Below are positions 1 to 38,421 of a stretch of 38,421 nucleotides of DNA, one piece after another. The stretch spans positions 1 through 38,421 of IMG/VR virus record IMGVR_UViG_2703718837_000008, one strand, 5' to 3'. The notes under the pieces were generated by a model that saw nothing but the letters and a program-made list of their open reading frames with translations, did no database searches and had not been told where the DNA came from. The translations under genes were made by a program, and so were the position numbers. Within the stretch, counting starts at the first letter, position 1; the number at the start of each line of letters is the position of its first letter. This DNA is from a virus. Its lineage: Duplodnaviria > Heunggongvirae > Uroviricota > Caudoviricetes.

Positions 1-543
1 ATGTCAAAAAATCAGAACGCAAAAATTATTTTTGTTGAAGGTGAAACAGAGTATGCCTTGTTTCAAAAGATGAAGCAAAAAGGTTTGATTAAATTCAAAA
101 AAATTGTCAAGAAGAATTTTTGGGTTGACGATATAAAGAAATATGCAGTTAACATACCTAAAAATTGTGATTTAATAGTTGTTTTTGATAGTGATGTTAT
201 TGATAGGGTTGATAGATTTATTCAGAATGTTAATTACTTAGCAAGCAGAAAACATTCGATTTTTTTATTGCAACAGACCAGAAATTTCGAAGAGGAAATC
301 GCGTATTGCTGCTCTGTAACTTTAAATAAATTGATCGCTTCGTTTTGTAAATGCAAGACATCTGGAGTTGCAGATTTTAAGCGAGATTTTATATCTTCAT
401 CTAATCCTTTTGATAAGCTAGTAGCTTTAGGAATTAACCGGGATAAGTGGTTCAAAAGGGAGTTACATCATTCATTGTTAAGTTTATCAAAGTATAAATC
501 AGATTTTTCAACATATTTTAATGCGGATGTTATTAATTTATGA
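1..543 (+). CDS. Toprim-like (RloB/DUF4276-type) protein, probable defence-associated; complete ORF at window edge
   Basis: 180-aa ORF. N-terminal KIIFVEGETEYALF plus downstream CDLIVVFDSDV acidic motifs resemble the E-G-x-T-E / DxD Toprim signature of RloB- and DUF4276-type proteins that normally pair with an AAA ATPase. Very AT-rich. Lies outside the prophage, beyond the int end. Upstream partner, if any, is outside the window. Confidence 0.4.
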   Translation: MSKNQNAKIIFVEGETEYALFQKMKQKGLIKFKKIVKKNFWVDDIKKYAVNIPKNCDLIVVFDSDVIDRVDRFIQNVNYLASRKHSIFLLQQTRNFEEEIAYCCSVTLNKLIASFCKCKTSGVADFKRDFISSSNPFDKLVALGINRDKWFKRELHHSLLSLSKYKSDFSTYFNADVINL

Positions 544-723
544 TATCTGTGTACTAATGTTATTCGTTACTATGGGAGAATTTCATTGTGCTGATAAGAA
601 ATACAAAGCATAGTAAATCTCCTATTCTCCCGCATAAGTTAAACGACAGTGCAAGTTTAAATTCGAATCATACTATCAGTATACATTCAAGATGGCAATT
701 ATGTTTTTATGGCAAATATCTTA

Positions 724-1842
724 TTAAATAACCAATTTAACCCATTCCTGACCACGAGTATCGTTATAGCGATCGGTGGTTGCCTGGACTTTATGTCCCA
801 GTAATGTTTTTGTATCGATACCCTGCGCACGGTACAGCCGTTCTGACAGGGAGCGTTGTTCATGAAATGTTGGTGGTGTTTTTCCTGCTGGTGGAATTAT
901 TCCAGCCAGGTCCCGTGCTTTGGCAAAGTAATCGCTCAGGTTGTCTTTACTCATTGGTTTTGGTTGTTTCTGGTGCCGACTATGAATCAGGTATGGACTC
1001 AATATTCTGTCCCTGCATCCATTAATCACTTCTTTTAGCGATATCCCAATGGCATCACAGCGTAGCGTAAGCGGTAACGCAAGACGCATTCCAGTTTTTC
1101 CCTGGGTAATATGCAGGTGATCGTTCCACACATCTGAAAAACGCATGTGGCAAATGTCATCACGGCGCTGACCAGTAACAATCGCAAGAAGCATTGCGTT
1201 ACGGATAAAGTGTTTTTCAGGCGTTGCGTTGTAAATTTTTTGCCAGTCTTCCAGAGTGAGCCTGGCTCTGGTTACTTTAGGGATCGGTTTACGGGTAGCC
1301 TCCGGAGGATTCCATCCGGGAGGGACTTCCCCTGCATGCTGTGCTTCTTTATAAATATCAACCCATAATCCGCGATTTACTCTCGCTGTGCTGACCATGT
1401 CTTTATCCAGCCACTCGTCCAGTATTAATGCAAAGTCTCTTACTTCCAGTTCTTTCAATGGGTGGTTTCCCAGACGGGAAACCAGGAATGCAGCCATTCG
1501 CGCTTTTTCTTTGTGGGTTGTAGCTGCAATATCTCCATTTTTCAGTCGCGCGTCCTGTATTTTCAGATATCGATCAACCCATGCCTTTAATCTGATACCC
1601 CGACGTTTTATTGCTGACGGGCTTTCATCAATTTTGCGCATGAAATATTCGGCTTCTGCTGCAGCTATTCGCTGATTGGCTGTGGAAGCGATTCTTTCAG
1701 CTTTGCCTTTGTCTGTTCCGAGTCCGTGAAATTTTCCAGTCACAGGGTTTTTATACTGGTAGTAAACTCTGCCAGTTCTGCGATCAAACTTTTCGTAAAG
1801 ACCGGTTACGTCAGTGCTGTTTTTTCGTGGCCTCGGTGACAT
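724..1842 (-). CDS. int: Tyrosine site-specific integrase (lambda Int family)
   Basis: 372 aa. N-terminal arm-binding region and C-terminal catalytic region align by eye to lambda Int (TGQRxxD...HELRSL...LGH...Y...RG.EW). AAGGAG RBS upstream of the ATG at 1842. Overlaps xis as in lambda. Confidence 0.9.
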   Translation of the reverse strand: MSPRPRKNSTDVTGLYEKFDRRTGRVYYQYKNPVTGKFHGLGTDKGKAERIASTANQRIAAAEAEYFMRKIDESPSAIKRRGIRLKAWVDRYLKIQDARLKNGDIAATTHKEKARMAAFLVSRLGNHPLKELEVRDFALILDEWLDKDMVSTARVNRGLWVDIYKEAQHAGEVPPGWNPPEATRKPIPKVTRARLTLEDWQKIYNATPEKHFIRNAMLLAIVTGQRRDDICHMRFSDVWNDHLHITQGKTGMRLALPLTLRCDAIGISLKEVINGCRDRILSPYLIHSRHQKQPKPMSKDNLSDYFAKARDLAGIIPPAGKTPPTFHEQRSLSERLYRAQGIDTKTLLGHKVQATTDRYNDTRGQEWVKLVI

Positions 1843-2080
1843 GAGTTAAAATCTCCTTCAGTGCATCATCATCGCCAGTATGAATTTCCGGCGCAATTCC
1901 CGTTTCACCAGGTCCAACAAATACTGCCCGGCGATCTATCAGCCAACGCCCACGAATTTTTTGTGGTCTTGGAACGATGTATCCTAGTTTTCCGTATTTC
2001 ACCAGGGTAGTGTTTGTTATTGGGAGACTGAACCGTTTTGGCTTCCACTCATCGAGCGTTATCAGGTACTGTTCGCTCAT
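1811..2080 (-). CDS. xis: Excisionase (Xis)
   Basis: Small basic protein (start taken at internal Met MSEQYLITLDEW...) resembling lambda Xis (YLTLQEW...). Immediately upstream of int with a 32-nt overlap. Start codon choice (2080 vs 2089) is uncertain. Confidence 0.75.
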   Translation of the reverse strand: MSEQYLITLDEWKPKRFSLPITNTTLVKYGKLGYIVPRPQKIRGRWLIDRRAVFVGPGETGIAPEIHTGDDDALKEILTHVTEATKKQH

Positions 2081-2141
2081 GGCTATCACTCCGGAACGCG
2101 CCAGTTGCAGAATACCAACGACAACTGGCGACGGTTGAACA

Positions 2142-4613
2142 TTAAAAATCAGCCTGACTCGGGATCAGTTTTTGCCAGATAGCTGAAACGTATTTTGCCT
2201 GGTAACGAGCGTCATCAAGTGCATTATGGCGCTCACCTTCGAATGGGATAGCAGTTCTGGCATCGAAGTCTATGGCTTTCCCCAGCTCAACGATTGTGCG
2301 TACATCGCGATCGTTGTAGTAACGCCACGGGCAGGGGATCCCCTGCCGTTCGTATGAACGGCGCAAAATCGTGTTGTCGAAGTTGGCTCCATTTCCCCAG
2401 ACCTGAACAAAAAACTCACCGGAGTTTTCGTCGATAAATTCCCGCAATTGCAGTAGTGCATCATCTAACGGGATTTCATCGGTCATAATGGCAGACTGCG
2501 CTTCACGTGATTGCTTTAGCCACCATTTAATGACGTCACGATCAATGACTCCGCCAGCAGTATCCAGATCGATGGTCTTGCTAAATTCCGGTCCCATATC
2601 TCCGGTTTGTGGATCGAAAAATATTGCGCCTATTGAGATAATCGGGGCATCGGGATTTTTTCCCATGGTTTCAAGGTCGATCATCAGATGAATCCCCGCT
2701 CTGCTGGTGGATGTTAGATTATGACGACCGTTCGCCTTAATTAAGGGATCTGACGCCTCGCCAGTTTCGCTATCGCTGGCATGATGCTGATTGCCGCCAG
2801 TGTTCTCCTTGTGCTGATGTGCAGTACCTTCCATTTCCTCCGGATCATTTTCCTGAACTTCAGGCTGATTCTCTTCATCGAATATTTCCTGGTATGTTGC
2901 GTCACCCATCACCGCACCACAATCAGGGCAACTACCGCCGCCGCTCTGACCGCAGGCGGTGCAGGCTTTTTCCGGCTCCTGTTGCGCTACTGGTTCAACC
3001 TGTTTCGTTTCTGGCTCGTTTTGTTGCGCATTTGGGCTGTTTTGTTCCGTTTTCTGGTCGTTCTGTTCCGATTCTTGCTGGTTCTGGTTTACAGAATCGC
3101 GGGTTTCAATCCCCTTCACCCATTTCGGATCATTCGGGTCGCTAATCCCTGCAACAAATTCTCCGCGAGAGGCAGCAAGCAACTTATCGGCGTCAGGCTG
3201 GCTGATATTGGCTGCCTGCATAATTTTGTTTACTTCGTCAGCGGTAACTTTTACCGGCTCTGGTTGTGCGATCGTGTCAGATGCACCAGTATTTTGTTGT
3301 GAACCTGAGTATGTGCCGTTTTTGCGGGCAAAATATTCTTCTTTCGTGATTTCAGTAGCCCCTGCAGCCAGCGCCTTATTCAGACCAGAAAGTTTGTTTG
3401 CACGACCATATTTTTCGCCATCCTTATCGGTGAAAAGGAAGTAGAACGGCCCCTCACGCTCTACAGATGGTTCAGTTTCCAGCGTGCTTTCATTTTTTTG
3501 AGTATCAGATACTTCAGTTTCCACTGCATCAGTTTGTGCTGCTGACGGCTGGAGAATATCAGCAGTGTTCTGGTCTGTTTCTTCATCCTCAAATACGCCC
3601 TTTGTCGCCAGGTATTCAGTGATGTATTTGTTCAGTGCTACGGGATCTTTGTGAATGTCGATCGGACGCTCACGGACAAGGCCAAAAATAGTCTGGCGGT
3701 CGTAGCGAAGGGCATCAGGCTGTTTGCGCATTGATGCCGAGATACGCTTCCAGTCTTCGCGGTCGTTGTCGATAACTTCATTTTTTGCCCAGCGATGGAT
3801 GCTGCCGTCAATGTTTCCGGTATCCACATCACCAGGCCAGAGAGCGTAGGCCAGTTCGTCATCCAGTGTTTTCCATGTCTGCTTGTATTCGCGATGAATG
3901 GCAGCAATGACCTGGCTGATTTTTCCTGTTGAATTTTCAGCGTGCTGTTGATTGGCTCTGGCGCGGGCGAGATCAACAACAGACGTGTATTTTCCGGTTT
4001 CCTTGCGTTCACCTTCGCGACGTTTTTTCCAGATGCGCATCTCTGCCTGAATTTCGGGCCATTTGGCACCAGGCTTACATTTATGCTTAACCCACCCGAT
4101 GGCATGCAGCTTAAGCTCCGGATACATGGCGTTAACTTCTGGCATTTTCATCAACGCTTCAACGATATGTCCGTCGAATGTTGCCATGTCTTCCTGCAAC
4201 AGTTCCTGCGCGCTAATCACCATATCAACGGTGATGTTTTCACATGTGTCGAACTTAACCATGACAGCGTTCTGTACTTCAGGGGCCAGCTTGTCAAAAG
4301 TGACGTTCATCGGATCTGATTCAGTCTCAACCGGGACAAAGGAAGCAGACTCCTCATCCCAGCGGTTTTCCTGCATATATTCAGCATCCCAGGAATCGAG
4401 GGCAGGGCGGGGTATACCGGGTTTATCCTCGCAGACAAGAAATTTATAAGCGCAGTCCTGAGCAGCCGGATATTGCTCCAGGAATTGCCAGGTAAATTTG
4501 GCACGGGCGCGGCGTTCGTCACCGGCTTCAATGGCAGTGGCTACAGCAACTGCACCTTCTTCCTTTATTGCCTGTTCGTCCGGAATGGCGGCGCAAATAA
4601 AGACTTTACTCAT
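2142..4613 (-). CDS. Exodeoxyribonuclease VIII-like protein with C-terminal DEDDh (DnaQ-like) 3'-5' exonuclease domain
   Basis: 823 aa. Central acidic/Gln-rich linker and a segment (KLLAASRGEFVAGISDPNDPKWVKG) that I recall from RecE-like prophage proteins. The C-terminal ~180 aa carries DnaQ-like motifs (MIDLETMG ... H.A..DA). No recT-like partner seen. Confidence 0.6.
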   Translation of the reverse strand: MSKVFICAAIPDEQAIKEEGAVAVATAIEAGDERRARAKFTWQFLEQYPAAQDCAYKFLVCEDKPGIPRPALDSWDAEYMQENRWDEESASFVPVETESDPMNVTFDKLAPEVQNAVMVKFDTCENITVDMVISAQELLQEDMATFDGHIVEALMKMPEVNAMYPELKLHAIGWVKHKCKPGAKWPEIQAEMRIWKKRREGERKETGKYTSVVDLARARANQQHAENSTGKISQVIAAIHREYKQTWKTLDDELAYALWPGDVDTGNIDGSIHRWAKNEVIDNDREDWKRISASMRKQPDALRYDRQTIFGLVRERPIDIHKDPVALNKYITEYLATKGVFEDEETDQNTADILQPSAAQTDAVETEVSDTQKNESTLETEPSVEREGPFYFLFTDKDGEKYGRANKLSGLNKALAAGATEITKEEYFARKNGTYSGSQQNTGASDTIAQPEPVKVTADEVNKIMQAANISQPDADKLLAASRGEFVAGISDPNDPKWVKGIETRDSVNQNQQESEQNDQKTEQNSPNAQQNEPETKQVEPVAQQEPEKACTACGQSGGGSCPDCGAVMGDATYQEIFDEENQPEVQENDPEEMEGTAHQHKENTGGNQHHASDSETGEASDPLIKANGRHNLTSTSRAGIHLMIDLETMGKNPDAPIISIGAIFFDPQTGDMGPEFSKTIDLDTAGGVIDRDVIKWWLKQSREAQSAIMTDEIPLDDALLQLREFIDENSGEFFVQVWGNGANFDNTILRRSYERQGIPCPWRYYNDRDVRTIVELGKAIDFDARTAIPFEGERHNALDDARYQAKYVSAIWQKLIPSQADF

Positions 4614-4692
4614 TTTGTTTTACCTCATTACAGATTTAAGGGTGAACAAATCCCTGCCATTGCTGGCATATAAAAATGAAACTGGATATTAA

Positions 4693-4896
4693 TTACGGCG
4701 CTGTTTTTAATCCTGCCGGGATTTCGTTATTATCCTGGTGAATAACTTTATCGACCGGATAACAGTTACCGGGAATTTTCTGTTCCGCTGCGGCAGCCGT
4801 GCATTCTTTCATTGAACCGTAAATGTCAATAACCAAGTCAACAGGCTCGCCCGTATTAAGAAAAACTGTCAGAGTGAGAGCAATTGCTGTATTCAT
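4693..4896 (-). CDS. Small membrane protein, YdfD-like by position (downstream of dicB)
   Basis: 67 aa from ATG at 4896, which overlaps the dicB stop (ATGA). Hydrophobic N-terminus (MNTAIALTLTVFL). Occupies the same position as ydfD in the K-12 Qin prophage. Confidence 0.45.
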   Translation of the reverse strand: MNTAIALTLTVFLNTGEPVDLVIDIYGSMKECTAAAAEQKIPGNCYPVDKVIHQDNNEIPAGLKTAP

Positions 4897-5081
4897 TGCC
4901 AGCATCCTTTTTGCATCGGGCGTAAACGTGCCAGTATTGAAAGAATGCATATTTTATTTAATAGCTCTCGTTCGTGTTTTCTCTTATTAATGGCATCTTC
5001 AGTAAATGCAGGGTTACTGATTTTGACACCAATTTCAAAACAACCTTCAGACGTATTAACGTTTGGTAATAACGTTTCCAT
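4893..5081 (-). CDS. dicB: Cell division inhibitor DicB
   Basis: 62-aa product METLLPNVNTSEGCFEIGVKISNPAFTEDAINKRKHERELLNKICILSILARLRPMQKGCWQ is near-identical to my recollection of K-12 DicB (62 aa). The ORF track extends it upstream, but the conserved length and the DicF spacing support the internal start at 5081. Confidence 0.85.
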   Translation of the reverse strand: METLLPNVNTSEGCFEIGVKISNPAFTEDAINKRKHERELLNKICILSILARLRPMQKGCWQ

Positions 5082-5250
5082 TATCGCGTCCTCAACAATG
5101 AATTTTGTGATGCGGTGCCTGGTGCCTCCAGGTGACGTTAACCAGTTAACAATTAACGCCGGATACAGAGAATCCACCCGTAACACTGTTTTTAGCTTTA
5201 ACTGTTCCGCGTGCGCTGAGCCGCATTCACCGCATCACAAAATTCACTTT

Positions 5251-5308
5251 AAAAAGGGCGGCAGAGCAGTCGCGGAGTAAAACTGATACCGCCAAACGCC
5301 ACCAGAAA
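5251..5308 (-). ncRNA. dicF: DicF small RNA (ftsZ-targeting sRNA)
   Basis: Minus-strand sequence TTTCTGGTGGCGTTTGGCGGTATCAGTTTTACTCCGCGACTGCTCTGCCGCCCTTTTT matches the K-12 DicF sequence as I recall it (1-2 substitutions), ending in a T-run. Lies ~170 nt upstream of dicB, as in Qin. Ends are approximate. Confidence 0.75.
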
Positions 5309-5577
5309 ATTGATAACAGAGGGCGTTGCAGCGGGGTTGTCACTTAAGCGTATGGTCAACCTGACAACCCGGTGTCCTCAACGGGGAAGGAATAACCCCG
5401 CCATACTTACCGCCGCGCCATTTCGCGGAGTGCCACAACCGGAAGCGCACGGTCGACGAAAATTTAACGACAGGCTATCTATAAACCAGCTACCTCGCCG
5501 TACGCTTTCGCGTTGTGTGCCTGCTTTTAACCACGTCAGGCGAGGTGGTTCCTGTTATTCCCCAACAACAAGAAATT

Positions 5578-5585
5578 TGTATAAT
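5578..5585 (+). promoter_or_regulatory. Extended -10 promoter (TGtTATAAT) for the downstream + strand ORF
   Basis: TG at 5578-5579 followed by TATAAT at 5580-5585. Flanked by two 17-nt direct repeats TCCCCAACAAC(A/G)AGAA at 5559-5575 and 5593-5609. GAGAAGA RBS at 5604-5610 precedes a GTG start at 5620. Confidence 0.4.
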
Positions 5586-5619
5586 CCGGATATCCCCAAC
5601 AACGAGAAGAGTACTCAAC

Positions 5620-6075
5620 GTGATAGCAGAACTGTCAGCGGCTATGGCTGCGATAAAGGAGACAGCTGGTCTCGCTAAGGTTATTAATGACGCAAAAACG
5701 GATGCAGAAGTTAAAGCCGCAACTATTGAACTTCAGAACAAACTAATCACGCTTCAGGCGGAATGCTTCTCTCTTTGCGATGCGATCCGCTTTCGTGATG
5801 AAGAGATAATGCATCTCAAAGCAAAAATTGCAGAGACAGAAGATTTTCAGCGACAGGCGGAAGGTTACAAGCTTAACAAGCTTGATTCTGGAACCCTTGT
5901 ATATTCCAAGAAGCAATTTATAGGCGATACTGAGATAACTGTGCATCTTTGCCCACAATGTTTTGGAAAAAAGGCAATATCTGTACTTCAGCCAATGGAA
6001 ATAATGCGCTTTGATGCTCATTTTCGTACTTTTTGCCCCGCTTGCAATAATAAGTTCTGGATGAACTCAAGATAA
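5620..6075 (+). CDS. Hypothetical protein: N-terminal coiled-coil plus C-terminal C4 zinc ribbon
   Basis: ~152 aa from GTG 5620 (ATG at 5644 is an alternative). Heptad-like N-terminus (AAIKETAGLAKVINDAKTDAEVKAATIELQNKLITLQAE...). C-terminus has CPQC...(22 aa)...CPAC. Convergent to the dicB operon and sits in an insertion relative to the K-12 ydfC-dicF junction. Confidence 0.5.
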   Translation: MIAELSAAMAAIKETAGLAKVINDAKTDAEVKAATIELQNKLITLQAECFSLCDAIRFRDEEIMHLKAKIAETEDFQRQAEGYKLNKLDSGTLVYSKKQFIGDTEITVHLCPQCFGKKAISVLQPMEIMRFDAHFRTFCPACNNKFWMNSR

Positions 6076-6210
6076 TTAACCGTTTAAATAAGTTGGGACT
6101 ATCCAGATTTTTAAAGAACGTACCGGATGCTCACCCGTGTCCGGCGCACGCACTCCACCTCACCCGTGGAGAACTCCTTAATTACCAACCTTAGCTTCGT
6201 TGGTTAGCTA

Positions 6211-6429
6211 TTAACGCGGGTATGTAATCATTCTGGCAATGCTTAATGTCGCTGCTTTTTCCAGCCTGGTGATATCCTGCTCCAGAGCGGACAGATTTTC
6301 AGCCTGCTTAGCCCTGGCTTCATTGGCCCATTTCAGATCCTGCGCTGCATTAATTTTCTGGCGCATCCACTCATAAAGTTCATCATCGGTATAGTCTGGC
6401 GCGATGATGACGGGTTCTCGTTTCTGCAT
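6211..6429 (-). CDS. ydfC: YdfC-like small protein
   Basis: 72 aa, same length and position as Qin ydfC (dicA-ydfA-ydfB-ydfC-dicF-dicB order). Assignment is mainly by synteny. Confidence 0.5.
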   Translation of the reverse strand: MQKREPVIIAPDYTDDELYEWMRQKINAAQDLKWANEARAKQAENLSALEQDITRLEKAATLSIARMITYPR

Positions 6430-6458
6430 ACTGATTCCTCGCGGTGCTGTTTCGCTTA

Positions 6459-6587
6459 TCAGCCGTTAGATTTTGCCGAACTGGAAAGCGCCTGTTTAAA
6501 TTCGCTGAAGCTGAGAGTTTCTTCGCCTTCGGCAAGGCCTTCGAAGTATTCTTCGTAAGCCTTTTTCATGATTGTGTCGAAATCCAT
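6459..6587 (-). CDS. ydfB: YdfB-like small protein (42 aa)
   Basis: Not in the ORF track (below its length cutoff). Reverse-strand ORF MDFDTIMKKAYEEYFEGLAEGEETLSFSEFKQALSSSAKSNG with a GGTGAG RBS; its ATG lies 1 nt after the ydfA stop. Matches the 42-aa ydfB size of Qin. Confidence 0.5.
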   Translation of the reverse strand: MDFDTIMKKAYEEYFEGLAEGEETLSFSEFKQALSSSAKSNG

Positions 6588-6588
6588 A

Positions 6589-6744
6589 TCACTCACCTGA
6601 GTTTCTTTCCAGCCAGCGACGGGCACCATTTTCGGTTTTAAACGTTTTGCTTTTGGTATACGTCATCGCGGTGAACGTGCCGTCCTGGTTGGGAAACACG
6701 CCGTACACCAGAGATTCGTTGTTGCCAAGATCGATAGTATCCAT
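6589..6744 (-). CDS. ydfA: YdfA-like small protein (51 aa)
   Basis: Internal Met start MDTIDLGNNESLVYGVFPNQDGTFTAMTYTKSKTFKTENGARRWLERNSGE with GAGG RBS. 51 aa as in Qin ydfA. First gene downstream of the repressor-controlled promoter. Confidence 0.55.
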   Translation of the reverse strand: MDTIDLGNNESLVYGVFPNQDGTFTAMTYTKSKTFKTENGARRWLERNSGE

Positions 6745-6926
6745 GTTGACCTCATTTCCCCTTAACGCCGGGGTAGCGGAACAAAAACCTGCTGCATAGT
6801 TATTAAAGTTGAACCCTGCCGTCATGTTCTTACGCCTCGGGCTGGCTACTTACCCCCTGACCACTGCCTGGTAACTCGAAGTATTGCCCTGCGTTCTGTG
6901 GGACGGGGTGGGTTGGCATGAAAGAA

Positions 6927-6967
6927 ATGATACCCATGGGTATTCAAAAAGTAAATACCCATGGGTA
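6927..6967 (-). promoter_or_regulatory. Predicted promoter of the ydfABC-dicF-dicB operon with two identical 12-bp palindromic operators
   Basis: Perfect palindrome TACCCATGGGTA at 6931-6942 and again at 6956-6967 (25 bp centre to centre). On the minus strand a TTTACT(-35)-17-TATCAT(-10) promoter (plus coordinates 6950-6955 and 6927-6932) overlaps them. Confidence 0.5.
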
Positions 6968-7009
6968 AATTTTTGAAGTATCTTGACTGGTGACTGGTTG
7001 TTTGGTGAG

Positions 7010-7429
7010 TTATGATGCGTTTTGTGCTTTCTTTTTACGGATTTCTTCGTAGATCATATTGTAATACTGTTTTTTCTCTTCAAGAGTTTTTAATAAGTTA
7101 TCCGCTTCACTTTCAGGCAGTTCGTCTAAGAGATCTAAAAAAATACGTTGTCGTGGCGTTAGAACCCTTGTTTCATAATTGGAGGCTGTGTTCGTTGATG
7201 ATGAAACGATACCATCCATCCATCCCCGGGGTAACCCAAAGGACTCTTCTATAATCTCCACCATATCATCAGCGATCCGTTTTTTTCCTTTTTTCCCCTC
7301 TGGGTACAACATTCTTGATACATAAGAAGGCTCGCGACCGATCTTTCTGGCCACGTTAACCGCTTTACCATCGCATTTCTCATCACGAATTTTGATGAGT
7401 TGTTGTCGTCTAAATTCATATTTGTCCAT
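7010..7429 (-). CDS. DicA/CI-like HTH (XRE family) repressor
   Basis: 139 aa from the internal Met at 7429 (MDKYEFRRQQLIKIRDEK...). HTH segment VNVARKIGREPSYVSRML. C-terminus (LTPRQRIFLDLLDELPESEADNLL...) resembles DicA as I recall it. Divergent from a Cro-like gene. The longer ORF-track start at 7471 would run into the operator region. Confidence 0.7.
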   Translation of the reverse strand: MDKYEFRRQQLIKIRDEKCDGKAVNVARKIGREPSYVSRMLYPEGKKGKKRIADDMVEIIEESFGLPRGWMDGIVSSSTNTASNYETRVLTPRQRIFLDLLDELPESEADNLLKTLEEKKQYYNMIYEEIRKKKAQNAS

Positions 7430-7449
7430 AGGTAAATAATAGATGCGAT

Positions 7450-7504
7450 TACCGCAAGGTAAACAACCCAAGGGTATTGACTTTTGTTTACCTGTGGGTA
7501 TTCT
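7450..7504. promoter_or_regulatory. Divergent immunity-switch control region: three TACC-N4-GGTA operators and a rightward promoter
   Basis: TACCGCAAGGTA (7450-7461), AACCCAAGGGTA (7465-7476), TACCTGTGGGTA (7489-7500). TTGACT (7477-7482)-16-TATTCT (7499-7504) reads toward the Cro-like gene, with the third operator overlapping the -10. Confidence 0.55.
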
Positions 7505-7530
7505 TTTGCTGTGTTTACTAAGGAGTAGCT

Positions 7531-7812
7531 ATGGAAGAATTAAGAATATTTCTCAATTCTCTTTCGTCAGATGAACAGCGTATGTTTGCATGTGAGTGTG
7601 GTACTAGCATCGGTTATCTAAGAAAGGCATTGAGTAAAGGTCAAATGTTAGGGGCATCGTTATGTGTCCTTATTGAGCGAGCCAGTAATGGTGAAGTTAC
7701 ACGTCAGCAACTAAGGCCTTTTGATTGGATGAAGATTTGGCCCGAGCTGGAAGATACCAAAACGTTAACACAACCACTTACTAGGAGCTTGATTCATGAA
7801 AATCAAGCATGA
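7531..7812 (+). CDS. Cro/YdaS-like HTH regulator
   Basis: 93 aa. AGGAG RBS. Motif IERASNGEVTRQQLRPFDWMKIWPEL is typical of YdaS/Cro-like prophage regulators. Divergent from the repressor. Confidence 0.65.
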   Translation: MEELRIFLNSLSSDEQRMFACECGTSIGYLRKALSKGQMLGASLCVLIERASNGEVTRQQLRPFDWMKIWPELEDTKTLTQPLTRSLIHENQA

Positions 7813-8221
7813 ACACATCCGCATGGCGATGAATGCCTGGGCGCGTCCTGATGGCGAAAAAGTTCCAGCAGCTGGAATAACCCAGGCTTATTTTGAGTTG
7901 GGTATGACGTTTCCTGAACTGTATGACGACAGCCATCCGGAAGCCCTGGCTCGCAATACCCAGAAAATTTTCCGCTGGATAGAGAAAGACACCCCTGATG
8001 CAGTTGAAAAAATTCAGGCGTTGTTACCAGCGATCGAAAAGGCAATGCCACCTTTGCTGGTGGCCAGAATGCGCAGCCACAGTTCAGCTTATTTTCGGGA
8101 GCTGGTGGAGACGCGGGAGCGATTGGTGAGAGACGCTGATGATTTTGTCGCAGTGGCAATCGCCGGTTTCAATCAGATGAACCGTGGTGGCCCGGCAGGA
8201 AATGCTGTGGCAGTACATTGA
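7796..8221 (+). CDS. YdaT-like (CII-like) protein
   Basis: 141 aa starting MKIKHEHI, which I recall as the YdaT N-terminus of Rac-type prophages. Immediately follows the YdaS-like gene with a short overlap. Confidence 0.5.
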   Translation: MKIKHEHIRMAMNAWARPDGEKVPAAGITQAYFELGMTFPELYDDSHPEALARNTQKIFRWIEKDTPDAVEKIQALLPAIEKAMPPLLVARMRSHSSAYFRELVETRERLVRDADDFVAVAIAGFNQMNRGGPAGNAVAVH

Positions 8222-8292
8222 CTGACAATAGCCATATCGAATCGCTTCCGGCAACTCGTGAGTAAAAAGATTCGGTATCAGAAGAGGTGAGT

Positions 8293-9363
8293 ATGGCTAA
8301 CGCCTGGCTCAGATTATGGCATGACATGCCAAATGACCCTAAGTGGCGAACAATTGCCAGGGTGTCAGGGCAGCCAATTGCAACAGTGATGGCAGTGTAT
8401 ATCCACCTCCTGGTGAGCGCGTCACGAAATGTCACGCGAGGTCACATTGATGTCACGACAGAAGATTTGGCAAGTGCGCTCGACGTGACAGAAGAGGTAA
8501 TTGATTCAATTTTGCAGACGATGCAGGGGCGGGTACTTGATGGTGATTTAATCACTGGATGGGAAAAACGCCAGGTGCTTAAAGAGGACAACGGCAATAT
8601 TTCGCAAACCGCAAAATCTCCTGCAGAGCGCAAGAGGGCGCAGCGAGAGAGGGAAAGAAAGCGGGAACAAAATGGCGATTGTCACGGCGCGTCACGAAAT
8701 GTCACGCACATGTCACGACGAGTCACGACAGATAAAGATACAGATAAAGATACAGATCAAGAAGATCAAAATACTATGGTCCATGGCGTAAAAAACGCCA
8801 CGAACCAGGCAGGGGATGTTCAGGCCGTCAATCCTGGTCAGCCAGCAGGCACGACACCGGAAGCCGATTCAGCGTATGCGCTGAAAGCCGATTCGGGCGC
8901 TGTGCAGCTGGTGATGACCGCAAGGCCGGAGCAATCACACCAACTGCAGCAGCCTGAAGCCGATTCCGCCATTCAGTGGGAAGCCGATCGGGTAGTCCCG
9001 GAAAACACCGGGCAGTCTGTGGGACGAGTGGATTATCCGGATGTGTTCGAACAGGTCTGGCGGGAGTACCCGTTGCGTGCCGGGGCAAACCCGAAGAAAT
9101 CCGCTTTCAGTGCCTGGAAGGCCAGATTACGCGAGGGGGTGCCACCAGAGGCAATGCTGGATGGCGTGAGGCGTTACGCAAGATATCTGGCGGCTACCGG
9201 GAAAACGGGAACGGAATTTGTTCAGCGAGCGACGACGTTTTTTGGACCGGACCGGAATTTTGAAAACCCCTGGTTGCTCCCGGTAAGCGGTACGAACAAC
9301 CAGCGTTGCGTGAATCACATTTCTGAACCAGATACCGAAATTCCACCGGGCTTCAGGGGGTAA
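8293..9363 (+). CDS. Phage replisome organiser / replication initiation protein (iteron-binding)
   Basis: N-terminus MANAWLRLWHDMPNDPKW resembles the N-terminal phage replisome-organiser domain. C-terminal region (DYPDVFEQVWREYP...) resembles the conserved phage C-terminal replication domain. Contains clustered GTCACG iterons in its own coding sequence. GAAGAGG RBS. Confidence 0.65.
   Translation: MANAWLRLWHDMPNDPKWRTIARVSGQPIATVMAVYIHLLVSASRNVTRGHIDVTTEDLASALDVTEEVIDSILQTMQGRVLDGDLITGWEKRQVLKEDNGNISQTAKSPAERKRAQRERERKREQNGDCHGASRNVTHMSRRVTTDKDTDKDTDQEDQNTMVHGVKNATNQAGDVQAVNPGQPAGTTPEADSAYALKADSGAVQLVMTARPEQSHQLQQPEADSAIQWEADRVVPENTGQSVGRVDYPDVFEQVWREYPLRAGANPKKSAFSAWKARLREGVPPEAMLDGVRRYARYLAATGKTGTEFVQRATTFFGPDRNFENPWLLPVSGTNNQRCVNHISEPDTEIPPGFRG
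8421..8457. repeat. Iteron cluster 1: four GTCAC(G/A) repeats at 10-11 bp spacing
   Basis: GTCACG at 8421, 8431 and 8452; GTCACA at 8441. The 19-mer GCGTCACGAAATGTCACGC is shared with cluster 2. Confidence 0.6.
8681..8760. repeat. Iteron cluster 2 (five GTCACG repeats) plus AT-rich GATAAAGATACA direct repeats: probable origin of replication
   Basis: GTCACG at 8681, 8691, 8701, 8712 and 8722 (helical-turn phasing), followed by GATAAAGATACAGATAAAGATACAGATCAA. Lambda-O-like arrangement of the ori inside the initiator gene. Confidence 0.6.
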
Positions 9364-9732
9364 GTGTTGATTTCTGGTCATGAGGTAATTTTCAGGAGGA
9401 CTTGTGGCAAAAGTTTTACACAAGAAGAGCGAGAAAAAATTAAAGGGCAGGTTGTTGAACTCGTACGCCAGAGTGGGCGTGAGACGTTACGGCAACTGGA
9501 AGTCAAGACAGGTGCGACAAGATATCTGATGAGCGTTCTCGCAAGAGAGCTGGTTGTCAGCGGCGATGTATACAACTCTGGTTACGGGTTATTCCCGTCT
9601 GAACAGGCTCGTAAAGACTGGCAAAACGCCCGCAAAAAATTATCGAGGGCAAAGCTGAAGAAACCGGTTGTGGTTGATCCGGACCTTATCTGGTCATTAC
9701 CTGACGGAGAAATCCGTCGCCTTAGTCTTTGA
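9364..9732 (+). CDS. Hypothetical protein (possibly replication-associated)
   Basis: 122-aa ORF from GTG 9364, directly after the replication gene stop. No recognised motif. An alternative short frame with a strong AGGAGG RBS (GTG ~9404) exists, so the reading frame is uncertain. Confidence 0.35.
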   Translation: MLISGHEVIFRRTCGKSFTQEEREKIKGQVVELVRQSGRETLRQLEVKTGATRYLMSVLARELVVSGDVYNSGYGLFPSEQARKDWQNARKKLSRAKLKKPVVVDPDLIWSLPDGEIRRLSL

Positions 9733-9767
9733 TAATAGGTTTATAATGTTGAAAAAGAGTCTAATAG

Positions 9768-9798
9768 TTGACATTGTATGAAATATGATTGTTATATA
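9768..9798 (+). promoter_or_regulatory. Predicted sigma70 promoter for the NACHT gene
   Basis: TTGACA (9768-9773) with TTATAT/TATATA -10 candidates at 9792-9798, in an AT-rich intergenic region ~40 nt upstream of the ATG at 9834. Confidence 0.4.
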
Positions 9799-9833
9799 AA
9801 ATGATTTTTTTGGAGACTGTTTAAGGTAAACAA

Positions 9834-12092
9834 ATGAAACCAGAATACTTAAGAAAAATAGAATCATTGCAACGTGAGGTTGATGATTTCCATCCAGTGC
9901 TAAGAGCGCTTCTACCACGTTTGCCGACTGTTACACATGTTGAATATAAGCAAGGACCATCAGAAAAAGGTGCTGATTTTGTCATAATTAAACGAGATGA
10001 GGCATTAGACGAGGAAATATATATTGGTGTTATTTGTAAAGTTGGAAAGATAATTCAGTCAAATAGTGAGGTTGAACGACAAATAGAAGAGTGTCAATTA
10101 TATCCACGCTTTATTTCTTCTGGCTCTAAGAACATACATTTGAATGAAATTTGGGTTATTACTAATTCATCGATCTCAAATAATGCTCAAGAAAAAATTT
10201 ACTTGAAATTCAAATCTACAAATATAAAATTTATAGAGGGTGAAAAAATATGTTCTTTAATCAGTAAATATTACCCAGAGTTTTGGGATTTCGAATCCAT
10301 TAATTATGAACAATACTTAACAGATACATTGCAAACCATAAGTGATACACCTGAAAGTTCTTTTTTTGGTAGTGTTGGCATAAATAACCTTATTGATAGA
10401 TATGTAAGCAAGGAGGATCATAAAAAACGCAGACACAGGCCGTTAAAACTGTATAGTGTTGTGAGAGCCGAGAGATTTATTTTTTTAGAGGGAACCGTTG
10501 GCTCTGGGAAAAGTACTTTGCTGAAACAGTTAATTAGAAAAATAAAAGAAGAATATTCTTACGAAAAAGACTACATCCTTCCAGTATTTTGTCAATACAA
10601 GGATGTTCTAGAAAAAAAACTTAATGTTGAAAATATAATACAAAGTGTGTTAAGTAAGTACAAAATACAACATGATGGGAATATTTTATTAATTGTTGAT
10701 TCGGTTGATGAAGTAAAGGAATCACTTGAGGAAAGGCAAAACAACTTCAGGGACATTGTAGAGAAAGTATCCAGGAATGATAAAGTTCGATTACTAGTTG
10801 CTTCAAGAATTATGGATTCTCTTCAGGACTATGAAGTTATCGATCAGATGTTTGCAAGATACTCGATAATACCACTTAGCACAGGTCAAATAATCGACTT
10901 TGTAGATAAAATCTGCAATGACATTAAAATAACAAATAAACTTAAAAATGGTATAGAAAAAACACCACTATTTAAGTTCATTCCCAGGACTCCAGTGAGC
11001 GCTATTCTTCTGGCAAGAATACTCTCTGATGAGATTAAAGAATTACCATCTACAATGACAGAACTATACTCAAAATACAGTGAGATAGTATTGGGACGAT
11101 GGGATACATCTAAGGGATTATTATCGCAAACAGAATATGATGTAATAAGTAATATATTAGTAGAAATTGCGATGTTTATGATGGATAACTCTCTAAACTG
11201 CATATCAATTTCAGAAGTGCAGGACATGTTTTTAAATTATTTGGCCAAAAGAAACTTGAATGTTGATGAGGACAAACTTTTCAAAAGACTAATTTATCGC
11301 AGTGAAGTAACAACAGTTAATGTTAGAAGTAATACGTTCTCATTTCTACACAGATCATTCATGGAGTATTTTTACGCTGAAGGACTTAGGAAGCGTGGCC
11401 TAATAGACATAAATGATAATATTTATGATATTTATTGGGCAAATAGTTATTTCTTCTATTTTGGTTTGTTACGAGACAATGAATATCTTATTGATAAAAT
11501 TAATGAACTTAAACCTAGTAACGATAAAACAAGATTTTTAAGGTTGTTTTATAACGGTTCTTTTTATTTGGCTTCATATCTAACTCCGTATAAAAAAATA
11601 ACGAGGGGAGTCCTTTTATCATATATAGATGCAGGTAAATTATATGTTGATATTCTCAAGGGAAATACCGACATCCCGCTGAAGGAATTTTCACCAGTAG
11701 CTCTTCTTTGTATTTTCACAAAGTGTTTAAGTAACAATTACGCATATGATTTTTTCAAATCTGCCTTGGAAGACTTGTCAGTTCAAATTGAACAATATGA
11801 GGAAATTGGTGAACATATTGATTATGCACGTTTCTTCATAGCATCAACACTGAATGAGCTCGGGGATAAATCCGCATTTGATAGCTTAGTGGAAAAAAAT
11901 AAATTAGGTGTTTTGATTAATTTAGGGATAACTCACGTTACAGACGACTCAGGACTACTTAGCACTACGGTTGATAAGTACCTGAAAAAATTCAATAAAA
12001 AAGTACGAAGTAACCATGATATGTCTAATTATATATCTAAGTTATATGAGGAATCTACAGGTTCCTTACGTACAAACCTGCAAATTCAATAA
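9834..12092 (+). CDS. NACHT-type STAND NTPase with N-terminal PD-(D/E)xK-like nuclease domain (bacterial NLR-like antiphage candidate)
   Basis: 752 aa. Walker A FLEGTVGSGKST (aa ~217-228). Walker B with NACHT signature ILLIVDSVDE (aa ~285-293). NACHT winged-helix motif SFLHRSFMEYFYAEG (aa ~502-516). N-terminal GADFVIIK...EIYIGVICK resembles an Mrr-like D...E.K nuclease core. Strongly AT-rich relative to the flanking phage genes, with its own promoter and a 13-bp stem hairpin after the stop. Confidence 0.7.
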   Translation: MKPEYLRKIESLQREVDDFHPVLRALLPRLPTVTHVEYKQGPSEKGADFVIIKRDEALDEEIYIGVICKVGKIIQSNSEVERQIEECQLYPRFISSGSKNIHLNEIWVITNSSISNNAQEKIYLKFKSTNIKFIEGEKICSLISKYYPEFWDFESINYEQYLTDTLQTISDTPESSFFGSVGINNLIDRYVSKEDHKKRRHRPLKLYSVVRAERFIFLEGTVGSGKSTLLKQLIRKIKEEYSYEKDYILPVFCQYKDVLEKKLNVENIIQSVLSKYKIQHDGNILLIVDSVDEVKESLEERQNNFRDIVEKVSRNDKVRLLVASRIMDSLQDYEVIDQMFARYSIIPLSTGQIIDFVDKICNDIKITNKLKNGIEKTPLFKFIPRTPVSAILLARILSDEIKELPSTMTELYSKYSEIVLGRWDTSKGLLSQTEYDVISNILVEIAMFMMDNSLNCISISEVQDMFLNYLAKRNLNVDEDKLFKRLIYRSEVTTVNVRSNTFSFLHRSFMEYFYAEGLRKRGLIDINDNIYDIYWANSYFFYFGLLRDNEYLIDKINELKPSNDKTRFLRLFYNGSFYLASYLTPYKKITRGVLLSYIDAGKLYVDILKGNTDIPLKEFSPVALLCIFTKCLSNNYAYDFFKSALEDLSVQIEQYEEIGEHIDYARFFIASTLNELGDKSAFDSLVEKNKLGVLINLGITHVTDDSGLLSTTVDKYLKKFNKKVRSNHDMSNYISKLYEESTGSLRTNLQIQ

Positions 12093-12103
12093 TAAATAGA
12101 TTG

Positions 12104-12138
12104 TCACATTGAAGGTAACGTATCGACCTTCAATGTGA
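12104..12138 (+). terminator. Perfect 13-bp inverted repeat hairpin after the NACHT gene
   Basis: TCACATTGAAGGT-(9 nt)-ACCTTCAATGTGA. No strong T-run follows, so it may be a terminator or a protein-binding palindrome. Confidence 0.4.
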
Positions 12139-12460
12139 TGATTATCCTCTTGATAATATAGCTTAAGCTACTTTCGACTTTCTGAGACACAGAGATTGCA
12201 GAATGTATCAATCATAGTGAAGCTATCGTAAATGTTCGCACGTCGCTCAAATCAGATAGTCATATTTGAGTGAACTGCTTACTCAAAATGCTGGTTGGGG
12301 CCTGACTTAATACATCTGAAGAAGTGTTGGTTATGTTTGGCTGTTGTGTTCCATTGCCAAAGAAAAAATAGATAAACTATACCCAATAGTTGTATTGAAT
12401 CACTGACGAGACAGCCTCATATTTATCAGAACTGGTGTACGTCCAATACAGGAGGTTGTC

Positions 12461-12550
12461 GTGCTGGTTCTCAAATGTGCGCTGGCTATTGCAGCTGTAA
12501 TGGCAATTTATTGTCTTGCTGTTGTTCTTATGGATCGCCTTTCTGATTGA
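12461..12550 (+). CDS. Candidate 29-aa hydrophobic peptide (possible small membrane toxin)
   Basis: Perfect AGGAGG RBS 6 nt upstream of GTG. Product VLVLKCALAIAAVMAIYCLAVVLMDRLSD is a single predicted transmembrane helix. Not in the ORF track (below cutoff). Confidence 0.3.
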   Translation: MLVLKCALAIAAVMAIYCLAVVLMDRLSD

Positions 12551-12704
12551 TTTTATATTGGCGAGGTGACGTGAGTTAAGTAGAATTGCTGCGGGTGCTT
12601 GAGGCTATCTGCCTCAGGCATGAACACCAAAGGCAGATAGAGAAAAGCCCCAGTTAACATTACGCGTCCTGCAAGACGCTTAACATTAATCTGAGGCTCA
12701 ATCT

Positions 12705-12917
12705 ATGAACGGCAAATCTAGGTTAGCCTCTTACGTGCCGAAAGGCAAGGAGAAGCAGGCTATGAAGCAGCAAAAGGCGATGTTAATCGCCCTGATCGTC
12801 ATCTGTTTAACCGTCATAGTGACGGCACTGGTAACGAGGAAAGACCTCTGCGAGGTACGAATCCGAACCGGCCAGACGGAGGTCGCTGTCTTCACAGCTT
12901 ACGAACCTGAGGAGTAA
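12705..12917 (+). CDS. mok-like overlapping reading frame (translational coupling frame for hok)
   Basis: 70-aa ORF in the same frame that contains the entire hok ORF, as in hok/mok loci. Confidence 0.4.
   Translation: MNGKSRLASYVPKGKEKQAMKQQKAMLIALIVICLTVIVTALVTRKDLCEVRIRTGQTEVAVFTAYEPEE
12762..12917 (+). CDS. hok: Hok/Gef family type I toxin
   Basis: 51-aa product MKQQKAMLIALIVICLTVIVTALVTRKDLCEVRIRTGQTEVAVFTAYEPEE matches the HokD/RelF sequence as I recall it. Followed by fbi-like 3' complementarity and a terminator. Confidence 0.85.
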   Translation: MKQQKAMLIALIVICLTVIVTALVTRKDLCEVRIRTGQTEVAVFTAYEPEE

Positions 12918-12987
12918 GAGACCAGGCGAGGGAGAAATCCCTCGCCACCTCTGATGAGTCAGGCATCCTCAACGCACCCGCACTTAA

Positions 12988-13012
12988 CCCGCTTCGGCGG
13001 GTTTTGTTTTTT
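12988..13012 (+). terminator. Rho-independent terminator at the 3' end of the hok mRNA
   Basis: CCCGC-TTCG-GCGGG hairpin followed by TTTTGTTTTTT. Confidence 0.7.
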
Positions 13013-13084
13013 CCTGGCATTCTGGTTTACAATTCGCACGTCAGCCTGAACACCTGACACCTGCTGCGCCAGCAGAGAAAACAG

Positions 13085-13357
13085 ATGGCGCACAAAACCA
13101 AATTTCACAATTCTGATACCGACCTTGCCATCAGGCATGGGCGGCGTTCACTCGCATTTAAAACCGACTGGTACCAACACCCACCATGTACTGAAGAACA
13201 GGCCGAATGGCTAATTCATAACTACCGCAGACGCGGATACGAGATTAAGAAAGCCCTCAGCCTCGATTATCGTCACTGGATAATCTATGTCAGGCTCCCT
13301 TATTCCGAACGCCCACCGCGCCCATCCCGCACATACCAGCAACGGATCTGGAGGTAA
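13085..13357 (+). CDS. Hypothetical protein, Rem-like by position
   Basis: 90 aa. Sits between hok and the DUF968 gene, the same position as rem in the Qin order hokD-rem-ydfU-quuQ. No motif recognised. Confidence 0.4.
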   Translation: MAHKTKFHNSDTDLAIRHGRRSLAFKTDWYQHPPCTEEQAEWLIHNYRRRGYEIKKALSLDYRHWIIYVRLPYSERPPRPSRTYQQRIWR

Positions 13358-13358
13358 C

Positions 13359-14414
13359 GTGCGGATATTACTTCGACCTGTTCTGGTACCGGAACTCGGG
13401 CTGGTGGTCCTTAGGCCGGGCCGTGAATCCATGCAAGTATTTCATAACCCTCGAGTGCTGGTGGAGCCTGAACCGAAAAGCATGCGTAATCTGCCGTCCG
13501 GGGTCGTTCCTGCCGTTCGCCAGCCGTTGGTGGAAGACAAAACATTGCTGCCGTTTTTCAGTAACGCACGGGTGATTCGTGCTGCTGGTGGTGCTGGTGC
13601 ATTGTCTGACTGGCTGTTGCGCCATATTAAATCCTGCCAGTGGCCACACGGCGATTATCATCACAGCGAAACTGTCATTCACCGTTATGGTACCGGCGCA
13701 ATGGTGTTGTGCTGGCACTGCGACAACCAGCTGCGTGACCAGACATCCGAATCACTCGAGCAACTTGCTCATCAAAACCTGTCAGCATGGATGATTGACG
13801 TCATCGGTCACGCAATAAGCGGTACGCAGGAGCGTGAATTATCTTTGGCTGAATTATCCTGGTGGGCGGTCCGCAATCAGGTGGCGGACGCGCTACCGGA
13901 AGCGGTATTACGTCGTTCGCTGGGGTTGCGTGCGGAAAAAATCCGCTCAATGTACCGTGAAAGCGACATCGTACCGGGAGAGCAGACCGCCACCAGCATA
14001 CTGAAGCAGCGCACAAAAAATCTTGCGCCGCTGCCTCACGCCCACCAGCAAAACCCGCCACAGGAAAAGACGGTGGTCAGCATTGCCGTTGATCCGGAGT
14101 CACCGGCTCAGTATCTCCAGCGCCAGAAACCACAACGGGAAGAGATGCCTGTATACACGCGTTGGGTAAAAACGCAGAAATGCATGACGTGCGGTAATCA
14201 GGCAGATGATCCGCATCACATCATTGGTCATGGACTGGGAGGGATGGGAACAAAGGCTGATGATTTGTTTGTTATTCCGCTGTGCCGTAAATGTCATAAC
14301 GAACTGCACGCCGGGGTAAAAGATTTTGAAGAAAAACACGGCAGCCAGCTGTTGTTGCTGATTCGTTTTTTAATGCACGCGAGAAATTCGGGTGTCCTGA
14401 AGTGGAAAGCATGA
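13359..14414 (+). CDS. DUF968 / YdfU-like protein with C-terminal HNH-type zinc-finger nuclease motif
   Basis: 351 aa from GTG 13359 (GGAGG RBS; the ORF track extends further upstream). C-terminal CMTCG...HHIIGHGLGGMGTKADDLFVIPLCRKCHNELH is an HNH-like motif. Confidence 0.6.
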   Translation: MRILLRPVLVPELGLVVLRPGRESMQVFHNPRVLVEPEPKSMRNLPSGVVPAVRQPLVEDKTLLPFFSNARVIRAAGGAGALSDWLLRHIKSCQWPHGDYHHSETVIHRYGTGAMVLCWHCDNQLRDQTSESLEQLAHQNLSAWMIDVIGHAISGTQERELSLAELSWWAVRNQVADALPEAVLRRSLGLRAEKIRSMYRESDIVPGEQTATSILKQRTKNLAPLPHAHQQNPPQEKTVVSIAVDPESPAQYLQRQKPQREEMPVYTRWVKTQKCMTCGNQADDPHHIIGHGLGGMGTKADDLFVIPLCRKCHNELHAGVKDFEEKHGSQLLLLIRFLMHARNSGVLKWKA

Positions 14415-14780
14415 ATGACTGAACGCATAGAATTTGTTTTGCCTTACCCGCCGACGGTGAATACTTACTGGCGGCGTCGTGGCAGCACATATTTTGTATC
14501 AAAAGTCGGTGAGCGTTATCGCCGTGATGTGGCGCTAATTGTTCGCCAGCAGCGGCTGAAATTAAATCTGTCCGGAAGGCTGGCGATAAAGATTATTGCA
14601 GAGCCACCGGATAAACGCCGCCGCGACCTGGACAATATCCTGAAGGCACCACTGGATGCGCTGACGCATGCCGGACTACTCATAGACGACGAGCAGTTTG
14701 ATGAAATCAATATAGTGCGCGGTCAGCTCGTTCCTGGTGGGCGGCTGGGGATAAAAATCACAGAACTGGAGTGCGCATGA
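14415..14780 (+). CDS. rusA: Holliday junction resolvase RusA
   Basis: 121 aa. Motifs YPPTVNTYWRRRG and PDKRRRDLDNILKAPLDAL resemble the RusA catalytic core (DRRRRDLDN in K-12 RusA). Confidence 0.85.
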   Translation: MTERIEFVLPYPPTVNTYWRRRGSTYFVSKVGERYRRDVALIVRQQRLKLNLSGRLAIKIIAEPPDKRRRDLDNILKAPLDALTHAGLLIDDEQFDEINIVRGQLVPGGRLGIKITELECA

Positions 14781-15466
14781 ATAACCAGTATTTACAGTTT
14801 GTGCGTGAGCAGCTCATTATCGCCACCGCTGATTTGAGTGGGGCAACAAAAGGTCAGCTTGAAGCCTGGCAAGAGAATGCCATATTCGATACAGGGCGTT
14901 ACAGGCGAAAAAAAATCCGGTACCGCGATGAAGTGACTGGAAAAATGATAACACGGGATAATCCACCGATCCCGGGGAAGCAATCGCTGGCGAAGGGGAC
15001 GTCAATTCCTCTGGTTAGTCCGGTTGAGTTTTCGACATCATCGTGGCGGCGGGCTGTTCTGTCTCTTGAAGAACATCATAAAGCCTGGTTGTTGTGGAGT
15101 TACAGCGGGAGTATTTGTTGGGAATATCAGATCGCGATAACACACTGGGCGTGGAATGAATTTAATACTCAATCCGGTACCAGAAAAATTGCAGGGAAAA
15201 CGCAGGAACGCCTGAAAAAATTAATCTGGCTAGCGGCGCAGGCAGTAAAAGCAGAACTTTTTGGTGGGGAAGGTTATGAATACCAGGAGCTGGCATTACT
15301 GGCAGGAGTGACAACTAAAAACTGGTCCAAAACATTTACTCGTCACTGGGTTGCAATGAAACACATTTTTCACCGACTGGATAGTGAGGCTTTATTGTTT
15401 GTAATGAGAATACGTTCAAAACAAAAGACGGCATTTTCAAAGCAAAGTGTTGCAAAAGTAGATTGA
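14777..15466 (+). CDS. Putative late-gene antiterminator (Q-like, QuuQ-type)
   Basis: ~229 aa from ATG 14777 (ATGA overlap with the rusA stop; GGAG RBS). Assigned mainly by position: last gene before the late promoter/terminator pair, tRNAs and lysis cassette. Confidence 0.45.
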   Translation: MNNQYLQFVREQLIIATADLSGATKGQLEAWQENAIFDTGRYRRKKIRYRDEVTGKMITRDNPPIPGKQSLAKGTSIPLVSPVEFSTSSWRRAVLSLEEHHKAWLLWSYSGSICWEYQIAITHWAWNEFNTQSGTRKIAGKTQERLKKLIWLAAQAVKAELFGGEGYEYQELALLAGVTTKNWSKTFTRHWVAMKHIFHRLDSEALLFVMRIRSKQKTAFSKQSVAKVD

Positions 15467-15478
15467 AAGGCATATATT
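15450..15478 (+). promoter_or_regulatory. Predicted late promoter (pR'-like)
   Basis: TTGCAA (15450-15455)-17-TATATT (15473-15478), overlapping the 3' end of the Q-like gene, ~60 nt upstream of a strong terminator. Confidence 0.4.
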
Positions 15479-15533
15479 TCATGCAAATCTGATATTTTGC
15501 CGATTTTGTACGTGATGGCAAAAGCAAACAAAA

Positions 15534-15557
15534 CCCGCCCACAAGCGGGTTTTTTTT
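15534..15557 (+). terminator. Rho-independent terminator (tR'-like)
   Basis: CCCGC-CCACAA-GCGGG hairpin followed by eight Ts. Confidence 0.7.
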
Positions 15558-15639
15558 GTGCCACTTATCTCGGATAGACATGGTGAATGCGCTGGTGGAG
15601 GAGATAATGGTGATTTTTAACCAGGTGATTTTTGAATGC

Positions 15640-15668
15640 TTGCAACATTGATTCCGTAACGTTATTAT
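15640..15668 (+). promoter_or_regulatory. Predicted sigma70 promoter for the tRNA array
   Basis: TTGCAA (15640-15645)-17-TATTAT (15663-15668), ~10 nt upstream of the first tRNA. Confidence 0.45.
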
Positions 15669-15677
15669 CCTGCGCTC

Positions 15678-15753
15678 GGCCCTTTAGCTCAGTGGTGAGA
15701 GCGAGCGACTCATAATCGCCAGGTCGCTGGTTCAAATCCAGCAAGGGCCACCA
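15678..15753 (+). tRNA. tRNA with CAU anticodon, probably tRNA-Ile2 (lysidine type; Met not excluded)
   Basis: 76 nt, manually folded. Acceptor GGCCCTT/AAGGGCC, D-stem GCTC/GAGC, anticodon loop CTCATAA, T-loop TTCAAAT, 3' CCA encoded. Resembles E. coli ileX as I recall it. Confidence 0.8.
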
Positions 15754-15754
15754 A

Positions 15755-15831
15755 CCGCCACTAGCTCATCAGGAAAGAGCGTCAACCCTTTAAGTTGAGT
15801 GTGCGAGGTTCGAGTCCCCGGTGGCGGTCCA
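15755..15831 (+). tRNA. Atypical tRNA-like gene, anticodon UUU by loop position (Lys-like) with C33
   Basis: 77 nt, manually folded. Acceptor CCGCCAC/GTGGCGG, D-stem GCTC/GAGC, perfect anticodon stem TCAAC/GTTGA, loop CCTTTAA, T-loop TTCGAGT with one T-stem mismatch, CCA encoded. C at position 33 and C1 are unusual. Confidence 0.5.
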
Positions 15832-15833
15832 GT

Positions 15834-15909
<76 letters not shown>

Positions 15910-15912
15910 TAT

Positions 15913-15987
<75 letters not shown>

Positions 15988-16347
15988 ACAGTAGACGAAA
16001 TCTGGTTGTATTAGGCACTGACATATTGATATGTGGGGCGTTTTCCTGATTTCTTACCGCGTCCTGTTCTGTAATATGAGATGCAGATTACAGTCCAGTG
16101 CCATTTTTTTTACAATAATGGTATGGTGCATTGTCGGTGGAGATTTTGTATTTCCTGGCAGGGGCTAATGATGCACCATCCCAGTGTTGTAAATAACATC
16201 ATAGAGGCGTTCCTCAGCGCGAGGGTGGTTTAAAGAGTCGGTTTAGCGGGAAACCACAGTATCTGCTGTCTGGGCAGGTATTTCGGGAGGCCCCCGACGC
16301 CTCGATTTTCATTACAATAAAAATGATTTATCTCATGCATTGACTAA

Positions 16348-16372
16348 CCGCCGTATCTGGCGGTTTTTTTTA
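16348..16372 (+). terminator. Rho-independent terminator in the tRNA-to-lysis intergenic region
   Basis: CCGCC-GTATCT-GGCGG hairpin followed by nine Ts. Confidence 0.6.
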
Positions 16373-16518
16373 TTCACAAACCCGGTTTTTATGGCTCGCC
16401 ACGGTGGGCTTTTTATATCAGCATTGTCCCCTGAAATTATAGCTTATTAGATTGCTGCGTCTGAAAAACTATATTATTTACATAAACTATACCATCCGTG
16501 CTCCACGGAGGTAAGGCT

Positions 16519-16734
16519 ATGAAATCCATGGACAAAATCTCAACTGGCATTGCCTACGGCACCTCCGCAGGCAGTGCTGGCTACTGGTTTTTACAGTGGC
16601 TCGATCAGGTCAGTCCGTCACAGTGGGCTGCAATTGGTGTGCTGGGAAGTCTAGTTCTGGGCTTTTTGACTTATTTGACGAATGTGTACTTCAAAATCAG
16701 AGAAGACAGACGAAAGGCTGCGAGAGGTGAATAA
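16519..16734 (+). CDS. Class II holin / pinholin (phage 21 S-like) with dual-start motif
   Basis: 71 aa starting [23 protein letters not shown]..., matching S21 (antiholin from Met1, holin from Met4) as I recall it. GGAGG RBS. Two predicted TM segments. Confidence 0.85.
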
Positions 16735-17231
16735 TGCCTCTATCATTACGAAAAGCCGTTGCTGCTGCTATTGGTGGCGGAGCAATTGCTATAGCATCAG
16801 CGTTAATCACTGGCCCAAGTGGTAACGATGGTCTGGAAGGTGTCAGCTACATACCATACAAAGATATTGTTGGTGTATGGACTGTATGTCACGGACACAC
16901 CGGAAAAGACATCATGCTCGGTAAAACGTATACCGAAGCAGAATGCAAAGCCCTCCTGAATAAAGACCTTGCCACGGTCGCCAGACAAATTAACCCGTAC
17001 ATCAAAGTCGATATACCGGAAACAACGCGCGGCGCTCTTTACTCATTCGTTTACAACGTGGGGGCTGGCAATTTCAGAACATCGACGCTTCTTCGCAAAA
17101 TCAACCAGGGCGATATCAAAGGCGCATGTGATCAGCTACGTCGCTGGACATATGCTGGCGGTAAGCAATGGAAAGGGCTGATGACTCGCCGTGAGATTGA
17201 GCGTGAAGTCTGTATATGGGGGCAGCAATGA
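16734..17231 (+). CDS. SAR endolysin (lysozyme with N-terminal signal-anchor-release domain)
   Basis: 165 aa. Gly/Ala-rich weakly hydrophobic N-terminus ([20 protein letters not shown]) followed by a lysozyme-like catalytic region. TAATG overlap with the holin stop. Confidence 0.8.
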
Positions 17232-17695
17232 GCAGGTTAAACGCGATTATCTCCGCTCTGATTATCTGCATCATCGTTTGCCTGTCATGGGCTGTTAATC
17301 ATTACCGTGATAACGCCATCGCCTACAAAGAACAGCGTGATAAAAAAGTCAGTGAGCTGAAGCAGGCGACCGCCACCATCGCTGACATGCAGCAGCGTCA
17401 GCGTGATGTTGCTGCGCTCGATGCAAAGTACTCGAGAGAATTAGCCAATGCGAAAGCTGAAAATGAAACTCTGCGCGCTGATGTTGCCGCTGGTCGTAAG
17501 CGCCTGCGGGTCAATGCCAGTTGCTCCGCAGTCGTGCGTGAAGCCACCGGACCCACCAGCGTGGATAATGCAACCAGCCCCCGACTGGCAGACACCGCTG
17601 AACGGGATTATTTCACCCTCAGAGAACGGTTGATGACGATGCAGAAGCAACTGGAAGGGGCGCAGGAATATATCCGCACCCAGTGCATTAAGTAG
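17228..17695 (+). CDS. Spanin inner-membrane subunit (Rz-like)
   Basis: 155 aa from ATG 17228 (ATGA overlap with the endolysin stop). N-terminal TM helix, then coiled-coil periplasmic domain. Confidence 0.75.
17463..17633 (+). CDS. Spanin outer-membrane lipoprotein subunit (Rz1-like), embedded in the +1 frame of Rz
   Basis: 56 aa [17 protein letters not shown]... with lipobox VSAC and a proline-rich mature region. Wholly inside Rz. Confidence 0.7.
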
Positions 17696-17737
17696 CCTTT
17701 TTATCGTGGTAAACATTTCGCAGGGTATGAGGTATTT

Positions 17738-18088
17738 ATGCCATCACGAATCCCACGCGCCTGCCGTAAGCGTGGATGTGCAGGTACAACCACAGACAGT
17801 TCTGGTTACTGCGATAAACATCGTGGCGAAGGATGGGTACAGCATCAACGCGGACTGAGCCGCCACCAGCGTGGCTATGGCTCGAAATGGGATGCCATAC
17901 GTGCGCGCATACTGAAGCGTGATAATCATCTGTGTCAGAACTGCCTGCGCAATGGGAGAGCCGTTGAAGCCAGAACTGTGGACCACATCATTCCGAAAGC
18001 TCATGGTGGCACGGATGCAGACAGTAACCTGCAGAGTCTGTGCTGGCCCTGTCATAAAGCAAAAACAGCGCGCGAACGCATCAATTGA
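17738..18088 (+). CDS. HNH endonuclease (terminase-associated)
   Basis: 116 aa. Cys-rich N-terminus and HNH core (DHIIPKAHGGTDADSNLQSLCWPCH). Immediately upstream of the terminase small subunit. Confidence 0.8.
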   Translation: MPSRIPRACRKRGCAGTTTDSSGYCDKHRGEGWVQHQRGLSRHQRGYGSKWDAIRARILKRDNHLCQNCLRNGRAVEARTVDHIIPKAHGGTDADSNLQSLCWPCHKAKTARERIN

Positions 18089-18235
18089 TAACCGCTCCCA
18101 TCTGCAGGGGAGGGGCGGGTCAAATCTCTGCAGCCCTGGCTGCTCAGTACCGCCGCCTGACCTTTCCTCGCATCGCCGCAGGTTCGAAAACTTTTTTTTG
18201 GAATGTGATTAAATGATTGATAGGTAAAACCGATT

Positions 18236-18718
18236 ATGTCTGGACCCCCGAAAAACCCGCCACGCCTGCATTTGATACGAGGCAACCCCTCAAAGCGCCC
18301 CGTTAAAGACCTCAAAAAAACCGCTAAAAAGGATGAAAAAGGTCTCCCTAAAATTCCGCAACATTTAGGGGCACAGGGGAAGTACTGGTTCAGGCGAATG
18401 GCGGAAGAGTTGAATGCGGAAGGGATCATTTCTCAGCTCGATGCACGTGCGCTCGAGTTACTGGTGGAAGCCTACACCGAATACCGGCATCACTGCGAAA
18501 TACTCGATGTTGAGGGTTATACCTACCGCACGGAAACGCAGAATGGCGATGTGCTGATCAAGGCACACCCGGCTGCTGCGATGAAGGCTGATGCCTGGAA
18601 GCGGATCCGGGCGATGCTTGCAGAGTTTGGTATGTCACCGGCAAGCCGGGCGAAAGTAAATACCGCCGGACCGGATGATGTTGATCCGCTGGCAGAGCTT
18701 TTAAAAGCGAGAGACTGA
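18236..18718 (+). CDS. Terminase small subunit (P27-like family)
   Basis: 160 aa. Position and basic N-terminus consistent with P27-family TerS. Stop overlaps the TerL start. Confidence 0.7.
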   Translation: MSGPPKNPPRLHLIRGNPSKRPVKDLKKTAKKDEKGLPKIPQHLGAQGKYWFRRMAEELNAEGIISQLDARALELLVEAYTEYRHHCEILDVEGYTYRTETQNGDVLIKAHPAAAMKADAWKRIRAMLAEFGMSPASRAKVNTAGPDDVDPLAELLKARD

Positions 18719-20475
18719 TGGCAAAAGTGGCTGACGGGATCCGCTACGCCGAACGCGTTGTTGCAGGAGAAATTGTTGCTGGCGAATTTGTCCGTCTGGC
18801 CTGCCAGCGTTTTCTTGATGACCTGAAGTACGGCGAAGAGCGGGGGATTTATTTCAGTGAACCCCGTGCACAGCACATCCTGAATTTCTACAAATTTGTA
18901 CCCCATGTGAAAGGGGCGCTGGCAGGTCAGCCCATTGAGTTGATGGACTGGCATGTATTTATCCTCATTAATATTTTTGGTTTTGTTATTCCGCTGGTCA
19001 ATGAAGAGACCGGGGAAGTTGTCATGCGCAGCGATGGCAGCGGACGTCCGGTGATGGTGCGCCGGTTCCGGACGGCGTACAACGAAGTCGCCCGTAAAAA
19101 CGCAAAATCAACTCTGTCATCGGGTATCGGCCTGTATATGACGGGGGCAGATGGTGAAGGCGGAGCTGAGGTGTATTCAGCCGCAACCACGCGTGACCAG
19201 GCAAGAATCGTGTTTGAAGACGCCAAAAATATGGTCAGAAAAGCCCGGTCGACACTCGGGCGGTTGTTTGATTTCAACAAGCTGGCGATTTACCAGGAGC
19301 AGAGCGCATCAAAATTTGAACCGCTTTCTTCGGATGCAAACAACCTGGATGGTCTGAACATCCACTGCGCCATTATTGATGAGCTGCATGCACATAAAAC
19401 CCGTGACGTGTGGGACGTTCTGGAAACGGCAACCGGTGCCCGTCTGCAGTCCCTTTTATTTGGTATCACCACGGCAGGGTTTAACAAGGAAGGGATTTGT
19501 TACGAGCAGCGTGATTACGCCATCAAGGTATTGCGTGGCTATAACAGCGACGTGGAGGGCGCGGTAAAAGACGACTCCTACTTTGCGATTATTTACACCC
19601 TCGATGAGGGAGATGATCCGTTTGATGAAACGGTCTGGCAGAAAGCGAATCCCGGCCTGGGCATCTGTAAACGCTGGGATGATCTGCGTCGCCTGGCGAA
19701 AAAAGCGAAAGAACAGGTCTCTGCGCGGGTGAATTTTTTTACCAAACACATGAATGTGTGGGTAACAGCAGAGTCTGCCTGGATGGACATGATTAAGTGG
19801 GAGAAGTGCGAATACATTGCCCCACGACATGAGCTGAAAACGTATCCCATGTGGGTCGGCGTTGACCTTGCTCATAAGATTGATATCTGTGCGGCGGCAA
19901 AACTCTGGCGAACGGATAACGGGCATGTTCATGCCGATTTTAAATTCTGGCTTCCGGAAGGACGGCTGGAACGATGCTCGCGGCAGCAGGCAGAACTTTA
20001 CCGGAAGTGGGCGGAGATGGATAAGCTGATTCTGACGGATGGTGATGTTATCGATCATGCTCAGATAAAAAGTGACTTACTGGAATGGATTGGTGGTGAA
20101 AACCTCAGGGAACTGGGATTTGACCCGTGGAGCGCGATGCAGTTCAGCCTGGCACTGGCTGAAGAAGGGATACCGCTGGTGGAGGTTCCGCAGACGGTTC
20201 GCAATCTGTCAGAGGCCATGAAGGAAACGGAATCACTGGTCTATGCCGGGCGTTTCCATCACAGCAATCATCCGGTCATGAACTGGATGATGTCTAACGT
20301 TACGGTAAAACCGGACAAAAACGACAATATCTTCCCGAATAAATCCACGCTGGAAGCCAAAATCGACGGCCCTGTTGCGATGTTTACAGCAATGAGCCGG
20401 ATGCTGGTCAATGGTGGTGAACCGGAGCCGGATCTGTCTGAACATCTGGTCAGCGTGGGCATCCGCTCGCTTTAA
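18718..20475 (+). CDS. Terminase large subunit
   Basis: 585 aa. ATPase region followed by nuclease region; typical size and position between TerS and portal. Confidence 0.85.
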
Positions 20476-20486
20476 CCGAGGTCATT

Positions 20487-20669
20487 ATGTTTCTGATAAT
20501 TCTCGCGCCACTGGTGGGCGTGCTGGGTGCGCTTTTGCTGGCGTATGGTGCCTGGCTGATTTATCCCCCGGCGGGTTTTGTTGTTGCCGGGGTGCTGTGC
20601 CTGTTCTGGTCGTGGCTGGTGGCGCGATATCTCGATCGTACACAGCTGTCTGTCGGCGGAGGTAAATAG
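20487..20669 (+). CDS. Small hydrophobic membrane protein (hypothetical)
   Basis: 60 aa with two hydrophobic stretches, between terminase and portal. Confidence 0.35.
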
Positions 20670-21910
20670 TGTTCTTTTCGGGATTATTTCAACGAAAAAG
20701 TGACGCGCCGGTGACCACGCCAGCAGAGCTGGCGGATGCCATCGGGTTGTCCTACGACACCTATACCGGAAAGCAGATCAGCAGTCAGCGAGCCATGCGA
20801 CTGACGGCGGTTTTTTCCTGCGTCAGGGTGCTGGCAGAGTCGGTCGGGATGTTGCCCTGCAATCTGTATCACCTGAACGGCAGCCTGAAGCAGAGAGCCA
20901 CCGGCGAACGTCTGCATAAACTGATCTCCACGCATCCCAATGGCTATATGACGCCGCAGGAGTTCTGGGAGCTGGTGGTCACCTGTCTGTGCCTGAGGGG
21001 AAATTTTTACGCCTACAAAGTGAAAGCATTTGGCGAAGTGGCTGAACTGCTGCCCGTCGACCCCGGTTGTGTGGTACCGAAGCTTAACAGTAGCTGGGAA
21101 CCGGTTTACCAGGTCACATTCCCGGACGGCTCCACGGATGTACTGAGCCAGGAAGATATCTGGCATGTGCGCACGCTGACGCTGGACGGTCTGGTGGGAC
21201 TGAATCCCATCGCCTATGCCCGCGAGGCAATATCGCTGGCAGCAGCGACCGAAGAGCACGGGGCCAGACTGTTCAGCAATGGTGCGGTGACGTCCGGTGT
21301 GTTGCGTACAGAACAGACGCTGTCGGATCAGGCTTATGAGCGCCTGAAGAAAGATTTTGAGGAGCGTCACACCGGGCTTGGCAATGCTCACCGCCCGATG
21401 ATCCTTGAGATGGGGCTGGACTGGAAGTCGATGGCGCTGAACGCCGAGGACAGCCAGTTCCTGGAAACCCGCAAGTTTCAGCTTGAAGAAATCTGTCGTC
21501 TGTTCCGGGTGCCGTTGCACATGGTGCAGAACACCGATCGCGCCACCTTCAACAATATCGAAGAGCTGGGGCTGGGATTTATCAACTATTCACTGGTGCC
21601 GTATCTGACCCGCATCGAACAGCGGATCAACACCGGACTGGTACGAAAAAGTAAGCAGGGCGTTTATTACGCCAAATTTAACGCCGGGGCGTTACTGCGC
21701 GGGGATATGAAGTCCCGTTTTGAAGCCTACGCCACCGGGATCAACTGGGGAATTTACTCTCCCAATGACTGCCGCGACCTGGAAGATATGAATCCGCGTC
21801 CCGGTGGGGATGTCTATCTCACACCGATGAACATGACCACGAAACCATCCGATGGCAGTAAAGCCGGTAAGCAGAAGGATAACGCCAATGCAGACGAAAC
21901 AACGTCTTGA
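20669..21910 (+). CDS. Portal protein (HK97 family)
   Basis: 413 aa. GTG start preceded by GGAGG. Position after terminase. Confidence 0.8.
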   Translation: MFFSGLFQRKSDAPVTTPAELADAIGLSYDTYTGKQISSQRAMRLTAVFSCVRVLAESVGMLPCNLYHLNGSLKQRATGERLHKLISTHPNGYMTPQEFWELVVTCLCLRGNFYAYKVKAFGEVAELLPVDPGCVVPKLNSSWEPVYQVTFPDGSTDVLSQEDIWHVRTLTLDGLVGLNPIAYAREAISLAAATEEHGARLFSNGAVTSGVLRTEQTLSDQAYERLKKDFEERHTGLGNAHRPMILEMGLDWKSMALNAEDSQFLETRKFQLEEICRLFRVPLHMVQNTDRATFNNIEELGLGFINYSLVPYLTRIEQRINTGLVRKSKQGVYYAKFNAGALLRGDMKSRFEAYATGINWGIYSPNDCRDLEDMNPRPGGDVYLTPMNMTTKPSDGSKAGKQKDNANADETTS

Positions 21911-22538
21911 TGTACCGCTGAGTCTGAAATCTGTCAGTGACTCCGGTGAGTTTGAAGGGTATGGCTCCGTCTTTGGTGTAAAGGACAGCCACGATGATGT
22001 GGTGATGTCCGGGGCATTTGCTGCTTCCCTGCGGGCGTGGAGTGACAGAAAAGCGTTACCTGCGCTGCTCTGGCAGCACCGCATGGATGAACCCATCGGT
22101 GTTTACACCGAAATAAAGGAAGACGATGTCGGGCTTTACGTCAGGGGACGGTTGCTTATTGATGATGATCCCCTCGCAAAACGCGCACATGCACACATGA
22201 AGGCCGGTTCGTTAACCGGCCTTTCTATTGGGTACGTCCTGAAAGACTGGGAATACGACCGGAGCAAAGAAGCCTTTCTGCTGAAAGAAATCGACCTCTG
22301 GGAAGTCAGCCTGGTGACGTTCCCGTCTAACGACGAGGCGCGGATCAGCGACGTCAAGAACGCACTGGCCCGCGGGGAAATCCCCGAACAGAAAAAAATC
22401 GAAAGAGTCCTGCGTGATGTCGGACTCTCCCGTACCCAGGCCAAAGCATTCATGGCCGGGGGCTATGGCGCACTGTCCCTGCGCGACGCTGAGGATGTGG
22501 GCTCTGCACTGAATGCACTGAAAAATCTGAACTTCTAA
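21888..22538 (+). CDS. Prohead maturation protease (HK97 gp4-like)
   Basis: ~216 aa from internal Met MQTKQRLDVP... (the ORF-track start at 21852 is also possible). Region GYGSVFGVKDSHDDVVMSGAFAASL resembles the S78-type prohead protease family. Confidence 0.75.
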   Translation: MQTKQRLDVPLSLKSVSDSGEFEGYGSVFGVKDSHDDVVMSGAFAASLRAWSDRKALPALLWQHRMDEPIGVYTEIKEDDVGLYVRGRLLIDDDPLAKRAHAHMKAGSLTGLSIGYVLKDWEYDRSKEAFLLKEIDLWEVSLVTFPSNDEARISDVKNALARGEIPEQKKIERVLRDVGLSRTQAKAFMAGGYGALSLRDAEDVGSALNALKNLNF

Positions 22539-22552
22539 TCAGGAGAAATACG

Positions 22553-23758
22553 ATGGCGGTTGATATTAAAGATGTGGAACAGGTCGCGCAGGAGCTGCAG
22601 CAGAAGTTTGACGACTTCAAAGCAAAGAACGACAAGCGCGTGGATGCGATTGAGCAGGAAAAAGGCAAACTTGCCGGGCAGGTGGAAACCCTGAACGGGA
22701 AACTCAGCGAGCTGGAAAACCTCAAAAGCGATCTTGAAAAAGAGCTGCTTGAGCTGAAACGTCCGGCAGGTGGTGCGCAAAATAAACTGGCCACCGAGCA
22801 TAAAGAAGCGTTTGTGGGCTTCCTGCGTAAAGGCCGTGAAGATGGTCTGCGCGATCTGGAGCGCAAGGCATTACAGGTGGGCACCGATGAAGACGGCGGC
22901 TATGCCGTGCCGGAAGCACTGGATCGCAACATTCTCACCCTGCTGAAAGATGAAGTGGTGATGCGCCAGGAAGCCACGGTGATCAGCGTTGGTGGTTCCG
23001 ACTACAAAAAACTGGTGAATCTGGGCGGCACGGCTTCCGGATGGGTTGGCGAGACTGACGCGCGCTCCCAGACTGCCACCTCAAAACTGGGGCTGATTGA
23101 ACCTTTCATGGGGGAAATCTACGGTAACCCGCAGGCCACCCAGAAAATGCTGGATGATGCCTTTTTCAACGTGGAAGCATGGATCAACAGCGAGCTGGCA
23201 ACCGAATTTGCCGAACAGGAAGAAATTGCCTTTACCACCGGCGATGGTACCAAGAAGCCGAAAGGGTTCCTGGCGTATGAGTCCACGGATGAAACAGACA
23301 AGGTCCGGGCGTTCGGCAAACTTCAGCATATTGTATCCGGCGAAGCGACGGCGGTGACCGCAGATGCCATTATCAAACTGATTTACACGCTGCGTAAGGC
23401 ACACCGCACTGGCGCGAAGTTCATGATGAACAACAACAGTCTGTTTGCCATCCGTCTGCTGAAAGACAGTGAGGGTAACTATCTGTGGCGTCCGGGGCTG
23501 GAGCTGGGGCAGCCGTCCTCTCTGGCGGGTTACGCTATCGCTGAAAACGAACAGATGCCGGATATTGCCGCTGATGCGAAAGCCATTGCATTTGGTAACT
23601 TCAAACGGGGTTACACCATCGTTGACCGTATCGGTACCCGCATTCTGCGTGACCCGTACACCAATAAACCGTTTGTCGGTTTTTATACCACCAAGCGCAC
23701 CGGCGGCATGCTGGTCGATTCGCAGGCCATCAAACTGCTGAAGATTGCAGCGGCGTAA
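22553..23758 (+). CDS. Major capsid protein (HK97 fold) with N-terminal coiled-coil delta domain
   Basis: 401 aa. GGAGA RBS. Coiled-coil N-terminal ~100 aa followed by the capsid domain. Strong hairpin after the stop. Confidence 0.85.
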   Translation: MAVDIKDVEQVAQELQQKFDDFKAKNDKRVDAIEQEKGKLAGQVETLNGKLSELENLKSDLEKELLELKRPAGGAQNKLATEHKEAFVGFLRKGREDGLRDLERKALQVGTDEDGGYAVPEALDRNILTLLKDEVVMRQEATVISVGGSDYKKLVNLGGTASGWVGETDARSQTATSKLGLIEPFMGEIYGNPQATQKMLDDAFFNVEAWINSELATEFAEQEEIAFTTGDGTKKPKGFLAYESTDETDKVRAFGKLQHIVSGEATAVTADAIIKLIYTLRKAHRTGAKFMMNNNSLFAIRLLKDSEGNYLWRPGLELGQPSSLAGYAIAENEQMPDIAADAKAIAFGNFKRGYTIVDRIGTRILRDPYTNKPFVGFYTTKRTGGMLVDSQAIKLLKIAAA

Positions 23759-23763
23759 TCATT

Positions 23764-23789
23764 CAGGGGGCGCAGAAGTGCGCCCCCTG
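23764..23789 (+). terminator. Strong hairpin after the major capsid gene
   Basis: CAGGGGGCGC-AGAAGT-GCGCCCCCTG, a 10-bp GC-rich stem with a weak T-tract. Confidence 0.5.
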
Positions 23790-23809
23790 TTCTGACAGGT
23801 GAAAGAATC

Positions 23810-23998
23810 ATGATCCTGAAACAAGATCTGAAATGGTCACCGGACGGTATGCGTGTTGAGATTATTCGGGCCGGTGAGTATGAAGATAAAGAATTACCCG
23901 AACGGGTACGCGAAATTGCCACTGCAGCTGGGATTGTCTCTGATAAGAGAACACCTGTTGCGCGGGGGGCTGATAAGTCTAAAAAACAGCATTCATAG
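23810..23998 (+). CDS. Hypothetical small head-region protein
   Basis: 62-aa ORF between capsid and head-tail connector genes. Confidence 0.35.
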   Translation: MILKQDLKWSPDGMRVEIIRAGEYEDKELPERVREIATAAGIVSDKRTPVARGADKSKKQHS

Positions 23999-24009
23999 AG
24001 GTTGCCCAA

Positions 24010-24315
24010 ATGATGCCCACTCTGGAAGAGCTTCGTGTTCAGTGCAGGATTGATGATGACAATGAACAGGAGAATGCTCTTCTTATGATGTATCTGGCTG
24101 CTGCCAGGGAAGAGGCTGAAAAGTTTTTAAACCGGACGCTTTACGATGAAACTGTTTCTGAGCAGGATACGACCGGGCTTGTAATAACACCGCTGATAAA
24201 GCTGCGTCTTATGCAACTGGTTGGCTACTGGTACGAGAACAGGGAAATGCAGGATGCAATGCCTGATTTTTTCTATACCGGACTGCGGATGTATCGGTTT
24301 CATCCCGGAACATAG
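24010..24315 (+). CDS. Head-tail connector protein (gp6-like)
   Basis: 101 aa; size, position and N-terminal MPTLEELRVQCRID pattern typical of gp6-like connector proteins. Confidence 0.6.
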   Translation: MMPTLEELRVQCRIDDDNEQENALLMMYLAAAREEAEKFLNRTLYDETVSEQDTTGLVITPLIKLRLMQLVGYWYENREMQDAMPDFFYTGLRMYRFHPGT

Positions 24316-24323
24316 GGGGATTC

Positions 24324-24662
24324 ATGCAGGCAGGAAGATTACGTGATCGTGTGGTTATTCTGAATGCCACCACCGTTCGGTCTCCGTCAGGGCACCCTGT
24401 GGAAACAATGACGGAGGGGGCAACCATATGGGCAGAAGTTAAGGGGATCAGTGGCAGGGAGAGAATATCCGGAGGCGCAGAAACTGCTCAGGCTACAGTG
24501 AGGGTCTGGATGAGATTCCGGCGAGATGTAACAGCAACTTCATGTCTGAAAGTGCTGACTGGTGCATTCAAAGGCGCGATTCTGAGTATAGACGGTCCGC
24601 CGATACCGGATGCTCGTGCCACACGGCTTGAGATACTCTGTTCTCAGAAGGGGAATGTGTGA
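24324..24662 (+). CDS. Head closure / head-tail adaptor protein
   Basis: 112 aa; gene order in an HK97-like head module. Confidence 0.55.
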   Translation: MQAGRLRDRVVILNATTVRSPSGHPVETMTEGATIWAEVKGISGRERISGGAETAQATVRVWMRFRRDVTATSCLKVLTGAFKGAILSIDGPPIPDARATRLEILCSQKGNV

Positions 24663-25108
24663 TGGATTTCAGTCTTGATTTTTCAGGTCTGGCGGATATT
24701 GCACGGGATCTGGAGACGCTCAGCAGGGCAGAAAACAATAAGGTGCTGCGCGATGCCACCCGTGCCGGTGCTGAAGTTATGCGGGATGCAGTTGTTGAAC
24801 GTGCGCCGGAGCGAACCGGGAAACTGAAGAAAAATGTGGTTGTTCTCACTCAGCGTTCAAAGCGTCGGGGGGAAATTATCTCGGGTGTCCACATTCGTGG
24901 ACGGAACCTGCGAACCGGAAACAGTGATAACAGCATGAAAGCCAGTGATCCCCGAAATGCGTTTTACTGGCGCTTTGTGGAGCTGGGAACGATAAACATG
25001 CCCGCGCATCCGTTCATTCGCCCGGCTTTCGATACGACAGAGGAACTGGCAGCACAGATTGCCATACAGCGAATGAATCAGGCTATTGATGAGGTCTTAA
25101 GTAAATGA
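24659..25108 (+). CDS. HK97 gp10-family tail component
   Basis: 149 aa; start overlaps the upstream stop; position. Confidence 0.55.
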   Translation: MMDFSLDFSGLADIARDLETLSRAENNKVLRDATRAGAEVMRDAVVERAPERTGKLKKNVVVLTQRSKRRGEIISGVHIRGRNLRTGNSDNSMKASDPRNAFYWRFVELGTINMPAHPFIRPAFDTTEELAAQIAIQRMNQAIDEVLSK

Positions 25109-25449
25109 GAGAGACCACACTGTATTCCCTGCTGTCTCAACTGGCCGGAGGACAGGTTTATCCTTATGTGGTCCCGCTGACGGAGGGAAAGCCTGCGGTA
25201 TCTCCGCCATGGCTGGTATTTTCTGTGGTGTCTGACACTGCGTCTGATGTGCTTGATGGTCAGGCTGAATCCAGAATTACCGTGCAGATCGATGTCTGGG
25301 CAACAGTACCTGATGACGCAGATGATATCCGTGAGCAGGCGCTTGATGCGGTAAGGCAACTTGCACCCTCCGTTATTTCTAAAACTCAGGGTTATGATCC
25401 TGATTCCCGTCTGAGCAGAGCCACGCTTGAATTTCAGGTAATAGCCTGA
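25105..25449 (+). CDS. Tail terminator/completion protein (hypothetical)
   Basis: 114 aa; position immediately before the major tail gene. Confidence 0.5.
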   Translation: MRETTLYSLLSQLAGGQVYPYVVPLTEGKPAVSPPWLVFSVVSDTASDVLDGQAESRITVQIDVWATVPDDADDIREQALDAVRQLAPSVISKTQGYDPDSRLSRATLEFQVIA

Positions 25450-25469
25450 GGTCGTTAATGATTTTACCC

Positions 25470-25496
25470 ACCCGCCGCTGGCGGGTTTTTTATTTT
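25470..25496 (+). terminator. Rho-independent terminator/attenuator upstream of the major tail gene
   Basis: ACCCGCC-GCT-GGCGGGT hairpin followed by TTTTTATTTT. Confidence 0.6.
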
Positions 25497-25508
25497 CAGG
25501 AGACGAGT

Positions 25509-26213
25509 ATGTCCTCTAATTTTGAGCGTTCGCAACTGACGAAAATTATGATTTCGTCTGCACCGGTAACAGCAGAAACCCTGGATTCTGCCAGCTATCT
25601 TGGCCTGAGCTGTACAATCAAAGAGGTGCAGTTTACCGCAGGACAAAAGCAGGATATTGATGTCACCACGCTGTGTTCTGTTGAGCAGGAAAATATTAAC
25701 GGCCTTGGTGCCGCGTCAGAGATTTCCATGTCAGGCAACTTTTACCTCAATGCTGCCCAGAACGCGTTGCGCAGTGCCTATGACAATGACACCACGTATG
25801 GCTTTAAAGTTATTTTTCCGTCAGGCAACGGATTTACCTTTATGGCAGAGGTGCGTCAGCATACCTGGTCTGCAGGAACTAATGGTGTTGTGGCTGCAAC
25901 GTTTTCCCTGCGCCTGAAAGGTAAACCTGTGCTGACGACAGAGCCGCTGAAAGTGAAGGTCGATTTAAACAGCACGCTGCAGGTTTCTGCCGGAGCGAAA
26001 CTCGAAATGGTGGTTGAGGCTGCCGGTGGTGTGCCGCCTTATTCTTATGTCTGGAAGAAAGGTAGTTCTCCTGTTTCCGGACAGACGGCGGCAACATTCA
26101 GTAAGGCATCAGCAGCATCAGGTGATGCCGGTGCGTATACCTGTGAGATTTCTGATTCAGCAAGCCCTGTTAACAAGGTGACCTCCACTTCCTGCACTGT
26201 TACCGTCAGTTAA
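25509..26213 (+). CDS. Major tail protein with C-terminal Ig-like domain
   Basis: 234 aa from ATG 25509 with AGGAGA RBS; the ORF-track start at 25458 would overlap the terminator. Ser/Thr/Val-rich beta-type C-terminal region. Confidence 0.7.
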   Translation: MSSNFERSQLTKIMISSAPVTAETLDSASYLGLSCTIKEVQFTAGQKQDIDVTTLCSVEQENINGLGAASEISMSGNFYLNAAQNALRSAYDNDTTYGFKVIFPSGNGFTFMAEVRQHTWSAGTNGVVAATFSLRLKGKPVLTTEPLKVKVDLNSTLQVSAGAKLEMVVEAAGGVPPYSYVWKKGSSPVSGQTAATFSKASAASGDAGAYTCEISDSASPVNKVTSTSCTVTVS

Positions 26214-26599
26214 TGAGGATAGATGTGATGACTAAAAATATCCGTAATCTGGCACTGGGAACGATGTCGGGGTTTCGCCATAAAACTGTTGATGTGCCTG
26301 AATGGGAAGGGGCAACGGTTGTATTACGGGAACCTTCTGCAGAAGCCTGGTTGCGCTGGCAGGAGATCGTTAAAGCAAAAGATGATGAGACACCGTTATC
26401 CGTTGCTGAGCGCGCCCGCCGAAATCTGGAGGCAGATGTTGAACTGTTCATTGATGTTCTGTGTGATACCGGACTGCAACCTGTATTTTCAGAGGATGAT
26501 CGTGAACAGGTGATTGCCGTGTATGGCCCGGTGCATGCGCGGCTTCTTCGGCAGTCTCTGGAACTGATCAGTGATGCCGGCGAGGTTAAAAAAAAGTAG
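26213..26599 (+). CDS. Tail assembly chaperone (lambda gpG-like)
   Basis: 128 aa ending ...GEVKKK at slippery heptamer A_AAA_AAG (26590-26596). Confidence 0.75.
   Translation: MRIDVMTKNIRNLALGTMSGFRHKTVDVPEWEGATVVLREPSAEAWLRWQEIVKAKDDETPLSVAERARRNLEADVELFIDVLCDTGLQPVFSEDDREQVIAVYGPVHARLLRQSLELISDAGEVKKK
26590..26596 (+). other. Programmed -1 ribosomal frameshift site (A_AAA_AAG) giving the G-T fusion chaperone
   Basis: The heptamer sits 1 codon before the G stop. The -1 frame continues into ORF 26611-26901 (T-like extension), which has no RBS of its own. Confidence 0.7.
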
Positions 26600-26610
26600 C
26601 GCTTCCGGGG

Positions 26611-26901
26611 ATGCGTTTTCTGATGATGCTGGCGCTCAGGATGGGGCGCACATTGTCAGAGTTACGCCGGGAAATGTCCGCATCAGAAATCATGATGTGG
26701 GCAGAATTTGACAGGTTCAGCCCGCTGGGGGACGAACGGGCTGATATCCGGGCTGCCCAGATTGTTTCAGCTGTTTACGGTGCGCAGGGGGTCAAAGTGC
26801 CACTGAATGATGCGCTTCTTCAGTGGGAGAAGGAGCAGACAGAAGGCGTATCAGATCCATTTGCCGGACTGGAAAACGCGCTTTTAATAGTGTCTCAGTG
26901 A
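26611..26901 (+). CDS. Tail assembly chaperone frameshift extension (gpT-like), made as a G-T fusion
   Basis: 96-aa ORF in the -1 frame relative to G, continuous with the slippery site. Confidence 0.65.
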   Translation: MRFLMMLALRMGRTLSELRREMSASEIMMWAEFDRFSPLGDERADIRAAQIVSAVYGAQGVKVPLNDALLQWEKEQTEGVSDPFAGLENALLIVSQ

Positions 26902-26910
26902 GTCAACATA

Positions 26911-26932
26911 ACCGCTTCGGCGGTTTTTTTTC
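26911..26932 (+). terminator. Hairpin plus T-run between chaperone and tape measure genes
   Basis: ACCGC-TTCG-GCGGT followed by eight Ts. Confidence 0.5.
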
Positions 26933-26941
26933 GTCCGGAGA

Positions 26942-29900
26942 ATGAGTGTGGCGACATTACGTGAACTGATTATTAAAATCTCGGCAAATTCCCGGTCATT
27001 CCAGTCAGAGATCTCCCGGGCTTCGCGTATGGGGCAGGATTACTACCGTACCATGCAGAACGGAGGCCGGCAGTCCGCTGCTGCATCCCGTGAAATGCGG
27101 CGTGCACTGGCAGAAGTGACGGATCAGATAAATACAGCTAAATCTTCGGCACTGAATATGGCGGGGGCATTTGCCGGAGCTTTTGCTACCGGTCATCTTA
27201 TTTCTCTCGCCGATGAGTGGAATTCAGTAAATGCCCGTCTGAAGCAGGCTTCACAGTCCAGTGATGATTTTCAGGTATCACAACGTGAATTAATGGCAAT
27301 CAGCCAGAGAACGGGAACGGCGTTTTCTGATAACGCCAGCCTTTTTGCCCGCTCTGCAGCTTCCATGCGGGAGTATGGCTACAGTTCTGAGGAGGTACTG
27401 AAAGTCACCGAGGCGATCTCCACGGGCCTGAAATTATCCGGTGCCAGTACAGCAGAAGCCAGTTCGGTGATCACGCAGTTCAGTCAGGCACTGGCGCAGG
27501 GAGTGCTGCGCGGTGAAGAATTTAACTCTGTGAATGAGAACGGCGATCGTGTTATTCGTGCGCTGGCTGCGGGAATGGGTGTTGCCCGTAAGGATCTGAA
27601 GGCCATGGCGGATAACGGAAAACTGACCGCCGATAAGGTTGTTCCTGCACTGATTAGTCAGCTTGGGGCGTTGCGTGATGAATATGCGGCAATGCCTGAT
27701 ACGGTTTCATCCTCTGCAACCAAAGTTGAAAACGCCTTTATGGCCTGGGTTGGTGGTGCGAACGAGGCAAGCGGAGTGACAAAGACGCTCTCTGGTGTGC
27801 TGAATGGTATTGCAGGCAATATTGACACTGTGGCAACCGCTGCCGGTGCTCTGGTTGCCGTCGGGGTAGCCCGATATTTTGGCAATATGGCGTCTTCTGC
27901 TGGATCTGCAACTGCCGGATTAATTACTGCAGCCAGAAACGAAGTGGCTCTTGCGGAAGCGCAACTTCGGGGGACACAGATAGCAACCGCCAGGGCGCGT
28001 GCGGCGGTTTATCGTGCGCAACAGGCGGTTGTTGCTGCTCGCGGTACCGAAAGGCAGGCAGCCGCAGAAGCGAAACTGGCTGCTGCCCAGGCATCACTTA
28101 CCCGTAATATTGCGGCCAGAACAGCAGCACAGACAACGCTGAATACTGTCACGTCAGCGGGGAGTCGTCTGTTAAGTGGAGCACTGGGACTGGTTGGGGG
28201 TGTGCCGGGGCTTGTCATGCTGGGGGCCGCGGCCTGGTACACGATGTATCAGAATCAGGAGCAGGCCAGAGAATCTGCACGCCAGTATGCCGCAACAATC
28301 GACGAAATTCGCCAGAAAACGTCGGCAATGTCGCTTCCTGAAGCGTCAGATAATGAGGAAAAGACGCGGCAGGCACTGGAGGAACAAAATCGCCTGATTG
28401 GTGAGCAGGAAGGAAAAATTCGCGGACTGAAAAATCAAATTGCTGATTATCAACGTTGGCTTGATGAAAGTTCGCAGAGTGGTTCGGGTGCTGAAATCAT
28501 CCTTAAAGGGCTTGCCGAAGCAACAAATCAACTGGCAGTTGAACAGTCCCGTCTCACACAAATGCAGGGCAAAGCGCAATCCATTCAGGATGTGCTTGCC
28601 GGGCTGGAGGAGCGGCGGGTTGCGTTGATCCGTCAACAGGCAGCGGAACAAAACAAAGCGTATCAGTCCCTGTTGATCATGAATGGGCAGCATACCGAGT
28701 TTAATCGCCTTCTCGGGCTTGGTAATGAGTTACTTCAGCAGCGTCAGGGGCTGGTGAATGTACCATTACGGCTGCCACAGGCAACCCTGGATGATAAACA
28801 GCAGAATGCGCTGAATAACAGCGAGCGCGAACTGGCTCTGTCCCGCCTGAAGGGGGAAGCCCGTGAGCGTGCCCGCCTGGGTTATGCTGCGGATGATCTC
28901 GGCTTTGTGGGAGAGGCATATCAGACAGCAAGACTGAATTATATAAATAACTCACTGGATGCATGGCGAAATAATCAGGCAAATAAACCCAAAGCGCATA
29001 AAAAGACCGAGGCGGAAAAAACAGAAGATATTTATAAACGGCTGATTAAACAGCAGAAAGAGCAGATAGCACTGGCAGGGCAGAATACTGAACTGGCTAA
29101 GATGAAATATCAGGTCAGTCAGGGCGAATTATCAACCCTGTCAGAAGCGCAGAAAAAAACGCTTTTGCAGAATGCAGCACTCATCGACCAGAAAAAGATT
29201 CGTGAGCAGCTTGCTGCGTATGAGAGCAGTCTGGCGGACAGTAATGCCAGTGCCCGGGCATCTGACGACGCGCAGTTGCTGGGATATGGTGAAGGCTCAC
29301 GGATGCGTGAACGACTCCAGGAAATGTGGAGTATCCGGCAGACGTTTGAGCAGAAAAATAACGAGCTGCTGAGACAGTATCAGGCCGGAGAAATTGAAGA
29401 AGCCCTGTGGAAACAGGAGAAAGAACTGAATAAAAAATATCTGGAAGAGCGTCTCAGCGATCAGCAGGATTATTATGCAAAGGCTGATGCTTTACGCAGT
29501 AACTGGAATGCCGGACTCCAGGAGGGGCTGACGAACTGGGCAGACAGTGCCACTGATTATGCTTCGCAGGCGGCAGATGCTGTCGTTTCCACGATGGACG
29601 GGCTGGTATCAAATATTTCCGATGCACTGGCCGGGAATGTTGTTGACTGGAGGAACTGGGGGAGTTCAGTTCTCCAGGAAGTTTCAAAAATTCTGATGAA
29701 TGCGGCCATTGTTAACGGACTGAAATCACTCTCCGGCGCCGGAGGGTGGCTTGGTACGGTAGGCGGATGGATTTCGGGGGCAGTAGCAAACGCAAAAGGT
29801 GGTGTTTACACATCGGCAAATCTGAGTGCTTACAGTAACACTATTGTGGATACGCCGACGTATTTTGCTTTTGCGAAAGGTGCCGGACTGATGGGCGAGG

Positions 29901-30148
29901 CCGGGCCTGAAGCTATCATGCCACTGACGCGGGCAGCGGACGGCTCTCTTGGGGTCAGAGCCATTGGCAATGTGAATGGTGGCGGCGGATTTGTCTATTC
30001 TCCCGTGTATCACATCAGTATTCAGAATAAAGGGAGCAATGGCGAGATAGATACGCAGTCAGCCAGGGGGCTGGTGGATCTGATCGACAGCAGGGTTGTG
30101 TCAATTATGCAGTCATCACGTCGGGACGGAGGATTATACAGTGCCTGA
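26942..30148 (+). CDS. Tail tape measure protein (lambda gpH-like)
   Basis: 1068 aa, Ala/Gln-rich helical protein in the canonical position. Start could be ATG 26942 or GTG 26948. Confidence 0.9.
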   Translation: MSVATLRELIIKISANSRSFQSEISRASRMGQDYYRTMQNGGRQSAAASREMRRALAEVTDQINTAKSSALNMAGAFAGAFATGHLISLADEWNSVNARLKQASQSSDDFQVSQRELMAISQRTGTAFSDNASLFARSAASMREYGYSSEEVLKVTEAISTGLKLSGASTAEASSVITQFSQALAQGVLRGEEFNSVNENGDRVIRALAAGMGVARKDLKAMADNGKLTADKVVPALISQLGALRDEYAAMPDTVSSSATKVENAFMAWVGGANEASGVTKTLSGVLNGIAGNIDTVATAAGALVAVGVARYFGNMASSAGSATAGLITAARNEVALAEAQLRGTQIATARARAAVYRAQQAVVAARGTERQAAAEAKLAAAQASLTRNIAARTAAQTTLNTVTSAGSRLLSGALGLVGGVPGLVMLGAAAWYTMYQNQEQARESARQYAATIDEIRQKTSAMSLPEASDNEEKTRQALEEQNRLIGEQEGKIRGLKNQIADYQRWLDESSQSGSGAEIILKGLAEATNQLAVEQSRLTQMQGKAQSIQDVLAGLEERRVALIRQQAAEQNKAYQSLLIMNGQHTEFNRLLGLGNELLQQRQGLVNVPLRLPQATLDDKQQNALNNSERELALSRLKGEARERARLGYAADDLGFVGEAYQTARLNYINNSLDAWRNNQANKPKAHKKTEAEKTEDIYKRLIKQQKEQIALAGQNTELAKMKYQVSQGELSTLSEAQKKTLLQNAALIDQKKIREQLAAYESSLADSNASARASDDAQLLGYGEGSRMRERLQEMWSIRQTFEQKNNELLRQYQAGEIEEALWKQEKELNKKYLEERLSDQQDYYAKADALRSNWNAGLQEGLTNWADSATDYASQAADAVVSTMDGLVSNISDALAGNVVDWRNWGSSVLQEVSKILMNAAIVNGLKSLSGAGGWLGTVGGWISGAVANAKGGVYTSANLSAYSNTIVDTPTYFAFAKGAGLMGEAGPEAIMPLTRAADGSLGVRAIGNVNGGGGFVYSPVYHISIQNKGSNGEIDTQSARGLVDLIDSRVVSIMQSSRRDGGLYSA

Positions 30149-30482
30149 GCCTGAAGTTTTTAACTGGATCCCCCGCGAGGGGATGGAGACGACACGAAAG
30201 CCATCTGTTATTACGGTAAAGTTCGGTGACGGATATGAACAGCGACGGGCTGGTGGTCTGAATGCGGATCTGAAAACGTTTAAACCGGTGTTTCGTGTCA
30301 CAGATGAATATTCCCGTGCTGCGCTGGACAGTTTTTTATCCCGTCATGCCGGGATACGTGCTTTTTTGTGGCGTCCGCCAAAACACAACAGAACCGTCCG
30401 GGTTGTCTGCAGGGAGTGGAGTATTTCGGATAATGCCATGTATACCGATTTTAACTGTACCTTTGAAGAGGTCACTCACTGA
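30141..30482 (+). CDS. Minor tail protein (lambda gpM-like)
   Basis: ~113 aa from GTG 30141 (GGAGG RBS; ATG 30183 is an alternative). Contains KFGDGYEQR, resembling lambda M. Confidence 0.7.
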   Translation: MPEPEVFNWIPREGMETTRKPSVITVKFGDGYEQRRAGGLNADLKTFKPVFRVTDEYSRAALDSFLSRHAGIRAFLWRPPKHNRTVRVVCREWSISDNAMYTDFNCTFEEVTH

Positions 30483-31180
30483 TGCAGGATATACAGCAGG
30501 AAACACTGAATGAGTGTACAAAAGCGGAGCAATCCGCGCTGGTCGTGCTCTGGGAAGTCGATCTGACAGAAGTCGGCGGAGAGCGTTATTTTTTCTGTAA
30601 TGAGCAGAACGAAAAAGGTGAGCCGGTCACCTGGCAGGGGCGACAGTATCAGGCGTACCCCATTCAGGGGAGCGGATTTGAGATGAACGGTAAAGGAGCC
30701 AGCGCCAGGCCAACTCTGAAAGTCTCTAATCTGCACGGCATGGTCACCGGGATGGTGGAAGATCTGCAGAGTCTGGTCGGCGGAACGGTGGTCAGGCGTA
30801 AGGTTTACGCCCGTTTTCTGGATGCGGTGAATTTCGTCAACGGAAACAGTGATGCCGATCCGGAGCAGGAGGTGATCAGCCGCTGGCGCGTCGAGCAGTG
30901 CAGCGAACTGAGCGCGGTGAGTGCCTCCTTTGTGTTGTCCACGCCGACGGAAACGGATGGTGCTGTTTTTCCGGGGCGCATCATGCTGGCCAACACCTGC
31001 ACCTGGACCTATCGCGGTGATGAGTGCGGTTATAGCGGTCCGGCGGTCGCGGATGAATATGACCAGCCAACGTCCGATATCACGAAGGATAAATGCAGCA
31101 AATGCCTGAGTGGCTGTAAGTTCCGCAATAACGTCGGCAACTTTGGCGGCTTCCTTTCCATTAACAAACTTTCGCAGTAA
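30482..31180 (+). CDS. Minor tail protein (lambda gpL-like)
   Basis: 232 aa; ATGA overlap with M; Cys cluster near the C-terminus as in lambda L. Confidence 0.8.
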   Translation: MQDIQQETLNECTKAEQSALVVLWEVDLTEVGGERYFFCNEQNEKGEPVTWQGRQYQAYPIQGSGFEMNGKGASARPTLKVSNLHGMVTGMVEDLQSLVGGTVVRRKVYARFLDAVNFVNGNSDADPEQEVISRWRVEQCSELSAVSASFVLSTPTETDGAVFPGRIMLANTCTWTYRGDECGYSGPAVADEYDQPTSDITKDKCSKCLSGCKFRNNVGNFGGFLSINKLSQ

Positions 31181-31184
31181 TCCC

Positions 31185-31928
31185 ATGACAGAGACAGAAT
31201 CAGCGATTCTGGCGCACGCCAGGCGATGCGCGCCAGCGGAGTCGTGCGGCTTCGTGGTGAGAACGCCGGAGGGGGAAAGATATTTTCCCTGCGTGAATAT
31301 CTCCGGTGAGCCGGAGGCGTATTTCCGGATGTCGCCGGAGGACTGGCTGCGGGCAGAGATGCAGGGTGAGATTGTGGCGCTGGTCCACAGCCACCCCGGT
31401 GGTCTGCCCTGGCTGAGTGAGGCTGACCGGCGGCTGCAGGTGCAGAGTTATTTGCCGTGGTGGCTGGTCTGCCGGGGTGAGATTCATAAATTCCGCTGTG
31501 TGCCGCATCTCACCGGGCGGCGCTTTGAGCACGGGGTGACGGACTGTTACACGCTGTTCCGGGATGCTTATCATCTGGCGGGGATTGAGATGCCGGATTT
31601 TCATCGCGGGGATGACTGGTGGCGTCACGGTCAGAATCTCTATCTGGATAATCTGGAGGCGACGGGGCTGTATCAGGTGCCGTTGTCAGCGGCACAGCCG
31701 GGCGATGTGCTGCTGTGCTGTTTTGGTTCATCGGTGCCGAATCATGCCGCCATTTACTGTGGTGACGGCGAGCTGCTGCACCATATTCCTGAACAACTGA
31801 GCAAACGAGAGAGGTACACCGACAAATGGCAGCGACGCACACACTCCCTCTGGCGTCACCGGGCATGGCACGCATCTGCCTTTACGGGGATTTACAACGA
31901 TTTGGCCGCCGCATCGACCTTCGTGTGA
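31185..31928 (+). CDS. Tail assembly protein (lambda gpK-like; JAB/MPN plus NlpC/P60 domains)
   Basis: 247 aa from MTETESAILAHARRCAPAESCGFVV..., near-identical to lambda K as I recall it. Confidence 0.85.
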   Translation: MTETESAILAHARRCAPAESCGFVVRTPEGERYFPCVNISGEPEAYFRMSPEDWLRAEMQGEIVALVHSHPGGLPWLSEADRRLQVQSYLPWWLVCRGEIHKFRCVPHLTGRRFEHGVTDCYTLFRDAYHLAGIEMPDFHRGDDWWRHGQNLYLDNLEATGLYQVPLSAAQPGDVLLCCFGSSVPNHAAIYCGDGELLHHIPEQLSKRERYTDKWQRRTHSLWRHRAWHASAFTGIYNDLAAASTFV

Positions 31929-32473
31929 AAACGGGGGCCGAAGCCATCCGGGCGCTGGCCATGCAGATCCCGGCGTTTCGTCAGAAACTGAGCGACGGCT
32001 GGTATCAGGTGCGTATTGCCGGGCGTGATGCCGGCGAAACTGAATTATCAGCCCGTCTTAATGAACCGCTGGCAAATGGTGCAGTGATCCACATCGTGCC
32101 GCGTCTGGCGGGAGCCAAAAGTGGCGGTGTTTTTCAGGCGGTGCTGGGTGCGGCGCTGATTGCGGTGGCGTGGTGGAACCCCGCAGGCTGGCTGGGTGCC
32201 GCGGCTTTATCGGGCATGTATGCGGCAGGAGCCAGTATGATCCTGGGCGGTGTGGCACAGATGCTGGCACCGAAAGCCAGTACCGCAACAACGACCAGCA
32301 CGGATAACGGTAAGCAGAACACGTATTTCTCATCACTGGAGAACATGGTTGCCCAGGGCAATGTTCTGCCTGTTCTGTACGGTGAAATGCGTGTGGGGTC
32401 ACGGGTAATTTCGCAGGAAATCAGCACGGCAGACGAAGGGGATGGTGGTGAAATCGTGGTGATTGGTCGCTGA
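31826..32473 (+). CDS. Tail assembly protein (lambda gpI-like)
   Basis: 215 aa from MAATHTLPLASPGMARICLYGDLQRF..., matching lambda I as I recall it. Overlaps the K 3' end. Confidence 0.8.
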   Translation: MAATHTLPLASPGMARICLYGDLQRFGRRIDLRVKTGAEAIRALAMQIPAFRQKLSDGWYQVRIAGRDAGETELSARLNEPLANGAVIHIVPRLAGAKSGGVFQAVLGAALIAVAWWNPAGWLGAAALSGMYAAGASMILGGVAQMLAPKASTATTTSTDNGKQNTYFSSLENMVAQGNVLPVLYGEMRVGSRVISQEISTADEGDGGEIVVIGR

Positions 32474-32494
32474 TGCAGAATGTTTTATGTGAGA

Positions 32495-32519
32495 CCGCCT
32501 CCGGGCGGTTTTGTCGTTT
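32495..32519 (+). terminator. Hairpin plus T-rich tract upstream of J
   Basis: CCGCC-TCCG-GGCGG followed by TTTTGTCGTTT. Confidence 0.45.
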
Positions 32520-32533
32520 ATGGAGCATGACGA

Positions 32534-35500
32534 ATGGGTAAAGGCAGCAGTAAGGGGCATACCCCGCGCGAAGCGAAGGACAACCTGAAATCCACGCAGT
32601 TACTGAGTGTGATCGATGCCATCAGTGAAGGGCCGGTTGAAGGTCCGGTGGATGGCTTAAAAAGCGTGCTGCTGAACAGTACGCCGGTGCTGGACAGTGA
32701 GGGGAATACCAATATCTCCGGTGTCACGGTGGTGTTCCGGGCAGGTGAGCAGGAGCAGACACCGCCGGAGGGCTTTGAATCCTCCGGTTCCGAGACGGTG
32801 CTGGGTACGGAAGTGAAATACGACACGCCGATCACCCGCACCATCACGTCGGCAAACATCGACCGACTGCGCTTTACCTTCGGCGTGCAGGCACTGGTGG
32901 AAACCACCTCAAAGGGGGACCGGAATCCGTCGGAAGTTCGCCTGCTGGTTCAGATACAGCGTAATGGTGGCTGGGTGACGGAAAAAGACATCACCATTAA
33001 GGGCAAAACCACCTCGCAGTATCTGGCCTCGGTGGTGGTGGATAACCTGCCGCCGCGCCCGTTTAATATCCGGATGCGCAGGATGACGCCGGACAGCACC
33101 ACAGACCAGCTGCAGAACAAAACGCTCTGGTCGTCATACACCGAAATCATCGATGTGAAACAGTGCTACCCGAACACGGCACTGGTCGGCGTGCAGGTGG
33201 ACTCGGAGCAGTTCGGCAGCCAGCAGGTGAGCCGTAATTATCATCTTCGCGGGCGCATTCTGCAGGTGCCGTCGAACTATAACCCGCAGACGCGGCAATA
33301 CAGCGGTATCTGGGACGGAACGTTTAAACCGGCATACAGCAACAACATGGCCTGGTGTCTGTGGGATATGCTGACCCATCCGCGCTACGGCATGGGGAAA
33401 CGTCTTGGTGCGGCGGATGTGGATAAATGGGCGCTGTATGTCATCGGCCAGAATTGCGACCAGTCGGTGCCGGACGGCTTTGGCGGCACGGAGCCGCGCA
33501 TCACCTGTAATGCGTACCTGACCACACAGCGCAAGGCGTGGGATGTGCTCAGTGATTTCTGCTCGGCGATGCGCTGTATGCCGGTATGGAACGGGCAGAC
33601 GCTGACGTTCGTGCAGGACCGACAGTCGGATAAGGTGTGGACCTATAACCGCAGTAATGTGGTGATGCCGGATGATGGCGCGCCGTTCCGCTACAGCTTC
33701 AGCGCCCTGAAGGACCGCCATAATGCCGTTGAGGTGACCTGGATTGACCCGAACAACGGCTGGGAGACGGCGACAGAGCTTGTTGAAGATACGCAGGCCA
33801 TTGCCCGTTACGGTCGTAACGTCACGAAGATGGATGCCTTTGGTTGTACCAGTCGGGGGCAGGCACACCGAGCCGGGCTGTGGTTGATTAAAACGGAGCT
33901 GCTGGAAACGCAGACCGTGGATTTCAGTGTGGGCGCAGAAGGGCTTCGCCATGTGCCGGGCGATGTCATTGAAATCTGTGATGATGACTATGCCGGTATC
34001 AGCACCGGTGGTCGCGTGCTGGCGGTGAACAGCCAGACCCGGACGCTGACGCTCGACCGTGAAATCACGCTGCCATCCTCCGGTACCACGCTGATAAGCC
34101 TGGTTGACGGAAGTGGTAATCCGGTCAGCGTGGAGGTTCAGTCCGTCACCGACGGACTTAAGGTGAAAGTGAACCGGGTTCCTGACGGCGTTGCAGAATA
34201 CAGTGTGTGGGGGCTGAAGTTGCCGACGCTGCGTCAGCGCCTGTTCCGCTGCGTGAGTATCCGTGAGAACGATGACGGCACGTATGCCATCACTGCCGTG
34301 CAGCATGTACCAGAAAAAGAGGCCATCGTGGATAACGGGGCGCACTTTGACGGCGACCAGAGCGGCACGGTGAATGGTGTCACGCCGCCAGCGGTGCAGC
34401 ACCTGACCGCCGAAGTCACCGCAGACAGCGGGGAATATCAGGTGCTGGCGCGCTGGGACACGCCGAAGGTGGTGAAGGGCGTGAGCTTCCTGCTCCGTCT
34501 GACCGTAACAGCGGATGACGGCAGTGAGCGGCTGGTCAGCACGGCCCGGACGACGGAAACCACATACCGCTTCAGGCAACTGGCGCTGGGAAACTACAGG
34601 CTGACAGTCCGGGCGGCAAATGCCTGGGGGCAGCAGGGCGATCCGGCATCGGTATCGTTCCGGATTGCCGCACCGGCAGCACCGTCGCGGATTGAGCTGA
34701 CACCGGGCTATTTTCAGATAACCGCCACGCCGCATCTTGCGGTTTATGATCCGACGGTACAGTTTGAGTTCTGGTTCTCGGAAAAGCGGATTACCGATAT
34801 CAGGCAGGTTGAAACCAGCGCGCGTTATCTTGGCACGGGGATGTACTGGATAGCCGCCAGTATCAATATCAAACCGGGCCATGATTATTACTTTTATATC
34901 CGCAGTGTGAACACCGTTGGCAAATCGACATTCGTGGAGGCTGTCGGTCAGGCGAGCGATGATGCGGAAGGTTACCTGGATTTTTTCAAAGGCCAGATAA
35001 CCGAATCCCATCTCGGCAAGGAGCTGCTGGAAAAAGTCGAGCTGACGGAGGATAACGCCAGCAAACTGGAGGAGTTTTCGAAAGAGTGGCAGGACGCTAA
35101 CGATAAGTGGAATGCCATGTGGGGCGTCAAAATTGAGCAGACCAAAGACGGCAAACATTATGTCGCGGGTATTGGCCTCAGCATGGAGGACACGGAAGAA
35201 GGCAAGCTGAGCCAGTTTCTGGTTGCCGCTAACCGTATCGCGTTTATTGACCCGGCAAACGGGAATGAAACGCCGATGTTTGTGGCGCAGGGCAATCAGA
35301 TATTTATGAACGACGTGTTCCTGAAGCGCCTGACGGCCCCGACCATTACCAGTGGTGGAAATCCACCGGCATTTACCCTGACATCAGACGGAAAGCTGAC
35401 CGCTAAAAATGCAGATATCAGTGGCAGTGTGAATGCGAACTCCGGGACGCTCAACAACGTTACGATAAATGAGAACTGTCAGATTAAAGGGAAACTGTCA

Positions 35501-35932
35501 GCCAACCAGATTGAAGGCGATATTGTCAAAACAGTGGGTAAGGCTTTCCCCCGGGATCCCAGAGCACCGGAGCGATGGCCATCAGGGACCATTACCGTCA
35601 GGATTTATGACGATCAGCCTTTTGACCGGCAAATTGTAATTCCTGCTGTTGCGTTCTGCGGGGCGAAGCACCGGCAGGCATCCACAAACAGTGAATACTA
35701 TTCATCCTGTCGCCTTATTGTAAAAAAGAATGGCACTGTAATTTATGATAACTCGACCACCGATGTTACAGCCATTTACACAGGTATCATGGATATGCCA
35801 GCCGGTTATGGAGGGATAACTCTGGAGTTTTCCGTTTCAGCTTCAAATGGAAAATATTATCCCACAGCAAGCATCAGCGATTTGCTGGTTGTGGTGATGA
35901 AGAAATCCACCGCAGGTATCACGATTAGCTGA
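32534..35932 (+). CDS. Host specificity protein J (central tail fibre / tail tip)
   Basis: 1132 aa; canonical size and position; fibronectin-like repeats in the C-terminal half. Confidence 0.9.
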
Positions 35933-35951
35933 ATTTCATAACCCCTGTACG

Positions 35952-35975
35952 GGCGCCAGAAATGGCGCCTTTTTT
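35952..35975 (+). terminator. Rho-independent terminator after J
   Basis: GGCGCC-AGAAAT-GGCGCC followed by TTTTTT. Confidence 0.7.
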
Positions 35976-35999
35976 ATTGCAGAAAAGCGAGAGGTAATT

Positions 36000-36599
36000 A
36001 TGCGTAAAGTTTGTGTCGCCATTTTGTCCGCAGCCATCTGTCTGGTCGTATCCGGTGCGCCGGCATGGGCATCTGAGCATCAGTCCACGCTGAGCGCGGG
36101 GTACCTTCAGTCACATACTGATATGCCCGGTAGTGATGACCTGAAAGGCATTAACGTGAAATACCGTTATGAGTTTACGGACACGCTGGGGCTGATTACG
36201 TCATTCAGTTATGCCGACGCCGAAGATAAACAAAAAATGCATTACAGCGATACCCGCTGGCATGAAGATTCCGTGCGTAACCGCTGGTTCAGCGTAATGG
36301 CGGGGCCGTCTGTACGCGTGAATGAATGGTTCAGCGCGTATGCGATGGCAGGAGTGGCTTACAGCCGTGTGTCGACCTTCTCCGGGGATTATCTTCGCGT
36401 AACTGACAACCAGGGGAAAACGCACGATGTGCTGACCGGAAGTGATACCGGTCGCCACAGCAGCACGTCCCTGGCGTGGGGAACTGGCGTGCAGTTTAAC
36501 CCGACCGAATCCGTGGCCATTGATATTGCTTATGAAGGCTCCGGCAGTGGTGACTGGCGCACTGACGGTTTCATCGTGGGTGTCGGTTATAAATTCTGA
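36000..36599 (+). CDS. lom: Lom-like outer membrane protein (Ail/Lom family)
   Basis: 199 aa with signal peptide (AAICLVVSGAPAWA) and beta-barrel features ending ...VGVGYKF. Located between J and stf as in lambda. Confidence 0.85.
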   Translation: MRKVCVAILSAAICLVVSGAPAWASEHQSTLSAGYLQSHTDMPGSDDLKGINVKYRYEFTDTLGLITSFSYADAEDKQKMHYSDTRWHEDSVRNRWFSVMAGPSVRVNEWFSAYAMAGVAYSRVSTFSGDYLRVTDNQGKTHDVLTGSDTGRHSSTSLAWGTGVQFNPTESVAIDIAYEGSGSGDWRTDGFIVGVGYKF

Positions 36600-36625
36600 T
36601 TAGCCAGGTAACACAGTGTTATGAC

Positions 36626-36653
36626 AGCCCGCCGGTTCAGGCGGGCTTTTTTG
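36626..36653 (+). terminator. Rho-independent terminator after lom
   Basis: AGCCCGCC-GGTTCA-GGCGGGCT followed by TTTTTT. Confidence 0.7.
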
Positions 36654-36663
36654 TGGGGTGAAT

Positions 36664-38421
36664 ATGGCAGTAAAGATTTCAGGTGTACTGAAAGACGGCA
36701 CAGGAAAACCGGTACAGAACTGCACAATCCAGCTGAAAGCAAAACGTAACAGCACCACGGTGGTGGTGAACACGCTGGCCTCAGAAAATCCGGATGAAGC
36801 CGGGCGTTACAGCATGGACGTTGAGTACGGTCAGTACAGCGTTATTCTGTTGGTGGAGGGATTCCCGCCATCACATGCCGGGACCATCACCGTGTATGAA
36901 GATTCTCAACCCGGTACGCTGAATGATTTTCTCGGTGCCATGACGGAGGATGATGCCCGTCCGGAGGCTCTGCGCCGTTTTGAACTGATGGTGGAAGAGG
37001 TGGCGCGTAACGCGTCCGCGGTGGCACAGAACACGGCAGCCGCGAAGAAGTCAGCCAGCGATGCCAGCACATCTGCCCGTGAGGCGGCAACCCATGCGAC
37101 TGATGCTGCAGATTCAGCACGCGCAGCCAGCACGTCAGCCGGGCAGGCCGCATCGTCGGCTCAGGAGGCTTCTTCCGGCGCAGAAACGGCATCAGCAAAG
37201 GCCACTGAAGCGGAAAAAAGCGCTGCCGCTGCAGAGTCTTCAAAAAGCGCGGCTGCCACCAGTGCCGGTGCCGCGAAAACATCAGAAACGAATGCCGCAG
37301 CCAGTGCCACCGCCGCCGGAAAATCGGCAGAAAGTGCTGCTTCGTCTGCTTCAACAGCCACAACGAAGGCCGGCGAAGTCGCTGAACAGGCCAGCGCAGC
37401 AGCGAAGTCTGCTTCAGCTGCGAAGACATCCGAGACGAATGCGAAAGCGTCGGAAACCAGTGCTGAATCCTCAAAAACGGCAGCCGCATCGTCCGCCAGT
37501 TCGGCGGCGTCATCGGCATCCTCTGCGTCTGATTCAAAAGATGAGGCGACTAAACAGGCGTCAGCAGCGAAAGGCAGCGCCACGACGGCATCCACGAAGG
37601 CGACAGAGGCAGCTGGCAGTGCGACGGCGGCTGCACAGAGCAAAGGTGCGGCAGAATCCGCGGCAACACGCGCCGAGACAGCAGCAAAACGGGCAGAGGA
37701 TATTGCATCTGCCGTGGCGCTTGAGGATGCGAGCACGACGAAAAAGGGGATAGTGCAGCTAAGTAGTGAGACTGACAGTGACAGTGAACAATACGCTGCA
37801 ACACCAAAAGCAATAAAAGCTGTTATGGACAGGCTTAAAAGTTCCGGCAGTGGTATTTCCCTTGCAGGCAGCCGGAAGGTGTACGCCGGCGGAACGGCTT
37901 TGTTTCAAATCACGGATTATTCTGACTGGGCTGTCTGGTCTGAGCAGGTCAGTGCCGGACAGGTCATGCGTATCGGGGCCGATGTGGCTGTTGTGGTGCC
38001 GGAGGATACCCCTGCGGGCAGTCATATCACCCTGACACTCACCCGCGACGGCAGACAGGCGACCTTTGAGCTGGATGTCGCAGCACCGGCGATTGACGCC
38101 CCGGTCTGGTCATCCCCGACAACGGGCAGCACCGACATCAGCCTGACACCGACGCTACATACTGAAGGGTTTACCTGCCATCCTGACGGTCATGACTGGC
38201 ATCAGCAGAGTGACTGGCAGGTGGCAACGGATGAGGCGTTTACCGATGTCGTATGGTCCTCGATGGCGGACGGTGAACATCTGACACAAATAACACTGCC
38301 GGCGGACACGCTGTCGGTGAACACCCGTTACTTTGCCCGCGTGCGTTTTCGCGGCGCAAGCCTGGAAAGCGGGTGGTCGGAAAACCTGGTTTTTACGACG
38401 GTCAGTGAAATGATTAACACC
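36664..38421 (+). CDS. stf: Side tail fibre protein (lambda Stf-like), 3'-truncated at window edge
   Basis: Open frame from ATG 36664 to the window end with no stop. N-terminus MAVKISGVLKDGTGKPVQNCTIQLKAKRNSTTVVVNT... matches lambda Stf as I recall it, followed by a long Ala/Ser-rich region. Absent from the ORF track because it has no stop in the window. Confidence 0.85.
   Translation, partial: MAVKISGVLKDGTGKPVQNCTIQLKAKRNSTTVVVNTLASENPDEAGRYSMDVEYGQYSVILLVEGFPPSHAGTITVYEDSQPGTLNDFLGAMTEDDARPEALRRFELMVEEVARNASAVAQNTAAAKKSASDASTSAREAATHATDAADSARAASTSAGQAASSAQEASSGAETASAKATEAEKSAAAAESSKSAAATSAGAAKTSETNAAASATAAGKSAESAASSASTATTKAGEVAEQASAAAKSASAAKTSETNAKASETSAESSKTAAASSASSAASSASSASDSKDEATKQASAAKGSATTASTKATEAAGSATAAAQSKGAAESAATRAETAAKRAEDIASAVALEDASTTKKGIVQLSSETDSDSEQYAATPKAIKAVMDRLKSSGSGISLAGSRKVYAGGTALFQITDYSDWAVWSEQVSAGQVMRIGADVAVVVPEDTPAGSHITLTLTRDGRQATFELDVAAPAIDAPVWSSPTTGSTDISLTPTLHTEGFTCHPDGHDWHQQSDWQVATDEAFTDVVWSSMADGEHLTQITLPADTLSVNTRYFARVRFRGASLESGWSENLVFTTVSEMINT

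Follow-up and report, generated by a model that had tools for sequence, protein, structure and literature searches.

The gene under study lies in a 38,421-nucleotide caudoviral sequence (IMG/VR record IMGVR_UViG_2703718837_000008), the whole of which is referred to below as the window. Its ORF runs on the minus strand from 4613 to 2142 and is the last early-left gene ahead of xis and int. A ribosome-binding site, GAGG, precedes its ATG by about 10 nt. The locus contains the following features.

724-1842, minus strand: lambda-type integrase gene, downstream (Pfam Arm-DNA-bind_1 and Phage_integrase)
1811-2089, minus strand: excisionase gene, downstream (Pfam Exc)
2142-4613, minus strand: the whole gene, encoding a RecE/YdfE scaffold with a DEDDh head (ORF list; 823 aa; stop codon 2142-2144)
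4693-4950, minus strand: YdfD-like DUF1482 gene, upstream operon partner
4893-5186 as listed, minus strand: DicB gene, upstream operon partner (Pfam DicB covers residues 36-97)
5256-5307, minus strand: DicF sRNA, upstream operon partner
6927-6967, minus strand: candidate early-left promoter with an overlapping 16-bp inverted repeat, a possible operator (consensus scan only)

The candidate promoter sits upstream of the ydfA-like gene, and a consensus scan found no promoter-like site on the minus strand from there to the exonuclease gene. The gene is probably co-transcribed with the ydfA/B/C-like genes, DicF, DicB and YdfD from the repressor-controlled early-left promoter, so the protein would be made on induction and not in the lysogen. 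The ORFs from the exonuclease gene to the repressor are all shorter than 100 aa except for one uncharacterized ORF on the opposite strand, and the families matched by the small early-left ORFs have no assigned function. The first-pass annotation had reported that no recT is adjacent, which proved correct here (the next genes are xis and int) and held for the window as a whole: no homolog of RecT, Erf, SSB, Abc2, the RecE nuclease or a Rad52-like head turned up by tblastn at E ≤ 0.1.

The gene is an intact ortholog of K-12 ydfE (b1577), which closes the dicBF early-left operon in Qin-type lambdoid prophages. The product of the K-12 copy, a Qin pseudogene, is 96% identical over residues 1-256, and its neighbours (ydfA/B/C, dicF, dicB, ydfD) are the same; however, IS2E truncates the K-12 version after residue 256, leaving it without the middle region or the nuclease, whereas the gene in the window is unbroken. 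Existing catalogues list the family as PHROG 2082 ("exonuclease"; full-length match, 1-823/823, E 0) and as Pfam YdfE_N (PF27430) and YdfE_C (PF27432), the Pfam placement being made through proteins 90-95% identical to the 823-aa product, on which both entries are recorded. These close homologs are named exonuclease or 3'-5' exoribonuclease, and several phage records call the protein "exodeoxyribonuclease VIII". Among 5426 complete E. coli genomes, 3537 carry a ydfE-type gene, often as several copies. A literature search found no functional study of ydfE.

The regions of the protein ahead of its C-terminal domain are listed below.

3846-4613, minus strand: YdfE_N region, residues 1-256 (96% identity to the K-12 ydfE product; PF27430 on close homologs)
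3579-3845, minus strand: helical segment common to RecE, residues 257-345 (BLASTP to RecE 295-367, E 5e-4; hhalign 99.8%)
3099-3461, minus strand: second shared middle segment, residues 385-505 (GPFYFLF...; DADKLLAA...DPNDPKW), present in all head variants
2742-3194, minus strand: Q/N/E-rich acidic linker, residues 474-624 (BLASTP to Rac-SA53 RecE, E 3e-65; composition)
2919-2963, minus strand: four-cysteine knuckle CTACG...CPDCG, a candidate zinc ribbon, residues 551-565 (conservation)

The YdfE_N region comprises an alpha/beta subdomain (about residues 1-95) and a helical subdomain (about 105-205). Its AlphaFold model (residues 1-256) has a pLDDT of 87.9, and fold comparison of this region gave no informative match and no clue to function. 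Residues 1-256 were assigned to YdfE_N and not to the RecE N-terminal family PF06630 (Exonuc_VIII), for which the protein had no match at E ≤ 1. A relation of the N-terminus to RecE shows at the profile level only: residues 52-336 aligned with RecE 47-378 at an hhalign probability of 99.8%, using a profile that includes chimeric members. The 257-345 segment was matched by phmmer in both RecE_N-type and YdfE_N-type proteins, and residues 474-624 are 72% identical to residues 471-614 of Rac-SA53 RecE (BLASTP). C551, C554, C562 and C565 of the knuckle are invariant in 114/114 homologs and are kept in RecE too; the knuckle may bind zinc. These matches bear out the first-pass description of the protein body as RecE-related.

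The comparison with RecE (exonuclease VIII of the Rac prophage) shows both likeness and difference. The two proteins have a homologous scaffold, including the four-cysteine knuckle, and their genes hold the same operon position, directly upstream of xis/int. RecE, however, has a PD-(D/E)xK 5'-3' nuclease at its C-terminus and recT as the next gene, whereas the 823-aa protein terminates in a DEDDh 3'-5' domain and lacks an annealase. The RecE equivalog NF007259, whose cutoff is 1269 bits, scored 264.2 bits and covered residues 246-626 only (model positions 271-603 of 877). Neither Pfam nor phmmer with the RecE nuclease domain found a PD-(D/E)xK domain in the protein; phmmer with RecE 620-1048 did find this domain in other family members, though not in the DEDDh-headed architecture. 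Canonical RecE was ruled out by these results.

The "exodeoxyribonuclease VIII" labels, the IS2-cut K-12 pseudogene and the existence of frameshifted or IS-interrupted copies would all suit a gene that is either RecE itself or a decaying, non-functional remnant. Besides the sub-cutoff, middle-only RecE score and the missing PD-(D/E)xK domain, this reading is opposed by low dN/dS in the folded domains and is very improbable. The dN/dS values were 0.12-0.30 for residues 1-256, 0.15 for residues 385-505 and 0.08-0.13 for the C-terminal domain (642-813), with relaxed selection (0.57-1.14, in comparison with phage Tritos) in parts of the acidic linker. The catalytic DEDDh residues are invariant in 114/114 full-length homologs. 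In addition, about 67 of 78 DEDDh-bearing IMG/VR loci carry an intact ORF of about 823 aa, although these loci are near-identical E. coli prophages and the figure is a replicate count, not independent evidence.

The C-terminal head carries the following elements.

2175-2690, minus strand: DEDDh 3'-5' exonuclease domain PF16473, residues 642-813 (Pfam E 7.4e-66)
2670-2678, minus strand: Exo I motif, D646/E648
2376-2378, minus strand: Exo II motif, D746
2211-2228, minus strand: Exo III motif, H796 to D801

The first-pass annotation had read the C-terminus as a DEDDh exonuclease rather than a PD-(D/E)xK nuclease and had named domain annotation as the way to check it. Pfam placed PF16473 (Rv2179c-like 3'-5' exoribonuclease domain) on residues 642-813 with 221.6 bits against a cutoff of 27, the head covering the model end to end (positions 2-177 of 177); PF00929 (RNase_T) gave a weak match to the protein. 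The DEDDh set is complete, with D646 and E648 in the MIDLETMG motif (residues 644-651), D746 in NGANFD, and H796 and D801 in HNALDD. None of these residues varies when the head is aligned with stand-alone phage homologs and with DexA of phage T2, which is orthologous to the T4 enzyme. The reading was therefore upheld: neither a canonical RecE PD-(D/E)xK domain in profile searches nor a loss of the DEDD motifs on alignment was found.

T4 DexA, a DNA exonuclease of 3'-5' polarity that takes part in recombinational intron homing, falls in the same Pfam family, and its structure (PDB 8kel_A; 227-aa exodeoxyribonuclease, DexA sequence) matches the head at E 1e-5 with the DEDDh residues aligned. Identity to the head, measured against the T2 ortholog, is only about 24%, and DexA is a stand-alone protein of 227 aa with extra loops and a dimer/tetramer switch, whereas the 823-aa protein is a fusion. 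The founding member of PF16473, M. tuberculosis Rv2179c, was compared through the Pfam model only; it is a small exoribonuclease encoded on the chromosome, outside any phage setting. The family thus has relatives on both sides, a DNase (DexA) and an RNase (Rv2179c).

The DexA likeness raises the question of defence. Kang et al. 2025 (PMC12153337) described a stand-alone E. coli DexA homolog, EcD, that cuts 5-hydroxymethylcytosine (5hmC) DNA, is claimed to be specific for it and protects against T4. By this precedent, the window protein could be a prophage defence nuclease of the HREX/EcD type that degrades incoming 5hmC phage DNA, and the shared Pfam family, the 8kel match and the high frequency of the gene across E. 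coli are in its favour. Likeness to EcD was judged through DexA residue mapping. EcD begins at the Exo I motif (MIDTET..., from the cloning primer) and is therefore stand-alone, in contrast to the fusion here. The position of DexA W152, which recognizes 5hmC, is Y766 and is not conserved in the ydfE-type family (Y/C/H/S); DexA D90, the tetramer residue, is kept as D718, whereas EcD has alanine; and DexA D169 has no reliable alignment position in the 823-aa protein. Furthermore, the gene lies in a repressed operon without a promoter-like site of its own, and PADLOC returned only a generic DEDDh match. A defence role of this kind is accordingly unlikely, and the anti-defence half of the first-pass proposal, which had suggested a recombination or anti-defence nuclease, gained no support.

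Comparison of related loci revealed that the RecE/YdfE scaffold carries three interchangeable C-terminal heads: a PD-(D/E)xK nuclease, a Rad52-fold annealase or a DEDDh domain. The next gene varied with the head. The PD-(D/E)xK form was followed by a RecT gene (3/3 loci), the Rad52-fold form by a Gp157 gene (3/3) and the DEDDh form by xis/int with no annealase (7/7), a rule drawn from few loci, some of which are related to one another. Another 7 DEDDh-headed loci and 80 IMG/VR contigs likewise yielded no recT. The Rad52-like head was recognized by fold comparison alone; its PDB profile search was negative, and its match to Pfam Rad52_Rad22 was sub-threshold (E 0.004). Orf77 and Orf81 of Pseudomonas phage PAE1, which lie beside its DEDDh gene, were ruled out by hhalign as Rad52-like heads.

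Stand-alone DnaQ-like nucleases (mEp235, mEp460_4F5, and epsilon34 in Zheng et al. 2025) are 58-60% identical to the head, have the same catalytic residues and are also encoded in the early-left region close to xis/int. They are about 185 aa long, whereas the window's domain is fused to a RecE-type scaffold without partners. In mEp235, the nuclease gene lies within an Erf-SSB-exo-Abc2 recombination module; no Erf/SSB/Abc2-type neighbours were identified beside the mEp460_4F5 copy. The position of the nuclease gene in the Rec module of Zheng et al. 2025, in the early-left operon by xis/int, is matched in the window; by tblastn, the annealing and anti-RecBCD proteins of that module (Erf, RecT, Rad52-like or Abc2) have no homolog there. 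Gene position, head swapping and the neighbours of the stand-alone homologs favour the other half of the first-pass proposal, a recombination nuclease.

The same data bear on an RNA-directed role. Rv2179c is an exoribonuclease by the Pfam name, so RNA still has a place among the candidate substrates. The protein would then be a 3'-5' exonuclease of RNA or oligonucleotides, serving to process RNA of the phage or the host or, as an anti-defence factor, degrading immune nucleotide signals or DNA-RNA hybrids. PGAP labels relatives "3'-5' exoribonuclease", and the operon is shared with the processed sRNA DicF. Nevertheless, the scaffold elsewhere bears DNA-recombination heads with recombination partners, the stand-alone homologs lie within recombination modules, and DexA of the same family is a DNase; there is also no link to any defence system. 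We consider this role improbable, on a par with the 5hmC-directed one.

A slightly smaller chance attaches to the idea that, in lytic growth, the enzyme breaks down host DNA to scavenge nucleotides or to shut off the host, as with T4 DexA, whose described roles include host DNA scavenging. An early lytic operon would co-express the nuclease with the host-directed DicB and DicF. However, an exonuclease needs ends and the operon encodes no partner endonuclease, and the RecE scaffold and head swapping would be left unexplained. Lambdoid phages are not known to break down the host chromosome.

The window contains 17 Chi sites, compared with about 1.4 expected, and one of them lies within the gene.

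2703-2710, plus strand: Chi site (GCTGGTGG)

Tritos and mEp460_ev081 each have a top-strand Chi within their own copy of the gene. Chi richness has been reported for lambdoid phages relying on host RecBCD. It is a property of the phage and says nothing on use by the exonuclease. The lack of an annealase and of a RecBCD inhibitor, together with the abundance of Chi, suggests that phage recombination probably proceeds by host RecBCD/RecA.

The reading that we favour, at a probability of about 0.5, is that a Qin/DicB-type lambdoid prophage makes this protein on induction as the 3'-5' DNA exonuclease of its recombination module, with substrate and role proposed from homology and context. Its scaffold, some 640 aa of folded segments, acidic linkers and knuckle homologous to RecE, would present a DexA/Rv2179c-type DEDDh domain in place of the PD-(D/E)xK nuclease. 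Two-metal chemistry is established for the DEDDh superfamily. By analogy, the head would hold two Mg2+ ions through D646, E648, D746 and D801, with H796 as the general base, and take nucleotides off 3' ends. The most likely task of the enzyme is to shorten 3' single-stranded tails or flaps on phage DNA ends. More speculatively, such trimming could blunt ends for RecBCD loading, or could tidy annealed intermediates formed with the annealases of co-resident prophages. A probable task of the scaffold is to direct the head to, or assemble it at, a site shared by RecE and the annealase-headed relatives. Several points count against a recombination exonuclease: Zheng et al. noted that in E. coli, enzymes that degrade DNA in the 3'-5' direction usually act against homologous recombination; the absence of an annealase partner is what would be expected of a non-recombinase protein; and the Pfam name of Rv2179c leaves room for RNA as the substrate.

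A broader and decidedly more tentative proposal, to which we give a low probability, is that the RecE/YdfE scaffold is an adaptor that brings interchangeable DNA-end heads to one cellular target. The DEDDh form would then fit Chi-rich, annealase-less lambdoid phages, preparing ends for the RecBCD-Chi-RecA pathway.

The protein itself is not new; added here are the head-swap pattern, the module context of the stand-alone relatives and the Chi count. Roughly two thirds of complete E. coli genomes carry this gene, yet it has no recorded function, and the fact that the laboratory strain K-12 has only a broken copy may explain why it was overlooked. The head swaps, including a Rad52-fold annealase on the same scaffold, represent natural chimeras. 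Establishing the role of a 3'-5' exonuclease that replaces the 5'-3' nuclease of RecE would clarify RecBCD/Chi recombination in annealase-less lambdoid phages, and would also bear on the purpose of RecE's long N-terminal part, which is relevant to recombineering. If the adaptor proposal is true, it would give a testable role to the unexplained 600-aa N-terminal part of RecE, and would cast a 3'-5' exonuclease as promoting recombination, although such enzymes are generally regarded as anti-recombinogenic.

The C-terminal domain (head) of the 823-aa protein encoded by the intact ydfE gene, hereafter the DEDDh fusion, was assigned by profile search and alignment.

4613 to 2142, minus strand: DEDDh fusion ORF, 823 aa, with a GAGG ribosome-binding site ~10 nt 5' of the ATG

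Residues 642–813 gave a full-span match to Pfam PF16473 (Rv2179c-like 3'-5' exoribonuclease domain, E 7.4e-66). The MIDLETMG motif (residues 644–651) contains Exo I (D646 and E648), followed by Exo II (D746, NGANFD) and Exo III (H796 and D801, HNALDD). These five residues were unchanged in 114/114 full-length database homologs. The same held in an alignment comprising one homolog from a Pseudomonas phage, two stand-alone homologs from E. coli phages, and DexA of phage T2 (orthologous to T4 DexA). The sole solved structure matched by sequence was 8kel (E 1e-5), an exodeoxyribonuclease of 227 aa whose sequence is that of DexA. Neither Pfam nor phmmer detected a PD-(D/E)xK domain in the protein. 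The first-pass annotation, which had read a DnaQ-type DEDDh domain in place of the canonical RecE nuclease, was thus confirmed.

The RecE-like character that it had ascribed to the N-terminal and linker region also held. BLASTP comparison with RecE from phage Rac-SA53 showed 72% identity for residues 474–624, an acidic Q/N/E-rich linker with a four-cysteine knuckle (CTACG...CPDCG), and a weak match for residues 262–335. When the N-terminal regions of 20 diverse members were combined into a profile, residues 52–336 aligned with RecE 47–378 at 99.8% probability, a result to be read with caution because some of those members are chimeric. The NCBIfam RecE equivalog model covered only residues 246–626 (score 264 bits, cutoff 1269), and the Pfam search found no match to the RecE N-terminal family PF06630; close homologs bear the recent families PF27430 (YdfE_N) and PF27432 (YdfE_C). 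Judged from these results, the protein is a relative of RecE over most of its scaffold (residues 1–640), yet not RecE. Canonical RecE is refuted by the sub-cutoff score and the missing PD-(D/E)xK domain.

The gene is known, catalogued and very common in prophages, as indicated by its ydfE identity, prevalence, PGAP labels and PHROG assignment. Residues 1–256 share 96% identity with the ydfE (b1577) pseudogene product of K-12; there the gene lies in the Qin prophage and is interrupted by IS2E. With megablast (coverage ≥ 80%), 3537 of 5426 complete E. coli genomes carry the gene, and genomes with any match have it in a median of two places (maximum ten). PGAP names the protein 'exonuclease' or '3'-5' exoribonuclease domain-containing protein', and PHROG 2082 spans it end to end; a literature search found no functional study of it. 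The arrangement of the window's genes (repressor, ydfA-like (DUF1391), two small ORFs, DicF sRNA (Rfam, 73.5 bits), DicB, YdfD-like (DUF1482), DEDDh fusion, excisionase, integrase) recurs in K-12 Qin, phage Tritos, and one clinical E. coli chromosome. Other loci observed in the window are as follows.

1–543, plus strand: 180-aa ORF, 34% GC, adjoining the integrase end; weak AbiLii match (E 5e-4); PHROG 10204; beside an AAA ATPase in other E. coli genomes and accompanying the window's integrase in 9 genomes
5515–6075, plus strand: 186-aa ORF on the opposite strand, flanked by DicF and the ydfC-like gene inside the early-left operon; PHROG 1244 match; coiled-coil-like stretch, then a terminal CxxC...CxxC
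9834–12092, plus strand: NACHT/STAND NTPase of 752 aa, NCH1 domain at the C-terminus, weak match to an Mrr-like nuclease at the N-terminus; located in an island of 31% GC that separates the replication genes from the nin region; probably anti-phage cargo
12593–12767, plus strand: Rfam sok antitoxin RNA (111.7 bits), indicating a hok/sok-type toxin-antitoxin locus within the prophage
15678–15987, plus strand: four tandem tRNAs, Met(cat), Lys(ttt), Thr(tgt) and Gly(tcc), directly 3' of the antiterminator Q gene

dN/dS was calculated against two orthologs, from phage Tritos and the clinical E. coli copy. The values were 0.12–0.30 for residues 1–256, ~0.15 for residues 385–505, and 0.08–0.13 for the DEDDh domain, and the acidic linkers (346–384 and 576–640) gave 0.57–1.14 against Tritos and 0.24–0.57 against the clinical copy. 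The four knuckle cysteines were invariant among homologs. The low ratios (0.08–0.30 across folded domains) show that the folded parts are maintained by selection and that the protein is no decaying remnant.

Searching 1.84 billion representative proteins with residues 1–640 returned matches in only 249 clusters, whose long members were broken down by domain with phmmer. The family combines either of two N-terminal types, YdfE_N or RecE_N, with a common middle and one of three C-terminal heads, each found with both N-terminal types.

Heads of the scaffold family and the next gene
DEDDh domain
RecE PD-(D/E)xK nuclease: recT in 3/3 loci (Rac-SA53, P0130, P0196)
Rad52-fold annealase, ~280 aa, no Pfam match: Sipho_Gp157 in 3/3 loci (phage ZF40, P0128, P0133)

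Neighboring genes thus vary with head type; P0128 also has a weak Gam-like gene upstream. The YdfE_N–middle–DEDDh architecture occurred in 78 of 80 IMG/VR contigs, which are near-identical and so count as replicates, not independent evidence; within flanks of ≤ 6 kb, RecT, Erf, SSB, Abc2, Gp157, and the PD-(D/E)xK and Rad52-like heads were all absent. A locus from Stx2a phage JNE160313 (16–2085) joins a RecE_N-type scaffold to a DEDDh head, frameshift-split and IS-cut, which shows that the RecE and YdfE lineages have exchanged parts within the common linker.

Homologs of the head were found in 1524 phage records, the closest stand-alone ones at 58–60% identity. In phage mEp235, the stand-alone homolog belongs to a compact recombination module with closely spaced genes (Kil, Erf, SSB, exonuclease, Abc2, xis, int), whereas in the window the domain is fused to the scaffold, and neither an annealase nor an Abc2-type RecBCD inhibitor was detected. 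The reported lack of a recT partner was borne out, as excisionase and integrase follow the fusion gene. Elsewhere in the window, genes related to recombination occur solely in the nin region.

13287–14780, plus strand: DUF968/HNH nuclease (375 aa) and RusA resolvase

Zheng et al. 2025 (PMC12315714) independently count DnaQ-like 3'-5' nucleases among the genes of lambdoid Rec modules, and describe lambdoid phages that lack annealase and anti-RecBCD genes as rich in Chi, with RecBCD aiding their growth. The window contains 17 Chi sites (GCTGGTGG), against a mean of 1.43 and a maximum of 6 in dinucleotide-preserving shuffles. This abundance is about twice the E. coli genome average.

Chi sites, plus strand (13): 887, 2703, 8056, 8101, 13400, 13457, 13584, 15591, 20175, 20615, 20971, 30070, 30249
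Chi sites, minus strand (4): 13990, 14042, 17553, 17863

The 13:4 majority lies on the strand of the head and tail genes, and sites cluster in the nin/Q/lysis region, five of them inside the DUF968 gene.

Chi counts and recombination genes
Window: 17, DEDDh fusion only
Tritos: 11, DEDDh fusion only
mEp460_ev081: 9, DEDDh fusion only
mEp235: 3, Erf, SSB, exonuclease, Abc2

In this small sample of four genomes, the counts match the Chi-rich, annealase-free class of Zheng et al.

The fusion gene is the last of the early-left operon, and a consensus scan found no promoter-like site directly upstream of it.

6927–6967, minus strand: promoter-like site with an overlapping inverted repeat (6931–6967; 16-bp stem, TACCCATGGGTA core), upstream of the ydfA-like gene

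The 153-aa repressor, whose gene lies at 7010–7471, likely has its operator in this repeat, and the fusion would be co-transcribed with the dicBF genes once the repressor is lost. The protein carries an intact active site on a RecE-homologous scaffold. We give roughly even odds that it is a recombination-module 3'-5' DNA exonuclease. The DEDDh superfamily performs two-metal 3'-5' hydrolysis, and by analogy the head would do the same. DNA is the presumed substrate from the DexA likeness and the recombination context; RNA or a nucleotide signal, which the sequence would also allow, is the less likely substrate. An HREX-type defense nuclease (Kang et al. 2025, PMC12153337) was also considered, but EcD, its DexA homolog, stands alone and is not a fusion as here, the position corresponding to DexA W152 is variable among fusion homologs, the D90 equivalent is kept, the gene sits inside a repressed operon, and the PADLOC match is generic only. 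Scavenging of host DNA would leave the scaffold unexplained. As a recombination exonuclease, the protein might trim 3' tails or flaps, permitting RecBCD loading and action at Chi, and, equally speculatively, might cooperate with annealases of co-resident prophages. The head-swap and neighbor pattern, the relatives fused to a Rad52-fold domain, and the link to Chi open concrete experiments on the role of the RecE scaffold.

Follow-up and report, generated by a model that had tools for sequence, protein, structure and literature searches.

The region studied here is an intact, ordinary copy of the well-known DicF/DicB/YdfD division-blocking cassette. The lambdoid E. coli prophage that carries it looks complete, and the cassette very probably lies midway along its early-left (PL-type) operon. 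The one unusual feature of the cassette appears to be a homologue of a Rip1-type anti-phage gene, reversed within the same operon. The window analysed is the whole 38,421-nt stretch of viral DNA, in which dicF, dicB and the ydfD-like gene were all found on the minus strand where an earlier note on this DNA had placed them. The Rfam and Pfam scores and the alignment to K-12 given below show that the note had named all three correctly.

The dicBF-type cassette has been under study since the late 1980s and, as a DicF/DicB/YdfD module, nothing in the present copy is new. The module is already known because DicF is present in ~3950 of 5426 complete E. coli genomes, because isolated lambdoid phages (mEp460, Tritos and others) carry the DicF/DicB module as well, and because the exact proteins have already been deposited from E. 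coli (all five that were checked, those named DicB, DUF1482 and exonuclease among them). The notions of a host other than E. coli and of an unusually divergent copy were dropped, with those five exact proteins in E. coli deposits. Apart from one insert, gene order and spacing are the same as in K-12, and the structural gene set of the prophage is complete; its small terminase lies at 18236-18718. The analysis establishes which parts are present, that they are intact, how they are ordered and spaced, how selection has acted on them and how widely they occur. The features, by position in the window, are as follows.

724-1842, minus strand: lambda-type tyrosine integrase (Pfam Arm-DNA-bind_1 and Phage_integrase), distal in the operon
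1811-2089, minus strand: excisionase (Pfam Exc), also distal in the operon
2142-4613, minus strand: ydfE-type protein of 823 aa (phrog_2082 over its full length), called 'exo' in the earlier note
4693-4896, minus strand: ydfD-like gene (DUF1482, PF07358), 67 aa, ending ...AGLKTAP
4893-5081, minus strand: dicB, 62 aa (PF05358 and K-12 alignment)
5082-5255, minus strand: dicF-dicB spacer (dicB 5' UTR), 174 nt (coordinates and K-12 comparison)
5256-5308, minus strand: DicF sRNA, 53 nt, with A10G and U37C (RF00039 match and K-12 alignment)
5309-5528, minus strand: DicF precursor leader (95% identity to K-12, indel-free from alignment column 57)
5445-5256, minus strand: putative 190-nt DicF precursor generated by RNase III (K-12 alignment, scheme of PMC10448788)
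5529-6119, unstranded: 591-nt insert replacing 29 nt of K-12 Qin (homology breakpoints)
5559-5611, plus strand: presumed promoter and RBS of the Rip1-like gene (sequence)
5620-6075, plus strand: putative Rip1-family gene, 151 aa from a GTG start, oriented against the dicBF-type operon (profile and structure match)
6211-6429, minus strand: ydfC, 72 aa (70/72 identical to K-12)
6459-6587, minus strand: ydfB, 42 aa (K-12 identity, phrog_2061)
6589-6744, minus strand: ydfA, DUF1391, 51 aa (K-12 identity, phrog_751)
6927-6967, minus strand: predicted early-left promoter, -35 TTTACT, 17-nt spacer, -10 TATCAT (sequence scan)
7010-7429, minus strand: candidate prophage repressor, ~139 aa from the ATG at 7429 (ORF listed to 7471; phrog_5736)

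DicB and the YdfD-like protein

DicB matches Pfam PF05358 from end to end (122.4 bits, cutoff 27, residues 1-62 on profile positions 1-62) and shares 54 of its 62 residues with the K-12 protein, leaving 8 substitutions. When the frame was checked for disruption by alignment to K-12, it proved intact over 62 codons, a length of 62 aa that recurs in 85/85 loci; the exact sequence has been deposited as DicB on 27 contigs. The neighbouring YdfD-like protein scores 70.2 bits against PF07358 (DUF1482; cutoff 25), and phrog_1092 covers its residues 1-63. As the earlier note had described, the gene overlaps the dicB stop, its ATG meeting the dicB TGA as ATGA at 4893-4896. The description of its product as a membrane protein did not hold up, the hydrophobic N-terminal stretch being ~13 residues long and the best 19-residue Kyte-Doolittle window reaching 1.41. 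Compared with the 63-aa YdfD of K-12, the protein carries an extra C-terminal KTAP; this 67-aa variant is seen in 9/83 loci and falls in a cluster of 241 deposited sequences. Terminal changes in K-12 YdfD lower lysis (PMC8835842).

Relative to close relatives, dN/dS is 0.20-0.52 for dicB and 0.17-0.32 for ydfD (about 0.3), and both proteins are under purifying selection. The population sample behind these comparisons came from an alignment-based scan of viral contigs and is biased toward DicB alleles near that of the window, and a peptide-pattern scan of genome contigs that started from a single DicB returned 2 E. albertii loci only, its patterns being allele-specific.

In K-12, DicB exerts a MinC-dependent division block and inhibits ManYZ (PMC6832061), and YdfD inhibits or binds IspG and lyses cells unless division is blocked (PMC8835842). 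The functions cited in the earlier note, DicF acting on ftsZ mRNA and DicB through MinC, agree with the literature (PMC5069750, PMC6832061).

A rare DicF allele and its flanking regions

The search with the Rfam covariance model that the earlier note had proposed as a check placed RF00039 well above threshold (cmscan, 73.5 bits for a gathering score of 48, E 1.6e-14, model positions 1-52 of 52 at 5307-5256). The span of 5251-5308 given earlier is made up of the 53-nt K-12-equivalent RNA (5308-5256) followed by the terminator T-run at 5251-5255. With this E value for DicF and one of 6e-36 for DicB, and with 90-97% nucleotide identity to the K-12 locus over 1.8 kb in which gene order is kept, it is extremely improbable that the resemblance arose by chance and that the DicF and DicB genes are absent.

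Two positions, A10G and U37C, set this DicF apart from that of K-12. The A10G allele is found exactly in 30 of ~3980 records and the A10G+U37C double allele in none of them; an exact-allele search of complete E. coli genomes likewise returned no copy of the double allele. In the covariance-model alignment, the sequence fits the consensus structure. Thermodynamic folding, however, favors a different structure for A10G DicF, in which nt 6-12 pair with nt 46-52 (-17.9 versus -13.7 kcal/mol for the consensus structure). The predicted probability of the canonical hairpin and outer stem drops from 0.99 to 0.00 with A10G, and the predicted accessibility of the 5' seed from 0.91 to 0.50, while the alternative fold is still predicted to close with a hairpin and U-run. 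A10G is thus predicted to sequester the 5' seed of DicF. The duplex with ftsZ predicted by RNAduplex keeps the register of the K-12 allele, ftsZ -29 to +25, at nearly the same energy (-37.1 versus -38.5 kcal/mol). Since the 5' seed would be hidden, the target set may narrow, and this rare allele may act only on ftsZ-type targets, those paired through the 3' region.

DicF is placed between ydfC and dicB within a polycistronic operon. In K-12, it has no promoter of its own and relies on read-through from upstream of ydfA (PMC10448788). The precursor leader is conserved; the 220 nt upstream of dicF are ~95% identical to K-12, which argues that the processing region is retained. A mean pairwise difference of 0.295 computed for the leader was discarded as an artefact of ungapped comparison over indel-bearing loci, and the 5% difference between window and K-12 was used in its place.

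Downstream of DicF, the distance to dicB that had been put at ~170 nt measures 174 nt, the same as in K-12 and in 62/62 loci measured. The spacer differs from K-12 at 3.4% of positions, as against ~19% at dicB synonymous sites; the K-12 spacer holds an RNase III site that gives a 72-nt form of DicF. Rfam STnc100 gave a full-length, sub-threshold match at 5049-5258 (36.1 bits versus 47, E 1.7e-5). Low-scoring Rfam matches to mir-2041 (which is the operator palindrome described below), tsr32 and SNORD103 are spurious.

The upstream operon and its presumed control

At 6120-6782, which holds ydfABC, nucleotide identity to K-12 is 97.3%. Two exact copies of a 12-bp palindrome, TACCCATGGGTA, bracket the early-left promoter at 6956-6967 and 6931-6942; between the repressor and cro-like genes are degenerate versions (7465-7476 and 7489-7500), each 2 mismatches away from it. 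We presume that the exact TACCCATGGGTA copies are OL-type operators of the phage's own repressor and that the promoter plays the role of dicBp. The control region is not of the DicA type, because homology to K-12 begins only at 6782. The repressor candidate matches phrog_5736 'transcriptional regulator' with E 6.7e-70 (residues 15-153 of the listed ORF) and K-12 dicA only weakly (33% over 46 aa). The operon would therefore be controlled by this repressor, in the role that DicA has in Qin, and not by DicA itself.

A putative Rip1-like gene in the ydfC-dicF spacer

Of 5426 complete E. coli genomes, 79 (about 1.5%) carry the insert. More generally, the gap between ydfC and dicF falls into classes of 338-341, 901-902, 930 and 974 nt whose contents differ; extra genes recur at this site. 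A consensus scan found no minus-strand sigma-70 promoter inside or just downstream of the insert, so there is no sign that dicF gains a new promoter from it.

Several lines of evidence point to the insert gene as a member of the Rip1 family. Its product matches PDB 9oox_L, 'ring interacting pore 1', in a profile search (E 9.1e-21) and as a single sequence (phmmer, E 2.1e-11, residues 5-146 versus 15-155). By BLASTP, it is 31% identical to HkaP of HK630 (E 4e-20), and identity to the characterised HK446 and HK630 Rip1/HkaP proteins is 25-31%. An AlphaFold2 model (pLDDT 89.9) has a helical N-terminal half (residues 2-80) followed by a beta/zinc-ribbon-like half; in Foldseek, 9oox_L/M were the sole PDB matches with E<=0.001 (probability 1.00, TM 0.64/0.74). 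Four cysteines of the C-terminal half, C111, C114, C139 and C142, are invariant in an alignment of 46 homologues. Within the predicted helix 2-80, the highest 18-residue hydrophobic moment is 0.34, at residues 7-30. The gene is assigned to phrog_1244, a separate enterobacterial subfamily. Other labels for the insert ORF, namely Pfam DUF641 (below cutoff), PADLOC typeIV_DinG (E 0.019) and the JGI 'predicted nuclease with TOPRIM domain', were set aside as spurious coiled-coil matches. The lack of a Rip1 match in PADLOC would be explained by its 2023 release, which appears older than Rip1 (PDB entry 2026).

The Rip1-like gene presumably has its own promoter and RBS. A perfect -10 TATAAT at 5580-5585 is flanked by the direct repeats TCCCCAACAAC (5559-5569 and 5593-5603), and an RBS-like GAGAAGAG follows at 5604-5611. 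Across the 85 nt that precede its start, the sequence is near-invariant in 5 carriers whose coding regions differ by ~13%. The promoter scan missed this promoter because it has no good -35. A terminator scan and inspection of the sequence found no canonical intrinsic terminator after the stop codon.

According to the summary of Patel et al. 2026 in the review PMC13434031, oligomeric rings of small terminase or portal activate Rip1, which assembles into a 12-mer pore and protects against phage. By homology, the Rip1-like gene would be a separate defence gene expressed in the lysogen. If its promoter is active there, as we presume, transcription into ydfC-ydfB-ydfA could lock the DicF/DicB/YdfD cassette. 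This extra lock would act by transcriptional interference or through sense/antisense duplexes cut by RNase III, and would open only once full induction overwhelms it. It is unlikely, in our estimate, that the copy is a dicBF variant of this kind, differently regulated through the antisense lock and differently targeted through masking of the seed by A10G.

Several observations run against our main reading. The operon transcript has to cross 591 nt, with a convergent gene and its presumed promoter, before it reaches dicF, and no N-type antiterminator was noticed in searches aimed at other features. The refolding predicted for A10G, the absence of the double DicF allele from complete genomes, the four added C-terminal residues of YdfD and the low identity of the Rip1-like protein to the characterised proteins weigh in the same direction.

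The insert also bears on the possibility that the module in this copy is a passenger, silent or decaying. The insert and its convergent transcription would then halt the early-left transcript short of dicF, A10G would misfold DicF, and the genes would look intact only through recent acquisition. Such a state would fit the position of the insert, in the path of the read-through from upstream of ydfA on which K-12 DicF depends (PMC10448788), and the rarity and predicted refolding of the A10G allele. We nevertheless regard it as quite unlikely. The xis and int genes lie downstream on the same strand of an otherwise complete prophage, so that read-through would be needed for excision, and a convergent gene is likewise placed upstream of the recombination genes in HK630, a phage that forms plaques. 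All insert carriers, moreover, retain dicF, a dicB of 62 codons and the 174-nt spacer between them, with dN/dS against close relatives <1, and the alternative DicF fold is predicted to end in a hairpin and U-run with the ftsZ duplex unchanged.

The same evidence qualifies the argument of the earlier note that retention of the module speaks for its function. That argument gains from a dN/dS of about 0.3 and from the invariant 62-codon dicB and 174-nt spacer (62-85 loci); it loses from the 591-nt insert with its convergent gene between promoter and dicF and from the refolding predicted for A10G. The insert and the rare DicF allele raise testable questions on how toxic prophage cassettes are quieted and on natural variation in sRNA targeting.

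Distal genes and the relation to Qin

The 'exo' of the earlier note had been taken as lambda-type. Pfam instead places an Rv2179c-like 3'-5' exoribonuclease domain at its C terminus (residues 642-813, 221.6 bits), and neither a lambda Exo nor a YqaJ domain was found in the 823-aa protein, for which Pfam at E<=0.01 gave only the Rv2179c-like domain and a weak RNase_T. The protein is a full-length ydfE, its first 256 aa being 96% identical to K-12 Qin ydfE, and so displays the intact form of a gene that IS2 has truncated in K-12. It comes after the module in 80/85 loci.

Window positions 3847-5528 match Qin at 92.8%, up to the IS2E truncation point of ydfE, and the hokD/sok, ydfU and holin regions of the window match Qin as well. 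Together with the contiguity of ydfABC and ydfE, these matches contradict the previous view that the backbone is not Qin-type, and the mosaic argument is not supported in the form given. In comparison with K-12 Qin, the integrase showed no similarity to intQ. The real differences from Qin are confined to int/xis and to repressor and operators, a kind of modular variation that is usual among lambdoid phages.

Proposed mode of action

What follows is inferred for this copy, from expression and RNA processing to operator function and the activity of each product. The minus strand would be read in the order repressor-controlled promoter, ydfA-ydfB-ydfC, the convergent Rip1-like gene, DicF precursor, DicF, spacer, dicB, ydfD, exonuclease, xis and int. 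With the phage repressor on the two TACCCATGGGTA operators, the operon would be off; induction or stochastic derepression would yield a polycistronic RNA, from which RNase III and RNase E would excise DicF. DicF would pair with the ribosome-binding region of ftsZ, as well as with other K-12 targets, and reduce FtsZ synthesis. DicB would bind MinC, with the effect that Z-ring formation is blocked, ManYZ inhibited and ManYZ-entering phages excluded. YdfD would inhibit IspG and cause lysis unless division is blocked. Through these actions, the cassette would fill the role that Kil has in lambda's PL operon. The Rip1-like protein, by homology, would detect a superinfecting phage by its small-terminase or portal ring and open a pore in the membrane.

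Several of these activities would also suit a cassette kept mainly for superinfection defence, and not for division control in the phage's own lytic cycle, with DicF and YdfD as accessories. Low-level or stochastic DicB would then exclude ManYZ-dependent phages, and the Rip1-like protein would abort infections on ring recognition. K-12 DicB indeed confers ~100-fold lambda resistance through ManYZ in a MinC-dependent manner (PMC6832061), and dicBp is described as firing spontaneously in a subpopulation of cells. A Rip1 homologue is inserted in the operon, within a recurrent gene slot, and the same prophage has a NACHT-type gene, hok/sok and a weak AbiL-like gene. This explanation is compatible with the main one; however, DicB and the Rip1-like protein are not one unit, because they are encoded on opposite strands under different promoters, and the slot holds no defence gene in most dicBF copies (30 of the 39 loci with a measurable gap). 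We rate defence as the principal role as possible but somewhat doubtful, and keep to the reading of an early-left operon cassette made on induction.

Comparison with known systems

The closest counterpart is the dicBF operon of K-12 Qin, which has the same genes in the same order (ydfABC-dicF-dicB-ydfD-ydfE), the same 174-nt spacer and the same ATGA overlap of dicB and ydfD. In Qin, however, ydfE is truncated by IS2E, whereas it is intact here, at 823 aa. Qin also lacks the 591-nt insert with its convergent Rip1-like gene, and its promoter/operator and repressor (dicBp/DicA/DicC) are unrelated to those of the window. The products differ as well: YdfD has 63 aa in Qin and 67 aa here, DicB carries 8 substitutions here and DicF the A10G and U37C changes. 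Finally, Qin is cryptic, while the prophage described here appears complete and has a lambda-type integrase.

Other lambdoid carriers of dicBF, from pathogenic as well as commensal E. coli, include CP-933M/O/P and the Sakai Sp prophages, PPompW, mEp460 and Tritos. As here, their genomes are of the inducible type and have the module upstream of the 823-aa exonuclease, xis and int, a layout shared with H1 (which adjoins ompW) and GB089 (which adjoins potC). They differ in that the exact DicF allele of the window occurs in no complete genome and the insert is rare. Multiple contexts and copies of dicBF in E. coli have been described before (PMC5069750).

For the Rip1-like gene, the reference structure is 9oox, the Rip1 of phage HK446 bound to the T6 small terminase. 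Rip1 is likewise a single small prophage protein (~150-165 aa) with a long N-terminal helix and a beta-rich C-terminal half, and homology extends over nearly the full length. HkaP of HK630 is also encoded in an early-left operon on the opposite strand, a Rip1-family gene of PhiR29_2 occupies the same position, and the gene context is matched in a Citrobacter prophage. The Pseudomonas Rip1 prototype, according to PMC13434031, lies between terminase genes, unlike the early-left position here.

Lambda Kil offers a functional parallel. It is likewise a small division inhibitor of a delayed-early leftward operon, made on induction, yet it has no sequence relationship to the DicF/DicB/YdfD module. 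Kil targets FtsZ by way of ZipA; DicB works via MinC and DicF on ftsZ mRNA.

Identification and prevalence of the dicBF module

Covariance-model, Pfam and K-12 comparisons agree on the coordinates of DicF, dicB and the YdfD-like gene, all of which an earlier note had placed correctly from the sequence alone.

Features of the dicBF operon region in the window
6955-6927, minus: promoter-like site with -35 TTTACT, a 17-nt spacer and -10 TATCAT
5620-6075, plus: Rip1-like gene of 151 aa with a GTG start, convergent with the operon
5308-5256, minus: K-12-equivalent 53-nt DicF RNA, followed directly by the terminator T-run (5251-5255)
5307-5256, minus: match to DicF (RF00039) over the whole model, cmscan score 73.5 bits (gathering score 48; E 1.6e-14)
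4893-5081, minus: dicB, 62 uninterrupted codons, Pfam DicB 122.4 bits against a cutoff of 27
4693-4896, minus: DUF1482/YdfD-family gene of 67 aa, 70.2 bits against a cutoff of 25

DicB shares 54 of its 62 residues with the K-12 protein, the 174 nt between DicF and dicB (5082-5255) have the same length as in K-12, and the ATG of the ydfD-like gene overlaps the dicB TGA as ATGA. The module is real and was correctly identified, yet it is already known. Of 5426 complete E. coli genomes, 3954 held the locus when searched with a 90-nt DicF query, at up to six copies per genome; the wider 2.1-kb region had matches in 4767 genomes. An exact look-up returned the DicB, YdfD-like, exonuclease, integrase and insert-ORF proteins, deposited under those names for E. 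coli. The module also occurs in lambdoid phages that have been isolated, mEp460 and Tritos among them, all three features being annotated in Tritos (including 'DicF antisense sRNA, inhibits ftsZ'), and dicBF was described in 2016 in many prophage contexts, with multiple copies in O157:H7 (PMC5069750). Modest novelty would lie only in the insertion of a Rip1-family gene into the operon and in a DicF allele predicted to mask its seed.

That retention of the module implies function, as the earlier note had argued, is supported at the level of the family. We compared 85 loci (the window, K-12, strain Z0117EC0133, two E. albertii loci and 80 IMG/VR prophage contigs), a sample skewed to DicB alleles near that of the window, in which dicB had 62 codons throughout (85/85), the DicF-dicB spacer measured 174 nt in all 62 loci holding both genes, and an exonuclease gene came next after the module in 80. 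Nei-Gojobori comparison of the window with other alleles gave dN/dS values of 0.20-0.52 for dicB (pooled 0.33) and 0.17-0.32 for ydfD (pooled 0.29). Between the window and K-12, 3.4% of spacer positions differ, compared with ~19% of dicB synonymous sites. Moreover, the spacer and dicB start (5049-5258, minus) match Rfam STnc100 over its full length, albeit below the threshold (36.1 bits vs 47, E 1.7e-5), suggesting that the spacer RNA itself is constrained.

A Qin-type neighborhood with a different, putative control region

The earlier note had further regarded the module as fused to an arm of lambda-type int, xis and exo genes in place of the backbone of Qin, the cryptic prophage of K-12, and the phage as a mosaic on that account. 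This was mistaken: the 823-aa 'exo' is of the ydfE type. It carries an Rv2179c-like 3'-5' exoribonuclease domain (residues 642-813), a Pfam search found no lambda-Exo domain in it, and its residues 1-256 share 96% identity with the K-12 ydfE pseudogene. At the nucleotide level, the match to Qin is unbroken from window position 5528 to 3847 (92.8%) and ends at the exact point where IS2E cuts K-12 ydfE. Together with further Qin matches in ydfABC (97.3%), hokD/sok (98%), ydfU (83%) and the holin region, this places the module in its native neighborhood. The window holds ydfE in the intact form that K-12 lost. What does differ from Qin is the immunity region and the integrase/excisionase pair, which lacks a match to intQ; in the integrase, the Arm-binding and catalytic domains are those of lambda, and the xis belongs to the Exc type.

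K-12 homology starts at 6782, just 38 nt upstream of ydfA. The early-left promoter-like site beyond it is bracketed by two exact 12-bp palindromes, TACCCATGGGTA (6931-6967), and two further copies with two mismatches each lie at 7465-7500, between a divergent repressor candidate (~139 aa, phrog_5736) and a cro-like gene. This is an OL/OR-type layout, in which the palindromes presumably serve as operators of an immunity type with no relation to DicA. We infer that the phage's own repressor, not DicA, keeps the operon off; the operon is the equivalent of the lambda PL operon. With a replication initiator, Q-like antiterminator, both terminase subunits, portal, major head protein, tape measure and J all present, the prophage is probably not cryptic.

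The ydfA frame stays open for 27 codons further upstream, to an ATG at 6825 (6589-6825, minus), and the YdfA PHROG profile is longer at the N-terminus by ~19 positions; ydfA may thus have another start besides the annotated one, which gives 51 aa.

Several other loci were noted in the window. A hok/sok type I toxin-antitoxin system (12593-12917, plus) comprises sok (RF01794, 111.7 bits) and a Hok/Gef-family ORF, 12748-13011 being 98% identical to K-12 hokD. In the replication region, a 752-aa protein (9834-12092, plus) looks like a bacterial NLR/STAND-type defense gene product: NACHT scores 37.8 bits and NACHT C-terminal helical domain 1 scores 133 bits, the N-terminus weakly matches an Mrr-like nuclease, and the protein falls into no PHROG family at 1e-10. 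Four tRNA genes (15678-15987, plus; Met-CAT, Lys-TTT, Thr-TGT, Gly-TCC) separate the Q-like antiterminator from the lysis genes. Left of the integrase, positions 1-720 (plus) are present in only nine complete E. coli genomes, annotated there as a hypothetical protein and an ATP-binding/AAA protein; a 180-aa ORF within gives a weak AbiLii match (E 5e-4), and the segment may be AbiL-like cargo or an island, not core chromosome.

Predicted expression of DicF across an insert

In the best-supported account, loss of repression would yield an early-left transcript with three products. DicF would repress ftsZ translation, while DicB would redirect MinC to block the Z-ring and, also through MinC, inhibit ManYZ (PMC6832061). 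YdfD would inhibit IspG and cause lysis, an effect countered by DicB (PMC8835842).

The earlier description of the module holds as far as its coordinates go, but missed an insert of 591 nt (5529-6119), which takes the place of 29 nt in K-12, between ydfC and the leader of the DicF precursor, and widens the interval between ydfC and dicF from 340 to 902 nt. Only 79 of the 5426 complete E. coli genomes carry it. Two other prophage contigs (L014 and L032) have different, sense-strand ORFs (MEFKDLP..., 106 and 135 aa) ~20 nt past ydfC, representing gap classes of 930 and 974 nt. The ydfC-dicF spacer thus emerges as a variable, recurrent slot for additional genes.

In K-12, no dedicated promoter drives DicF, which is cut from a transcript starting upstream of ydfA, RNase III generating a 190-nt and RNase E the 53-nt species (PMC10448788). 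In the window, such a transcript must cross the insert. Read-through to dicF is likely, given that the downstream leader (5309-5528) retains ~95% identity with K-12 and no indels across the processing region, that dicF, spacer and dicB are intact in all insert carriers, that xis and int follow further downstream on the same strand, and that phage HK630 tolerates the same convergent geometry. By alignment to K-12, the 190-nt precursor would span 5445-5256.

Two substitutions, A10G and U37C, set the DicF of the window apart from the K-12 RNA; they fall at less conserved (lower-case) positions of the Rfam consensus. Its pairing with the initiation region of ftsZ is predicted to be unchanged, in the same register at -37.1 kcal/mol (K-12, -38.5). 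On its own, A10G is predicted to pair nt 6-12, in the 5' seed, with nt 46-52 of the 3' terminator strand, lowering the canonical stem probability from 0.99 to 0.00 and 5' seed accessibility from 0.91 to 0.50. In K-12, this seed pairs with xylR mRNA (PMC5069750). The refolding is a thermodynamic prediction, which Hfq or co-transcriptional folding could override. The A10G-only allele is rare and natural, occurring exactly in 30 of ~3980 E. coli records, including E24377A; the double allele was absent from the 5426 complete E. coli genomes searched.

A Rip1-like gene inside the operon

The start of the insert gene is confirmed by the N-terminus MIAELSAAM, conserved across 46 homologues. At 35 nt upstream of it lies a perfect TATAAT, the presumed -10 box (5580-5585). 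Direct repeats TCCCCAACAAC on either side (5559-5569 and 5593-5603, plus) could be a regulator binding site. This upstream region is near-invariant, even in variants with ~13% diverged coding sequence.

Pfam and PADLOC returned nothing meaningful for the protein, and PHROGs placed it only in phrog_1244, a family of unknown function. The family profile, however, matched chain L of PDB 9oox, 'ring interacting pore 1 (Rip1)', with E 9.1e-21, as did the single sequence over nearly its full length (E 2.1e-11). An AlphaFold2 model (pLDDT 89.9) had as its sole significant PDB neighbours the two Rip1 chains of 9oox (probability 1.00, TM 0.64/0.74). A 2026 review (PMC13434031) describes Rip1 as a prophage-encoded single-protein defense, harmless alone, whose 12-mer assembles around the 11-mer small-terminase ring of an infecting phage, or its portal, forming a pore in the membrane that brings about premature cell death. 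On the best-supported reading, the insert gene would be an independent defense gene, expressed in the lysogen.

Its position has parallels in other prophages and phages. In HK630, the family member HkaP lies between cIII/kil and N, while in PhiR29_2 and a Citrobacter prophage the family members lie beside cI; all are located, as in the window, on the opposite strand inside the early-left operon. This shared antisense placement argues that the arrangement seen here is typical for this class of gene.

Follow-up and report, generated by a model that had tools for sequence, protein, structure and literature searches.

The spacer between ydfC and dicF in the dicB-type operon of this prophage holds a single-gene cassette, oriented against the operon, whose product, as judged from homology and from its modelled fold, is a divergent and previously hypothetical member of the known Rip1 defence family. 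The block that precedes this gene shows homology to the sequence that lies ahead of sieB in phage P22, the antisense strand of which yields the RNA sas. The Rip1 defence family and the sieB/sas-type regulatory module had both been described; what is new here is the divergent member of the family. From our reading of these data, we consider it reasonably probable that the cassette would act in the lysogen as an abortive-infection system of the Rip1 type that senses the terminase, and that a sas-like antisense RNA would silence it when the prophage is induced.

The window, that is, the whole stretch of 38,421 nucleotides that was analysed, is a complete lambdoid prophage. Its early-left operon, located on the minus strand, is of the dicB type, and the DicB and DUF1391 (ydfA) proteins were identified in it with Pfam; the coordinates of the relevant features are collected in Table 1. 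The interval between ydfC and dicF (5308-6210) measures 903 nt, in agreement with the roughly 900 bp given in an earlier note on this DNA, but the distance of about 65 nt that the note gave for K-12 was not borne out, since the corresponding gap in the Qin prophage was 341 nt when the K-12 chromosome was compared. K-12 matches the window at positions 5200-5528 and 6120-6450 with 96-97% identity, and 29 unrelated nt lie between these two segments in its chromosome; therefore, an insertion relative to Qin is indeed present, but it comprises 591 bp and not the 0.85 kb that had been estimated. The rest of the interval (5308-5528 and 6120-6210) is ordinary transcribed spacer of the dicB operon. The homology of the cassette with other prophages spans from about 5512-5516 to about 6117: three related loci (L003, L004 and L007) align with the window from 5512-5516, and L007 does so again at 6093-6117. 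The insert does not belong to the core dicB operon (ydfABC-dicF-dicB-ydfD of Qin), as it is absent from K-12 and from most dicB operons. Two other small genes, phrog_1363 and phrog_10348, occupy this site in phage Evi and an O111:H8 prophage, and for this reason we regard the ydfC-dicF site as a variable cargo slot. A search of Rfam over 5308-6210 returned no match, and the P22 sieB/sas locus likewise has none.

Table 1. Coordinates in the window of the cassette, its regulatory elements and the prophage genes mentioned in the text
Feature	Position	Strand	Remarks
Integrase	724-1842	-	
Exonuclease	2142-4613	-	
DicF sRNA gene	5256-5307	-	RF00039, 73.5 bits, E 1.6e-15; flanks the insert and lies outside it
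sas-like antisense-RNA and promoter block (~105 nt)	5516-5622	-	Homologous to the region upstream of sieB (P22, lambda) and rip1 (HK446, HK620)
Boundary element GCCTG..ACCAC..CAGGC..GTGGT	5518-5553	.	Interleaved complementary segments; predicted 3' part of the sas-like RNA
Insertion relative to K-12 Qin	5529-6119	.	591 bp replacing 29 nt
Minus-strand RNA hairpin (predicted)	5550-5573	-	UCUUGUUGUU / GGGG loop / AAUAACAGGA
Direct repeat 1	5559-5574	+	TCCCCAACAACAAGAA; over the -35 position
-10 hexamer of the cargo promoter	5580-5585	+	TATAAT
Direct repeat 2	5593-5608	+	TCCCCAACAACGAGAA; inferred 5' end of the mRNA
Rip1-family gene	5620-6075	+	GTG start, 151 aa (152 codons with the stop); phrog_1244
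3' inverted repeat	6093-6110	+	GTTGGGACTATCCAGATT; complementary to the 5' region AATCYGGATATCCCCAAC (5586-5603)
ydfC	6211-6429	-	RefSeq annotation of a 99.4% identical locus; flanks the insert and lies outside it
Immunity region	near 7000-7800		Followed by replication and lysis genes
HNH endonuclease	17738-18088		Packaging gene
TerS	18236-18718		Small terminase of the prophage itself
TerL	18718-20475		Packaging gene
Portal	20669-21910		Followed by tail genes and lom

The open reading frame of the cassette had been placed correctly by the earlier note, both in its coordinates and in its orientation, although the length of 152 aa reported there included the stop codon. In RefSeq its product appears as the hypothetical protein WP_000559912.1, and more than 150 close homologues (50-99% identity), every one of them annotated as hypothetical, were found in prophages of Escherichia, Klebsiella, Citrobacter, Enterobacter, Salmonella, Edwardsiella and Kosakonia, as well as in other genera. 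An exhaustive profile search retrieved 2,684 cluster representatives at E≤1e-3, 903 of them at E≤1e-10, and almost all of these are 145-175 aa long and match from end to end. The protein falls in phrog_1244 (E 3e-51). Because the N-terminus MIAELSAAM is kept among the homologues, the GTG at 5620 could be fixed as the start codon, and a GTG start is used in all the distinct loci of this subfamily. Judged by this conservation, the reading frame is a genuine gene and not a chance one.

An AlphaFold (AF2) model obtained from 60 homologues (mean pLDDT 91.7) predicts two helices, at residues 2-24 and 28-79, that form a long helical hairpin followed by a β-rich zinc ribbon with four cysteines. These residues (C111, C114, C139 and C142, in the arrangement CPQC...CPAC) are invariant in 60/60 homologues. 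The N-terminal coiled coil and C-terminal ribbon that had been noticed from the letters stand as described. The modelled protein looks soluble, and its most hydrophobic stretch, the N-terminal 19-mer, is only moderately so (mean KD about 1.0; 1.06), which is a hint of a pore-forming segment but no more than that. Conservation is uneven along the chain: residues 1-50 are about 80% identical within the subfamily, whereas residues 126-138, located between the two CxxC motifs, reach only 11%. This hypervariable pattern fits a diversifying sensor surface, and the segment is likely to determine the specificity of the protein. No significant match was obtained in Pfam, NCBIfam or PADLOC; the negative result with PADLOC is uninformative, because its 2023 version misses Rip1 of HK446 too. 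There was also no match to the SieB family, either in Pfam (E≤0.1) or in PHROGs.

The relationship with Rip1 was evident from both the fold and the sequence. When the model was compared with the PDB using Foldseek, the only significant matches were chains L and M of entry 9OOX (E 8e-8 and 2e-7, probability 1.0), the title of which describes a cryo-EM structure of Rip1 from Escherichia phage HK446 in complex with the small terminase of Enterobacteria phage T6. The superposition on chain M gave TM scores of 0.65/0.76 and an rmsd of 3.3 over 122 columns, while the next PDB match had an E value of 0.27. The profile built from the 60 homologues aligned with 9oox_L, "ring interacting pore 1 (Rip1)", with an E value of 1.3e-21 (5-152 versus 15-160 of 164), and BLASTP detected HK446 gp37 directly from the window protein (27% identity, E 3e-16). 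HK446 Rip1 is also a member of phrog_1244 (E 2.2e-53), and its LCAQC...RCHRC residues align with the cysteine motifs of the window protein. A meeting report presents Rip1 as a prophage-encoded defence protein of which 12 copies cap an 11-mer of the terminase (PMC12908700), and according to a preprint it senses the small terminase subunit (bioRxiv 10.64898/2026.04.30.721860).

The window protein and HK446 Rip1 thus share the PHROG, the length class (151 versus 164 aa) and a collinear alignment over their full length, together with the helical hairpin and four-cysteine zinc-ribbon fold. Both are encoded by a lone antisense gene among the early-left genes of a lambdoid prophage, with the same conserved boundary element upstream. 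They differ in that the two sequences share only 27% identity and have nothing in common between the zinc knuckles; the window gene starts with GTG and HK446 rip1 with ATG; the repeat of the promoter block is CCCCAACAAC in the window and CCCCTACAG in HK446; and the window gene lies in the dicB-type operon between ydfC and dicF, whereas gp37 is located between N and a ral-like gene. Given the low identity and the unrelated inter-knuckle region, the trigger of the window protein may not be the small terminase.

We also weighed the idea that a protein with the Rip1 fold performs another task here, such as superinfection exclusion at the step of DNA entry, or abortive infection triggered by a phage protein other than TerS. 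The divergence from HK446 Rip1, the low conservation of residues 126-138 within the subfamily, and the large size and diversity of the family would agree with it, as would the annotation of hkaP in HK620, which reads "putative superinfection exclusion protein". HkaP of HK620 and HK630 is indeed a homologue of the window protein (30.6% identity, tblastn E 2e-12) and is likewise the product of a lone antisense gene, placed between N/hkaQ and cIII; it differs in belonging to the HK446-type subfamily and in having a promoter block of the P22 type. However, its exclusion note appears to rest on the position of the gene and not on an experiment, and the alignment of the window protein with Rip1 is full-length and collinear, with conserved cysteine ligands and the same fold. 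On balance, a different task seems unlikely to us, and a role as a Rip1-type sensor is the reading that we retain. More distant members of the same PHROG are orf25/gp30 of the Mu-like phages of Pseudomonas D3112, DMS3, JBD30 and LPB1 (E 2.7e-61 for JBD30 gp30), which are also lone genes antisense to their neighbours; unlike the window gene, they are located between the gene of a DNA-binding protein and that of the large terminase (JBD30, LPB1), and their upstream region is GC-rich and has no sas-like block.

In the window, the gene is on the plus strand and the surrounding ydfABC-dicF-dicB operon on the minus strand, and in every context that was examined individually (HK446, HK620, HK630, JBD30, LPB1, and prophages of Edwardsiella and Kosakonia) the family member is a lone gene that opposes its neighbours. 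In the Edwardsiella and Kosakonia prophages, the homologue is found between the early-left genes and a cI-type repressor. Of 45 distinct IMG/VR loci, 26 have the two neighbours on the strand opposite to the gene, and in 39 the right neighbour, usually a reading frame of the size of a repressor (about 210-230 aa), is oriented in this way. Flanks of the dicF type were absent from 68 of 80 related loci, where the commonest neighbour was a cI-type repressor. The insert is therefore, by sequence comparison, a discrete module that is found in many other prophage contexts, as had been anticipated by the suggestion that the gene is an independent cargo.

These figures also bear on the other possibility raised in the earlier note, namely, that the backwards gene and its promoter modulate the dicB operon, convergent transcription tuning the expression of the division inhibitors DicF and DicB. 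The cassette sits 208 nt upstream of DicF, inside its precursor transcript, and cassettes with dicF-side flanks recur in the remaining 12 of the 80 loci, with alleles whose proteins are 99%, about 70%, 59%, 56% and 50% identical to that of the window; since these alleles are so divergent, the position beside dicF can be described as recurrent, although it is a minority one. Nevertheless, phages that have no dicF use this module for sieB (P22, lambda) or rip1 (HK446, HK620); at least 80% of the interval is present in 59 of 5,426 complete E. coli genomes, compared with 4,595 that match the flanks or part of the region; and the dicB operon is in any case repressed in the lysogen. As the cassette is a general module that is mostly found away from dicF, we regard its regulation of DicF and DicB as highly improbable. 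Convergent transcription is probably of importance, but the other way round from what was proposed: the transcript of the operon is antisense to the cargo gene and would contain the sas-like RNA.

The region upstream of the gene is more conserved than the protein itself, with a mean nucleotide identity to the window of 82% across loci whose proteins are 50-75% identical. At its left end, the boundary element is nearly invariant in 32 loci, and it was found in 146 phage records, among them lambda, P22 and HK620, where it is 90-100% identical; in lambda and P22, sieB follows it closely. When a plus-strand structure or pseudoknot was sought for this element, RNAalifold gave only an invariant stem of 5 bp, and a second helix is 78% paired; most stem pairs never vary, and a single compensatory change, from AU to GC, was observed.

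To the right of the boundary element, two direct repeats that match at 15 of 16 positions flank the TATAAT hexamer with a spacing of 34 nt, and a short leader completes the block. The two repeats around the -10 had been seen correctly by the earlier note, which gave them 17 nt, one more than they have; its extended -10 is not supported, given that the hexamer is perfect but the TG at -14/-13 is one base off the required register. The hexamer reads GTTAAT in most other loci. No -35 element reaching 4/6 matches was found for the cargo promoter, and a consensus scan of 5200-6500 detected neither a sigma-70 promoter nor a terminator. The P22 record annotates the sieB promoter and places the start of the sieB RNA on the base that directly precedes repeat 2. 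From the alignment with P22, we infer that transcription of the cargo gene would start at about 5592-5593, seven bases after TATAAT.

The architecture of the block is common to P22, lambda, HK446, HK620 and the window, and the repeats are always 34 nt apart. Two types of module could be distinguished by the repeat, which is ACCCCTACAG in P22, lambda and HK446 and CCCCAACAAC in the window type. The P22-type module precedes either SieB (P22, lambda) or Rip1 (HK446, HK620), and the window-type module precedes the Rip1-like subfamily as well as, in Shigella phage SfIV and phage Kati, an unrelated protein of 144 aa that belongs to phrog_5286. The presence of the same type of repeat before unrelated cargos implies that the repeats cannot be operators for the cargo protein, and for this reason autoregulation by the zinc-ribbon protein was rejected.

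A broader version of this idea holds that the repeats are operators for a host regulator or for the zinc-ribbon protein, and that the block is purely a promoter and operator region from which no antisense RNA is made. The location of the repeats, one at the -35 position and the other at +1 with a fixed spacing of 34 nt, would be suitable for operators, and a palindrome, GGATATCC, is present both at the start site, with which it overlaps, and again beyond the stop codon. Against it, ACCCCTACAG repeats serve cargos as different as SieB and Rip1, and CCCCAACAAC repeats serve phrog_5286 in SfIV as well as the Rip1-like gene; repeat 1 co-varies with its flank in the manner of a hairpin that only the minus strand can form; and in P22 an RNA with exactly the antisense sequence of the block has been detected. 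We thus hold an operator function without an antisense RNA to be quite improbable, and the dedicated regulator that the repeats had suggested in the earlier note is probably wrong, the upstream repeat being instead predicted to supply the stem and GGGG loop of an RNA hairpin.

This hairpin, which on the plus strand corresponds to direct repeat 1 and its upstream flank, was predicted by RNAalifold as a helix of 9 bp with a GGGG loop on the minus-strand alignment and not on the plus-strand alignment; the loop complements the CCCC of repeat 1. The pairs were counted in an alignment of 32 sequences that includes P22, lambda and HK446. In this alignment, 97.9% of the cells of the helix are paired and 4 of the 9 pairs show compensatory changes, a degree of covariation that was reached by 0/500 shuffles, whereas controls in which the position was slid were about 40% paired. 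Several of the pairs are G-U on the minus strand, and their plus-strand equivalents would be mismatches of A with C, which assigns the hairpin to the sas-like strand. Repeat 1 and its flank thus change together between the two module types because both take part in the minus-strand hairpin. The arm and the loop also read exactly as the antisense of the mRNA at its 5' end, where repeat 2 lies, and this complementarity suggests that the loop may nucleate the pairing with the cargo mRNA.

The sequence of the P22 antisense RNA sas was printed in an RNA-seq study of 2026 (PMC13397905, Table 2), and we found that it matches the reverse complement of the P22 block exactly, from the start codon of sieB back through both repeats and the boundary element. 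According to reviews, sas diverts the sieB mRNA from being translated into SieB, a switch on which the SieB exclusion system critically depends (PMC12197685, PMC7067206). The sieB-sas locus of P22, and sieB of lambda, share with the window the upstream block of about 105 nt, with its boundary hairpin and its repeats spaced 34 nt around the -10, the start of the transcript at repeat 2, and a gene that opposes the early-left operon. In P22, the minus-strand sequence of the block is that of the sas RNA, and a counterpart is predicted from sequence for the window. The two systems differ in three respects. The window cargo is unrelated to SieB; the sequence of the repeats is changed in the window, the hairpin being kept by compensatory changes; and the sieB-sas locus produces from an internal start a truncated antidote of the Esc type, whereas no product of this type is evident in the window, where the only methionine near the N-terminus of the protein is Met9, which is not invariant.

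At the other end of the cassette, the stop codon is in most loci immediately followed by an inverted copy, of 14-18 nt, of the start-site region. A rho-independent terminator comes next in the majority of the loci; it is absent from the window and from the other insertions in dicB operons. We considered whether the inverted repeats of 14-18 nt might be the ends of a transposon, but this was discarded, given that the conserved sequence runs about 70 nt past the left copy and, on the right, continues through the terminator beyond the right copy.

For the window cassette, the homology, the fold, the boundaries, the conservation of the block and the minus-strand hairpin come from the analysis itself, and we infer the trigger, the formation of a pore and the antisense shut-off, as follows. 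The cassette would be a prophage "moron" of a single gene and about 600 bp, lying backwards in the transcribed ydfC-dicF spacer. In the lysogen, its own weak promoter, together with the GTG start and a weak SD, would provide a low level of the Rip1-like protein. By homology with HK446 Rip1, this protein would remain inactive as long as no infecting phage has made its small-terminase ring; the protomers would then assemble on this ring, and their N-terminal helices would form a membrane pore that aborts the infection. Upon induction, the derepressed dicB operon would be transcribed in antisense through the cassette and give rise to the sas-like RNA, which would pair with the 5' end and the start region of the cargo mRNA and shut off its expression. 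In this way, the induced prophage would be kept from triggering its own Rip1. The prophage encodes a TerS of its own, and hence a device for self-immunity would be needed. According to the primary paper on sas, the switch reportedly lets growing P22 escape its own exclusion system.

A more general reading, which we put forward tentatively and hold to be possible rather than probable, is that the sas-type block is a portable self-immunity switch that has been reused before unrelated killer or exclusion genes and that in the window is driven by the dicB operon. Such a module, of about 105 nt, would have a promoter on one strand and an antisense RNA on the other, and its GGGG-loop hairpin would mimic the complement of the CCCC at the 5' end of the mRNA. 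The paired repeats would co-vary because the loop and the arm of the hairpin must recognise this 5' end. Its cargos would be SieB, two subfamilies of Rip1 and phrog_5286, distributed across prophages of Enterobacterales. In the window, induction would thereby silence a suicide protein that senses the terminase and that, if left active, would be set off by the TerS of the prophage itself.

What is known of DicF or DicB is left unchanged by these findings. The ydfC-dicF spacer emerges as a cargo slot with at least three states: empty, occupied by a Rip1-like cassette, or occupied by the pair phrog_1363 and phrog_10348. For a very common prophage gene, so far annotated as hypothetical, with this allele at this site in 59 complete E. 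coli genomes and thousands of representatives in its family, a hypothesis of function can now be offered, which is that it may mediate abortive infection by sensing the terminase. The newly described Rip1 family is also linked in this manner to the sieB/sas antisense switch, which has been known for 30 years, and this link suggests how prophages may avoid being killed by their own terminase sensor.

In the mechanical ORF list, the Rip1-family gene of the ydfC-dicF interval is lengthened upstream to 186 aa (5515-6075, plus strand, from a GTG at 5515), and a 122-aa ORF (5310-5678, plus strand) overlaps the conserved non-coding block. The same upstream over-extension as in the 186-aa call appears to affect some database entries (versions of 176-243 aa, and PhiR29_1 with 242 aa). 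The gene is flanked by an inverted repeat with the core palindrome GGATATCC, which is kept across loci. This repeat could allow the 5' and 3' ends of the mRNA to pair, or it could mark a second antisense promoter. At one locus (L070, about 3900-4000), the direct repeat CCCCAACAAC is present in one copy only, as though recombination between the two copies had removed the intervening 34 nt and, with them, the −10 element.

Features of the window and cargo genes of another prophage and a phage at the ydfC-dicF site
Feature	Position	Strand	Details
Inverted repeat, 5' copy	5586-5603		at transcription start; AATCCGGATATCCCCAAC
Inverted repeat, 3' copy	6093-6110		after ORF stop codon; GTTGGGACTATCCAGATT
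STnc100, sub-threshold Rfam match	5049-5258	-	score 36.1 bits, gathering cut-off 47 bits, E 2e-5
Inverted pair of ATACCCATGGGTA copies	6931-6967		between early-left genes and repressor-like ORF 7010-7471(-)
NACHT/STAND NTPase, 752 aa	9834-12092	+	Pfam NACHT plus NCH1; in prophage replication region
Cargo gene 1, O111:H8 prophage / phage Evi, 135 aa		operon strand	phrog_1363, function not known
Cargo gene 2, O111:H8 prophage / phage Evi, 77 aa		opposite strand	phrog_10348, function not known

The ydfC-dicF site carries other cargo in the O111:H8 prophage (L014, 1643-2261) and in phage Evi (L015, 1535-2153). Behind a promoter and sas-like block of the window type, Shigella phage SfIV (gp36; L099, 2001-2497) and phage Kati (L100) encode an unrelated 144-aa protein, phrog_5286 (function not known), which adjoins an S24-type repressor. 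We also observed that, in other dicB operons, the sequence of window 5518-5553 recurs without change as a lone boundary element immediately upstream of ydfC. Downstream of it lies a small backwards gene annotated as 'ECs_2282 family putative zinc-binding protein' (MNTIKFSCPECGG...). These features are at L016, 1784-1820, L014, 2525-2562 and L101, 1062-1262. Together, the lone element and this gene look like a second antisense slot, which is absent from the window.

Within the window, the sub-threshold STnc100 match spans the spacer between DicF and dicB together with the beginning of dicB. The inverted ATACCCATGGGTA copies at 6931-6967 give a spurious Rfam match to mir-2041 and are likely to be operator sites of the dicB-operon promoter. 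The PADLOC matches of the NACHT/STAND NTPase were weak and at the level of the ATPase only; this gene probably represents a second cargo gene of the prophage with an anti-phage role.

Follow-up and report, generated by a model that had tools for sequence, protein, structure and literature searches.

Matched direct repeats upstream of a zinc-ribbon gene in a Qin/DicB-type prophage: probable core of a sieB-type promoter and sas-type antisense-RNA module

The antisense RNA sas of phage P22 is probably derived from the PL transcript. According to the summaries of Ranade & Poteete 1993 in PMC12197685 and PMC7067206, sas pairs with the message of sieB and thereby shifts translation from one of the products SieB and Esc to the other; its sequence is given in Table 2 of a 2026 study (PMC13397905). 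This stable RNA maps to positions 29636–29762 on the minus strand of the curated P22 record BK000583, which also annotates a sieB promoter (29690–29720) and places the start of the sieB RNA at 29727, the A directly 5' of CCCCTACAG. Its order is anti-sieB start codon and Shine-Dalgarno (SD) sequence, complement of repeat 2 (CUGUAGGGGU), anti −10, complement of repeat 1 within a hairpin (CUCGCUGUA-GGGG-UACACGAG) and, at the 3' side, a first element termed module 1 below; the sequenced RNA terminates just past module 1. In phage lambda, sieB (34482–35036) is a rightward gene between ral and N and lies antisense to the PL operon, the arrangement that is also found in the locus described here. In the antisense systems IS10 RNA-OUT/RNA-IN and CopA/CopT, a stem-loop of the antisense RNA carries a G/C-rich loop whose complement in the target is either the very 5' end or the loop of a 5' hairpin. 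Pairing in such kissing-loop systems then covers the ribosome-binding site. Direct repeats flanking a promoter are also bound by the C repressors of the P2 family, with a spacing of about 22 bp in P2 and about 34 bp in W-phi.

The DNA analysed is a stretch of 38,421 nucleotides (the window) from the virus record IMGVR_UViG_2703718837_000008 and is an Escherichia coli lambdoid prophage of the Qin/DicB type. Its minus strand carries a repressor-like gene, ydfA, ydfB, ydfC, the DicF sRNA, dicB, ydfD and a large exonuclease gene. The cassette under study (about 5519–6119) sits between ydfC and dicF, and in comparison with K-12 Qin and other prophages about 5529–6119 are an insertion between these two genes. 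The zinc-ribbon open reading frame lies on the plus strand and is therefore antisense inside the early-left operon. A rightward gene set against a leftward early operon was found in the window, lambda, P22 and five other annotated contexts, neighbor-gene orientation being taken from annotated records, as a test by ORF length is unreliable where genes are tiny. The cargo protein is annotated as hypothetical in all records and belongs to the family phrog_1244, of unknown function. No Pfam or PADLOC family was found for it, and BLASTP detected no similarity to P22 SieB (E = 0.54). Since the cargo is not a sieB with an in-frame esc start, membership concerns the regulatory module and not the sieB/esc gene system. 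The features of the locus are collected in Table 1.

Table 1 Features of the cassette and its surroundings, in window coordinates
Feature	Position	Strand	Sequence or remark
DicF sRNA	5256–5307	−	Rfam, 73.5 bits
Predicted sas-like antisense RNA	5517–5624	−	Mapped from P22 sas via alignment
Module 1, two interleaved helices	5519–5548	−	H-type pseudoknot topology; predicted 3'-terminal structure of the sas-like RNA
Module 1, helix 1	GCCTG 5519–5523 with CAGGC 5537–5541	−	98.5% paired; GC, UA and GU replacements
Module 1, helix 2	CCAC 5531–5534 with GTGG 5545–5548	−	90.5% paired; one CCGC/GCGG double change
Hairpin H1	5549–5574	−	5'-UUCUUGUUGUU-GGGG-AAUAACAGGAA-3'; repeat 1 forms the 5' arm and the GGGG loop
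−35-like hexamer	5558–5563	+	TTCCCC; 3/6 to TTGACA; overlaps repeat 1; 16 nt upstream of TATAAT
Direct repeat 1	5559–5574	+	TCCCCAACAACAAGAA
−10 hexamer	5580–5585	+	TATAAT, not extended; read from the sequence
Predicted transcription start (A)	5592	+	7 nt after the −10; alignment to P22 start 29727
Direct repeat 2	5593–5608	+	TCCCCAACAACGAGAA; beginning of the predicted mRNA, continuing into the weak SD
Weak SD	about 5604–5611	+	GAGAAGAG; reached by repeat 2
Cargo gene	5620–6075	+	151 aa, coiled-coil and C-terminal zinc-ribbon, GTG start; RefSeq WP_000559912.1
Terminator-like long imperfect hairpin, then TTTTT	6056–6112 (arms 6056–6079 and 6084–6107)	+	Cassette end
Inverted copy of leader 5583–5600	6092–6109		GTTGGGACTATCCAGATT; 15/18, or 17/18 on the minus strand with G.U
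boxA-like sequence	6108–6120	− (early-left-operon strand)	CGUUCUUUAAAAA; one mismatch to YGCTCTTTAA

Two direct repeats of 16 nt, identical at 15 positions and starting 34 nt apart, precede the cargo gene. A sequence-only reading of the window had described them as 17-nt repeats (5559–5575 and 5593–5609) with 16 of 17 nucleotides identical; the repeats are real, but over 17 nt the identity is 15/17, since the copies also differ at base 17 (A against G). At two or fewer mismatches the pair are the sole matches in the 38.4-kb window (0.03 expected), and none of 100 shuffles reached two. The search across the contig and related phages that had been proposed along with the repeats returned the two copies in the window and both copies in homologous loci. 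As both copies are kept in all 44 distinct aligned homologous loci, and also in 83 distinct related modules, the repeats are no local accident. The repeat 1 core TTCCCCAAC, the CCCCA of repeat 2 and the sequence TAATC are all invariant across the 44 distinct sequences. Neither the window nor the flanking sequence of related loci contained extra copies of the motif that would indicate a regulon; a loose genome-wide scan for 8-mer repeats spaced 32–36 nt returned mostly noise, and a full-text literature search for the sequence returned unrelated primers alone.

The window carries a predicted weak σ70 promoter composed of TTCCCC, 16 nt and TATAAT. Its poor −35 hexamer falls on the 5' boundary of the promoter feature annotated for P22 sieB, the whole of which maps onto window positions 5558–5587, and the P22 RNA start maps to about 5592–5593. 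The P22 −10 (TAAACT) aligns to 5581–5586, one base off the register of the TATAAT in the window. By this alignment to the annotated P22 promoter, repeat 1 overlaps the −35, and the predicted mRNA enters repeat 2 at about +2. Counted from the predicted start, the mRNA would have a 28-nt 5' UTR starting with AUCCCCAACAAC. The motif TAnnnT lies 4–9 nt upstream of repeat 2 in 81 of the 83 distinct modules, against 19 of 83 after shuffling, and is conserved in the form of 12 different hexamers. Together with the alignment to the annotated P22 start, this conservation supports the earlier proposal that the repeats flank the −10 and that the second copy is placed at the predicted transcript start, and the region very probably controls the zinc-ribbon ORF, as had been suggested. 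The accompanying claim of an extended −10 (TGtTATAAT, 5578–5585) was a misreading, since the bases before TATAAT are TTG: positions 5577–5585 read TTGTATAAT, with T and T at −15/−14 and the G at −13, where TGnTATAAT is required. A consensus scan of the window likewise called no extended −10 here. A promoter upstream of or inside module 1, which would place both repeats in the sense RNA, was rejected, no conserved TAnnnT or −35 being present there.

Positions 5516–5609 are 72% identical to the region upstream of P22 sieB, with an alignment score of 38 compared with −7.9 ± 4.3 for shuffles; taken over about 100 nt, the homology to the sieB leaders amounts to 72% for P22 and 69% for lambda, more than 10 standard deviations above shuffles. 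In BLAST searches the leader consensus matched lambda 34395–34464, directly upstream of sieB, and SieB-annotated records in other phages. The window region is a member of the P22/lambda PsieB-sas regulatory module with a new cargo and a new repeat allele. It shares with the P22 PsieB/sas region and the lambda sieB leader the structured element, repeat 1 at the −35, the TAnnnT, repeat 2 at the predicted +1 and a weak SD of the GAGTA type, as well as a predicted hairpin and pseudoknot-like element on the antisense strand and a gene running rightward inside the leftward early operon. In contrast to both phages, the cargo of the window is a zinc-ribbon protein unrelated to SieB, the repeat is TCCCCAACAAC and not ACCCCTACAG, the operon is of the DicA/DicB type with no N gene beside the cassette, and the cassette has its own predicted terminator, inverted repeat and boxA-like 3' module.

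Relatives of the zinc-ribbon protein, down to about 50% amino-acid identity, are encoded at 82 retrieved loci from E. coli, Kluyvera, Edwardsiella, Citrobacter, Kosakonia, Serratia and viral contigs. At these loci about 100 nt of upstream sequence are far better conserved than the protein itself. The same leader, ending right after repeat 2, is also found in front of at least seven further ORF families that are unrelated to one another, and each cargo family behind it has its own SD sequence. A search of 5426 complete E. coli genomes detected the leader consensus, at 80% coverage or more, in 1503 of them, and it is unannotated in all; the module is also present in phages or prophages of Kluyvera, Citrobacter, Edwardsiella, Kosakonia, Serratia, Klebsiella, Hafnia and Salmonella. 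Widespread and shared by unrelated cargoes, the repeats thus belong to a regulatory module that is portable, and they are not particular to this gene. The copy of O157:H7 Sakai is located in prophage Sp6 upstream of ECs_1504; no mention of ECs_1504 was found in the literature, and no Hfq-CRAC sRNA is listed at the coordinates of this copy. Rfam returned no family for the element at gathering or permissive thresholds and holds no sas model.

On its minus strand, the window has the same layout as P22 sas. The predicted sas-like RNA would run from the anti-start-codon and anti-SD segments through the complement of repeat 2 and the anti −10 to hairpin H1 and the pseudoknot. Inspection by eye found no convincing minus-strand promoter for such an RNA. 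Minimum-free-energy folding of the window minus strand yielded H1 as an 11-bp stem with a GGGG loop, and the P22, lambda and O157 copies fold alike. Its pairing is kept in 405 of 408 alignment cells when read on the minus strand (97 of them G.U pairs) compared with 311 of 408 on the plus strand, which identifies the minus strand as the folding strand. Compensatory changes occur at four H1 pairs, and the hairpin is retained in all allele types with −7 to −12 kcal/mol. Module 1, which occurs once in the window, is identical to P22 at 28 and to lambda at 27 of 31 positions. Its GCCUG/CAGGC helix also appears as GCCGGG/CCCGGC and GCCUU/AAGGC, and its CCAC/GUGG helix as CCGC/GCGG and, in a second family, as CACG/CGUG and CGCG/CGCG. 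Module 1 is a pseudoknot-like element, in which both helices may form at once.

In a minus-strand alignment of 53 sequences, 90.4% of the cells pair in H1 and the module 1 helices, whereas slid controls reach 33–47%. The covariation score was 0.172 against 0.110 and was reached by none of 500 shuffles, a significance that the shuffle control overstates because the aligned sequences are related; seven pairs changed on both sides. The lineages that contributed double changes are clearly distinct, namely lambda/P22, the L114 group, L081/L162 and L165. RNAalifold, unaided, recovered H1 and one of the module 1 helices (GCCTG/CAGGC). Folding energies of the whole molecule were no better than those of shuffles (z = +0.14 for the window, −1.8 for P22).

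Modules with other repeat alleles were recovered by scanning viral contigs for module 1. The repeat occurs as TCCCCAACAAC (window), TCCCCAACGAC, ACCCCTACAG (lambda, P22, Klebsiella, Hafnia), TTCCACAGTCAA, CCCCAATGCAA and CCCCCACAA. In each of the at least five alleles the two copies match, lie 33–34 nt apart and are set in the same architecture; exceptions to the matching are the modules L044, L165 and ev207, in which the copies differ at one position. In the alleles other than that of the window, the opposite arm of H1 has changed in a compensating manner, so that the hairpin is preserved. Any cis-antisense RNA matches repeat 2 automatically, and thus the match of repeat 1 is the part in need of explanation: as complementarity to the target is given by construction, repeat 1 is unneeded for pairing. 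Because the copies match in every allele and no protein reader is linked to the cassette, we infer that recognition between RNAs is favored over a repressor site. In the simplest reading, the arm and loop of H1 would offer a second, pre-folded site for the mRNA 5' end. Predicted duplexes between mRNA 5' ends and H1 reached −19 to −27.5 kcal/mol for cognate and −4 to −19 kcal/mol for cross-allele pairs, the cognate duplex being the stronger in almost every case and the closely related alleles A and A' not being discriminated; these energies restate the likeness of the repeats, and they and the co-variation of the copies are what a nucleation role rests on. The arrangement resembles the kissing-loop systems in that a stem-loop with a G/C-rich loop would face an mRNA 5' end and loop variants would define specificity classes. 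It differs from them in lacking sequence homology, in the position of H1 outside the true cis-overlap, where it matches the target only through the direct repeat, and in an antisense RNA that is probably processed from a long operon transcript without a promoter of its own.

Related cassettes end in a canonical GCGTCC..GGGCGC-TTTTTT terminator. In most of them the 3' module consists of an inverted copy of the −10-to-repeat-2 segment, followed by GTTAAAGAGC and a canonical intrinsic terminator. The inverted copy, carried by 65 of 92 related cassettes, is located 0–35 nt past the stop codon in most, and in cassette L067 a compensatory pair of changes affects both of its arms. On the operon strand, the 3' module reads as a hairpin that precedes an exact boxA of the rrn type, GCUCUUUAACAA. 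Exact GCUCUUUAA (the count for a 9-nt core) occupies the boxA site in 62 of the 92 cassettes and exact GCUCUUUAACAA in 51, compared with 0.006 expected by chance. Antitermination by rrn-type boxA and Nus factors occurs in rRNA operons and CRISPR arrays. The likeness to these systems lies in the position of the exact boxA at the entry of a long untranslated operon stretch; in contrast, it concerns the far end of the cassette and not the repeats, the core of the window copy carries a C-to-U change, and the function is a candidate one. Lambda and P22 sieB are without this 3' module, and both have an N-type antiterminator gene adjoining sieB. This suggests, as a candidate role, that the 3' module is a device by which an operon without N may be transcribed through an untranslated insert.

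Other explanations for the two copies were weighed. They might be alike by descent from an old tandem duplication, or by occasional gene conversion, and never interact, each being held by a constraint of its own: repeat 1 as the −35 region and as arm and loop of a hairpin that only stabilizes the antisense RNA, repeat 2 as the mRNA 5' end, for instance in the role of a translational enhancer, CA-rich and unstructured, or of an Hfq (ARN)n site. In agreement with this, remnants of a duplication of ~33 nt follow each repeat (in P22, GAGAAATCGGATAAAC and GAGAATCGCCGATGAAC), the AAC AAC GAG AAG AGU after CCCC is ARN-rich and of the type bound by the distal face of Hfq near the SD (PMC4104026), and the copies are not always identical. 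However, simple descent would erode the copies independently, whereas the at least five alleles differ at several core positions with the same changes in both copies; moreover, repeats of 9–14 nt are too short for efficient gene conversion, and the part shared in allele C (TTCCACAGTCAA) is the hairpin loop and not the CA-rich tract. We regard a duplication without interaction, the main rival reading, as unlikely. Less likely still, and in our view improbable, is a protein operator, in which the repeats at −35 and +1, separated by three helical turns, would be binding sites for a repressor that blocks RNA polymerase or for an activator that recruits it. Its geometry fits, with copy centers 33–34 bp apart; the core is invariant within an allele, the poor −35 would suit an activator, and the P2-type operators likewise have two direct repeats around the −10 at a spacing of whole helical turns. 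Those operators are read by the adjoining immunity repressor, whereas no regulator gene travels with the module as a cognate protein, the cargoes are unrelated and without recognizable DNA-binding domains, and the flanking immunity regions vary (DicA-like, RacR-like, CI/LexA-like and XRE). Different alleles furthermore coexist in one host species, as do ACCCCTACAG of lambda and TCCCCAACAAC of the window in E. coli, and one host protein cannot read all of them; it is this finding, together with the absence of a traveling protein, that makes a protein operator unlikely. The variation around repeat 1 also obeys RNA pairing, G.U being tolerated on one strand only. The repressor proposed in the sequence-only reading is thus at odds with at least seven unrelated cargoes lacking a linked regulator gene and with at least five alleles, beyond the reach of any single host protein. 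The RNA-binding site named as its alternative came closer, as minus-strand covariation and P22 sas point to control at the RNA level, but the likely partner is an antisense RNA and not a protein.

Repeat 2 could also serve mainly for long-range pairing within the early-left transcript, its complement and the anti −10 forming a stem of about 18 bp with the inverted copy near boxA (6092–6109), which would loop out the antisense cargo RNA and perhaps serve as an RNase III site at which the 5' terminus of the antisense RNA is defined. The frequency and position of the inverted copy (65/92, 0–35 nt past the stop codon) agree with such a stem, as do the matching changes in both arms of L067, a hand tally in which more mismatches were G.U-compatible on the minus than on the plus strand, and the exact rrn-type boxA immediately upstream on the operon strand. 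The best-conserved part of the inverted copy (GGATATCCAGATT), however, pairs with the −10/discriminator and not with the CCCCAAC core, and the 3' module is missing from lambda, P22 and several further cargo types in which the direct repeats are retained; long-range pairing is therefore not the primary reason for the repeats, and we give it little credence in that role. AgvB and AsxR are located downstream of PR' (PMC4104026), AgvB-type anti-sRNAs being 51–60 nt long with a CACAACA seed at a late-gene moron site 3' of PR'. A GcvB mimic of this type was rejected, as the present element lies in the early-left region and has CAACAAC instead of CACAACA. The sequence AAGGAUUC between the repeats would fit a CsrA site in most homologues, but its GGA is absent from the window and from locus L081. 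Judged by eye against consensus sequences, sites for IscR, IHF, LexA or RcsB and a DnaA box in module 1 were not consistent across variants, nor were σE-like (AAC..TCTGA), σ32, σ54 or FliA promoters. Transposon-like terminal repeats were discarded, as the inverted copies do not lie at the cassette boundaries.

In the reading that we prefer, the repeats are probably the conserved core of a sieB-type promoter and sas-type antisense-RNA module that drives the zinc-ribbon accessory gene, and control by an antisense RNA appears as the most likely mechanism for the region. In the lysogen, the cargo gene would be transcribed from the sieB-type promoter. Upon induction, or infection by a related phage, leftward early transcription through the cassette would lead to the accumulation of a sas-like RNA of about 105–130 nt, which H1 and the 3' pseudoknot would stabilize. 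This RNA would base-pair with the segment of the mRNA that reaches from +1 across the SD and includes the GTG, so that translation would be shut off or re-routed. Start site, antisense RNA and its ends are predictions transferred from P22; with a cargo other than sieB/esc, a translation switch that uses two in-frame starts may be inapplicable to this cassette. The most speculative step concerns the identity of repeat 1 with repeat 2, through which the arm and loop of H1 would become a second site complementary to the mRNA 5' end and could act as a nucleation or 'kissing' site; such a role would account for the concerted change of the copies across all variants of the module.

A broader interpretation, which we put forward only tentatively, sees the sieB/sas module as a self-contained plug that wires foreign genes antisense into the lambdoid early-left operon. 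It would provide a promoter active in the lysogen, an antisense RNA silencing the cargo as soon as the operon becomes active, and often its own terminator and a boxA for read-through of the insert, with the direct repeat as specificity determinant in at least five non-cross-reacting alleles. One copy of the repeat would be the mRNA 5' end, and the other the arm and loop of the antisense hairpin, obliged to match. If the repeat determines specificity, the existence of at least five alleles would be accounted for in the manner of plasmid incompatibility groups, and cassettes could coexist in one cell.

For the window taken by itself the consequence is modest: an unexplained repeat becomes part of a known type of regulatory region. 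For the family, sas was described in one phage in 1993 (Ranade & Poteete, J Bacteriol 175:4712 and Genes Dev 7:1498) and has since been left unannotated in genomes, and the module is now shown to be portable. The at least seven uncharacterized accessory genes behind it are probable exclusion or defense cargo in the sieB slot, and the module is a marker by which such cargo may be found. It predicts the timing of the cargo, which would be on in the lysogen and off after induction, and it offers a tractable case of co-evolving RNA recognition elements.

Lambda and P22, both textbook phages, have at their sieB promoter two copies of ACCCCTACAG, spaced 34 nt apart, the same two-copy repeat arrangement as in the sieB-type module of the window. 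The first structured element, pseudoknot-like in the window, is also found in a second cassette architecture (Sakai Sp12, mEp460 and phiES15), in which it is the only part in common with the sieB-type module. There, an extended -10 (TGGTATCCT or TGGTATACT) immediately adjoins the element, and a hairpin in the 5' UTR conceals the Shine-Dalgarno sequence of an ORF, either a small zinc-ribbon one or one of another kind. CCCC repeats were absent from the second-architecture cassettes of all three.

Coordinates of the cassette-related elements and neighbouring features (window positions unless a phage or locus is named)
Feature	Position	Strand	Remarks
Inverted repeat, perfect, 18 nt	5100-5117 and 5228-5245		flanks the 110-nt dicF-dicB spacer
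DicF sRNA gene	5256-5307	-	Rfam RF00039, 73.5 bits
Cassette 3' module	6092-6120		related cassettes have counterparts at their 3' ends (loci L009, L113, L090 and L211, among others)
Direct repeat CTCACCCGTG, exact, 10 nt	6130-6139 and 6159-6168		29 nt apart
Hairpin, 16-bp stem and T-rich tail	6931-6967	-	
sok-type antitoxin RNA	12593-12767	+	Rfam, 111.7 bits
Cluster of four tRNA genes	15678-15984	+	
Two-copy repeat ACCCCTACAG	lambda NC_001416 34395-34500; P22 BK000583 29650-29760		
Second cassette architecture	L002 2192-2262 (Sakai Sp12); L220 (mEp460); L218 (phiES15)		

The 3' module of the cassette contains, in inverted orientation, the segment of the leader that spans the -10 and repeat 2, together with an rrn-type boxA on the strand of the early-left operon. 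Exact boxA GCUCUUUAACAA is present in 51 of 92 related cassettes; the version in the window reads CGUUCUUUAAAAA. This module may act as an anti-Rho device, allowing read-through of the antisense insert. The sieB genes of lambda and P22 have no such module.

About 210 nt separate the sieB-type module from the DicF sRNA gene, which is downstream of it on the operon strand. The perfect inverted repeat around the dicF-dicB spacer, which likewise occurs in Sakai Sp12 and in an Stx2a phage, would pair over a long range to form a stem in the transcript of the operon. Beyond the cassette, the CTCACCCGTG repeat sits around a CCGGA/TCCGG hairpin, in a flank common to the window and K-12 Qin. The T-tailed hairpin is located further on, between the first early-left gene and the repressor-like gene, and overlaps a promoter-like TTTACT-17-TATCAT; it probably represents the end of the repressor transcript, beside the early-left promoter.

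Behind the same leader and in the same slot, at least seven unrelated small proteins are encoded (related loci L090, L094, L102, L114, L091, L159 and L211), none of which affiliates with a Pfam family. One of these cargo proteins, with two TM segments, gave a weak PADLOC 'effector' match, and a zinc-ribbon protein of 73 aa matched the candidate PDC-M14A. The cargo ORFs behind the leader are candidate exclusion or defence genes.

Follow-up and report, generated by a model that had tools for sequence, protein, structure and literature searches.

Does one repressor in this DNA control both a lytic switch and a division-inhibitor operon? A sequence-only reading of the window, which is the whole 38,421-bp stretch analyzed here, had proposed this from 5 TACC-N4-GGTA sites split between 2 promoters in an OL/OR-like layout. 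We consider it likely, at a probability of roughly 0.85, that the region serves for immunity in a lambdoid (Rac/Qin-like) prophage and would work like lambda OR/OL, with predicted repressor sites at both promoters. The mechanism that we infer draws on the geometry of the locus and on lambda, Qin, and CP-933P, which have been studied by experiment.

Predicted operators and promoters

All 5 proposed sites were identified, one of them with a mismatch in 1 arm, and the predicted operators are dyads of 12 to 14 bp with the consensus wTACC-N4-GGTAw, comprising 4-bp arms and a 4-bp center. A scan for the motif elsewhere in the prophage had been suggested as a check. The exact pattern TACCNNNNGGTA occurred 4 times across the window and never outside a 570-bp stretch (positions 6931–7500), compared with 0.19 expected from shuffles, and 0 of 100 shuffles reached 4. 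When 1 mismatch was allowed, 13 matches were identified in the window against 7.0 expected; the 8 lying outside the region are at chance level, so the prophage holds no further credible operator sites.

On the left, 2 copies of the palindrome TACCCATGGGTA are associated with a PL-like promoter, TTTACT-17-TATCAT (6955–6927, minus strand), with a predicted start near 6917–6920. The OL1-like operator (6931–6942) overlaps the spacer and the first 2 bases of the −10, and the OL2-like operator (6956–6967), located 25 bp away center to center, abuts the −35. Both hexamers of the predicted leftward promoter are thus present as proposed, with the 2 identical palindromes overlapping or abutting them.

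The other 3 sites, along with PR-like and PRM-like hexamers, lie within the 101-bp spacer between the divergent repressor and cro genes. The PR-like promoter, TTGACT-16-TATTCT (7477–7504, plus strand), is located upstream of the cro-like and ydaT-like genes, which it would drive, and the PRM-like promoter, TTTACC-16-TATTAT (7463–7436, minus strand), not listed in the sequence-only reading, precedes the repressor gene. The OR1-like operator, TACCTGTGGGTA (7489–7500), overlaps the PR-like spacer and the first 2 bases of the −10. The OR2-like operator, AACCCAAGGGTA (7465–7476), lies between the PR and PRM −35 elements with its center 41.5 bp upstream of the repressor ATG and has its arm mismatch on the PRM side, and the OR3-like operator, TACCGCAAGGTA (7450–7461), overlaps the PRM-like −35 with its center 26.5 bp upstream of the ATG, at a center-to-center distance of 15 bp from OR2. 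The claim that all 3 sites overlap the TTGACT-16-TATTCT promoter therefore needs correcting, as 2 of them flank this promoter but the third overlaps the PRM-like −35.

The PL-like and PR-like promoters share the same design, which for the conserved PL consists of site A, the −35, 13 nt, and site B, with the terminal TA of site B beginning a TAnnnT −10. Homology with heteroimmune prophages begins at 6918, near the predicted PL-like start, and the PR −35 is weak in some natural variants, such as TTGGTT in the EPEC copy. A promoter scan by itself was not above chance (3 found, 2.6 expected), and support for the promoters comes from their geometry, which is conserved in relatives. Because the PRM-like −10 ends 6 nt before the repressor ATG (7429) and no Shine-Dalgarno sequence is present, a leaderless repressor mRNA is predicted, with the leaderless lambda cI and paaR2 transcripts as precedent (PMC8630535). 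Six operator-variant strings from these sites were absent from the phage regulatory papers in the literature searched, in which we could not find a description of the DNA-recognition specificity of these predicted operators.

The repressor and conservation of its predicted sites

The repressor gene (7010–7429, minus strand) encodes a protein of 139 aa with a predicted HTH at residues 1–72, a disordered linker at residues 76–87, and a C-terminal helical tail. The protein had been called DicA-like, which holds for its tail but not for its DNA-binding domain; judged from its sequence, it is chimeric, joining an HTH domain of the mEp043 cI type to a DicA-type (DicA/Tritos CI) tail, without an S24 protease domain. 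Only residues 84–136 aligned with the NCBIfam DicA model (PRK09706), at 24.1 bits against a cut-off of 101, which leaves the protein outside the full-length DicA family. The N-domain had no similarity to that of Tritos CI beyond a generic HTH alignment and was 65% identical to that of mEp043 cI over 86 aa (E = 1e-38), with 65–76% identity across comparisons. A Pfam search identified no PF00717 (S24) domain in the 139-aa repressor, although most relatives with the same N-domain carry one; the same search gave no match at all, HTH included, and a PDB sequence search gave no significant match. The AlphaFold model of the N-domain was confident (mean pLDDT 86.6), and its Foldseek matches included C.Esp1396I, HigA, lambda cI NTD (1lli), and TP901-1 CI NTD, with TM of 0.5–0.7 (normalized to target length) and 2–4 Å over 66–82 aligned positions; the modeled fold is that of a lambda-cI/Xre-type HTH. 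A weak sequence match to ADAR1 Z-alpha (E = 0.075) and the Y-R-Y-R operator centers had suggested a Z-DNA/Z-alpha reading, which was rejected because the Mannheimia centers are AT-rich and non-alternating and the fold search gives an Xre/cI HTH.

A phylogenetic footprint was drawn from 26 independent loci sharing the repressor N-terminal domain and spanning Enterobacterales, Pasteurellaceae, Aeromonas, Burkholderiales, Stenotrophomonas, Xanthobacteraceae, and phage mEp043. In these relatives, the 3 sites lie at about −72, −47, and −32 from the repressor ATG. The 76 bp preceding the repressor ATG contained at least 2 sites in 22 of the 26 loci and all 3 in 14, with ~0.03 expected per locus. The OR1-like site at −72/−73 was present in 24 of 26 relatives; the OR2-like site at −47/−48, wherever detected, had an imperfect arm, GGTT or GGTC; and the OR3-like site at −32/−33 was also conserved. 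Further, 14 of the 26 loci had a downstream pair spaced by 24–26 bp at a leftward promoter of identical design, with the OL1-like site in the same position, and in mEp043, a functional N-dependent lambdoid phage, this pair is upstream of gene N, the true PL/OL position. Elsewhere in the relatives' loci, the motif occurred at or below chance, with 21 matches observed and 33 expected in 86 kb. The proposed OL/OR-like layout is thus upheld, as motif, site number, spacing, and promoter overlap are conserved in 26 independent loci with the same DNA-binding domain.

Across relatives, the operator arms are nearly invariant and the centers variable, the latter being AT-rich in the low-GC Mannheimia phage. 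Among 80 near-identical E. coli modules, 8% of arm columns segregate compared with 75% of center columns, which puts arm conservation on a par with that of coding positions; an OR3-like arm variant, AGTA, occurs in 27 of the 80. The operator centers are hypervariable among otherwise near-identical modules.

Two other explanations of the repeats were weighed against these data. That the palindromes arose by chance, or are leftovers without function in a prophage undergoing decay, would agree with promoter-like matches not being enriched over shuffles and with many such prophages being cryptic; the excess of exact sites over the 0.19 expected, the conservation of their positions across several orders of Proteobacteria, and the different segregation of arm and center columns effectively refute this. 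The sites could also serve mainly the Cro/YdaS-like protein or some other factor instead of the repressor encoded leftward, given that most loci with the motif also have a Cro homologue and that Cro/YdaS binds the repressor's region in lambda and CP-933P (PMC8630535). However, 5 Klebsiella loci without a Cro homologue keep the motif at approximately −73, at approximately −33 in 3 of the 5, and in the downstream pair, and the motif accompanies the N-domain in every case, whichever C-terminal domain is attached to it, including the S24/LexA type of mEp043 and most relatives. By these sequence comparisons, the motif follows the repressor N-domain and not the C-terminal domain or the Cro-like gene, and we regard primary targeting by another protein as improbable; moreover, sharing of the sites by Cro belongs to the main model, so the two are not truly alternatives.

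In a mosaic comparison with the heteroimmune phage Tritos, sequence is shared at 6400–6918, 7010–7126, and 7784–8300, leaving only 2 immunity-specific segments, 6919–7009 with the left operators and promoter and 7127–7783 with the N-domain, right operators, and cro. Within these 2 blocks, each phage has its own motif, TACC-N4-GGTA here and one of GTAC type in Tritos, and Rac has the RacR motif at both corresponding places.

In the lambda-like arrangement that we favor, dimers of the 139-aa repressor would bind wTACC-N4-GGTAw dyads via the N-terminal lambda-cI-type HTH. The sites at 7489–7500 and 7465–7476, bracketing the −35 and covering the −10 of the cro/ydaT promoter, would block the lytic switch. 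The middle site, whose center is 41.5 bp before the probably leaderless start of the repressor, occupies the position from which lambda cI activates PRM and may act likewise; the 15-bp distance between OR2 and OR3 is unlike that of lambda, so cooperativity and PRM activation of the lambda kind may not apply here. Binding at 7450–7461, over the −35 of the repressor promoter, would cause autorepression, and the sites at 6956–6967 and 6931–6942, with the same promoter-bracketing design, would repress the leftward ydfABC-dicF-dicB-recE early operon. The Cro-like protein probably shares these sites with the repressor. Because the repressor has no S24 domain, induction would be expected by an antirepressor or by a spontaneous flip of the switch, as for DicA, and RecA-stimulated cleavage is not expected. 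Neither an antirepressor gene nor a LexA box, which could indicate an SOS-controlled antirepressor, was found in the window.

Flanking genes and the left palindrome pair

The flanking gene calls, namely, DicF, DicB, and the DUF1391/YdfA-like, YdaT-like, and Cro/YdaS-like products, were correct. The leftward operon (4893–6744, minus strand), presumed to be under the PL-like promoter, comprises ydfA-like (DUF1391; 6589–6744, ATG at 6744), ydfB-like (6459–6629), and ydfC-like (6211–6429) genes, the DicF RNA (5256–5307; Rfam, 73.5 bits), and dicB (4893–5081; Pfam, E = 6e-36), all on the minus strand. It is interrupted between the ydfC-like gene and dicF by a plus-strand gene (5515–6075). Co-transcription of ydfABC-dicF-dicB has a precedent in Qin (PMC10448788), from which we presume that dicF and dicB would be controlled from the PL-like promoter across this antisense gene. 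The gene order is that of the DicA locus, with the repressor gene followed by a co-oriented promoter for ydfABC-dicF-dicB that bears predicted operators.

On the right, the Cro-like gene (7531–7812, plus strand; 93 aa) matches phrog_35 and is only weakly YdaS-like. Its product scored 26.1 bits with Pfam YdaS_toxin, under the cut-off of 30, and is much closer to mEp043 Cro (~73% identical) than to Rac YdaS (31%). The YdaT/CII-like gene (7796–8221, plus strand) scored 39.9 bits with Pfam YdaT_toxin against a cut-off of 21, and its ATG is spanned by a YdaT-box, TTGATTCATGAAAATCAA (7789–7806), a perfect match to TTGATT-N6-AATCAA, sites of which have been published (PMC11879457, PMC9986795).

The non-coding leader of the leftward operon (6745–6917, minus strand) is conserved and common to the heteroimmune prophages Rac and Tritos. 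A structured RNA (put-like or riboswitch) was rejected for the leader, which folded no better than shuffles (z = +1.4), as was a conserved small ORF, since neither Rac nor the commonest E. coli variant has the ATG at 6919. Rfam searches of the whole window at gathering cut-offs and of 6650–7010 at permissive cut-offs gave no match to the leader and only spurious microRNA-type matches to the palindrome hairpin.

This hairpin is formed by OL2 and OL1 on the repressor-sense transcript (6918–6967, minus strand), with a 16-bp stem and a 5-nt loop, and is followed by UCAUUUCUUUCAU. Its predicted free energy is −24.6 kcal/mol (z = −6.2), with 0 of 200 shuffles folding as well, and a stem-loop directly followed by a U-tract has the structure of an intrinsic (Rho-independent) terminator. 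We therefore tentatively entertain, at somewhat less than even odds, that the left pair is also the terminator of the repressor gene beside its operator role. Repressor transcription would then stop at the PL-like start without reading into the toxic ydfABC-dicF-dicB, and the lambda t-imm terminator, located ahead of OL/PL, would be a functional analogue. Besides its strong fold, the hairpin is the sole terminator-like match on the stretch from the repressor stop codon to the leftward operon, and the repressor gene and toxic operon are co-oriented, so some insulation would be needed. All 12 site-to-site pairs are kept on the repressor-sense strand, with G.U allowed, in 78 of the 80 near-identical modules; 3 double changes (CATA/TATG, CACG/CGTG, and TATG/CATA) restore Watson-Crick pairs yet break the palindromes; and center complementarity between sites in 14 independent relatives was 29 of 56, compared with 22 expected by permutation (P ~0.02). 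However, identical palindromic operators pair with each other automatically, the centers take mainly transitions (Y-R-Y-R), which makes apparent compensation likelier, template-switch mutation at quasi-palindromes yields such pairs without selection, and the independent events are few. Further, most of the distant relatives with a retained pair (Yersinia, Aeromonas, Paraburkholderia, Stenotrophomonas, and Mannheimia) have no T-rich tail, and the Klebsiella loci, whose tails are T-rich, have poor site-to-site complementarity.

A joint reading goes further and is, in our judgment, doubtful. The 37-bp left element would combine 2 operators, PL, and a compensatorily maintained terminator ending repressor transcription at PL +1, with the centers as a tuning knob. 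As such a knob, the fast-evolving 4-bp centers, changed by selection or templated mutation, would set how tightly the repressor binds among co-resident prophages that belong to one immunity type.

Significance and comparison with known systems

The module was identified in 822 of 5,426 complete E. coli genomes, where expression of the division inhibitors DicB and DicF and of the RecE-side early genes is predicted to be under its control. With the consensus wTACC-N4-GGTAw and the domain predicted to read it, immunity groups become predictable, and homoimmunity is expected between this prophage and phages of the mEp043 type, even though their induction chemistry differs. Regulation of dicBF becomes testable in pathogenic strains, where DicF affects virulence, and a single DNA-binding domain joined to an S24 tail in some repressors and to a DicA-type tail in others provides a natural domain-swap series. 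The sites very probably serve to repress both promoters in an ordinary lambda-style arrangement, for which no earlier description of the operator specificity was found; conceptually, it adds nothing beyond lambda, Qin, and CP-933P, except for the terminator role or the center hypervariability if either is functional.

As in lambda, a tripartite right operator lies between divergent promoters, a second cluster is found at the early-left promoter, the repressor start is leaderless (a prediction here), and the N-domain has an HTH fold. The site centers, at about −65, −41, and −26 from the repressor start, are roughly comparable with the positions of lambda OR1, OR2, and OR3 relative to PRM. Unlike those of lambda, the operators here span 12–14 bp with 4-bp arms and a 4-bp non-specific center, the left cluster has 2 sites instead of 3, OR2 and OR3 are spaced by 15 bp, the repressor has no S24 autocleavage domain, and the leftward operon has no N gene.

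In Qin of E. coli K-12, where the same layout is experimentally established for DicA/dicBp (PMC10448788), a short non-cleavable repressor (DicA) with the same type of C-terminal tail is likewise divergent from a Cro-like gene (DicC), with operators in the intergenic region and at the co-oriented ydfABC-dicF-dicB promoter just downstream of the repressor gene. Its DNA-binding domain and operator sequence are unrelated to those described here, and dicBp has 3 operators (PMC10448788) compared with the 2 predicted here. For PaaR2/YdaS of CP-933P from E. coli O157:H7, PR, PRM, and PL with shared operators were shown by EMSA, footprinting, and reporters (PMC8630535), and for RacR of Rac, the layout is experimentally established at the intergenic operators. 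Both share with this prophage a Rac-like early region in which the published YdaT-box spans the ATG of a YdaT (CII-like) gene (PMC11879457, PMC9986795), but their repressor N-domains are unrelated to the one here, and the Cro-like protein here is weakly YdaS-like. Their operators also differ from TACC-N4-GGTA, being GTTTAGTAA-type repeats in CP-933P and (T/A)TAGGC-n3-GCCTA(T/A) in Rac (PMC9638921). Of the structural matches to the whole repressor chain, the best, Rep of Salmonella phage SPC32H (PDB 5D50, 5D4Z), is weak (E ~1e-3, 17–24% identity); it is also a short HTH repressor without a protease domain and is inactivated by the antirepressor Ant, no counterpart of which was identified in this window.

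A close counterpart is mEp043, for which no published analysis of immunity or operators was found in the literature searched. It has TACC-N4-GGTA at OR (3 sites) and OL (2 sites, 25 bp apart) in the same geometry as here, a repressor N-domain 65–76% identical, and a Cro ~73% identical. Its cI has an S24 peptidase C-terminal domain of the SOS-cleavable type, unlike the 139-aa repressor, and groups with LexA-family prophage repressors of 221–242 aa as N-domain relatives; its OL/PL drives gene N, which the leftward operon here lacks. From the N-domain identity and the shared site geometry, the same immunity specificity is predicted for mEp043 and this prophage.

Putative operator sites and promoters of the immunity region

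All 5 TACC-N4-GGTA operator-like dyads described in the sequence-only reading were identified, with a left pair at 6931-6942 and 6956-6967 and 3 right-hand sites at 7450-7461, 7465-7476, and 7489-7500. The exact pattern, TACCNNNNGGTA, occurred 4 times in the 38,421-bp window (at 6931, 6956, 7450, and 7489) against an expectation of 0.19 from shuffles, with 0 of 100 shuffles giving four, and the fifth site (7465-7476, AACCCAAGGGTA) carried 1 arm mismatch. The motif scan elsewhere in the prophage, which the same reading had proposed, returned 8 one-mismatch matches beyond the region; since this is the number predicted by chance, we recognized no further sites in the prophage.

A consensus scan returned the 2 promoters named earlier, the left (TTTACT-17-TATCAT, 6955..6927, minus strand) and the right (TTGACT-16-TATTCT, 7477..7504, plus strand), together with a predicted third, PRM-like promoter (TTTACC-16-TATTAT, 7463..7436, minus strand) immediately before the repressor gene, these 3 matches in the window being no excess over shuffles. 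In all downstream pairs of relatives, a -35-like hexamer directly followed the first site, and the second site lay ~13 nt beyond this hexamer, with its terminal TA opening a TAnnnT -10 (for example, TATATT, TATCTT, TATTCT, TATGCT, TATAGT, and TAATAT). The same site/-35/site/-10 design was present in the window at the left promoter, GGGTATCAT, and the right promoter, GGGTATTCT. In phage mEp043, the pair is located upstream of gene N, the authentic PL/OL position.

Between the -10 of the repressor promoter and the ATG at 7429 are 6 nt, with no Shine-Dalgarno sequence, and a leaderless repressor mRNA is therefore predicted, as reported for lambda cI and paaR2 (PMC8630535). The right-hand sites are centered ~65.5, 41.5, and 26.5 bp upstream of this predicted start. 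These positions are roughly comparable to those of OR1, OR2, and OR3 relative to PRM in lambda.

The repressor, its neighbors, and mosaic joints

The repressor ORF (7010-7429, minus strand, 139 aa) was assigned to PHROG 5736 ("transcriptional regulator"), and no Pfam domain was identified in it. Residues 1-86 matched the N-terminus of mEp043 cI (65% identity, E=1e-38), and residues 87-139 resembled the C-terminal tail of Tritos CI and weakly matched the C-terminal 50 residues of the NCBIfam DicA model. The description "DicA-like" in the sequence-only reading thus suits the C-terminal tail but not the cI-like N-domain. Because this N-domain is mostly joined to an S24/LexA peptidase domain in a large protein database (proteins of 221-242 aa), we interpret the repressor as a chimera of domains that lacks the cleavage module. 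In the AlphaFold model (mean pLDDT 86.6), four helices make up the N-domain, residues 76-87 form a disordered linker, and the C-terminus is a long helical hairpin; by Foldseek, the N-domain fell among Xre/lambda-cI HTH domains, and the best whole-chain match was the repressor of Salmonella phage SPC32H, which is controlled by an antirepressor.

To the right of the repressor lie a Cro-like gene (7531..7812, plus strand), ~73% identical to mEp043 Cro, and a YdaT/CII-like gene whose ATG (7796) is spanned by a perfect YdaT-box (7789-7806, TTGATTCATGAAAATCAA), differing by one base from the footprinted Rac site and also matching CP-933P footprinted sites. To the left are ydfA/B/C-like genes, the DicF RNA, dicB, and a RecE-like exonuclease. 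The leftward operon also contains, in antisense orientation, a 186-aa gene of unknown function (phrog_1244, 5515-6075, plus strand); it separates the ydfC-like gene from DicF and occupies the place taken by sieB in Rac. Farther right in the prophage, the replication-region position after the DUF977 gene is occupied by a 752-aa ORF (9834-12092, plus strand), a possible cargo or defence gene, and we annotated a sok antitoxin RNA (12593-12767) belonging to a hok/sok-type toxin-antitoxin system and a four-tRNA gene cluster (15678-15984).

The window was 97% identical to the heteroimmune phage Tritos over 6400-6918, 95% identical from 7784 onward, and 77% identical over the repressor tail (7010-7126), and segments 6919-7009 and 7127-7783 were unrelated. 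One of these 2 unshared blocks corresponds to the left operators and promoter, the other to the N-domain, right operators, and cro; both carry TACC-N4-GGTA in the window versus GTAC-type repeats in Tritos; in Rac, the published RacR consensus (PMC9638921) is present at both corresponding places. In this natural swap between the window and Tritos/Rac, the left sites go with the DNA-binding domain. The right-hand joint, at 7784, is 5 bp upstream of the YdaT-box, and the left joint falls where the leftward transcript is predicted to begin.

From this predicted PL start to the ydfA-like ATG runs a noncoding leader of ~175 nt (6745-6917, minus strand), with counterparts at 2460-2609 in K-12 Rac (L001) and about 1960-2118 in comparison locus L003. 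Leader-matching DNA was found in 3,582 of 5,426 E. coli genomes, and the prophages carrying it include heteroimmune ones, Rac and Tritos among them. The leader is C-rich toward the 5' end, its predicted fold is no more stable than those of shuffles, and no Rfam match or conserved ORF was identified in it. It could serve as a Rho-utilisation site or another type of processivity element.

Conservation and variation of the putative operators

We compared 26 loci, comprising 23 from different species encoding a repressor relative, mEp043, a Mannheimia phage, and the window, with hosts including Yersinia, Edwardsiella, Klebsiella, Brenneria, Leclercia, Aeromonas, Mannheimia, Paraburkholderia, Herbaspirillum, Alcaligenes, Stenotrophomonas, and a Xanthobacteraceae MAG. 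In the 76 bp preceding the repressor start, 22 loci had at least 2 sites and 14 had all three, at fixed offsets of about -72, -47, and -32, where ~0.03 sites per locus are expected by chance. A downstream pair spaced 24-26 bp was present in 14 loci, and elsewhere in the loci (86 kb) the motif was at or below chance (21 observed, 33 expected). The profile from 90 sites was wTACC-YRYR-GGTAw, with nearly invariant arms; since the low-GC Mannheimia phage keeps these arms with different centers (TTAT, AAAA, AAAT, and TAAT), the arms appear to be the part that is read. Wherever detected, the -47/-48 site had an imperfect arm (GGTT or GGTC), and we regard it as a conserved, putatively weak site, in line with an OR2-type operator. 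The motif was kept with either S24-type or DicA-type C-terminal domains and in 5 Klebsiella loci without a Cro homologue, and therefore tracks the repressor N-domain. These Klebsiella loci (L008, L010, and L012-L014) retain the N-domain, the site at -73, and the downstream pair (with 2 arm mismatches in the second site of the pair in L012), and have neither a Cro homologue nor the middle (-47) site, suggesting that the middle site and this type of Cro move as a unit.

Among 80 near-identical modules with 99-100% identical repressors, the central 4 bp of all 5 operators were hypervariable, with 15 of 20 center columns segregating (75%) versus 52 of 590 others (9%; odds ratio 31, p=9e-12) and nucleotide diversity of 0.124 in centers, 0.013 in arms, and 0.015 at third-codon positions. 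Minor alleles at the centers were transitions in 15 of 17 cases, and center haplotypes varied even between otherwise identical ~760-bp backgrounds. The variability could reflect selection that tunes affinity, templated mutation between the sites, or a locally high mutation rate.

The left pair could also act as a terminator, a dual role that we hold only tentatively and think somewhat doubtful. On the repressor-sense strand, the 2 left sites pair into a hairpin (16-bp stem, 5-nt loop; dG -24.6 kcal/mol, z=-6.2), after which comes UCAUUUCUUUCAU. This is the sole terminator-like element from the repressor stop codon to the toxic leftward operon. All site-to-site pairs are kept in 78 of the 80 modules (G.U allowed), but pairing is automatic for identical palindromes. 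Three different double changes (CATA/TATG, CACG/CGTG, and TATG/CATA) re-establish pairing at the expense of each palindrome, although quasi-palindrome template switching could produce them without selection. Across 14 independent relatives, center complementarity between the 2 sites was 29/56 versus 22 expected (P about 0.02); however, most of the distant relatives are without a T-rich tail, and the Klebsiella loci that have one pair poorly between sites.

Relation to known immunity systems

The OL/OR-like interpretation put forward in the sequence-only reading is supported at the sequence level, refined by a chimeric repressor, an added PRM-like promoter, and a left pair that may also terminate; control of dicF and dicB from the left promoter would follow by analogy with Qin. 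At least 80% of the module was present in 822 of 5,426 complete E. coli genomes. Our literature search located 6 operator-variant strings from these sites in no phage regulatory paper and found no study of mEp043 immunity; the absence of these strings from the searched regulatory literature points to a new specificity within a known layout, a finding of modest interest.

In K-12 Rac, two RacR-consensus matches downstream of racR (L001 ~2624-2664; TAGGT-aat-GCCTAA and TAGGC-tat-GCCTAA) overlap a leftward TTGACA-17-TATAGT promoter adjoining the conserved leader. The RacR operators described in PMC9638921 are racR-ydaS intergenic only, with kilR, ydaG, and ydaF unmentioned, and Rac seems, from its sequence, to carry an undescribed OL/PL equivalent.

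The layout itself is already established in Qin, CP-933P, and Rac. In Qin, the dicA-dicC interval and the dicBp promoter both contain operators, and DicA represses dicBp 22-fold, a repression relieved by the antirepressor Rem (PMC10448788); in CP-933P, PaaR2 and YdaS bind operators common to PR, PRM, and PL (PMC8630535); and for Rac, footprinting has been reported for the intergenic operators (PMC9638921).

Follow-up and report, generated by a model that had tools for sequence, protein, structure and literature searches.

Does the prophage in this stretch of DNA carry its replication origin inside the gene of its own initiator? The original prediction placed an origin at short GTCAC(G/A) repeats within a replisome-organiser gene. 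The window, by which we mean the whole stretch of 38,421 nucleotides that was analysed, is a complete lambdoid prophage with the initiator gene included. On the evidence of sequence and of analogy with known phages, we consider it likely, with a probability of roughly 0.8, that the region is the replication origin of this prophage, embedded in its own initiator gene. The coordinates of all features are given in Table 1.

Table 1. Features of the putative origin region and of the neighbouring genes, in window coordinates
Feature	Position	Strand	Remarks
Repressor gene	7010..7471	-	upstream immunity region
YdaS/Cro-like gene	7531..7812		upstream early-right region
YdaT/CII-like gene	7796..8221		upstream early-right region
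Initiator gene ('phage replisome organizer')	8293..9363	+	356 aa; whole putative origin inside
N-terminal winged-helix-like domain, aa 1-95	8293..8577	+	presumed iteron reader
Iteron cluster I (array I)	8421..8457	+	four direct GTCAC(G/A); starts 8421, 8431, 8441 (GTCACA), 8452
Single inverted GTCACG copy	8484..8489	-	tenth site; 32 nt past cluster I; absent from the original prediction
Iteron cluster II (array II)	8681..8727	+	five direct GTCACG; starts 8681, 8691, 8701, 8712, 8722
AT-/purine-rich tract, ACAGATAAAGAT x2 then ACAGATCAAGAAGATCAAAATACTA	8728..8776	+	codes for DKDTDKDTDQEDQNT
Imperfect palindrome TGGTCCATGGCGT-AAAAA-ACGCCACGAACCA	8777..8807	.	directly 3' of AT tract; 13-pair hairpin
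C-terminal helical domain, aa 245-332	9025..9288	+	presumed partner-recruiting module
C-terminal tail GTNNQRCVNHISEPDTEIPPGFRG	9289..9360	+	resembles E. coli DnaT C-terminus
DUF977/Ren-like gene	9364..9732	+	not a helicase loader; PF06163 E 1.5e-14; phrog_142 'Ren-like exclusion protein'

The initiator gene and its repeats

The initiator ORF is preceded by a GAGGTG ribosome-binding site. Its product bears the NCBI name 'phage replisome organizer' and matches phrog_3729 'replication initiation protein' (E 2.7e-255), and the gene is 98 % identical to its counterparts in phages Tritos, Evi and vB_EcoM-606R7. The N-terminal domain (N-domain) is probably winged-helix-like and DnaD-NTD-like, with both DnaD-NTD and Rep matches. 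PF09681 aligns to residues 5-123 over profile positions 1-119 of 121 with 16.2 bits, below the gathering threshold of 23.3 bits, and is found with E <= 1 in 9 of 34 relatives (best 8.4e-4). This score suggests that the initiator is a distant relative of that family at most. No match was obtained when the PDB was searched with the N-domain profile.

A sequence search of the PDB with the initiator retrieved solely its DnaT tail (chains 6aep, 2ru8 and 9zbt, E 0.02-0.07). Tail residues 333-356 weakly match positions 156-179 of the DnaT model NF002770 with an E of 0.0016, at 18.1 bits versus a cut-off of 201. The Pfam search found no DnaT ssDNA-binding domain (PF17948) in the window initiator, leaving the tail alone as a match to DnaT; this domain is present in close relatives, for example P0057. 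Across relatives, initiators that adjoin a DnaC-like gene tend to have tails of the PxGF type (Fisher p = 0.015).

The nine GTCAC(G/A) hexamers originally described are all found on the + strand in two clusters, with spacings of 10, 10 and 11 bp in cluster I and of 10, 10, 11 and 10 bp in cluster II. Array I lies 260 bp upstream of array II, which we consider the putative core set of origin repeats. The 19-mer reported as shared between the clusters is in fact part of a 21-mer (8417-8437 = 8687-8707) for which the chance expectation is 0. Over the entire window GTCACR is not over-represented, with 30 copies found and 35 expected. Locally the picture is different: 9 same-strand copies fall in 307 nt versus 0.34 expected (Poisson P = 1.4e-10), and this extreme clustering rules out chance or composition as the source of the repeats. 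No further cluster of GTCACG repeats is present elsewhere in the 38 kb prophage. DnaA boxes are absent from 8293-9363 at up to one mismatch, and their count over the window equals that expected by chance.

Cluster I codes for the loop SRNVTRGHIDVT (aa 44-55), which has low pLDDT in the predicted structure, while cluster II codes for CHGASRNVTHMSRRVT within a linker predicted to be disordered. The tract that follows cluster II starts with two exact tandem copies of ACAGATAAAGAT (8728-8739 and 8740-8751), in agreement with the AT-rich direct repeat of the original prediction, and doubles as linker coding sequence as proposed, specifying part of TTDKDTDKDTDQEDQ. GC content is 0.30-0.35 across 8720-8779 with a strong excess of A over T (AT skew +0.5), and we presume that the tract represents the DNA-unwinding element. 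Internal promoters and terminators are no more numerous than in shuffled sequences; the one hairpin that stands out is the palindrome directly after the tract.

Selection on the DNA and co-variation with the N-domain

The copies of the repeat fall in all three codon phases, so that the same pentamer encodes different peptides. When synonymous codons were resampled 20,000 times for the same protein, we obtained 1.73 +/- 1.19 copies with a maximum of 7, versus 9 observed. We also compared synonymous sites in 21 homologs from hosts of ~34-69 % GC and found a third-codon-position entropy of 0.14-0.20 bit within the motifs versus 1.2-1.3 outside. The use of all codon phases, the excess over resampling and the near-invariant synonymous sites together argue that the repeats are selected as DNA and not as protein; the codon-phase and synonymous-site evidence rules out a protein-level repeat. 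Taken together, these patterns indicate that selection acting on the DNA maintains the ten GTCACG-type sites as two arrays in helical phase.

The repeats are conserved at the same gene positions in ~28 genome loci of Gamma- and Betaproteobacteria; the original prediction had named a lack of conservation in homologous genes as refuting it. Cluster I is kept at gene nt 129, 139, 149 and 160 in ~28 homolog loci, with two additional iterons that correspond to a 7-aa insertion in L006 and P0003, and most GTCAC-type homologs retain the inverted copy (gene nt 193, minus strand). Cluster II is found at the same place in relatives with 3-5 copies. Aeromonas and Pseudomonas phages also keep the array positions. 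A tract of the AGATAAAGATA type follows cluster II immediately in nearly all relatives, alike for the three motif types described below, and is kept even where genes have a GC content of ~60-68 %. Stems of at least 7 after the AT tract occur in 21 % of loci of the family versus 3.3 % elsewhere (p = 3.5e-5), and the sequences of these post-tract palindromes are unconserved among family loci.

To describe the motif types, we surveyed 93 non-redundant loci for four pentamers; 69 loci were informative for both arrays. The motif type agrees between the two arrays in 68 of these 69 loci (GTCAC in 29, GAACG in 33 and GTAAC in 6) and is never mixed. The aligned cores GTCACGC, GTAACGC and CGAACGC show that these dialects differ only in the 5' triplet. 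Family-wide, 274 of the intervals counted are of 10 bp and 57 of 11 bp. Eleven loci have cluster II without cluster I, and 8 have none of the four tested pentamers. A scan of viral contigs with N-domains lacking cluster I (A7) yielded mostly the E. coli type.

The arrays co-occur with the N-domain in 23 of 23 loci, and with the neighbouring genes or the C-domain in 0-3 of 23. The motif type tracks N-domain similarity, and the POCJ13 initiator (L002), which has the same C-domain and a different N-domain, has no array. These associations indicate that the repeats co-evolve with the putative DNA-binding N-domain of the initiator. Residue 51 of the loop was considered as a specificity determinant (H with GTCAC, R with GAACG). 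We do not claim this role, since the association goes back to a single evolutionary event (L039/L139) and is contradicted by L017 and by the several residues found with AACGC.

Origin model and alternative readings

The locus combines what is generally expected of an iteron origin: at least three phased direct repeats, an adjoining AT-rich tract and an initiator encoded in cis. At the level of sequence, every element of the original interpretation holds up, and the claim of an origin within the replisome-organiser gene is supported by conservation, by frozen synonymous sites, by co-variation and by an order of elements like that of lambda. That the region acts as an origin and is bound by the initiator is inferred from these patterns and from analogy. 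Rightward transcription from the immunity region (7010..8221) is predicted to traverse the putative origin; a promoter-like site is found at 7477-7504 on the + strand, in a window whose promoter count is not above chance.

The absence of a dedicated loader gene, originally noted downstream of the initiator, extends to the whole window in our ORF scan: we found neither a helicase nor a loader gene in the interval from the initiator to the Q-like antiterminator gene, and a scan of the other large ORFs revealed none either. Among 76 near-identical prophage modules, ~63 have the Ren-like gene directly 3' of the initiator and ~12 have DnaC-like and DUF1627 genes between the two. In relatives, the C-domain and the next gene vary together, the latter being lambda-P-like, DnaC-like, primase-helicase or DnaB-like, or none of these; seven distant relatives have a lambda-P-like neighbour of family PF06992. 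A near-identical module, likewise without a loader gene, is present in phage Tritos, and this phage plaques on MG1655 (K-12).

If the phage behaves like lambda (O/ori-lambda) and SPP1 (gp38/oriL), induction would lead to rightward early transcription and hence to production of the initiator. The N-domains would then bind array II, with its repeats of 10-11 bp, head-to-tail on one face of the helix, and the resulting nucleoprotein complex, together with transcription through the site, would melt the AGATAAAGATA tract next to it (8728-8776), after which the C-terminal domain would recruit the replicative helicase. Since the phage has no loader gene, it presumably relies on host DnaB-DnaC, perhaps by way of the DnaT-like C-terminal tail of the initiator. 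The geometry of the complex between initiator and DNA is conjectural because the repeats are short and direct, unlike the palindromic iterons of lambda.

Array I, which some relatives lack, coincides with the coding sequence of a loop that tolerates sequence change. It most likely provides auxiliary initiator sites that serve in cooperative loading or looping, or else in the control of copy number or expression. A bolder and rather unlikely idea is that array I is self-referential, its iterons encoding a loop that helps to set specificity (aa 43-55), and that it is perhaps coupled to a DnaT-mimicking tail that captures DnaB-DnaC. If this were the case, the site and its reader would change through the same mutations, which would explain why the N-domains of the three dialects (GTCACG, GTAACGC and CGAACGC) differ mainly in the loop of aa 43-55. 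Capture of host DnaB-DnaC by such a tail would make a phage loader dispensable.

Alternatively, the arrays may be operator-like regulatory sites, bound by the initiator or by some other protein of phage or host, that serve autoregulation, a block to transcription or copy control, with replication starting elsewhere. Iteron-type initiators commonly autoregulate, and the location of array I in the 5' third of the gene with an inverted copy after it would suit a roadblock or autoregulation. We nevertheless regard this explanation as improbable: a conserved AT/purine tract with a palindrome, as seen directly after array II, is typical of an unwinding element and not of an operator, the motif forms no second cluster in the 38 kb prophage, the arrays track no neighbouring regulator gene, and their position matches that of ori-lambda within O.

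It is much harder to see the repeats as a by-product of peptide selection (VT/SR/CH, DKDT) or as a conserved patch of homology that serves module shuffling at the junction of N- and C-domains, with no role in DNA binding. In favour of this view, phages swap N- and C-domains precisely at array II and the DKDT tract, disorder is predicted for the linker, and copy number shifts in steps that preserve the frame. However, one pentamer is read in three frames as different peptides, synonymous sites are frozen inside the motifs only, and array I lies within the folded N-domain away from the module boundary. A by-product would also give no rationale for the phasing of 10-11 bp or for the agreement in motif between arrays 260 bp apart. 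Least credible of all, to the point that we give it hardly any weight although the arguments against it are indirect, is an action of the repeats in the mRNA, where an RNA-binding regulator might recognise GUCAC or a structure might affect translation of the initiator: the nine direct copies are all on the coding strand, but the inverted copy is conserved, the phasing is that of the DNA helical repeat, and the AT-rich tract and the putative winged-helix DNA-binding fold point to duplex DNA.

An origin embedded in the initiator gene thus remains our preferred reading, and it would apply widely. Among 5,426 complete genomes of E. coli, 1,647 carry the initiator gene at a coverage of at least 80 %, and clustering at 50 % identity divides the N-domain family into ~1,000-2,200 clusters. 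The proposed sites would give a concrete origin map that can be tested in a very common class of prophages of enterobacteria, Pseudomonas and Betaproteobacteria, and the three iteron cores a natural specificity series for studying DNA reading by winged-helix initiators and the drift of origin specificity. Tritos on K-12 would offer a clean system for lambdoid replication with one replication gene and host DnaB-DnaC. Such sites could conceivably be the reason why co-resident prophages are incompatible or exclude one another, and they may be of use in conditional replicons.

Comparison with known systems

Our literature search found no published origin data for the family of the window initiator; the systems it retrieved were solely those of lambda, SPP1, plasmids and satellites. 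The 'Non-lambdoid Stx phage' (Eru) paper mentions neither iterons nor DnaT nor the module of the window. In SPP1, gp38 binds the direct repeats of oriL within its own gene, beside an AT-rich unwinding element, and it also binds two discrete regions (PMC6316719). The window resembles this system in having repeats inside the initiator gene with an AT-rich tract adjoining. The two differ in their hosts, which for the window family are Proteobacteria and not Firmicutes, and in that SPP1 has its own loader gp39 and helicase gp40 whereas the window phage has neither. In addition, the second site of SPP1, oriR, is ~13 kb away, compared with 260 bp for the second array of the window.

Two separated clusters of one short direct repeat, both cis-acting and served by one initiator, are also found in P4 (ori/crr) and in iteron plasmids. 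The P4 alpha protein, however, is a primase-helicase, and the P4 clusters are kilobases apart and outside the sequence coding for the DNA-binding domain of the initiator. Plasmid iterons are usually 17-22 bp long and intergenic, while those of the window are intragenic.

DopC is described as combining an O-like N-terminus with a DnaT C-terminal motif in one protein, with a P-like gene adjoining (Brezellec et al. 2017, PMC5509034). Like DopC, the window initiator ends in a DnaT-like C-terminal tail, EPDTEIPPGFRG, although it has the tail only, without the DnaT C-terminal domain. Iteron-like sequences are reported to be lacking in DopC (PMC5509034), unlike the window initiator gene, which is rich in them. 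In sister prophages, a DnaC-like gene right after the initiator echoes the dnaT-dnaC operon of the host (PMC13377028). The hypothesis of recruitment through the tail finds no support in the cryo-EM paper on the preprimosome, because that paper assigns no function to the extreme C-terminus of DnaT.

A close parallel in layout is offered by lambda, and the original description of the arrangement as lambda-O-like holds, with iterons followed by an AT tract in the middle of an initiator gene. Homology to O and palindromic iterons are not found. Comparison of the N-domain profile with lambda O by hhalign gave a probability of 0.05 %, the BLASTP match (E 0.097) involves the low-complexity linker only, and PF04492 (Phage_rep_O) has no Pfam match in the window initiator at E <= 0.01. 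Lambda units are inverted-repeat iterons of 18-19 bp, ~20-24 bp apart, with 4-6 copies expected of the family, whereas those of the window are direct repeats of 10-11 bp with a core of 6-7 bp and no internal dyad. Array I, within the region coding for the DNA-binding domain, has no clear counterpart in the lambda ori, and the window phage is without a P gene, unlike lambda.

The likenesses concern position, order and modular design. Lambda iterons are at nt 349-433 of the O gene and array II at nt 389-435 of the window initiator gene, both mid-gene, and in both phages the repeats are followed by an AT-/purine-rich tract on the coding strand (PMC7466680). In the window, iterons and then tract occupy gene nt ~390-480, in the same order as in lambda. 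Two iterons correspond to an in-frame insertion of 13 aa in lambda-type proteins (PMC7466680), and iteron number likewise varies with in-frame insertions in the window family, at 7 aa per two. Lambda O and the window initiator are both bipartite, with an origin-specific N-terminal and a partner-specific C-terminal part. A ren-like gene lies downstream in lambda and in the window, and a lambda-P-like gene adjoins the initiator in some relatives of the latter. The findings leave the established picture of phage replication initiation unchanged: judged by its sequence, the region is most likely an uncharacterised instance of a layout that phage lambda has long exemplified.

Two phased repeat arrays under selection as DNA

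The original prediction placed nine phased GTCAC(G/A) hexamers in two clusters inside the replisome-organizer gene, and we located all nine at spacings of 10–11 bp (arrays I and II in the table). The 307 nt holding these same-strand copies would be expected to contain 0.34 (Poisson P = 1.4e-10); no window-wide enrichment of the hexamer is found (30 present, 35 expected). The sequence common to both clusters is real but is a 21-mer and not a 19-mer. The AT-rich direct repeat said to follow array II is exact and lies where GC drops to 0.30–0.35 and A strongly outnumbers T on the top strand. The only other phased motif pair in the window, two GTGAC copies 11 bp apart, is probably fortuitous because chance alone would yield about 0.3, by an estimate from the window motif counts.

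Features of the window and gene order of the prophage
Feature	Position	Strand	Remark
Integrase, RecE-like exonuclease			first in gene order
Repressor	7010-7471	-	divergent immunity region
YdaS/Cro-like gene	7531-7812		immunity region
YdaT/CII-like gene	7796-8221		immunity region
Initiator gene	8293-9363		356 aa; contains the repeats
21-mer	8417-8437 = 8687-8707		common to both clusters
Array I, GTCAC(G/A)	8421, 8431, 8441, 8452	+	spacings 10, 10, 11 bp
Inverted motif copy	8484-8489	-	single
Array II, GTCAC(G/A)	8681, 8691, 8701, 8712, 8722	+	spacings 10, 10, 11, 10 bp
Low-GC stretch	8720-8779
Direct repeat	8728-8751		ACAGATAAAGAT
Imperfect palindrome	8777-8807		13-bp arms; immediately 3' of AT-rich tract
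DnaT-like tail	9289-9360		last 24 initiator residues
DUF977/Ren-like gene	9364-9732
NACHT NTPase gene	9834-12092	+	31% GC
hok-like ORF	12705-12917	+	MNGKSRLASY…, 70 aa as listed; after NACHT gene
YdfU-like/HNH, RusA, Q-like genes			after hok-like ORF
Lysis, head, tail genes			further downstream; by correspondence to the annotation of related phage vB_EcoM-606R7
GTGAC pair	20700, 20711		in ORF 20669-21910

We consider it probable (about 0.8), judging from sequence, that the 8400-8810 region serves as an origin of the iteron type lying within its own initiator gene. The putative core would consist of array II and the AT tract, possibly with the palindrome; array I would supply further, auxiliary copies of these sites. 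No published description of this origin was found in the literature searched.

Three other readings are disfavoured: that the arrays act as a regulatory operator only, that they form an RNA element, and that they are a by-product of protein-level constraint or of recombination. Against the protein-level reading, the array I copies lie in codon phases 2,0,1,0 and those of array II in 1,2,0,2,0, so that one pentamer is translated as SR, VT, GH or CH. When synonymous codons were redrawn with the protein sequence held constant, 1.73 +/- 1.19 copies resulted, and nine were never reached in 20,000 trials. Across 21 gamma- and betaproteobacterial homologs from loci of ~34–69% GC, synonymous positions are nearly fixed inside motifs only: third-position entropy is 0.14–0.20 bit there versus 1.2–1.3 bit outside, codons with invariant amino acids included (Mann-Whitney p = 1e-4 to 6e-4). 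These comparisons indicate that selection acts on the repeats as DNA.

The arrays follow the N-terminal domain

The initiator protein is modular by its similarities. Residues 1-138 share ~70% identity with the initiators of Aeromonas phage pAEv1818 and Pseudomonas phage P7869, and residues 158-356 share 64% with that of Shigella phage POCJ13. In the Aeromonas and Pseudomonas genes, GTCAC occurs at window-equivalent gene nt 129, 139, 149, 160, 193 (minus strand) and ~388-418; we looked for a GTCAC array in the POCJ13 initiator gene and found none.

Conservation of the repeats in homologous genes, on which the original prediction had staked itself, holds in ~28 of the 52 loci obtained by scanning one genome per species, with array positions in the gene unchanged. 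In more distant homologs the core found at the two equivalent places is CGAACGC or GTAACGC. Aligned with GTCACGC, these cores keep an invariant 3' ACGC after a variable 5' triplet, and by far the most intervals across the family are 10 bp, the others 11 bp. Adding viral contigs gave 93 non-redundant loci. Wherever each array has three or more copies, the two are of one type (29 GTCAC, 33 GAACG, 6 GTAAC and one near-variant pair) and never mixed; 11 loci have array II without array I. Near the 23 GTCAC-type loci from outside E. coli, the N-terminal domain is the sole window protein always encoded (repressor 1, YdaS-like 3, YdaT-like 0, C-terminal domain 1, DUF977 0). An initiator and the sites that it binds should show just this pattern, and the arrays therefore belong to the N-terminal domain. 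Two related loci (L039 and L139) combine a CGAACGC-clade N-terminal domain, a loop RGH in place of RGR and no array I with three GTCAC copies in array II (gene nt ~362-389); they may represent an iteron-type switch caught in progress.

Whatever the core type, almost all loci have an (N)AGATAAAGATA-type tract directly 3' of array II, with GC of ~0.2–0.4 and purine content of ~0.7 even in genes of ~60–68% GC. Over the next 70 nt in 39 loci, short palindromes are 4-6x commoner than elsewhere (p = 3.5e-5 for stems of at least 7). Because the palindromes differ in sequence among relatives, we regard this enrichment as no more than suggestive. In ori-lambda, too, a palindrome lies to the right of the AT-rich region.

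In an AlphaFold2 model of the initiator (mean pLDDT 60, reliable within folded domains only), helices 2-11, 16-25, 29-49, 56-63 and 67-77 make up an N-terminal helical domain. A further helix, 110-126, is basic, residues 128-243 are disordered, and residues 245-332 form a second helical domain at the C-terminus, modelled with confidence. Residues 43-55, an inter-helix loop modelled with low confidence, are encoded by array I, and array II with the AT tract encodes part of the disordered linker, bearing out the proposal that the AT-rich repeat doubles as linker coding sequence. Both arrays thus fall in coding sequence for parts of the protein that accept variation. In agreement, a 12-nt DKDT unit varies in copy number among relatives, and some have six array I iterons instead of four (gene nt 129-181 in locus L006; proteins P0003, P0022 and P0057), with 21 additional nt and a 7-aa insertion, TCHGVSR/L, in the loop of the winged-helix-like domain. 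The latter difference shows that iteron number changes in frame-preserving pairs.

Prophage context and helicase supply

The window is a complete lambdoid prophage. Its initiator, named 'phage replisome organizer' at NCBI, matches phrog_3729 'replication initiation protein' over the full length, and its gene is 98% identical to those of phages Tritos, Evi and vB_EcoM-606R7. Tritos and vB_EcoM-606R7 have a HokD or host-killer gene annotated at the place of the hok-like ORF. The module occurs in ~30% of complete E. coli genomes; clustered at 50% identity, the N-terminal domain family yields over 1,000 clusters.

The replication module is closely followed by a gene for a 752-aa NACHT/STAND NTPase, which ends in an NCH1 domain and at its N-terminus weakly matches an Mrr-like nuclease. 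The protein has no PHROG family match and only weak PADLOC matches, and the flanks are ~52% GC; the gene has the appearance of an anti-phage defence moron gained by horizontal transfer.

No helicase gene and, as predicted, no loader gene was found among the window ORFs scanned, the next gene being DUF977/Ren-like. In relatives this position is occupied by a lambda-P-like gene (7 loci), a DnaC/IstB-like gene (5 loci plus POCJ13), a Toprim-DnaB_C primase-helicase (5 loci), a DnaB-like gene (1 locus) or, in the remainder, unrelated genes. The C-terminal domain varies in step with the neighbour class, in keeping with the modularity classically seen in lambdoid initiators. Of 76 near-identical modules in IMG/VR prophages of E. 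coli (L057-L136), ~63 have DUF977 directly after the initiator, as here, and ~12 carry DnaC-like and DUF1627 genes at the equivalent of 9363/9364. The larger group indicates that a phage DnaC-like gene is dispensable for this initiator. Tritos, which has the loader-less arrangement, makes virions and plaques on MG1655 hsdR- (PMC9928086).

The window phage would thus be supplied with helicase by host DnaB-DnaC, and the DnaT-like tail may be involved: the initiator C-terminus (…NHISEPDTEIPPGFRG) matches that of E. coli DnaT. PxGF tails associate with DnaC-like neighbours (Fisher p = 0.015). In E. coli O157-type relatives (P0057-P0119) with the same N-terminal domain, a full DnaT-like ssDNA-binding domain (PF17948) replaces the tail. 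Fusion of a phage initiator N-terminus to a DnaT C-terminal motif is already known from DopC (PMC5509034).

Comparison with lambda and SPP1

The lambda-O-like arrangement that was first proposed holds for the layout. In the lambda record the four annotated iterons span O-gene nt 349-433 and a purine-rich AT tract comes next; array II occupies gene nt 389-435, so the mid-gene layouts are equal. The initiator has no detectable similarity to lambda O; membership of the O family is rejected, and the protein is at most a distant relative of PF09681. Three features set the arrangement apart from lambda: the repeat units are short and direct, they form two arrays, and the initiator, with its DnaT-like tail, has no partner gene. 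Lambda-type origins also add residues with extra iterons, 13 for two (PMC7466680) against 7 in the relatives described above. The first protein to be called a 'replisome organizer', SPP1 gp38, also binds oriL direct repeats within its own gene, adjoining an AT-rich unwinding element (PMC6316719). By analogy, the arrangement described here would work like ori-lambda and SPP1 oriL.

Follow-up and report, generated by a model that had tools for sequence, protein, structure and literature searches.

A probable natural allele of the NLR-like antiphage protein bNACHT25 as cargo of a dicB/DicF lambdoid prophage

Introduction

The clade-6 bacterial NACHT protein bNACHT25, which originates from E. coli ECOR11 (Kibby et al. 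2022/2023) and is named under accession WP_001702659.1 by Conte et al. 2025 (PMC12169576), defends its host against T2, T4 and MS2-like RNA phages. Once activated, bNACHT25 degrades DNA, including plasmid (host) DNA, and a D48A exchange removes both the defence and the DNA degradation (PMC12169576). The MS2 coat protein alone activates bNACHT25 and does not co-immunoprecipitate with it, and the known activators, i.e. MS2 coat protein, MS2 L and proteins of T-even phages, are unrelated to each other (PMC12169576). bNACHT25 responds to the synthesis of phage proteins indirectly, via the host chaperone DnaJ. The system needs host dnaJ, and dnaJ J-domain mutants fail to complement; the published mechanism is incomplete, also with regard to the substrate of DnaJ and to the ligand that activates bNACHT25 directly (PMC12169576). 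The H506L variant is hyperactive without DnaJ and toxic without phage, and S508P is a hyperactive variant as well. H506 is the equivalent of NLRC4 H443, mutations at these equivalent positions are hyperactivating, H506 and S508P mutants of bNACHT25 are toxic, and adding D48A relieves this toxicity in the H506 mutant (Kibby et al.). The second tested clade-6 protein, bNACHT32, is likewise antiphage and dependent on D48, as seen with D48A, and on dnaJ (PMC12169576).

Two further groups need to be considered. Avs proteins with Mrr-like effectors (e.g. Avs4, PDB 8dgf) are built around a STAND core that is not a NACHT, and their large TPR-like sensors directly contact terminase or portal, whereas the protein analysed here has a true NACHT module and a short helical NCH1 domain, and the published sensing by bNACHT25 is indirect, via DnaJ. 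The signature D[GAS]hDE, which is present in our protein, divides NACHT from other STAND NTPases according to the definition of Kibby et al. With the animal NLRs NLRC4, NLRP3 and NOD2, the protein has the NACHT fold in common, and the winged-helix histidine is conserved, but LRRs, CARD and PYD are absent, a nuclease effector is fused instead, and the identity is about 12-16%.

Results

The window, i.e. the whole stretch of DNA that was analysed, comprises 38,421 nucleotides of a virus record (IMG/VR IMGVR_UViG_2703718837_000008). An initial annotation, made by reading the raw sequence alone, had pointed to a candidate bacterial NLR-like antiphage protein in this window, and this was borne out: the encoded protein shares 99.1% identity with bNACHT25 (745 of 752 residues, WP_001702659.1, equal length of 752 aa), whose antiphage activity has been validated by experiment. 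With a probability of roughly 90%, the window carries a naturally occurring bNACHT25 allele, and thus a single-protein, NLR-like abortive-infection defence system that is carried as cargo by a lambdoid prophage. The cassette, the gene and its domains are located as follows.

9721..12318, + strand: AT-rich cargo cassette with a single gene (32.1% GC), placed between DUF977 and hok/sok in a variable slot of a lambdoid prophage
9834..12092, + strand: coding sequence of the 752-aa bNACHT25 allele, a clade-6 bacterial NACHT/NLR-related antiphage protein, as judged by sequence identity
9834..10283, + strand: Mrr-like PD-(D/E)xK nuclease effector domain, aa 1 to about 150 (Mrr_cat, fold)
10446..11393, + strand: NACHT module, aa about 205-520 (Pfam NACHT, invariant residues, Foldseek)
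11559..12056, + strand: NCH1 domain, aa 576-741 (Pfam PF22728, 133 bits, E = 1.2e-38)

The open reading frame starts with ATG, and the identical 752-aa frame is found in the RefSeq annotation of related genomes. Its GC content is 32.0% (GC3 26.7%), and the whole block 9721-12318 is similarly low in comparison with the 51.3% GC of the remaining window, so the gene is indeed AT-rich against its phage neighbours. As a frame of 2.26 kb stays open in DNA of 32% GC, a chance ORF is excluded. Homology to ETEC1717, the closest prophage without the gene, breaks at 9720 and restarts at 12573, and as the segment 12319-12572 is common prophage DNA that occurs in 1750 E. coli genomes, the gene-specific cassette spans positions ~9721-12318 (about 2.6 kb). 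It carries one gene, in line with the single-gene insertion that had been proposed.

The window protein shares with bNACHT25 the domain order Mrr-like REase, NACHT, NCH1, and D48, K226, D289-E293, H506 and S508 are all kept. The seven substitutions (window residue first: I109V, R235K, V265I, N315S, S499T, T590A and K609H) all lie in columns that are variable in an alignment of 62 relatives. T590A and K609H are both inside the presumed sensor domain, and they could shift specificity. At the codon level, 43 synonymous differences from bNACHT25 face 7 non-synonymous ones, a ratio that indicates purifying selection on the protein. Only 2 residues differ from WP_033801850.1. bNACHT32 (WP_057688292.1) has the same architecture and is 82% identical in a gap-free alignment (614 of 749 residues), but it belongs to a separate 90%-identity cluster, mostly from the Enterobacter cloacae complex, and is absent at the DNA level from 5426 complete E. 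coli genomes. Closeness to both tested members, the N-terminal PD-(D/E)xK effector domain and the C-terminal NCH1 domain all place the protein in clade 6.

The gene is rare, as it occurs in 18 of the 5426 complete E. coli genomes, and a “distant” DNA search of the same set yielded neither paralogues nor bNACHT32-like copies beyond these 18 genomes. As about 6 of the 18 copies are frameshifted or truncated, the gene is frequently lost or costly. The exact window allele is present on 14 independent contigs. In the INPHARED phage collection, neither a DNA nor a protein match was obtained, and the gene is thus absent from the sequenced phages of INPHARED.

The nuclease-like nature of the N-terminus, which had been suggested on the basis of short residue patterns, is supported by profile and fold comparisons. 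The isolated N-terminal domain matches Mrr_cat with 22.3 bits (cut-off 21), 23 of 24 relatives match the same family, and the fold search returned FokI/AspBHI/Mrr-like folds as well as MspJI. GADFVIIK covers aa 46-53, with the aspartate D48 at 9975-9977, and EIYIGVICK covers aa 61-69, with K69 at 10038-10040. D48 and K69 are invariant and are positioned in the model on the strands that are expected for catalytic residues. The motif itself is non-canonical, as residue 67, which takes the (D/E) place of (D/E)xK, is I or V in all 62 relatives, and 9 of the 24 relatives also show weak matches to the Pfam family “NACHT-associated inactive REase 1”. For these two reasons, the assignment of catalysis relies on the published D48A phenotype and not on the motif. 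Of the nuclease residues that had been proposed for mutation (D48, E61 and K69), D48 is the one exchanged in the published nuclease-dead allele D48A, and K69 is invariant, but E61 has to be rejected as a catalytic residue, since only 25 of 62 relatives have E here. A second acidic ligand may be supplied by the invariant E105 or the near-invariant E86.

In the NACHT module, all three hallmarks named in the initial annotation were located, and their key residues are conserved among the 62 relatives. Pfam NACHT (PF05729) matches aa 214-353 with 37.8 bits at a gathering cut-off of 26.7. The Walker A sequence GTVGSGKST covers aa 220-228 (10491-10517) and conforms to the P-loop pattern GxxxxGK[ST] (G220-TVGSG-K226-S227), with G223, G225 and K226 being invariant; K226, which had been named as a site for mutation, is therefore the correct Walker A lysine. 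The Walker B sequence ILLIVDSVDE (aa 284-293, 10683-10712) contains the D[GAS]hDE signature as D289-S290-V291-D292-E293, in which D289, D292 and E293 do not vary and residue 290 is always G, A or S (62 of 62 relatives). The winged-helix motif SFLHRSFMEYFYAEG corresponds to aa 503-517, with H506 at 11349-11351. H506 is invariant, F504, R507 and F509 are nearly invariant, and position 508 is S or T in every family member and S in the window protein. R325 is also invariant in the family.

The assignment as a NACHT/STAND NTPase is further supported by the NCH1 match and by the full-length model, for which Foldseek gave matches to NLRC4, NLRP3, NOD2 and NAIP5, with E = 1e-9 to 1e-7 for animal NLRs. 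The NCH1 region is all-helical in the AF2 model. The short C-terminal region had been taken to suggest a compact variant, but this is the standard clade-6 bNACHT architecture, which has about 750-770 aa across gammaproteobacteria. Avs3 and Avs4 were also among the fold-search results, and the 50 top-ranking fold matches listed contained no bacterial NACHT structure. When PDB sequences were searched, both with the whole protein and with a profile of its N-terminus, only armadillo-repeat/RhoGAP noise (E > 0.03) came back. PADLOC-DB 2.0.0 gave only weak matches to the P-loop region (best HerA, E 1.6e-06; mad8 and others); since no Avs model was matched there, membership in Avs/AVAST was rejected. 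No NCBIfam model was reached at its cut-off by the window protein.

The signals and flanking genes around the reading frame are the following.

9364..9732, + strand: left flank, DUF977 gene truncated at its 3' end, at the cassette junction (Pfam DUF977, 54.6 bits)
9768..9798, + strand: promoter-like elements, TTGACA 9768-9773, a 19-nt spacer and TATATA 9793-9798 (read from the sequence)
12104..12138, + strand: perfect 13-bp inverted repeat, 12 nt past the stop codon (folding)
12593..12917, + strand: right flank, hok/sok type I toxin-antitoxin locus (Rfam sok, 111.7 bits; Pfam HOK_GEF, 81.6 bits)

That the gene has its own promoter, as had been claimed, holds in part. The perfect TTGACA speaks for it, as does the 101-bp upstream region, which is nearly the same as the one preceding the ECOR11-type bNACHT25 gene. 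However, the best -10 element lies at a distance of 19 nt, and because of this spacer length a sigma-70 consensus scan called no promoter upstream of the ORF. A Shine-Dalgarno-like AAGG is found at 9823-9826. The perfect 13-bp hairpin at the end of the gene is as described, with 13-nt arms at 12104-12116 and 12126-12138 that are 100% complementary and enclose a loop of 9 nt. The stem can be prolonged to 18 pairs (dG -23.2 kcal/mol, z = -5.35), and the hairpin region is nearly identical downstream of ECOR11-type bNACHT25 as well. A terminator scan did not call it as intrinsic terminator, as no T-run follows and the loop has 9 nt, and it is possible that the RNA hairpin serves as a weak, T-run-less terminator or as a 3' stabiliser.

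The left-hand DUF977 match reaches only from position 3 to position 99 of a profile of 134, other prophages are homologous up to 9720, where the homology breaks off, and RefSeq flags the equivalent DUF977 gene as “incomplete, missing C-terminus”. On the right, the sok RNA match covers 12593-12767, and the mok/hokD ORF covers 12705-12917. bNACHT25 has the same immediate neighbours, as a truncated DUF977 gene precedes it and the hokD region follows. The window gene lies directly downstream of the replication module of the prophage. It had been placed at the position of a DnaC-like loader in a Rac-type prophage, and neither part of this placement can be maintained: the window prophage is of the dicB/DicF (Qin-like) lambdoid type and has an HK97-type head, and the gene lies in the variable slot that DUF977 and hokD delimit. 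The complete-genome carriers of bNACHT25 that were examined do have Rac-type modules (ydaT-ydaV upstream), but also in these carriers ydaV, the DUF1627 gene and the DUF977 gene are all upstream of the bNACHT gene.

Discussion

The protein as such is already known, as the bNACHT25 defence, its nuclease effector and its DnaJ-dependent sensing are published, and we add nothing new to this work at the protein level. From the identity, it is expected that the window allele behaves as bNACHT25 does. What the protein senses had been regarded as not knowable from its sequence, but for bNACHT25 this has in part been worked out by experiment (PMC12169576). In a mechanism of this kind, the lysogen would presumably produce the protein constitutively from the gene's own promoter, and the NACHT module would keep it inactive and nucleotide-bound, with H506 stabilising the OFF conformation. 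Infection by T2, T4 or MS2-like phages would then lead to an abundant synthesis of phage proteins, and this output would be sensed indirectly via the co-chaperone DnaJ with DnaK, not by direct binding of a phage protein. NCH1 is presumably the sensing part. The NACHT module would turn on, probably by oligomerisation, and the Mrr-like PD-(D/E)xK nuclease with D48 and K69 would degrade DNA and thereby halt the infected cell and the phage. Such a cell shutdown would protect the clonal population together with the prophage.

Which alternatives exist for this indirect sensing? The protein could in principle be a direct pattern-recognition receptor like Avs1-4, with NCH1 binding a conserved phage protein and DnaJ merely folding or presenting that protein, so that DnaJ would not be what is guarded. 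Many bacterial STAND proteins do sense phage structural proteins directly (10.64898/2026.01.04.697583), the Avs3 and Avs4 folds were returned in our searches, and the path from coat protein via DnaJ to bNACHT25 is not fully resolved according to its authors (PMC12169576). However, proteins as unrelated as MS2 coat protein, L and T-even phage proteins all act as activators, the coat protein is not co-immunoprecipitated with bNACHT25, J-domain mutants of dnaJ do not complement, and the PADLOC defence models gave no convincing match but only marginal ones to the P-loop region. We therefore consider direct recognition improbable.

Somewhat less probable still is that the gene is a silent or decaying passenger, i.e. 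H-NS-silenced AT-rich DNA or a pseudogene-to-be that gives the lysogen no native protection. A gene of 32% GC inside a prophage of 51% GC, a promoter that the scan did not call, the rarity of the gene (18/5426) and the defects in about one third of its complete-genome copies would all be compatible with such a fate, but 752 codons stay open in AT-rich DNA, the excess of synonymous over non-synonymous differences argues for selection on the protein, and the exact allele recurs on independent contigs.

In view of the Mrr_cat match, the fold similarity to AspBHI and MspJI, which are modification-dependent enzymes, and the modified cytosines in T2 and T4 DNA, one might instead of an NLR-type abortive-infection switch consider a type IV (Mrr/McrBC-like) restriction enzyme that depends on NTP and on DNA modification and directly attacks the DNA of the incoming phage. 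This reading has a negligible probability and already conflicts with what has been published on MS2 and its coat protein, as bNACHT25 defends against an ssRNA phage and degrades plasmid (host) DNA when active, as the coat protein alone is a trigger and H506L is toxic without any phage, and as the NTPase is a NACHT module with D[GAS]hDE and not a McrB-type AAA+ motor.

For the bNACHT25 allele, a further role within the prophage may be considered. Lambdoid phages need DnaJ/DnaK for their replication (PMC12169576), and as the trigger of bNACHT25 also involves DnaJ/DnaK and the gene lies downstream of the replication module, it could also respond when its own prophage or another lambdoid prophage in the same cell is induced, and thus serve as a brake or as an inter-prophage weapon. 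That this is the case, and that the DUF977-hok/sok interval is at the same time a defence hotspot, appears unlikely, though not as unlikely as direct recognition of phage proteins. T590A and K609H might tune such a response.

The reading of the raw sequence alone sufficed to pick out an NLR-like defence gene and even D48, the residue that was mutated in experiments. Standard resources give the protein only the label “NACHT domain-containing protein”, and neither PADLOC-DB 2.0.0 nor the NCBIfam models mark the gene as one with validated defence activity. What the window does add is the genomic context. A literature search on DUF977 as prophage defence hotspot yielded nothing relevant. Between DUF977 and hok/sok, lambdoid prophages may have a defined hotspot for defence genes that is driven by recombination and in which new systems could be sought. 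Where the window carries bNACHT25, the same interval of other prophages contains a PP2C phosphatase together with a Ser/Thr kinase, an FRG-domain protein, or Drt2 with a RipA-family protein, so that the slot swaps defence-type cargo, i.e. known or candidate defence genes such as Drt2. The bNACHT25 gene is now documented in a second prophage background, as the dicB/DicF lambdoid type is added to the Rac type. In the one bNACHT25 carrier with a visible attachment site, this site adjoins ttcA.

Identity of the window protein

The gene under study and the sequence motifs quoted for it in the initial annotation are the following:

9834..12092, + strand: ORF of 752 aa (window translation)
aa 46-53: motif GADFVIIK, containing D48
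aa 61-69: motif EIYIGVICK
aa 220-228: motif GTVGSGKST, containing K226
aa 284-293: motif ILLIVDSVDE
aa 503-517: motif SFLHRSFMEYFYAEG

All quoted motifs were found, with the residue numbers as given. The main interpretation, a NACHT antiphage protein, is correct as well, as is the underlying observation. The window protein and bNACHT25 (WP_001702659.1) are identical at 745/752 positions. Judged by this comparison, the window protein is an allele of a defense protein that has already been characterized and is therefore already known. A homology search gave a 100% identical E. coli entry that heads a 285-member cluster, and a family of 750-770-aa proteins in Enterobacteriaceae, Pseudomonas, Marinobacter and others. 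The second characterized protein of this kind, bNACHT32 (WP_057688292.1), belongs to a neighboring cluster and shares 82% identity with the window protein (both accessions from PMC12169576). WP_001702659.1 is annotated at the homologous locus of E. coli LC-1302-2020. Relative to bNACHT25, the substitutions are I109V, R235K, V265I, N315S, S499T, T590A and K609H (window residue first), every one in a variable alignment column, and the codon differences are 43 synonymous and 7 non-synonymous. The 101-bp region upstream of the gene is almost identical in sequence to that upstream of the gene of the ECOR11 type.

Domains and nuclease active site

Pfam profiles place NACHT at aa 214-353 (37.8 bits; cut-off 26.7), which bears out the proposed NACHT domain, and NCH1 at aa 576-741 (133 bits). 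The Walker B region holds the NACHT-specific D[GAS]hDE signature (D289-S-V-D-E293), and the family-invariant residues include G223, G225, K226, D289, D292, E293, R325 and H506. The nuclease-like N-terminus was also recovered: Mrr_cat scored 17 bits in the full-length protein, below threshold, and 22.3 bits (cut-off 21 bits) when the N-terminal 165 aa were scanned alone, and 23/24 relatives matched this family in the N-terminal scan. PF22722, “NACHT-associated inactive restriction endonuclease 1”, gave weak matches in 9/24 family members (aa 1-165; window 9834-10328). Fold matches of the N-terminal domain, each with its value, are:

FokI cleavage domain: 11.3
AspBHI: 11.2
AF1548: 11.0
LlaBIII: 10.6
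MspJI: 10.3
Avs4: 8.2

In the alignment of 62 sequences, E15, E44, D48, K69, Q83 and E105 are invariant in the nuclease domain and E86 is nearly so. E61, initially named as a nuclease residue, has to be dropped from this set, as only 25/62 sequences have E there. At residue 67, where the (D/E) of (D/E)xK would be expected, all family members have I or V, and the nuclease motif is therefore non-canonical. Despite this and the PF22722 matches, the published D48A phenotype shows that the Mrr-like domain is needed for DNA degradation.

Relation to the published mechanism

Clade 6 holds bNACHT25 and bNACHT32, with PD-(D/E)xK DNase, NACHT and NCH1 domains, and D48A abolishes both defense and DNA degradation (Conte et al., PMC12169576). 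According to the same study, bNACHT25 protects against MS2-like (Emesvirus) but not Q-beta-like RNA phages, and also against T2 and T4; MS2 coat protein suffices for activation without binding bNACHT25, the system depends on host dnaJ, whose J-domain must be functional, and with H506L DNA is degraded even without DnaJ. The model proposed there is that of a guard-type sensor of chaperone perturbation. Mutation of the histidine equivalent to NLRC4 H443, or S508P, renders bNACHT25 toxic, and the toxicity of the histidine mutant is rescued by D48A (Kibby et al.). All residues on which the published experiments depend are present in the window allele, which at 99% identity would be expected to behave like bNACHT25.

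Expression signals

9768-9773: perfect TTGACA
12104-12116 and 12126-12138: arms of a hairpin 3' of the stop codon, 13/13 bases complementary

The 13-bp hairpin noted after the gene is real and can be extended to 18 pairs (dG -23.2 kcal/mol; z = -5.35 vs shuffles). No T-run follows its stem, so it is non-canonical as an intrinsic terminator. The claim that the gene has its own promoter holds only in part: the TTGACA is perfect, but the best -10 element lies 19 nt downstream of it, and the promoter scan made no call.

A cargo-exchange slot

GC content is 31-33% over ~9700-12300 vs ~51% in the rest of the window. The alignment to the prophage of E. coli ETEC1717, the closest one lacking the gene, ends at 9720 and resumes at 12573, and window 12319-12572 is ordinary prophage DNA present in 1750 E. 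coli genomes; the gene-specific cassette therefore spans ~9721-12318. At its left junction, the DUF977 gene lacks its 3' end (Pfam profile positions 3-99 of 134 are left), and RefSeq flags the equivalent DUF977 gene as lacking its C-terminus. The right flank is the hok/sok locus (Rfam sok 12593-12767; HOK_GEF match). Between DUF977 and hokD, the cargo differs:

Window (9721-12572) and Rac-type prophages: bNACHT25
ETEC1717: PP2C phosphatase and Ser/Thr kinase
LF82: FRG-domain protein
mip270_05: Drt2, RipA-family membrane protein and hypothetical protein

This interval is a cargo-exchange slot of lambdoid prophages, and the gene thus sits in a variable slot downstream of the replication genes and not, as had been suggested, at the usual site of a DnaC-like loader. 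The loader position was rejected; Rac-type carriers have ydaV and a DUF1627 gene upstream of DUF977. A systematic survey of DUF977-to-hokD intervals could reveal new defense genes.

Just upstream of hok/sok, a 29-aa hydrophobic ORF (12461-12550, +; VLVLKCALAIAAVMAIYCLAVVLMDRLSD) starts with GTG, 5-6 nt downstream of a strong Shine-Dalgarno sequence (AGGAGG), and RefSeq has no annotation there. The surrounding DNA is common to ~1750 E. coli genomes, and the peptide is kept in five other loci checked, with M/I and V/I changes only. The product may be a small membrane peptide.

Distribution

Of 5426 complete E. coli genomes, 18 carry the gene, each time on the chromosome. No sequenced phage of the INPHARED set has it. 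In three of the 18 carriers that were examined, it adjoins the DUF977 remnant or Rac-type prophage genes. Two allele groups have ~99.5% and ~97.7% DNA identity to the window, and 14 contigs carry the exact window allele, within the same prophage of dicB type. About 6/18 copies (H10, H12, H15, H16, H17, H18) carry 1-bp indels or are truncated. With about one third of the copies damaged, this nuclease-armed sensor may carry a fitness cost or be inactivated often.

Prophage type and other features

5256-5307, - strand: DicF antisense RNA (73.5 bits), adjoining dicB
15678-15984, + strand: four-tRNA cluster, downstream of the Q antiterminator
~724-1842, - strand: integrase, adjoining the ORF at 1-543

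With dicB, DicF RNA, YdaT, DUF968, RusA, Q, four tRNAs and an HK97-type head module, the window prophage is a Qin-like lambdoid, not Rac; DicF/dicB and the tRNA cluster 3' of Q are typical of this type. The lysis module (16200-17737) is unlike its counterpart in ETEC1717, in other respects the closest prophage, and resembles the essD/rrrD-type holin-lysozyme module of a Rac-type locus (L001; 87% identity); it is another mosaic junction.

At the window edge, a 180-aa ORF (1-543, +; 30% GC; N-terminus MSKNQNAKIIFVEGETEY) begins with base 1. It had no match in a Pfam search and only a weak PADLOC match to AbiLii (E = 5e-4). On longer contigs, the gene directly upstream of it, outside the window, encodes 397 aa and has no more than a faint Pfam match, to AAA_21. 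The two look like an AbiL-like two-gene defense pair at the attachment-site edge of the prophage.
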